A stretch of DNA of 63,851 nt, filler included, from Octopus bimaculoides (GCF_001194135.2; 7 parts of 6 records of this genome joined end to end with filler, not necessarily neighbours in it), one strand, 5' to 3'. Shown: positions 1 to 63,851, counted from the first letter of the whole stretch. Notes: generated by a model from the sequence alone, not told the origin. A program made the numbers and translations.

Positions 1-26300: not shown

Positions 26301-28520
26301 CGCGGATCATGGAGTCTGGTCTCACTTATGGCTATGATTTCTAGTTTATGTGACTTTATGTCGTTTAGGAGGTACCCTTGTTTCCAAGGGGACCCCAAGC
26401 CACGCACATTTACACAACCAATCATGAGCATAATTCTGATGTGAGTGTTAAAATTTTGAAGACAGGAACAGAGAGTCACTTACCATTCGAGAGTTTTTGT
26501 GTCTCCTCTTTTGGGTTTTCTTCGAGATCACTGTACAGTTTTTTCGCCAGGTATTTTTGGCATTTGCCAACTGCCTTGGGAAAAATGGATTTTAGTGTGT
26601 GGTGCAGGGTTGGTGTTATGTGTAGAATTTTTATGTGTTCTGGCGGAGTTGTGTGCGGGTGGTTGCTGGTTTTTATGTTTCGTTTGTTTTTGTGTTGATG
26701 TATTCCATCAACTCTGAGTTTTTTGTGTTGATGGCAGTGAGCATTGTGTGTGTGTTTACTTTTGGGGTTTTGTTGCTTGTGTTGTTGTTGTGTGTGCTTG
26801 TGTTGGTGTCTGGAGTGTTTTCGGGAGTTGTGCATCTCCCTGCTTTGTTGGTGTTTGCTTTTCTTTTTTTGCTCCTCTTCCTCCTTCCTTTTTGGGCTAT
26901 TTGCTATTCCTCATTACTTTCGTCTTCCGATGAGAGTTCTGAGGAATCGGAAGTGGGTAAGGGCAAATTGTGAGCGTCTGTGTGTGTTTGTGTGAGTGGT
27001 TGTATTGCTGTTTTTGTTGGTGTTGGCTGCTTGTTATTTGTGTGAGGTGTATGTGATATGGGGGAGGGGGAGACAGTCTTGGAATTTTCTTTTTTTTCTC
27101 CTGTTTCCTCATTTGTTGCTCTTGCAGTTGCTGTTGTCTTCTCATTTGTCGGTGTTGCTGGTATTTCTCTTATTTTGAGTGTTGATGGTGATATTGGTAG
27201 TAGGGTTTTTTTCGTGGGTTTTGGTAGTTGCCCTTGTTTTTTTTGGTTTGTGACGGTTGGGCAACTGTCCTTGAGGTATGCCTCACTGCTGCATACATAA
27301 CAGCGTGGCTGCCTTCCTTCCACCACTACATACAACTTGTGGTCCTTTGCCAGTTGGATGTGTGTGGGGATCTTTTGGGACTCCTCTTCAGTGATGTGGA
27401 GGAGGACTTCAAGTTTTTTCCCCCCTTCCCAGTTTTTCTCCTCTGCAGTAGCAATTTCTAGTATATTTGCCTCCTCCATTTCGAGGCATATGGCAGATAT
27501 TATCCGTTGCGTCTCCACTTGTGAAGGCACATTCTTTACTGTCACCCTCTGTCCAAGATAACTCGGTATCATCACCAAGTCATCTGTGTGTAGAGAGAGT
27601 GTCGAAAAATTTCTTTGCTAAGTCTTCGCTCTGGAAGTGCACTTGAACGGTGGCGAACTTGCGCCCCCAAGTAACATGTGTTGATAGGGCCATATAGGTT
27701 TAAGACAAATTTCAATCTTTTTGGTGGTGAAATTTTTCGGTCGCTTGGTTTTCGTGTTGATCAGTCTGTATGTTATGTATTTCTTGTTTGTGTTTTCGAT
27801 TATTTCTTTTGGAATGTGTATTTGTACGGTGTCACCATCTTTCGTGAGAAGGGATTTTGTGCCTTTAATTTGTTTTGGGGTGAATATTATTATTGTTCTT
27901 TTTTTTTTAGTTGCATGGGCGAAATTTATTTTAGTGGTGCTGGCAGACATGTTTTTTGTAGCGGTTGTGGTGTTGTTTGTCTTGTTCATCTTATTGTAGT
28001 TGTTGATGGTGGTGTTGGTACTGCCAGGTTCAAAGGTGGTGGTAGTGGCAGCAGAGTTTGTTGAAGTAGTGGTGGTGTCGGTGTTGACGGCTGATGACCT
28101 GTTGTTGTTGTCACTGGTGGTGGTGCAAGGCGAGACTTCTCTAGCAGCAGAGTTTTTGGATGTGGTGAAGGTAGTAGTAGTAAACGCAGCATTCCTGGTT
28201 TCTACGTCTTGGGTTCGTTCATGTGGAACGACTTGCTTGTCAGTCTCCTTGCCTGCTATTAGAGGGAAATTGACCACGTGTAAAGGCCTAGCCATATTTG
28301 TTTTACGAAATATGGCAAATAAGTCGGAGAAAAAAAATTAAAACTTTTGGAAATAAACTCCAAAAGGAGCCACTTCCTATGACAAAAACAGAAATAGGGG
28401 CGAAGTGTATAGTCTTATACACCTCTTCCACAAGAAATATTTCAGAACTGCAAAATTTTTGTCAAATAAAAAGCCAACTTACTTGCGAGCCGATGTGACT
28501 AGCATCCGTCCAGATCGAGA
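23397..28520 (-). mobile_element. Tx1/L1-clade LINE, near full length, decayed
   Basis: ORF1 28295-~26480 has one in-frame TAG (27618-27620), a frameshift and a knuckle CYVCSSEAYLKDSC. ORF2 has an APE endonuclease (NVRGL...SETR, GDWN), RT (DQLKAFDRVDH, RQGYPLS, catalytic motif degraded to YPDV), a C-terminal CPRC..HTLVQC finger, and a stop at 25922. The 3' end is cut by an assembly join. Confidence 0.92.
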
Positions 28521-28987
28521 GATAGATACATTCTCATATGTTGCTATAAAAACATCTCTGGTTATTAAAGAAGGGTTTTGTTAGGGGAGATTTTCTAGTT
28601 TCAGTTTTCTGTTGTCAAAGACTCATCGTTTTGTTGTTCGTAAACAGCAGCAGTAATTATTTTCAGCTGAATACACGTCATTGATTGGTTAAAATTACCC
28701 AAATACGACAACTTTAACACAAAATAACTTCTAAAATACAAAATTTTGTCAAAAACGCCAAAAGTAAACCCTGTTCTACATGGCACATTCGACCAGTATC
28801 CAAAGTTTCAAAGTGTTTAGTTAAAAAAAAAATTAATTAAAAAATCTGTACGTCAAATTGAATAGACCCGAGGACTTTGCAAATGTAATTCCACAGTCAT
28901 TCATGACCAAAATGAGTCTTTACCATTTTGTATCCTCTTGCATTCTAAAATTAGGAACCTTTGTTGTACTTTGCTTTTCAATACATT

Positions 28988-29095
28988 AGATCAGTGGTTC
29001 CCAACATGGGGCATATGCCCCACCAGTGGGGCCTAGGAAAATTGTAGTGGAGTGTGGGATCCAAAATTTTTTTTTTTTTTTAGTGGGGCATGGAA
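28988..29095 (+). mobile_element. hAT-type MITE 5' fragment
   Basis: Begins CAGTGGTTCCCAAC, a typical hAT/Charlie-like TIR start. No second TIR was found. Confidence 0.45.
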
Positions 29096-29404
29096 TTGTG
29101 GAAATCATTTGTTCACAGCAAACGTATTAGATCTATACTCAGCCAAGCATACAGCGTGAAAATTGTTTGTTACAGTATGTCACTATTTTGAAATGATGAT
29201 TTTCTTTTCTTGGAGAGTCGAAAAGGTGGGTTTCTGTAGAAAAAAAAAACAACCGAAAGTGGGTGCGATCGATGTCCTTTACCTCTGCCCCTAATTCCCA
29301 GCCCGGAAAAAAAAAAGTGGGTGGGGACAAGGAATTCGGGCACTTAGATATAATTAGCGATGTAAGTAAAATGTAACTGCTAGTCTTCGAAAGATATGCG
29401 TAAT

Positions 29405-29476
29405 CTTTTTTCAAAAAGCGACCTCCTGAAACTTGATTCACGATGAAGCGGGCCGCATTACTAAAAAAAATTCAAG
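29405..29476 (+). promoter_or_regulatory. Candidate TOP-initiated non-coding first exon of RPS12
   Basis: CTTTTTTC pyrimidine tract (29405-29412) in a locally CpG-richer region, ending at a good donor AAG|GTAATT (29476/29477). It could splice to the TTTCAG| acceptor at 30098. An out-of-frame ATG at 29443 argues for caution. Confidence 0.35.
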
Positions 29477-30114
29477 GTAATTTTTCGTAAGGTGTGCCAT
29501 TGAGAAAGTCCCGCGATCCGCAGTTTGCCTCCGAACAAACTATGATATGTCAAATTTATTTACCTTTGTTTTAAATGGAGCGATCTGTTGTTAGCTAAGT
29601 AGTTTGAACGATAGCCTTTCTTACGTTATGTGAAACTAAATCTTATAACTTTTTTAGTTGTAGATTTCATGTGTTCTCGTATCGTTAGCGTTAGAGAGCT
29701 GAAAGCAAAACTCGGCTACCGCAGAAATAATGATGTTAACACACTGGCATGAGCTAGTTTGTTTGTGATATTTAATACATTTTTTATTTGTAGCAGGAAA
29801 ATAATATAGTAGACGGAAAACGAAAAAAATATACCTATGTATTTACAAAATTACATAAAATACATGGCAAATCCACGTGCTTCTATGTGTAACTTCCGTT
29901 TTACCCATAGTTCATCTCACAAAAAAGGAAGTTGTCCTTTCTCTTGAATCTGTGATCGGGATTGAACGGTATGTTACATTCGTTCAATCTATTAATGTAT
30001 TTCATTGTTTATTAAGCATCGTCGTAATATTTAATAATTTACATCTAAAGAACATCATCTAATATTTATTTTGTAATTTCTTTTCTAATAAATTTCAGTT
30101 AGTAACCCGAGAAA

Positions 30115-30131
30115 ATGTCTGATACTGAAAG
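30115..30131 (+). CDS. RPS12: 40S ribosomal protein S12, coding exon 1 (MSDTE + AG)
   Basis: Acceptor TTTCAG at 30098, ATG at 30115, donor AG|GTAGGT at 30131/30132. The phase-2 split joins in frame to the next exon. Confidence 0.8.
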
Positions 30132-30363
30132 GTAGGTACACGTTTATTCCTGTTTTACCTCCATTTTCCTCATGCTATAAATGTTAATACTTCGTTTATT
30201 TGAATTTTTTATGCTTTTATTTGGCTTGAAAATACTTTTAGTACTACATTTACTCACTTAAAGGCTGACTAAAAGACTATAAATAGCTAAAACGAATTTT
30301 ATATAATTATTACATATTGATCTTTGTCATAACCAACCTATAATTATGAATTACTCTTTACAG

Positions 30364-30489
30364 GGAAGATGCCCCAGCTCCTGCTGGCTCGCTCGACTTA
30401 TACTCTGCCTTGCAGGAGATTTTAAAGACCTCTCTCATTCACGATGGCTTAGAAAGAGGACTCAGCCAGTGTTGTAAAGCACTAGACAA
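30364..30489 (+). CDS. RPS12: RPS12 coding exon 2 ([42 protein letters not shown])
   Basis: TTACAG acceptor and AA|GTATGT donor. The translation matches the eS12 motif ALQEVLKTALIHDGL.RG....KALDK. Confidence 0.95.
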
Positions 30490-30731
30490 GTATGTTTTAG
30501 TTTTCTTCCTAGTCTAAATATTTGTGATGACTAAATTAAGATTCCATGGTATTTAATTGCGAAAATAATGATACATGCGTCAACATTCTTTCAACATTTT
30601 TTGTTATTTAAAATTATTTTCTTCAGTTTCTATTGCTAGATCGATGTGTGTGTGAGTGCTTCGCGTATACTATTAAAGTGTTACGCTATAGTTTCTATGT
30701 CTGTAAACTATTTTTGTTTCCTCCCATCTAG

Positions 30732-30834
30732 ACGAAAAGCCCATTTGTGTATCTTGGCAAACAGTGTAGATGAACCCAGCTATACTAAACTAGTCGAAGC
30801 TCTCTGCACTGAACATGGTATCAACCTCCTCAAA
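30732..30834 (+). CDS. RPS12: RPS12 coding exon 3 ([34 protein letters not shown])
   Basis: CTAG acceptor, AAA|GTAAGA donor, 103 nt. Matches the eS12 motif AHLC.LA...DEP.Y.KLVEALC.EH.INL.K. Confidence 0.96.
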
Positions 30835-31945
30835 GTAAGAGCAATTATTTGTTTATTTGGTTTTAAAATTGATTTTAAAAATGTCTGATGAGTTTTTTTT
30901 TCTCTAATTGTGTCAGTTTTTTTGAGAGTAAAACCTGATGGATTTGTATAAAAACTTCAGGTTAAATTTTAGTTTGGTGTGTATGCATGGAAATATATAT
31001 ACACACGTCCGAGCCTGTCATGGCCAACCAACCCGTTGGAATGTAACTACTTTTTGGAAAATTCTCCCAGTTAACCAGTTTAAATATGAAAATTTAATTT
31101 ACCAATTTCTCTAATTGAATTGACTATGGAAACGGCTGTAGAGATAAGAATTTCATATATTGATTTAACTATCTTTGAATAAACTGCTCCATTTTCTTTT
31201 TCTCATTCATAAATAATTTAAACACCCATATCCATCATTGCAAAACTAACGTATTTAGCTTTTCACGGAACACTGGTAAAAACTGGAGGACTACGATGCA
31301 AACATCCCTAAAAGGATTATAGGTCCTTTGCATAATTATATATATGTGTGTGTATATATATATATATATAGCTGATATTTGCTTTTAACTTGTGATTCTA
31401 TGTGTTAAACAATTGGTTTGTAATATTTAATACCCCCCACCCTACCATAGCTGATATTAGTACTGCAATTACCTGTCCAGCCATAAATTTCTAATTGTTA
31501 AATTGCCTATACAAACTCACATTCTTTGTATTTTAAAGAGATGTCTACTATCGTCATCATAATACTTCCGCTTGGCATGTTATAGTATATCGCCCTCGTA
31601 ATTAGAACTCGTCTGTCATTGACAAATTTTTCTCACTAATCCGACGGTGAAGAAATACTTTATCAAAAATTGTCATGCAAGTTAATTAAGGAGTAACTTA
31701 CATTACCTGCAACAGATGTAAATTTATTCCAAATAACTTTTGTGATACGTTTCTTACTATTTGTTTTATGAGGTGGGCAAGTTACCTCCCTCACTTAAAC
31801 CGGCTACCTTCGATTAATAACTGGTATGCGATTTCATAATTCTTATGGATGTTTATTCAGCAAGATGATGATGATGATGAATGCAACACATCTTGTGAAA
31901 GGTTATACCTCCGTATAAGTAATGTTCCTTCCAAGGTGAAAGAAT

Positions 31946-32015
31946 TGTTGAGTATGATGATAATAAACGCTCCCTCTTTCTCAACCTCAAGTAAATTGTC
32001 ATGGCTTTGTGCTGG
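31946..32015 (+). pseudogene. Degenerate SNORD100-like copy (5'-most)
   Basis: ATGATGA at 31954-31960 followed, after an 8-nt spacer, by GCTCCCTCTT at 31969-31978. D' and D boxes are not intact. Confidence 0.55.
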
Positions 32016-32588
32016 GCAAACATTTTCTGCTTATAATAGCCTCGTGAAGATGAAAAATTACTGTTATGTTACTGGTTGTTAGACCATGCTAGTTGCATAT
32101 AGCTTCTGTTAATGTTTCGTTTTCAGTTTGCACATGTTCAAATTTCTGCAATAATCTGGCTAGGTGTATACAACCCGAAGCCCGTTGTGTGTCTGCAGGT
32201 GCTCTTGTCTAGTGGAAGTCATGGTTATAAATGAGCAATGTTACACAAGACAAGGTTATTCCAGCTGATTATGGGAATGTAACCTTAACTGGAAACTGCT
32301 GTGGGGTTGCAACAGGAAGAACATCCAGTTTTAGAAAATACTTCAGATATTCCATCTAACCCATGCAAGCATTGTAAGATGAACGTTTAATAAAGATTGG
32401 CTTCTCATTGGGGTTTTTTTGTCTTACATTTATATGTGAACCGTTTTTATTTTTACTAGTCATTGAATTTTATGTAATAAAATGTTTGTTTCACCCTTAC
32501 TCAAGTGATTGATACTGGTTTCTGTTGCTTCAAATATTCCCATTATTGGTGATAACTTGGCGGGGTGTTTCTTAACTATTACTGTAGT

Positions 32589-32657
32589 GTTGGATATGAT
32601 GACGATAAATGCTCCCTCTACTGAATATAGAATGAGGATTGCAGTGTCTGACCCAAT
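32589..32657 (+). ncRNA. SNORD100: Box C/D snoRNA, SNORD100-like (intact copy 1)
   Basis: Box C ATGATGA 32596-32602, guide ATGCTCCCTCT 32609-32619, D' CTGA 32621-32624, C' ATGAGGA 32632-32638, D CTGA 32648-32651, terminal stem TTGG/CCAA. The GCTCCCTCTA-CTGA core is recalled from human SNORD100, which guides 18S Gm436 and is hosted in RPS12. Confidence 0.85.
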
Positions 32658-33437
32658 TGTTGTTGAAAATGGTACAAAATGCTTGGAAGTTTGCTTAGCT
32701 TCAGGTCAGACCTGATTGATTTGACTTATAAATCAAAGATGGGTACTACTATAGCGTGTGATCTACAGTAGTATCAGTGAAATGGGTTAGTCTGTATGCT
32801 AAAGTATAAATGGCCAGGTAGATCAAGTGGTACCCAAGATGTTTGAACTGTAACTCTGGAACCTTATTAGAATTAAGAATTTAATTTTATAGTCAAAGAT
32901 ATTTGCATGATCTCTCACTATCAAGTAATTTCTACAATGGCCCCCAGACTTGATTGATGATTTTTGGGGTGATACTTTGAAAGGTAGAAATTATAAGGTG
33001 ACATGTTGGGTTTGTTGCTAGCTTCCCATCCTGTGTTTGCTTGCATCCCTATAACTTAGCGTTTTTGGCAAAAATAACCAATAGAATAGACCTTTTAGCA
33101 TTCACACTATCTGTCAAAAGAAATGCTTATTTATTTACACTATTGTGAATTACTTGTGCATTATTTTGTAGTTTGAGATTTTGATGAATTAACTATTAAT
33201 TTTTAGAATAATATTGTAGGCCTGGCCAGTTTGAACATAAAGCAAGTAGAATATTTTGGCAATGTATGACTGGTTTAAATGCAAAAGGGTTAAAGATAAC
33301 ACTGTCTTCAGCAGTTTTTGGGTAACTAATTGGCAGCAACTTACTTTGATACGTTCAGCATTTCCATTTTTGGAGATTCTCTACCTTGGTTGTTTTGCTT
33401 ATTTTTAAAAATCTTTTATACAATTGTATAAATCATG

Positions 33438-33497
33438 TGTTGGATATGATGCTCTCTTTAATGATGTATAATGTGGATTGCGATATCTGATCCAACA
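33438..33497 (+). pseudogene. Degenerate SNORD100-like copy
   Basis: Stem TGTTGGA/TCCAACA and D box CTGA retained. A 10-nt deletion fuses box C to the guide (ATGATGCTCTCTTTA); D' is ATGA and C' is ATGTGGA. Confidence 0.65.
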
Positions 33498-35011
33498 TAG
33501 AAAGTATTTTTGTTTGTGTGGTTGGGGTTGTTTAGCCCATGGTCAGTCTTCATTAAGTAAATCCACGATCAGAAATGCCCTGTTACTTTCGTTTGTGTTT
33601 TTTTATTGTATATGTGACTATTGTATTCTTACAGTAGTAGGATGGGATTTAAAGAAAGTTTTCCTATCCTTAGCAGGTCAAGCAACTACAGAACCTCTAC
33701 CATCGAGTTACATGGTTTTGTGTACTATCTATAGATAGAGGTACTAGAATTTCCCAATTTGGTGAAGTTTAAGGCCCAGTTGAGCTAATTGTAGAGTAAC
33801 AAAATCACTCATTNNNNNNNNNNNNNNNNNNNNNNNNNNNNNNNNNNNNNNNNNNNNNNNNNNNNNNNNNNNNNNNNNNNNNNNNNNNNNNNNNNNNNNN
33901 NNNNNNNNNNNNNNNNNNNNNNNNNNNNNNNNNNNNNNNNNNNNNNNNNNNNNNNNNNNNNNNNNNNNNNNNNNNNNNNNNNNNNNNNNNNNNNNNNNNN
34001 NNNNNNNNNNNNNNNNNNNNNNNNNNNNNNNNNNNNNNNNNNNNNNNNNNNNNNNNNNNNNNNNNNNNNNNNNNNNNNNNNNNNNNNNNNNNNNNNNNNN
34101 NNNNNNNNNNNNNNNNNNNNNNNNNNNNNNNNNNNNNNNNNNNNNNNNNNNNNNNNNNNNNNNNNNNNNNNNNNNNNNNNNNNNNNNNNNNNNNNNNNNN
34201 NNNNNNNNNNNNNNNNNNNNNNNNNNNNNNNNNNNNNNNNNNNNNNNNNNNNNNNNNNNNNNNNNNNNNNNNNNNNNNNNNNNNNNNNNNNNNNNNNNNN
34301 NNNNNNNNNNNNNNNNNNNNNNNNNNNNNNNNNNNNNNNNNNNNNNNNNNNNNNNNNNNNNNNNNNNNNNNNNNNNNNNNNNNNNNNNNNNNNNNNNNNN
34401 NNNNNNNNNNNNNNNNNNNNNNNNNNNNNNNCATTTAAATATGTCACAGGGTGAAAAATATTATTTTGCTTAGTGGAAAATGTGGAGAGATTCTCTTTTG
34501 CAAAAGAGATAATCTCACTGCAACACAGTTTTGTCTCTCAAATATTGCTTTCTTCTTGAACATAATTTATTCCATTCAGTGAATTTTTCACAAAGACAAT
34601 GGTAGTTACACAAGGTATCTGAATATTGGGACAGGCTAGTTGCTAGATGTTGGCTCCACTAACATTTTGTCTCCATATCTGATCCAGCATAGAAAGTATT
34701 TTTGTTTGTGTGGTTGGGGCTGTTTAGCCCATGGTCAGTCTTCATTAAGTAAATCCACGATCAGAAATGCCCTGTTACTTTCGTTTGTGTCTTTTTATTG
34801 TATATGTGACTAATGTATTCTTACAGTAGTAGGATGGGATTTAAAGAAGGTTTTGCTATCCTTAGCAGGTCAAGCAACTACAGAACCTCTACCATCGAGT
34901 TACATGGTTTTGTATAGATAGTTGTACTATCTATAGATAGAGGTACTAGAATTTCCCAATTTGGTGAAGTTTAAGGCCCAGTTGAGCTAATTGTAGAGTA
35001 ACAAAATCACT
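33483..35011. repeat. Local duplication block A (33483-33809) / A' (34675-35011)
   Basis: About 330 bp, near-identical, with scattered substitutions and a 10-nt indel. Confidence 0.95.
34675..34690 (+). pseudogene. 3' remnant of the 33438 SNORD100-like copy
   Basis: ATATCTGATCCAGCAT begins the duplicated block A'. Only the D box and 3' stem strand survive. Confidence 0.5.
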
Positions 35012-35461
35012 TTAGATGTATCTATTTCATTACATTTACATAAAGTTTATCTAAATTTTCTTTGAATATGTTACAAAAANNNNNNNNNNNNNNNNNNNNN
35101 NNNNNNNNNNNNNNNNNNNNNNNNNNNNNNNNNNNNNNNNNNNNNNNNNNNNNNNNNNNNNNNNNNNNNNNNNNNNNNNNNNNNNNNNNNNNNNNNNNNN
35201 NNNNNNNNNNNNNNNNNNNNNNNNNNNNNNNNNNNNNNNNNNNNNNNNNNNNNNNNNNNNNNNNNNNNNNNNNNNNNNNNNNNNNNNNNNNNNNNNNNNN
35301 NNNNNNNNNNNNNNNNNNNNNNNNNNNNNNNNNNNNNNNNNNNNNNNNNNNNNNNNNNNNNNNNNNNNNNNNNNNNNNNNNNTTTTTTTTTTTTTTTTTT
35401 TTTTTCCCCTGATATGTAACATTGTTCATGGTTGAAGGATTGTTTTATACTATGTAATATG

Positions 35462-35531
35462 GTTGGATATGATGAAGCTAAATGCTCCCTCTTCTGAAAT
35501 ATCTATTGAGGATTGCAATAACTGACCCAAC
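35462..35531 (+). ncRNA. SNORD100: Box C/D snoRNA, SNORD100-like (intact copy 2)
   Basis: Box C ATGATGA 35469-35475, guide ATGCTCCCTCT 35482-35492, D' CTGA 35494-35497, C' TTGAGGA, D CTGA 35522-35525, stem GTTGG/CCAAC. Spacers have diverged from copy 1 while the boxes and guide are conserved. Confidence 0.85.
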
Positions 35532-36478
35532 TGTATTTTGTTACCCCCAAGTTTTCAACCATGAAGTGAAGCATTTAAATATGTCACAGGGTGAAAAATA
35601 TTATTTTGCTTAGTGGAAAATGTGGAGAGATTCTCTTTTGCAAAATAGATAATCTCACTGCAACACAGTTTTGTCTCTCAAATATTGCTTTCTTCTTGAA
35701 CATAATTTATTCCATTCAGTGAATTTTACACAAGGTATCTGAATATTGGGGCAGGCTAGTAGCTAGATGTTGGCTCCACTAACATTTTGTCTTCATTTTC
35801 ATCACTGGAAACTTTTTACTTAATTCACATGGCCTCAATCTAAAACATATATAGATAGGGTGAGATTCAGCTGAAGTTTCTAGTAAGTTATGCTTTGTTT
35901 TCATACATGTGTTGTGTCTGAAGTACTTGAATAATCCAATCTGGTGATATTAGTGATCATTAGGTCTAACCTAGCTAAAACATGCCGTCCTTATATTTTA
36001 CTCCTTATTTCTATATAGGTTCACTTACTTGCCTCCTCCTGTTTGGTAATGTTCTGGTTGTAATATTTTAAACTATGGAGTTGTTTGGGTGGGATGAAAG
36101 ATGCTCTCTTTACTGAAATACTTTTTGAGGGTTATAGTAACTAGCCCAGTTGATGCGAAGAAGTGTACAAAATTGGTATTGCCTGTAGAAACAGTAAGAC
36201 TGATATTTAAACCGTTATTCAGCTTAAGTGAAATGTAATGCTTATTCATAATTTCGAGAATATGATATTGTGATTGTTTAAAATGACATTGTAAGGTGGG
36301 TGAGATAAGCACGATCTTGTCAGTTTGAACATAAAACAGAATATTTGGGCTGGAAATAGGTTTAAATGCTAAAAGATTCAATCAAAATTGACTTTTGTGA
36401 AAATAGTTGTTTACTAATTTTTTGAACTTTGCTAATTTTATAGATATTAACACATTGAAATTTTGTCTTTCTTTTTAG

Positions 36479-36580
36479 GTTGAAGACAGCAAGAAATTAG
36501 GCGAATGGGCTGGTCTTCGTCGTATTGATGTTGAAGGTAAAGCCAGAAAAGTGAATGGATGTGGCTGTGTTGTTGTAAAG
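36479..36580 (+). CDS. RPS12: RPS12 coding exon 4 ([34 protein letters not shown])
   Basis: TTTTAG acceptor, AAG|GTAATG donor, 102 nt, phase 0. Matches the KKLGEW.GL..ID.EGK.RKV.GC.CVVVK motif. Confidence 0.96.
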
Positions 36581-37744
36581 GTAATGCAATCTATTCTAAC
36601 AAATATATTGACCCTCTTTTGGAAATTTCTTTTAAATACTGTTTTATAAGCAGTGGCTTCATGGGTTATGAAGTTTCAAGGAGGTGTTGGATAGATAACT
36701 AGGTATTTTTATTTGAAACACTGATCTATTTGCAACCCCAGAGTCCTGTGGTTGTGAAGTGAACTCCTTGACCTGAAAGCCATGATTTTGTTCATTTTAA
36801 TTGAGAGAGGGAAAATTTGTTTCTCTTACTTTAGAGAATTGAATTTTAGTGAAGAATTGCCTTTGATGTCATGATTGAAATAGTTTGCCCAAAAATAATT
36901 GAAAGATGATTTTAGAAAGTAAATGAATTTCCTGGAATTCATCAGTTATTAGATATTGAGTTGCTTTTATTGTTTTGTATATAGTCTTGATAAGAATATG
37001 TAATGTTGATTTCAAATTTTGCACAAAGCCAGCAATTTCGGAGGAGGGGTGAGTGAATTACATTGACGCTCAGTACTCAACTGGTACTTATTTTACCAAC
37101 TCTGAAAATATGAGAGGCAAAGTTGATCTTGGTGAAATTTCAACTCAATGTGGAGATGGATGAAATGCTACCAAGCATTTTGTCCAGCATGCTAACAGTT
37201 CTGCCAGCTCGCCTCTTTGTTGGTTATGTAATGTTGAAAGAAGTGAAGTACTTGAAATATACAAAGATACGACTTCCTTGCAGGTTAAATCTGCAATACT
37301 GTCTTAACATTACTCATCCAATTGTTGAGTATTTTAGCTCCCTCTGACCTTAGGTTCTTGTATTGTGAATTGAACAAAAGACTAGTGACTCTTGGTTAAA
37401 TACTTTATTCTTGAACATACTATGACTTATTTTCTATTGCATAAGCATAAAGCAAGTCCTATTTAACATATGAACAAGGCAGAATTTAACATGTTGGGAG
37501 TTGTGAATAACTTCTTGTAACTTCAGTTTTCTTCTGGCCCTTGAGGAAGGTACAGCCTAAATACTAATATTGTCAAGAGGTAGGTATGATGGATATGTGC
37601 TGGCTCTTAAAACTTGTAGCATAGTGATATCTCCTTAAAACAACACATTGCTTTGAAGACGTTGATAGTTGGCAATATGTAATGTGTATTTGAAGTACTG
37701 AGCTTTTACTAGAAAGTAATAACGCTACATAGCAGAAGTAAAGT

Positions 37745-39215
37745 TTACAATAGACGGATATTTGTCCTCATCTTGTTTGTTGTTAACACGTTTCGGCTTA
37801 TATACCCTCCAACCTTCATCAGTTATCTTGGGGGAATTTCGAATCTGCGTTCTCATTCCTAAGGTATTTTTCGATGTTATTATTCAGGTTACTGCCTGGA
37901 ATCAAACTTCGGAATCTTGGGGTTGGTAGCCCGCACTCTAAACCGCTACGCCATATGCCCGTGGGAAATTATGGAGTGAATTTTAGTGCTTATAAGTCTG
38001 ATATTTTCCTATCCTTCCTTAATACCGGTTCCCATATGCAACTCATATCTGCTTAGGAGGTTGTTGTGTCTTAGCATATGTGCTGCTGTATTTTAGTTTT
38101 CATATTTTCCAGTGGTGTTCTCTTTTTAACTTCATCCCACAGGAGGAGGTGATCTCCATTTTTCCATACATGATCAGCTGTACCCGATTTATCAATATCT
38201 CCTCATGTCAGCTTTGCCATGTTCATCTACCCTTATTGAGGGGGCAGCATGTTTCGACTTTGTATAACCTACCACAGCTGCATAGCATGGAGTACATCCT
38301 TTTTTGATCATATTCTCTTCTATCGGTGGTTTTACTCTGAGATATTTGCAATGTGTTGTATTACTCTTGAATACTGTCCTGATGTCATTGGGACCACGCA
38401 TCTTTTCGGAGAGGCCTTTCACATAGGGTGGCCAGACTGTAGACAGTTTATTGGTTTCATCCCCTCTTCATAATTGGAGTGGATAGTATGCTTTTGGGGT
38501 AGTTGCTGCTTGATAGATTATTGAGCTCGACCGTTTCTTTGTGGTATCACGATCGCTATTTATATTCTTTGCATGATGTTTTAGGCACTGAGTGATCCCT
38601 CTCTTTACACTGTATGGATGGTGGGAATTGAAGTTGAGGTATTGTCCAAGGAAAGTCGGGCTTGCGGTATACAGATGTCCTGAATCCATGCTTGGTGCAT
38701 GTTATCAATACGTCTAGGAATGCTAGCTGATTGTCTTTTTCCTTTTCCATTGTGAACTGTGTGGATGGCTTCATTGAGTTCACATAATCTAACAGCACTT
38801 GGACATCTTCCTGGTTGGGCCAGAGTATAAAGGTGTCATCAACATATATTACAGTCTTAGGATTGGTTTTAGTGGTGTTGATCCTGAAGCTGCATTATCA
38901 AAGTATTCCATCATCATCATCATTTAACGTCCGCTTTCCATGCTAGCATATATATATATATATATTGGCTATTATCGGTGATAATGGCGAACCCATAGCT
39001 AAACCCTCTGCTGTCGATATATATCAGTGTCCATACTGAAGTAGGTAGTTTCTACACAGAAGGTCAACATTTCCATCAAGTTTCTTATTGGTATACAAGT
39101 GCGTTCTTTTAGATGGGTGTCTGTCACTAGTTTTTCTTGAATCACCGATAGTGCTTCACCAGATGGTGAGTCTAGATTCAATGGGGGTATCCTTGATGAA
39201 TTCTGTCTGAATAAT
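37745..39215 (-). mobile_element. Penelope-like element (RT + GIY-YIG + 3' pLTR), frameshifted, antisense in RPS12 intron 5
   Basis: Minus-strand peptides LTFCVETTYF, GLAMGSPLSPIIAN, YVDDTFILW, FTMEKEKDNQLAFLDVLI, YLNFNSHHP and MYSMLCSCGRLYKVETC. The 3' region has a tRNA-like segment and a hammerhead. An RTE tail plus (TA)n is inserted at ~38910-38966. Confidence 0.88.
37784..37828 (-). ncRNA. Decayed hammerhead motif of the same family as 12043-12088
   Basis: The minus strand reads GATAA-CTGATGA-AGGTTGGAGGGTATATAAGCC-GAAA-CGTGTTAAC. A 3-nt deletion removes the U-H cleavage site. Confidence 0.55.
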
Positions 39216-39801
39216 ATCTTTTAATATAATCTTAAATAATATCTATTTCTGCCTCCATCGCCACTTGTCTTTTATTTTCCCCTTCTATAGTTGGTTAAGT
39301 AAATCCTTCCCAGTAATGCTACTTTAGTTGTGTTTGTACCATTAGTAACTTTAATTAAATATACCCAATCTTCTTGTAAGCATGTATATTATTATTTCTC
39401 AACAAAATATCTTGTACCTTGTGTTACCATTAATTTGCGTTAATATCCGTATTTTAATATATCACAAGGCTATGCTGTTTTATTTATTATATTTACATTC
39501 TTCGCTTCAAATCAGTATGTTCTTAAATTTTTTTCCTTAAAGAGAAATTATTATATACGATGGATTCTCTGAATTTTCTCCCTTGTTTAGCTTATAGCTT
39601 TTGTTTACTAATTTTACTGTGATCCATTTAGCTGTTCCCTATTTTAATCTAATTTAAACCTTTAGTATAGCATTTACAGCCTCCCTCCTATAATAACTCT
39701 ATGTAAATAAGCTTTCTTGTTTCTAATGGTCACTTACTTGGCCATATAATATAACTCATACGTAACCGTATCATTTCACATTTGTCTTGCTTCTATATGT
39801 T

Positions 39802-39892
39802 GGTTCCCTGACGATGAATATATGTGCAATTCCACCACCTCTTACTTCTTTGGAGTAGAGTGCACATATATTTTGAAACATATGTAGGAATT
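39802..39892 (+). ncRNA. Minimal type I hammerhead ribozyme in RPS12 intron 5
   Basis: Stem I GGTTCC 39802-39807 / GGAATT 39887-39892; core CTGACGA 39808-39814; 13-bp stem II 39816-39828 / 39861-39873; GAAA 39875-39878; palindromic CATATG; cleavage triplet GTA 39884-39886. Confidence 0.75.
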
Positions 39893-40141
39893 AAAGGAAC
39901 CTTTGTTTATATGCGTATAATGTACATAATTCCCCATCTCTTAAATATAAGACTGGAAGAAGCAAAGTTGTCTCACAATTGACTTGGATAAATGAAATTA
40001 TCTGTGTGTGTTAGAAAAAATGTAGGACAAAGTATAATTTGCAGCTTGGTGTAAATTTTGTATGCTATATCATCTTATTGCTCAGCAGGTATGACTATTT
40101 TGTTCTTTAAAGTTAAATTCTTGGTATTTCTTTTATTTCAG

Positions 40142-40204
40142 GACTATGGAAAAGAATCACAAGCACTTGATGTTTTGAATGAATATTTCAAGTCCAAGAA
40201 ATAA
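40142..40204 (+). CDS. RPS12: RPS12 last coding exon (DYGKESQALDVLNEYFKSKK*)
   Basis: TTTCAG acceptor at 40141, TAA at 40202-40204. The joined CDS is 17+126+103+102+63 = 411 nt, or 136 aa with no internal stop. Confidence 0.96.
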   Translation, partial: DYGKESQALDVLNEYFKSKK

Positions 40205-40238
40205 CTGCGTATAGCATTCTGTGAGCATATGCTATGTT

Positions 40239-40244
40239 AATAAA
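40239..40244 (+). terminator. Polyadenylation signal AATAAA of RPS12
   Basis: AATAAA 35 nt after the stop, followed by a GT/T-rich downstream sequence. A short 3' UTR is typical of ribosomal protein mRNAs. Confidence 0.7.
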
Positions 40245-42039
40245 GTGTTTGTAAAACAGACTTTCACTGTATTTGTTTCAGTTTGGCTTGGTATTTCAAA
40301 TGTCTTGATAAATACTTACGGTGGCAAAATATTCAAATCACCATAAAATACTTGTCAGATCTGAGCTACATGTTGAATGTGGCAGTACAGCAGCAGGGTC
40401 ACTAGCTTAATTGCTGGAATGATAGCAGCTGTGTGTAAGGAGCATAAAATACTAGAATAGTATAGTTCTGGTCTTGGGTGCTTTTGCTTCTATTCAGTAT
40501 AGCAGGCTGTATTCAATTGACCAGTTTTGTCTAATATTACCATCTGAAGAAAAATACCTGATTTTTTATGACTAGTTCCCGCTTTGAGTCTTCTTATTGC
40601 AAATTCCACTTGCTAGATATCTTCTGGGATATAGCCTAGTCAATCAGGTTGTCCATAAGGGAGTCCTACCCAACTGGTGTAGCAGTACCATAATCAACAG
40701 CTACAAAGGTTAAGGTGATGTCTTACACAAATAATTATAGAAGTATCAAACTGCTGGACTGGGTAACGAAAGTTAGAGAAGACTATAGTGCAAATAATTG
40801 GGAGAACCTAGATGAGATGTTGGGTTTTGTACCTTGGAGAACATGCTACCTTCCTTGTAAGGCAACTGCAGAAATATTTGGCCAAAAAATTAAACCTCTA
40901 CTCCTTTATTTGGTGGTCAATGCAGAGGCTAGAGATAGAGTGGTTAGTGTAAGGTGAAGGTTGGTAGCAAGTGTAGCAATGAATTCAGTGTTGGNNNNNN
41001 NNNNTAAGGTGAAGGTTGGTAGCAAGTGTAGCAATGAATTCAGTGTTGGGGGGGGGGGGGCTCTTGTTTGCCATAGACTTCCAGGCCATAGCAGGAATTC
41101 AAGACTGGGAACACCTGTACACTGATAGCCTTATGACTGAATATGAGAGGCATATGTGCAAGAGAGAAGACTGCTGGTTTGGTCATGTCATGCTTATGAA
41201 TGAGGACAGCTGTGTAAAGTGCCAATCTCAAATTATGGGAGGGAGTAAACTCAGGAAGACAGGATGAAGTGGTTAGAAAAGATATTTAGATGCTGGGCCT
41301 CCCTGAAGAAATGCCTAGGAGAATGAGAGTTGTGGCAATTTGCTGTGTCAAGCTTAGTCAAATCACTGTATCCATACATACAGGCTTGTCTTTCGCAAGT
41401 GCTGGTGACATGTAAAATATGCTGATGCTGCCTGAATGCACCTATGCTATTGGCATCAAACTACAGAAGCCATGCCACAATAGGCTTCTGGACAGCTGTC
41501 CTTCCCATGCAAAATAGATGTTAAATGATGATATAGAGACGCATATATGGTGGGCTTCTTTCAGTTTCCATCTACTTAGGATTTAGTTGACCCTGGGCTA
41601 TGGTTGAAAACACTTACTCAAGGTTCCTATAAATGTCTGTTTTATTGCCTTATTATTTGTTTCAGTCATTAGGCTGTAACCCTGTAATGTAGGGCTTTTA
41701 GTCAAATGAACTGATCCCCATTGTATCACTAAGTATCATATAAACAAACAGCGATGGTGGGAGCAAGGCATCCAGGCAGGTATTTACACAGCATGTTTCT
41801 TTCAGTTTCAGTCTACCAAATCCACTCAAGACGGTCAGCCAGAGCATGGTTGAGCTGCAAACTTCTATATACAGCCACGCATGTTTATATATACATATGC
41901 ACATGGGAAAAGTGTCAGAAAAGACAAGTATGGAAAAACAGACTAAAACAAAAAAAAAAGATGAATATAAAAATGTTATAGGAATGATATTTTGAAAATG
42001 AGTACGATTTAATTTTATAAATTTTTAAATCTGTACTGT

Positions 42040-42690
42040 CAGTGTGCAGACACAAGAGTGTAAGCGCCCTCAGAGAAATGTTGGACATAAGAAGCATCAG
42101 ATGTGTTGTGCAAGAGGGACAACAGCACTGGTATTGTCATGTGCTGTGTGAAGAAGTGCCACTCTCTAACAGTGGAAGGAATTACGTAGAAGAGGGAGAC
42201 CCAGAAAGACATGGAATGAGTTGGGGAAGCACGACCTTCAAACATTGAGCCTCACAGAGGCAGTGCCAAGAGACCGAGACCTCTGGAGATATGTTGTAAT
42301 TGAGAAGACCCAGCAAATAAAGTGAGATAACTGGTGTTGCATAACCAGCCCATTTAAAAAGTACCTCTGAATTGTCGGGTGACACACCATGCTAGAGACC
42401 TATTGAGTCAAGTAAAATCAAATCATAATGGAAATTGTAGTTGTGGTCGATGCCAGTGCCACCTGACTGGCTCCCCATGCTGGTGGAACATAAAAAGACC
42501 CATCCAAACATGGTTGATACCAGCCCCACCTCCCAACTGGCGCCTGTGCTGGTTGCACGTAAAAAGCACCCACTACATCTGAGTGGTTGGTGTTAGAAAG
42601 AGCATCCAGCTGTAGAAACCTTGCCAGTCCCCAGTCAATTCGTCCAACTCATGCCAGCATGGAAAACAGACGTTGAATGATGGTATGTGT
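42040..42690 (+). mobile_element. RTE-clade LINE 3' fragment (older copy)
   Basis: Same ORF end (SVSALREMLDIRSIRC..W) and UTR as 46345-47480, more diverged. A further fragment lies at ~41100-41535. Confidence 0.7.
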
Positions 42691-42727
42691 GAAATTGTTG
42701 AAATAAACAATTTATGATAAAGATTTG

Positions 42728-43065
42728 CACGGGTGGCTGTGTGGTAAGTAGCTTGCTTACCAACCACATGGTTCTGCGTTCAGTCCCACTGCGTGGCACT
42801 TTGGGAAAGTGTCTTCTACTATAGCCTTGGGCCCACCAAAGCCTTGTGAGTGGATTTGGTAGACGGAAACTGAAAGAAGCCCGTCGTATATATATATATA
42901 GGTTTGTGTTTGTCCCCCCCAACATCGCTTGACAACCGATGCTGGTGTGTTTACGTCCCTGTAACTTAGTGGTTCGGCAAAAGTGACCGATTGAATAAGT
43001 TCTAGGGTCGATTTGCTCGACTAAAGGCGGTGCTCCAGCATGGCCGCAGTCAAATGAGTAAAGAG
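42728..43065 (+). mobile_element. SINE family A copy
   Basis: Colinear with 13316-13720; the internal (TA)n tract is short. Confidence 0.88.
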
Positions 43066-43673
43066 AGAAAGTAAATTAAGAGCAAAACCTTTTACTGCAT
43101 TTTGTATCTCTGAGTGTCACTCACTCACACTGTTGTTTTATTCTCCTACCAGCATAACTGATGAGACGCATTCTATTTTATTATATATAAGATTTTGAGG
43201 TGAAGTACAAGTGGTGCTAACATATATATATGGAACATAAGTTGTTAGTAAAATATGGTGTTGCCCAGAGAAAAGACAGGTGTTCCAAAACTTTAGCCTA
43301 CAATCTATTCATATATAATAATTTCCATGGAATGTGGAATTCTGGAAATTATCTTGGCTTAATTTCTATGTTCTCCCAAATAAACTTCACTGAATTCAGT
43401 ATTCTGCAATTTCATGACACCCAACTCCTAGGATGAAGTAAATATGACTGGAATATCTTTGACCATGGGACTTCATGTAACTTTAGCACAAGATATGACA
43501 ACCACAGGTTTGATTTACTAGACTTCACAAGGAAAGTACAATCTTCTAAAGCCAACTTGATCAGTGAAAATAGGTTTTTACATGGCCAATTAAAAGCCTG
43601 TTAAGAAATCAAAATGACAAGGAATATTTACAAGTTTTTATCTTTAAAAAAAGCATACAGTTTTGAATATCAT

Positions 43674-43788
43674 TCAATCCATGATACTTTGACTCCATTG
43701 ATTGCCATATTCTGTACCAAATAAACCTCGGCACTGCATTGAGTATTCTTTCACAAGTTCGCGCACTCGTCTTCTGTTAACTCTCTCC
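43674..43788 (-). CDS. IPO13: Importin-13-like, last exon (RERVNRRRVRELVKEYSMQCRGLFGTEYGNQWSQSIMD*)
   Basis: TTTTAAG acceptor, phase 2, TGA at 43674-43676. Matches the IPO13 C-terminus RERVNKRRVKEMVKEFTLLCRGLHGTDY rather than TNPO3. Confidence 0.88.
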
Positions 43789-44632
43789 CTTAAAAGACAA
43801 GCAAAATAGGAATTCAAATTGATGTTACTATTAAAAGTAAGGTGTTTTTTTCATTATTACTCTATATTGCATGTTATTTTCTTCATTTGTTCTTTTGAAA
43901 CTACTGAATATAAACTTTCAAATTATAATTCATGGAAAATTCATACGACAAAATTTGATAAAAATCGATTAGCATGTTTCCTCATTGAATACTGATCATA
44001 AAATGAGTGAATCCAGGCAAAATCAGGGAAATGGTAGATGTCAGAGATGCCATTGCAACGATTCTCATACAAATATCAATTTTGTTTTTGGCTGGTATGC
44101 ACCAAGTGAAATTTGAGGCACACTAACTTACATCTGTTTCTAAGTAACATTACACAACCCCCAAATTCTTTGAACACTAACAACACAATAGCTGGATAAT
44201 GATTTCACTGATTAGAAAGGAATGACACTGACATTTGTCTAACTAGCACATGATGTCAAAACAAGGAGACATTAACATATATATATATGTATATACACAT
44301 GCATACACAACTGGTTTCAGTTTCTGCCAACCAAATCAACTCACAATGCTTTGATCAGCCTAGGACCATATAACAGAAGATACTTATCCAAAGTGTCATG
44401 TCATGAGATGGGTTGAAAATCATGTGGTTTGTGGTTTTAACATGAACTTCTTACCACACAATCTTGCCTGCACCTTCAGGTGCAAAAGAATATATTCTTG
44501 AAGAACAAATTCATAGTTATAATAACTGAAATATTGTATTCATACAAATATGTTTTTTATCCTTTTTTTTTTTTTTTTTGAAACAATGGTTAATAACAAG
44601 AAGTCAACCCGAAAAGAAAAAAATATTATTAC

Positions 44633-44814
44633 CTTATAACACAAGTATAAAAATGTTTTCTTTGATCTTTAGATTGTTTGGTTAGAGGTCTATCATCTCT
44701 GGAAATGACGTTGTTCATGAATTTTGTCAATTCTTCGATATGTAGTTTATTTAGGGCAAGTAGTACATCAGCATATTGATCAAGAACTGACCTGGGACAT
44801 TCTCCTTCAATACC
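44633..44814 (-). CDS. IPO13: Importin-13-like, penultimate exon (GIEGECPRSVLDQYADVLLALNKLHIEELTKFMNNVISRDDRPLTKQSKDQRKHFYTCVI+AG)
   Basis: TTTCAG acceptor, AG|GTAATA donor, 182 nt open. Resembles IPO13 AIGGQASRSLMDCFADILFALNK...EQKDTFSQQILR. Confidence 0.85.
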
Positions 44815-45094
44815 CTGAAATACATCATATCAATTTTTCAGTGCGTTTTAATGATGTAGTTAGATAATCTGATAAAGTATGATGACTCACATTTGTAAAA
44901 CAAAAGCAATAAGATCTTGTTATGTTCATACATTTGCAGTAGCAAAAGTTCGACATTCTCTGCTAAGCTGGAAAACTGAAACTTGTAAAATTAGCATTTA
45001 AAGTAAACAAAACTTTATTTGCATTGAAACTTCTGACTAATTTTTCAGTCCTAATTATAAAAGACTACATTTATCTCGGCATTATGTTTATAGA

Positions 45095-45454
45095 GTGGAG
45101 GCGCAATGGCCCAGTGGTTAGGGCAGCAGACTCGCGGTTTCGATTCCCAGACCGGGCGTTGTGATTGTTTATTGAGCGAAAACACCTAAAGCTCCACGAG
45201 GCTCCGGCAGGGGATGGTGGAGAACCCTGCTGTGCTCTTTCACCACAACTTTCTCTCACTCTTACTTCCTGTTTCTGTTGTGCCTGTAATTCAAAGGGTC
45301 AGCTTTGTCATGCTGAATATCTCTGAGAACTACGTTAAGGGTACACGTGTCTGCGGAGTGCTCAGCCACTTGCACATTAATTTCACGAGCAGGCTGTTCC
45401 GTTGATCGGATCAACTGGAACCCTCGACGTCGTAAGCGACGGAGTGCCAGCAAC
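45095..45454 (+). mobile_element. tRNA-derived SINE (family B) with 11-bp target-site duplication
   Basis: Head GGAGGCGCAATGGCCCAGTGGTTAGGG with a B box and a CAAC tail. ATGTTTATAGA flanks it at 45084-45094 and 45455-45465. Other copies lie at 9448-9835 and 1898-2003. Confidence 0.9.
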
Positions 45455-46060
45455 ATGTTTATAGAATGAATCAGATATAACTAAACTTTATTAAGAATGG
45501 AACTATCAGGTTAAATCTGACTTCTGGTGTTTCCAAAGAACACTCATATTCACAAGGCTTCACTGATACATTATGACAATGGTTTGTTTAGAACTCTTTC
45601 TGCACATTAGTAATTAAATTTGGTATCAATTTACAGTTAGGTGAACTGAGCCATTTTGAAAGTTCTACAGTTCCATAACCATATGCTACTGACCTTTTGG
45701 CTGAATGTCTGCTCTCCTAAACATTAGACCTCCTTATGGGATTCTACACTGATTCTGACAGACAGGCTTCACTCACAAGATTTTGATTGAGCAAAGGCTA
45801 TGATACAAGGAAGTAGCTTATGGGATTGAAAATGGAACTATGCGGTTGTAAAGTATACAGTTTAACCACCATAGTTAACTACCTGGGGATTTTAGAATTA
45901 TTACTTCACTGAATATGATGGCCAAAAATTTATGAAACTGAAAAGTTATTTTAGCATACAATTGTCATAAAACTGATGTTAAAAACTTTTCATATATGAG
46001 TTGGAATACATGGTTGTCTTACTATACTCTAAATGGAGATGTATATTTTTTGTCACTCAC

Positions 46061-46150
46061 CTTTAGCAGCTGTCCAATTAAGTTACTGCTATACTTCTGT
46101 ATAACACATTTTACCCAGGGTACTTCACATGCAAAACTAAAGAATTCTTG
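46061..46150 (-). CDS. IPO13: Importin-13-like, antepenultimate exon (QEFFSFACEVPWVKCVIQKYSSNLIGQLLK)
   Basis: TTTACAG acceptor, AAG|GTGAGT donor, 90 nt, phase 0-0. It joins in frame to the next exon and has the same length as the recalled human segment TELLPRCGEVESVGKVVQEDGRMLLIAVLE. Confidence 0.75.
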
Positions 46151-46344
46151 CTGTAAATGATTAAAAAAAAAAAGCTTTTAGGTAAAGTTCATCATCATCA
46201 TTTAATGTCCGTTTTCCATGTTGGCATGGGTTGGACGGTTTGACAGGTGCTATACAAGGATTTATAGGCTGTTTTGGCTTTGCTTCTATAGCTGGATGCC
46301 CTTTCTACTGCTGACTACTTTACAAAGTGCTTTTTACATGGCAC

Positions 46345-47480
46345 CAGCATCCTTCATGCGTAAGCTTGCAAGAAACAAAGCCAGTATGCTCCGATGGATG
46401 TGTAATGTCAGTGTGCATACTTGACAGAGTGTAAGTACCTTGAGAGAAAAGTTAGACCTAAGAAGCAGCAGTTGTGGTGTGCAAGAGAGATGGTTGTGCT
46501 GGTATGGTCCTGTTGCAAGAATGGATGAGGATAGTTGTGTGAAAAAGTGCCACACCCTAGTGGTTGAGGGAACCTGTGGAAGAAGTAGACCCAGGAAGAC
46601 CTGGGATGAGGTGGTGATGCACGACCTTCGAACTTTAGGCCTCACCGAGGCAATGACTAGTGACAGGGACCTTTGGAAATATGCAGTATGTGAGAAGACC
46701 AGGCAAGCCAACTGAGAGCATAAGCTGTGACCTCTGCCAGAAGTGTGGCCAGCTCACTTATTCATATCTTTACTTCATTGGACACTAAACTCTGCTTGCG
46801 AAGACCTGTTGGGGCAAGTGAATTGGAATCGAAAACGAACCAAATTCGACGACTGGCACCCATGCCAACCTCTCCTTCATTGGACACTAAAGTCTGCTTG
46901 CGAAGACCTGTTGGGGCAAGTGTAATCGAAATCACAATTGAATCATATTCAATGACCAGCACCTGTGCCAGTGGAGCACCATCCGAGCGTGATCATTGCC
47001 AGAGCAGCTGTCTGGCTTCCGTGCTAGTGGCATGTAAATAGCACTATTTGAGCGTGATCGTTACTGGCACGTTAGAAAATCATTCGAGCGAGGTCGCTGC
47101 CAGTGCCGCTGGACTGGCTCCTGTGCAGGTGGCATGTAAAAAACACCATTTTGAGCATGGCCATTGCCAGTACCGTGTGACTGGCCTTCATGCTGGTGGC
47201 ACGTAAAAGCACCCACTACACCCTCAGAGTGGTTGGCATTAGGAAGGGCATCCAGCTGTAGAAACTCTGCCNNNNNNNNNNGTGACTGGCCTTCATGCTG
47301 GTGGCACGTAAAAGCACCCACTACACCCTCAGAGTGGTTGGCATTAGGAAGGGCATCCAGCTGTAGAAACTCTGCCAGATCAGATTGGAGCCTGGTGCAG
47401 CCATCCGGTTCACCAGTCCTCAGTCAAAACGTCCAACCCATGCTAGCATGGAAAGTGGACGTTAAACGATGATGATGATA
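46345..47480 (+). mobile_element. RTE-clade LINE 3' fragment with 3' UTR and (GAT)n tail
   Basis: ORF end SMLRWMCNVS...WYGPVARMDEDSCVKKC..VEGTCGRSRPRKTWDEVV, followed by a UTR (47-nt block repeated at 46775 and 46876) ending GTTAAACGATGATGATG. Confidence 0.85.
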
Positions 47481-48166
47481 TATATATGCATGTGGAAGGT
47501 GGACTTTAAACGATGATGATGTGTGTGTATACGTTTGTGTCTCTGTGTTTGTCCCACCACCATCGCTTGACAACTGATATTGGTGTGTTTACATCCCCGT
47601 AATTTAGCGGTTCAGCGAAAGAGACCAATAGAATAAGTACTAGGCTTACAAAGAATAAGTCCTGGGGTCGATTTGTTTGACTAATGGCAGTGCTCCAGCA
47701 TGGCCGCAGTCAAATGACTAAAACAAATAAACAAAAAAAATGAAATGATGATAGTGATAAGAGTACTAATCTCCATACATCAGAATGATGGCATGATTCA
47801 TATTTTTATGCAGGCATAGTATTGGCCATGTGGCTAAAAAGATTGCTTCTCAATCACATGGTTTCAGGCCCAACTCCACTATGTGGCACCTTGGACGAGT
47901 GTCTTCTACCAATAGCTCCAGGCTGAACAAAGCCTTATGAGCGGCTTCAGTAAGAAACTGAAAGAAGTCTATTGTCTACATGTGTGTGTATATATATATA
48001 TGTGTATATAGCACCCACTACACTCTCTGAGTGGTTGGTGTTAGGAAGGGCATCCAGCTGTAGAAACTCTGCCAAATCAGTCCTCAGTCAAATCGTCCAA
48101 CCCATGCTAGCATGGAAAGCGGACGTTAAACGATGATGATGATGATGACATACATTTATCTATATA

Positions 48167-62900: not shown

Positions 62901-63851
62901 AGAGGCACAGATTACATTTTCTGGAACCGTTAAATGCAACGGAACACGTATCATAAAATAGACCAATCGCTTTTATATTTGTACAATTAAAACTATTTTC
63001 AATTGCAGATATATTTAAAATGGGTGGTGAAGAGATATCTTTCTGGGTGTTTAAATTCATACACATGCTGCAAGATAATTTTTTTTTGAAAAAGGGATTT
63101 TTGATACGACTAATCATATTCCGATGTGATTGCGAACATTTTTGACTATATTGTCACGCTGCTTTCATACTTCCGTCATTTGAATACTTGACAGCATAAA
63201 ACTCAGAGTAACGGTACAAGAAGTTTTAGTTCCTAATACACTCACTCACTCACTCACTCACTCACCCACACATACACAATACAAACAAGCATGCATACAT
63301 ATATGCTTATGTATGTGTGTTAGAGTATGCATGTGTATAAGAAAAACAGAAAGAGTGGGAAGAAGGGGAAGAGAGACAGGGTGAGCGAGAGATAACTGTG
63401 TCATTTTCTTGCATTCATCGAGCAAAACGAGGGGAAAGTCCCTTAGAAATAACCCATGCCTTTCAAAGTTCAGATTTCAATCAGTACCTATCGCTAATAT
63501 AGACACACACGGATCTATTTCAAAACGGGGGCACCAGTATTTTCTTAACGAAACACGAACGAAACACTTTGAAACTTGGGACACTTGGTAGAATGTGTCA
63601 TATAAAACATATTTTACTCTTAGTCTTCTTAACAAAAAAACGTACATCGCAACTTATTCCATGTTAAAGTTGTCGTATTTCTGTAATTTCAACCAATCAC
63701 TGACGTCTATTCAGCTGAATAGAGTTACTGCTGGGCGGTCATAAAAATGTTATTCCCTGTGACATATTTCATCCGGTTTAATCGTAATTTATACGCATAT
63801 ATTGTTTATATAATAAATTACGCTGTGCGTATCTATGTGTGTAACAATTTT

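What the first reader, a model, noticed from the sequence alone, without database searches (positions are those of the whole stretch)
31946..35531. Several copies of one snoRNA in a single RPS12 intron: possible sno-lncRNA or polycistronic processing
Intron 4 (5.6 kb) holds two intact SNORD100-like genes 2.9 kb apart plus decayed copies. The vertebrate norm is one snoRNA per intron, released by exonucleolytic trimming. With two snoRNPs in one intron, trimming from both ends would leave a ~2.9-kb RNA capped by C/D structures, as in human sno-lncRNAs, unless an endonuclease or extra splicing separates them. Neither copy lies at the usual short distance from the annotated acceptor: copy 2 ends ~950 nt upstream. 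The two intact copies differ throughout their spacers, so they are paralogs rather than alleles.
Basis: partly seen in the sequence, partly recalled or inferred. Interest (0 to 1): 0.78.

Follow-up and report, generated by a model that had tools for sequence, protein, structure and literature searches.

The report
Octopus RPS12 intron holds several SNORD100 copies
One intron of the Octopus bimaculoides ribosomal protein S12 gene carries a small family of copies of one rRNA-methylation guide RNA (SNORD100): two look intact, probably a third is hidden in an assembly gap, and several are decayed. The same multi-copy layout occurs in other octopuses, scallop, mussel and abalone, so it is a real but fairly ordinary intronic snoRNA cluster.

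Summary
RPS12 intron 4 (30835-36478, + strand) holds two intact box C/D SNORD100-like genes: c1 at 32589-32657 and c2 at 35462-35531. It also holds decayed copies at 31946, 33438 and 36085, a 3' fragment at 34677, and a relic in intron 5 at 37320.

The window is Octopus bimaculoides, a mollusc, so the "vertebrate norm" does not apply. Gap-free assemblies of O. vulgaris and O. sinensis do not collapse the region. They show three intact and four decayed copies in intron 4, plus one intact copy in intron 5. Argonauta has five copies in intron 4, scallop nine, mussel six, abalone three to four, and cuttlefish one.

c1 and c2 differ at 1 of 52 box, guide and stem positions but at 13 of 18 spacer positions. 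Both are more conserved between Octopus species than the surrounding intron. Both therefore look like functional paralogs.

In all seven sequenced cases, the block that starts at the right edge of gap 1 follows an intact copy by 40 nt. Gap 1 therefore very probably hides a third copy, and the predicted single ~2.9-kb species is unlikely.

Whether sno-lncRNAs form cannot be tested here. Selection on interior copies of the arrays favours release of individual snoRNAs. This is a new member of a known kind, the intronic snoRNA cluster.

The parts
30732..30834 (+). RPS12 exon 4 (codes ...[34 protein letters not shown]), followed by a GT donor
   Evidence: tblastn and spliced translation give a 136-aa protein. 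The protein is identical to Octopus RPS12.
30835..36478 (+). RPS12 intron 4, host of the SNORD100 copies. It is the orthologous intron (phase 0, between K and V) in cuttlefish, Argonauta, scallop, mussel and abalone.
31946..31990 (+). c0, a decayed copy. The C box and guide (AAACGCTCCCTCT) are kept, while D', C' and D are lost. Its 5' stem type (TTGAGT) is the type still intact in Argonauta.
   Evidence: (16.4 bits)
32589..32657 (+). c1, an intact box C/D SNORD100-like gene
   Evidence: Rfam SNORD100 at 29 bits, E 0.024. Ortholog profile at 37.5 bits, E 2.6e-10. Orthologs lie at L012 5773-5841 and L011 5742-5810, at 91% identity against about 82% for the flanks.
33438..33497 (+). c3, a decayed copy. 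An 11-nt deletion joins the C box to the guide, the guide is GCTCTCTTT, and D' is lost. The D box and terminal stem are kept.
   Evidence: Its ortholog in O. vulgaris has a destroyed C box.
33483..33813 (+). Block P, 95% identical to P' (34677-35011). It runs into gap 1.
   Evidence: it matches L012 6615-6943
33814..34431 (.). Assembly gap 1 (618 N, length estimated). It is predicted to hide a third intact c2-type copy ending about 40 nt before 34432.
   Evidence: Inference. Block Q starts exactly at the gap edge. In all seven sequenced instances (window Q', three in L012, three in L011), Q starts 40 nt after an intact c2-type copy.
34432..34676 (+). Block Q, 90% identical to Q' (35572-35796)
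34677..35079 (+). The 3' fragment of a decayed copy (atatctgatccagca, 34677-34692) fused directly to block Q, followed by block P'
35080..35382 (.). Assembly gap 2 (303 N). The equivalent stretch in O. vulgaris is only about 40-60 nt, next to a T homopolymer.
35462..35531 (+). c2, an intact box C/D SNORD100-like gene. The terminal helix can extend to 11 bp (AAUAUGGUUGG/CCAACUGUAUU).
   Evidence: (34.6 bits, E 2.1e-9). It is 69/70 identical to L012 c2b, against about 88% for the flanks.
35572..35796 (+). Block Q', starting 40 nt downstream of c2
36085..36151 (+). c5, a decayed copy. The C box is GGGATGA, the guide is GCTCTCTTT, C' is TGAGGG and D is CTAG.
   Evidence: (12.3 bits)
36479..36580 (+). 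RPS12 exon 5
37320..37350 (+). Relic of a c0-type copy in intron 5 (aattgttgagtattttagctccctctgacc)
   Evidence: its ortholog lies at L012 9816-9846

Best explanation
RPS12 intron 4 of Octopus bimaculoides carries a small birth-and-death family of SNORD100 genes. SNORD100 is the box C/D guide for 2'-O-methylation of the conserved 18S site that is G436 in human.

The ancestral single intron-4 gene, still single in cuttlefish, was amplified by tandem or segmental DNA duplication before Octopus and Argonauta split. Some copies stayed under purifying selection: c1, c2, and very probably a third copy hidden in gap 1. Others decayed: c0, c3, c5, the 34677 fragment and the intron-5 relic.

Inferred mechanism: all copies are transcribed as part of the RPS12 pre-mRNA. 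Each intact copy assembles its own C/D snoRNP on its C/D kink-turn and terminal stem. The mature ~65-70-nt snoRNAs are then released from the excised intron by exonuclease trimming. Cuts between the copies are probably needed as well, as in the intronic or polycistronic snoRNA clusters of plants, yeast and Drosophila. RNAs spanning two copies (sno-lncRNA-like, about 1.0-1.4 kb rather than 2.9 kb) may occur as intermediates or by-products.

Shown: the copies, their intactness or decay, their conservation, and the multi-copy state in gap-free relatives. Inferred: host-dependent expression, the way the copies are separated, and the hidden copy.
For: Species and locus
- The window is identical to the O. 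bimaculoides GCA_001194135.2 locus, gaps included. The RPS12 protein is identical in three Octopus species.

Identity as SNORD100
- The guide plus D' box (GCUCCCUCUACUGA) matches the Rfam SNORD100 consensus exactly.
- A profile built from 12 non-window orthologs gives E 2.6e-10 for c1 and 2.1e-9 for c2.
- The host gene is the known one from sponge to human, and the intron has the same number as in mouse (PMC3412847, PMC10287158).

Both copies are under constraint
- c1 and c2 differ at 1 of 52 box, guide and stem positions against 13 of 18 spacer positions (Fisher p = 2e-9).
- Their flanks are unrelated.
- c1 is 91% and c2 99% identical to their O. vulgaris orthologs, against 82-88% for the intron. 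Decayed copies sit at 83-85%, the flank rate.
- Across 16 cephalopod copies, all boxes and the guide are invariant. The terminal stem covaries: G-C changes to A-T at one pair, and A.C, G-C and A-T occur at another.

Not an assembly artefact
- Gap-free O. vulgaris and O. sinensis have three intact and four decayed copies in intron 4 and one intact copy in intron 5. Argonauta has five.

A recurrent arrangement
- Copies per intron 4: scallop 9, mussel 6, abalone 3-4. A nemertean has four tandem copies in intron 5.
- Within these arrays the snoRNA cores are 86-100% identical while the flanks are mostly below 60%. Interior copies are therefore maintained.

Orientation
- All copies in all species lie on the host sense strand.
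Against: - No RNA data were available. Expression of any copy, the processing route and the methylation of 18S are all untested.
- Rfam's SNORD100 gathering score is not reached: 29 bits against 58.
- The Octopus 18S sequence was not on hand, so guide-target pairing rests on the known conservation of the site.
- The high identity among array copies in bivalves could partly reflect gene conversion or recent duplication rather than selection on each copy.
- No copy lies at the ~70-80-nt distance from the 3' splice site that favours splicing-coupled assembly in mammals. Efficiency of snoRNP assembly is therefore unknown. Only c2-type copies have an extended (11-bp) terminal helix, and fold z-scores are not significant.
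Confidence: 0.72

Rival explanations
1. sno-lncRNA factory. The excised intron is trimmed from both ends only. Stable long RNAs capped at both ends by SNORD100 snoRNPs then accumulate and have a function of their own, as in the human 15q11-q13 and mouse Rpl13a sno-lncRNAs.
For: The prerequisite, at least two snoRNA genes in one intron, is met. In mammals this arrangement is sufficient to produce sno-lncRNAs (PMC4234469, PMC11028025). The multi-copy state has persisted since before the Octopus-Argonauta split.
Against: - The sequence between copies is no better conserved than the rest of the intron (82-88%).
- That sequence is structurally unstable between species, with block duplications, deletions and decayed copies.
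- Fox-type (U)GCAUG motifs are not enriched.
- Interior copies of arrays of 4-9 in other molluscs are maintained, which is hard to explain if only long RNAs were made.
- The predicted 2.9-kb size is probably wrong because of a hidden copy in gap 1.
- No RNA evidence is available either way.
Confidence: 0.25
2. Assembly artefact. The apparent extra copies and repeated blocks come from haplotype duplication or mis-scaffolding around the two gaps, and the real intron has a single SNORD100 gene.
For: Both gaps are flanked by repeated blocks: P/P' at 95% and Q/Q' at 90% identity. The gap lengths are clearly wrong.
Against: - c1 and c2 lie in unique, unrelated flanks, and each has its own ortholog in two gap-free congener assemblies. 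Those assemblies hold even more copies.
- The middle contig contains a Q-to-P' junction that cannot arise from a single unit, and no repeat is shared at the junction.
- A divergence of 5-10% between the blocks is far above allelic level (inference).
Confidence: 0.03
3. One snoRNA per intron after all. Unannotated exons, or recursive or alternative splicing, subdivide intron 4 so that each intact copy is released from its own smaller intron.
For: In mammals, alternative splicing changes which snoRNAs share an intron (PMC4234469). A pyrimidine-rich stretch followed by AG lies about 20 nt downstream of c2.
Against: - Extra exons in a 136-aa ribosomal protein mRNA would disrupt the reading frame.
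- No conserved exon-like block was seen between copies in the Octopus comparison.
- The candidate AG is too close to c2 for a branch point outside the snoRNA.
- This was not tested with RNA data.
Confidence: 0.1
4. Only one copy is functional. The other apparently intact copy or copies are young pseudogenes that have not yet accumulated box mutations, or are not assembled into snoRNPs because they lie too far from the branch point.
For: Four or five copies in the same intron have decayed, so copy loss is frequent. O. bimaculoides lost the intron-5 copy that its congeners retain.
Against: c1 and c2 are old: 13 of 18 spacer positions differ and the flanks are unalignable. Yet they are identical at all boxes and the guide. 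Each is also conserved above flank level between Octopus species.
Confidence: 0.12

Closest known systems
SNORD100 (HBII-429, Rfam RF00609) in RPS12 introns of metazoans
   Same: - Box C/D architecture.
- The guide GCUCCCUCU followed by a D' box is identical to the family consensus.
- The host gene is RPS12, and the intron number is the same as in mouse (intron 4; PMC10287158).
- Residence in RPS12 is conserved from sponges to human, and the predicted target is 18S G436 (PMC3412847).
   Different: - It is shorter than the vertebrate model because the 3' half lacks about 12 nt. It therefore scores 29 bits against a gathering score of 58.
- It is present in several copies per intron instead of one.
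- It lies 0.9-3.8 kb from the 3' splice site.
Intronic snoRNA gene clusters (first described in rice, then Drosophila)
   Same: Several snoRNA genes lie in one host intron, all in the host orientation, and are presumably co-transcribed and then separated (PMC2780460, PMC11028025).
   Different: Here the cluster consists of paralogs of a single snoRNA mixed with pseudogenes. It lies in a ribosomal protein gene of a cephalopod. Processing has not been studied in this phylum.
Mammalian sno-lncRNAs (15q11-q13 SNORD116 pairs; mouse Rpl13a SNORD33/34)
   Same: Two box C/D snoRNA genes share one intron, about 1-2 kb apart. This is the stated prerequisite for sno-lncRNA formation (PMC4234469).
   Different: No RNA evidence exists here. 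The internal sequence is neither conserved nor enriched for Fox motifs. The host is a highly expressed protein-coding gene. More than two intact copies are likely.
SNORD100 arrays in RPS12 of other lophotrochozoans
   Same: The snoRNA, the host gene and, in molluscs, the intron are the same. Copy numbers are Mizuhopecten 9, Mytilus 6, Haliotis 3-4, Argonauta 5, and O. vulgaris and O. sinensis 3 plus 1.
   Different: The bivalve and nemertean arrays are regular and nearly all intact. The Octopus array is irregular and half decayed. I know of no publication describing these arrays; the paper searches found none.

Membership tests
Box C/D snoRNA | C box RUGAUGA near the 5' end and D box CUGA near the 3' end | tested here: met
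   c1: ATGATGA 32596-32602 and CTGA 32648-32651. c2: ATGATGA 35469-35475 and CTGA 35522-35525. The decayed copies fail this test.
Box C/D snoRNA | Short terminal stem bringing the C and D boxes together | tested here: met
   The stem is GTTGG/CCAAT in c1 and GTTGG/CCAAC in c2, 5 bp in the MFE folds. The stem covaries among 11 cephalopod copies, for example G-C to A-T.
Box C/D snoRNA | Internal D' and C' boxes | tested here: met
   D' CTGA and C' TGAGGA are present in both copies and invariant in Octopus.
Box C/D snoRNA | Antisense element of at least 9-10 nt ending next to the D or D' box and complementary to rRNA | tested here: inconclusive
   The guide is identical to the Rfam SNORD100 guide, and the target site is reported as conserved from sponge to human (PMC3412847).
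Box C/D snoRNA | Stable ~60-100-nt RNA bound by fibrillarin, Nop56, Nop58 and 15.5K | not testable with these tools
   No RNA or protein-binding data were available.
SNORD100 (RF00609) | Score at or above the Rfam gathering threshold (58 bits) | tested here: not met
   c1 scores 29.0 bits (E 0.024). c2 is best matched by clan-mate snoR30 at 24.6 bits. The model consensus carries a longer 3' half that cephalopod copies lack.
SNORD100 (RF00609) | Guide GCUCCCUCU placed upstream of D', so that the 5th paired nucleotide is the 18S G equivalent to human G436 | tested here: met
   There is an exact match to the consensus GCUCCCUCUACUGA. The same element occurs in all orthologs collected.
SNORD100 (RF00609) | Location in an RPS12 intron, sense strand | tested here: met
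   The copies lie in intron 4 of RPS12. The same intron hosts the copy in cuttlefish, Argonauta, scallop, mussel and abalone. Mouse Snord100 is also in intron 4 (PMC10287158).
SNORD100 (RF00609) | Detectable homology to orthologs from other animals | tested here: met
   An nhmmer profile from 12 orthologs, none from the window, gives 37.5 and 34.6 bits, E 2.6e-10 and 2.1e-9.
sno-lncRNA | Two snoRNA genes within one spliced intron | tested here: met
   c1 and c2 are both in intron 4 of the gene model. Unannotated exons cannot be excluded.
sno-lncRNA | A stable, uncapped, non-polyadenylated RNA whose ends are the two snoRNAs | not testable with these tools
   No RNA data were available.
Intronic snoRNA cluster | At least two snoRNA genes in one host intron in host orientation | tested here: met
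Intronic snoRNA cluster | Each gene yields its own mature snoRNA | not testable with these tools
   Support is indirect only: purifying selection on both copies and on interior copies of arrays in other molluscs.

The most novel reading that the evidence does not exclude
Octopod RPS12 intron 4, with three intact SNORD100 genes spaced about 1.3 and 0.9 kb apart in O. vulgaris, produces stable snoRNA-ended long RNAs. These would be the first sno-lncRNAs outside mammals. They would come from one of the most highly transcribed genes of the cell, and the arrangement has been maintained since before the Octopus-Argonauta split.
Probability: 0.2. Interest if true: 0.6.

Novelty: new member of a known kind. 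Interest (0 to 1): 0.36.

Why it matters
SNORD100 in RPS12 is one of the oldest snoRNA-host pairings in animals. It is a turnover-prone array: copies are born by segmental duplication, some are kept under selection and others decay.

This gives a natural series of 1, 3, 5, 6 and 9 copies per intron in which to ask how animals outside vertebrates release several snoRNAs from one intron, and whether snoRNA-ended long RNAs exist outside mammals.

For genome annotation, it is a caution that the draft O. bimaculoides assembly under-counts copies and over-sizes its gaps here.

Tried and rejected
- **Rfam at gathering thresholds.** It found nothing in the piece. Only the E-value mode showed SNORD100 or clan hits.
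- **MAFFT alignment of orthologs.** It mis-aligned the D boxes. I replaced it with a box-anchored alignment and an nhmmer profile. Two earlier script attempts failed on a wrong C' pattern.
- **Direct look-up of the spliced window protein.** The locus was reached through the cluster member P0121 instead.
- **Extended external stems.** They exist for c2-type copies (an 11-bp helix), but fold z-scores are not significant and c1 has none. They are not used as evidence of function.
- **Fox-motif enrichment between copies.** None was found.
- **Retroposition as the copying mechanism.** Copies share flanking blocks and lie in tandem, which fits DNA-level duplication. The only hint of retroposition is an A9 run after the intron-5 copy of O. 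vulgaris, and I did not pursue it.
- **Heterobranch gastropods.** Aplysia and Biomphalaria RPS12 loci have no SNORD100-like hit.
- **Logan cluster members P0124 and P0125.** They are cuttlefish-like proteins and give no information on Octopus transcripts.
- **Literature searches.** Searches for cephalopod snoRNAs or for multi-copy snoRNAs in one intron in molluscs found nothing specific.
Full report
**What is there**

The piece carries a complete RPS12 gene on the + strand. Its coding exons lie at 30115-30131, 30364-30489, 30732-30834, 36479-36580 and 40142-40204, with GT-AG introns and a 136-aa product. A TOP-like start near 29937 suggests a non-coding exon 1.

The protein is identical to RPS12 of Octopus vulgaris, O. 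sinensis and O. bimaculoides. The window is base-for-base the O. bimaculoides GCA_001194135.2 locus, including both N runs. The organism is therefore a cephalopod mollusc, not a vertebrate.

**The copies**

Rfam at gathering thresholds finds nothing. At relaxed thresholds, SNORD100 is the best family for 32589-32657 (29 bits against a gathering score of 58, E 0.024). Weaker hits fall at 33439 and 31947, and the clan-mate snoR30 hits 35462.

Read directly, c1 (32589-32657) and c2 (35462-35531) each have:
- a C box ATGATGA;
- the guide AAATGCTCCCTCT followed, one base later, by a D' box CTGA;
- a C' box TGAGGA;
- a D box CTGA;
- a 5-bp terminal stem.

The guide plus D' box matches the SNORD100 consensus exactly. 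A profile I built only from orthologs of other species scores c1 at 37.5 bits (E 2.6e-10) and c2 at 34.6 bits (E 2.1e-9).

The other copies are decayed:
- c0 (31946-31990) keeps only the C box and guide.
- c3 (33438-33497) has an 11-nt deletion and a mutated guide.
- c5 (36085-36151) has mutated C, C' and D boxes and the same mutated guide as c3.
- A 3' fragment lies at 34677-34692.
- A relic lies in intron 5 at 37320-37350.

All copies are on the RPS12 sense strand, and none lies elsewhere in the 25-kb piece. The 2.9 kb does, however, include 921 N of estimated length.

**Are both intact copies functional paralogs?**

c1 and c2 share no flanking similarity. Within the gene they differ at 1 of 52 box, guide and stem positions. 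That one change turns a G.U pair into G-C. They differ at 13 of 18 spacer positions (Fisher p = 2e-9). The partition follows standard C/D anatomy but was applied after seeing the sequences.

Each copy has its own ortholog in O. vulgaris and O. sinensis. c1 is 91% identical and c2 69/70 identical, against 82-88% for the surrounding intron. Decayed copies sit at the flank rate of 83-85%.

Across 16 copies from five cephalopods, every box, the guide and the TTGCA after C' are invariant, while spacers vary. The terminal stem covaries, for example G-C to A-T.

**The gaps and the artefact question**

Both gaps are bordered by repeated blocks:
- P (33483-33813) and P' (34677-35011) are 95% identical.
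- Q (34432-34676) and Q' (35572-35796) are 90% identical.

Gap-free assemblies of O. vulgaris (L012) and O. sinensis (L011) are collinear with the window on both sides of both gaps, in the same order and orientation. Far from collapsing, they hold more copies. Intron 4 holds three intact copies (c1, c2a, c2b) and four decayed ones. Intron 5 holds one more intact copy.

O. bimaculoides lacks the intron-5 copy. An inversion breakpoint lies at that position.

The middle contig (34432-35079) contains a Q-to-P' junction that a single unit cannot produce. At least two P-copy-Q units must therefore exist.

Block Q starts exactly at the right edge of gap 1. In all seven sequenced instances (the window's Q', three in L012 and three in L011), Q begins 40 nt after an intact c2-type copy. 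Gap 1 therefore very probably hides a third intact copy.

Gap 2 corresponds to only about 40-60 nt in O. vulgaris, beside a T homopolymer. The true c1-to-c2 distance is likely about 2.2-2.3 kb, with another snoRNA in between.

**Comparative picture**

Copies of SNORD100 in RPS12 intron 4 unless noted:

| Species | Copies |
|---|---|
| Cuttlefish | 1 (660-nt intron), plus a decayed copy in intron 5 |
| Argonauta | 5, of two subtypes; one subtype matches the decayed c0 of Octopus |
| Haliotis | 3-4 |
| Mytilus | 6, plus a half copy in intron 5 |
| Mizuhopecten | 9 |
| Tubulanus (nemertean) | 4, in a 132-nt tandem array in intron 5 |
| Amphioxus | 1, in an upstream intron |
| Aplysia, Biomphalaria | none detected |

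Within the scallop, mussel and abalone arrays, the snoRNA cores are 86-100% identical while flanks are mostly below 60%. Interior copies are therefore maintained, by selection, gene conversion or both.

**How it most likely works**

Four things are known from the literature:
- SNORD100 resides in RPS12 from sponges to human and is predicted to guide methylation of 18S G436 (PMC3412847).
- In mouse it lies in intron 4 (PMC10287158).
- Animals mostly, but not always, follow one snoRNA per intron, and intronic clusters are a described organisation (PMC2780460, PMC11028025).
- Two snoRNAs in one intron are the prerequisite for sno-lncRNAs (PMC4234469).

The strict sense orientation of every copy in every species argues for expression from the host pre-mRNA. 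The maintenance of several copies, including interior ones, argues that individual snoRNAs are released, which needs cuts between them. This is inference, because no RNA data were available.

RNAs spanning two copies may exist as intermediates or by-products. Nothing in the inter-copy sequence suggests a function of its own. It is not better conserved, it is structurally unstable, and it shows no Fox-motif enrichment.

**Verdict**

- Real paralogs in one intron: yes.
- An exception to a vertebrate rule: not applicable.
- A single 2.9-kb sno-lncRNA: unlikely as stated.
- sno-lncRNA against cluster processing: undecided, with indirect evidence favouring release of individual snoRNAs.

This is a new member of a known kind, an intronic snoRNA cluster of SNORD100 paralogs. 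It is of moderate interest, mainly as a comparative series for studying how multi-snoRNA introns are processed outside vertebrates.

Noticed in passing
window 37442-38543 (RPS12 intron 5); L012 9938-10991: About 0.8-1.1 kb of intron 5 is inverted between O. bimaculoides and O. vulgaris/O. sinensis. One breakpoint lies exactly where the congeners carry an intact intron-5 SNORD100 copy plus part of block Q, followed by an A9 run. O. bimaculoides lacks that copy.
   Followed up: partly
window 35080-35405: Gap 2 (303 N) abuts a run of 23 T. The equivalent stretch in O. vulgaris is only about 40-60 nt, so the gap length is over-estimated and the homopolymer probably broke the assembly.
   Followed up: partly
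L001 (Acanthosepion pharaonis) 7218-7262, minus strand: A type I hammerhead ribozyme hit lies above Rfam's gathering score (44.2 bits against 34), a few kb upstream of the cuttlefish RPS12 coding exons and next to a long CT/TA/GA simple repeat.
   Followed up: no
window 29185-29260: A weak C/D-like match to the Drosophila snoMe18S-C1367 family (22.5 bits, E 4.3) lies about 700 nt upstream of the putative RPS12 start. It is probably chance.
   Followed up: no
window 23397-26500, minus strand: LINE-like retrotransposon reading frames (endonuclease and reverse-transcriptase-like ORFs of 185-377 aa) are interrupted by assembly gaps at 23826-23835 and 24965-25488.
   Followed up: no
L008 (Tubulanus polymorphus) 3210-3674: Four SNORD100-like copies form a perfect 132-nt tandem array in RPS12 intron 5, with only about 64 nt between genes and a D' box reading CCTA.
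   Followed up: partly
L003/L002 (Haliotis) exon hits: Residues 80-136 of RPS12 are encoded in one block in abalone. The intron that separates exons 5 and 6 in cephalopods and bivalves is therefore absent there.
   Followed up: no
L001 17215-17270: Cuttlefish RPS12 intron 5 (182 nt) contains a decayed SNORD100 paralog: C box ATGATAA, guide GCTCCCCCT, D box TTGA. Duplication into intron 5 followed by decay therefore also happened in the decapodiform lineage.
   Followed up: partly
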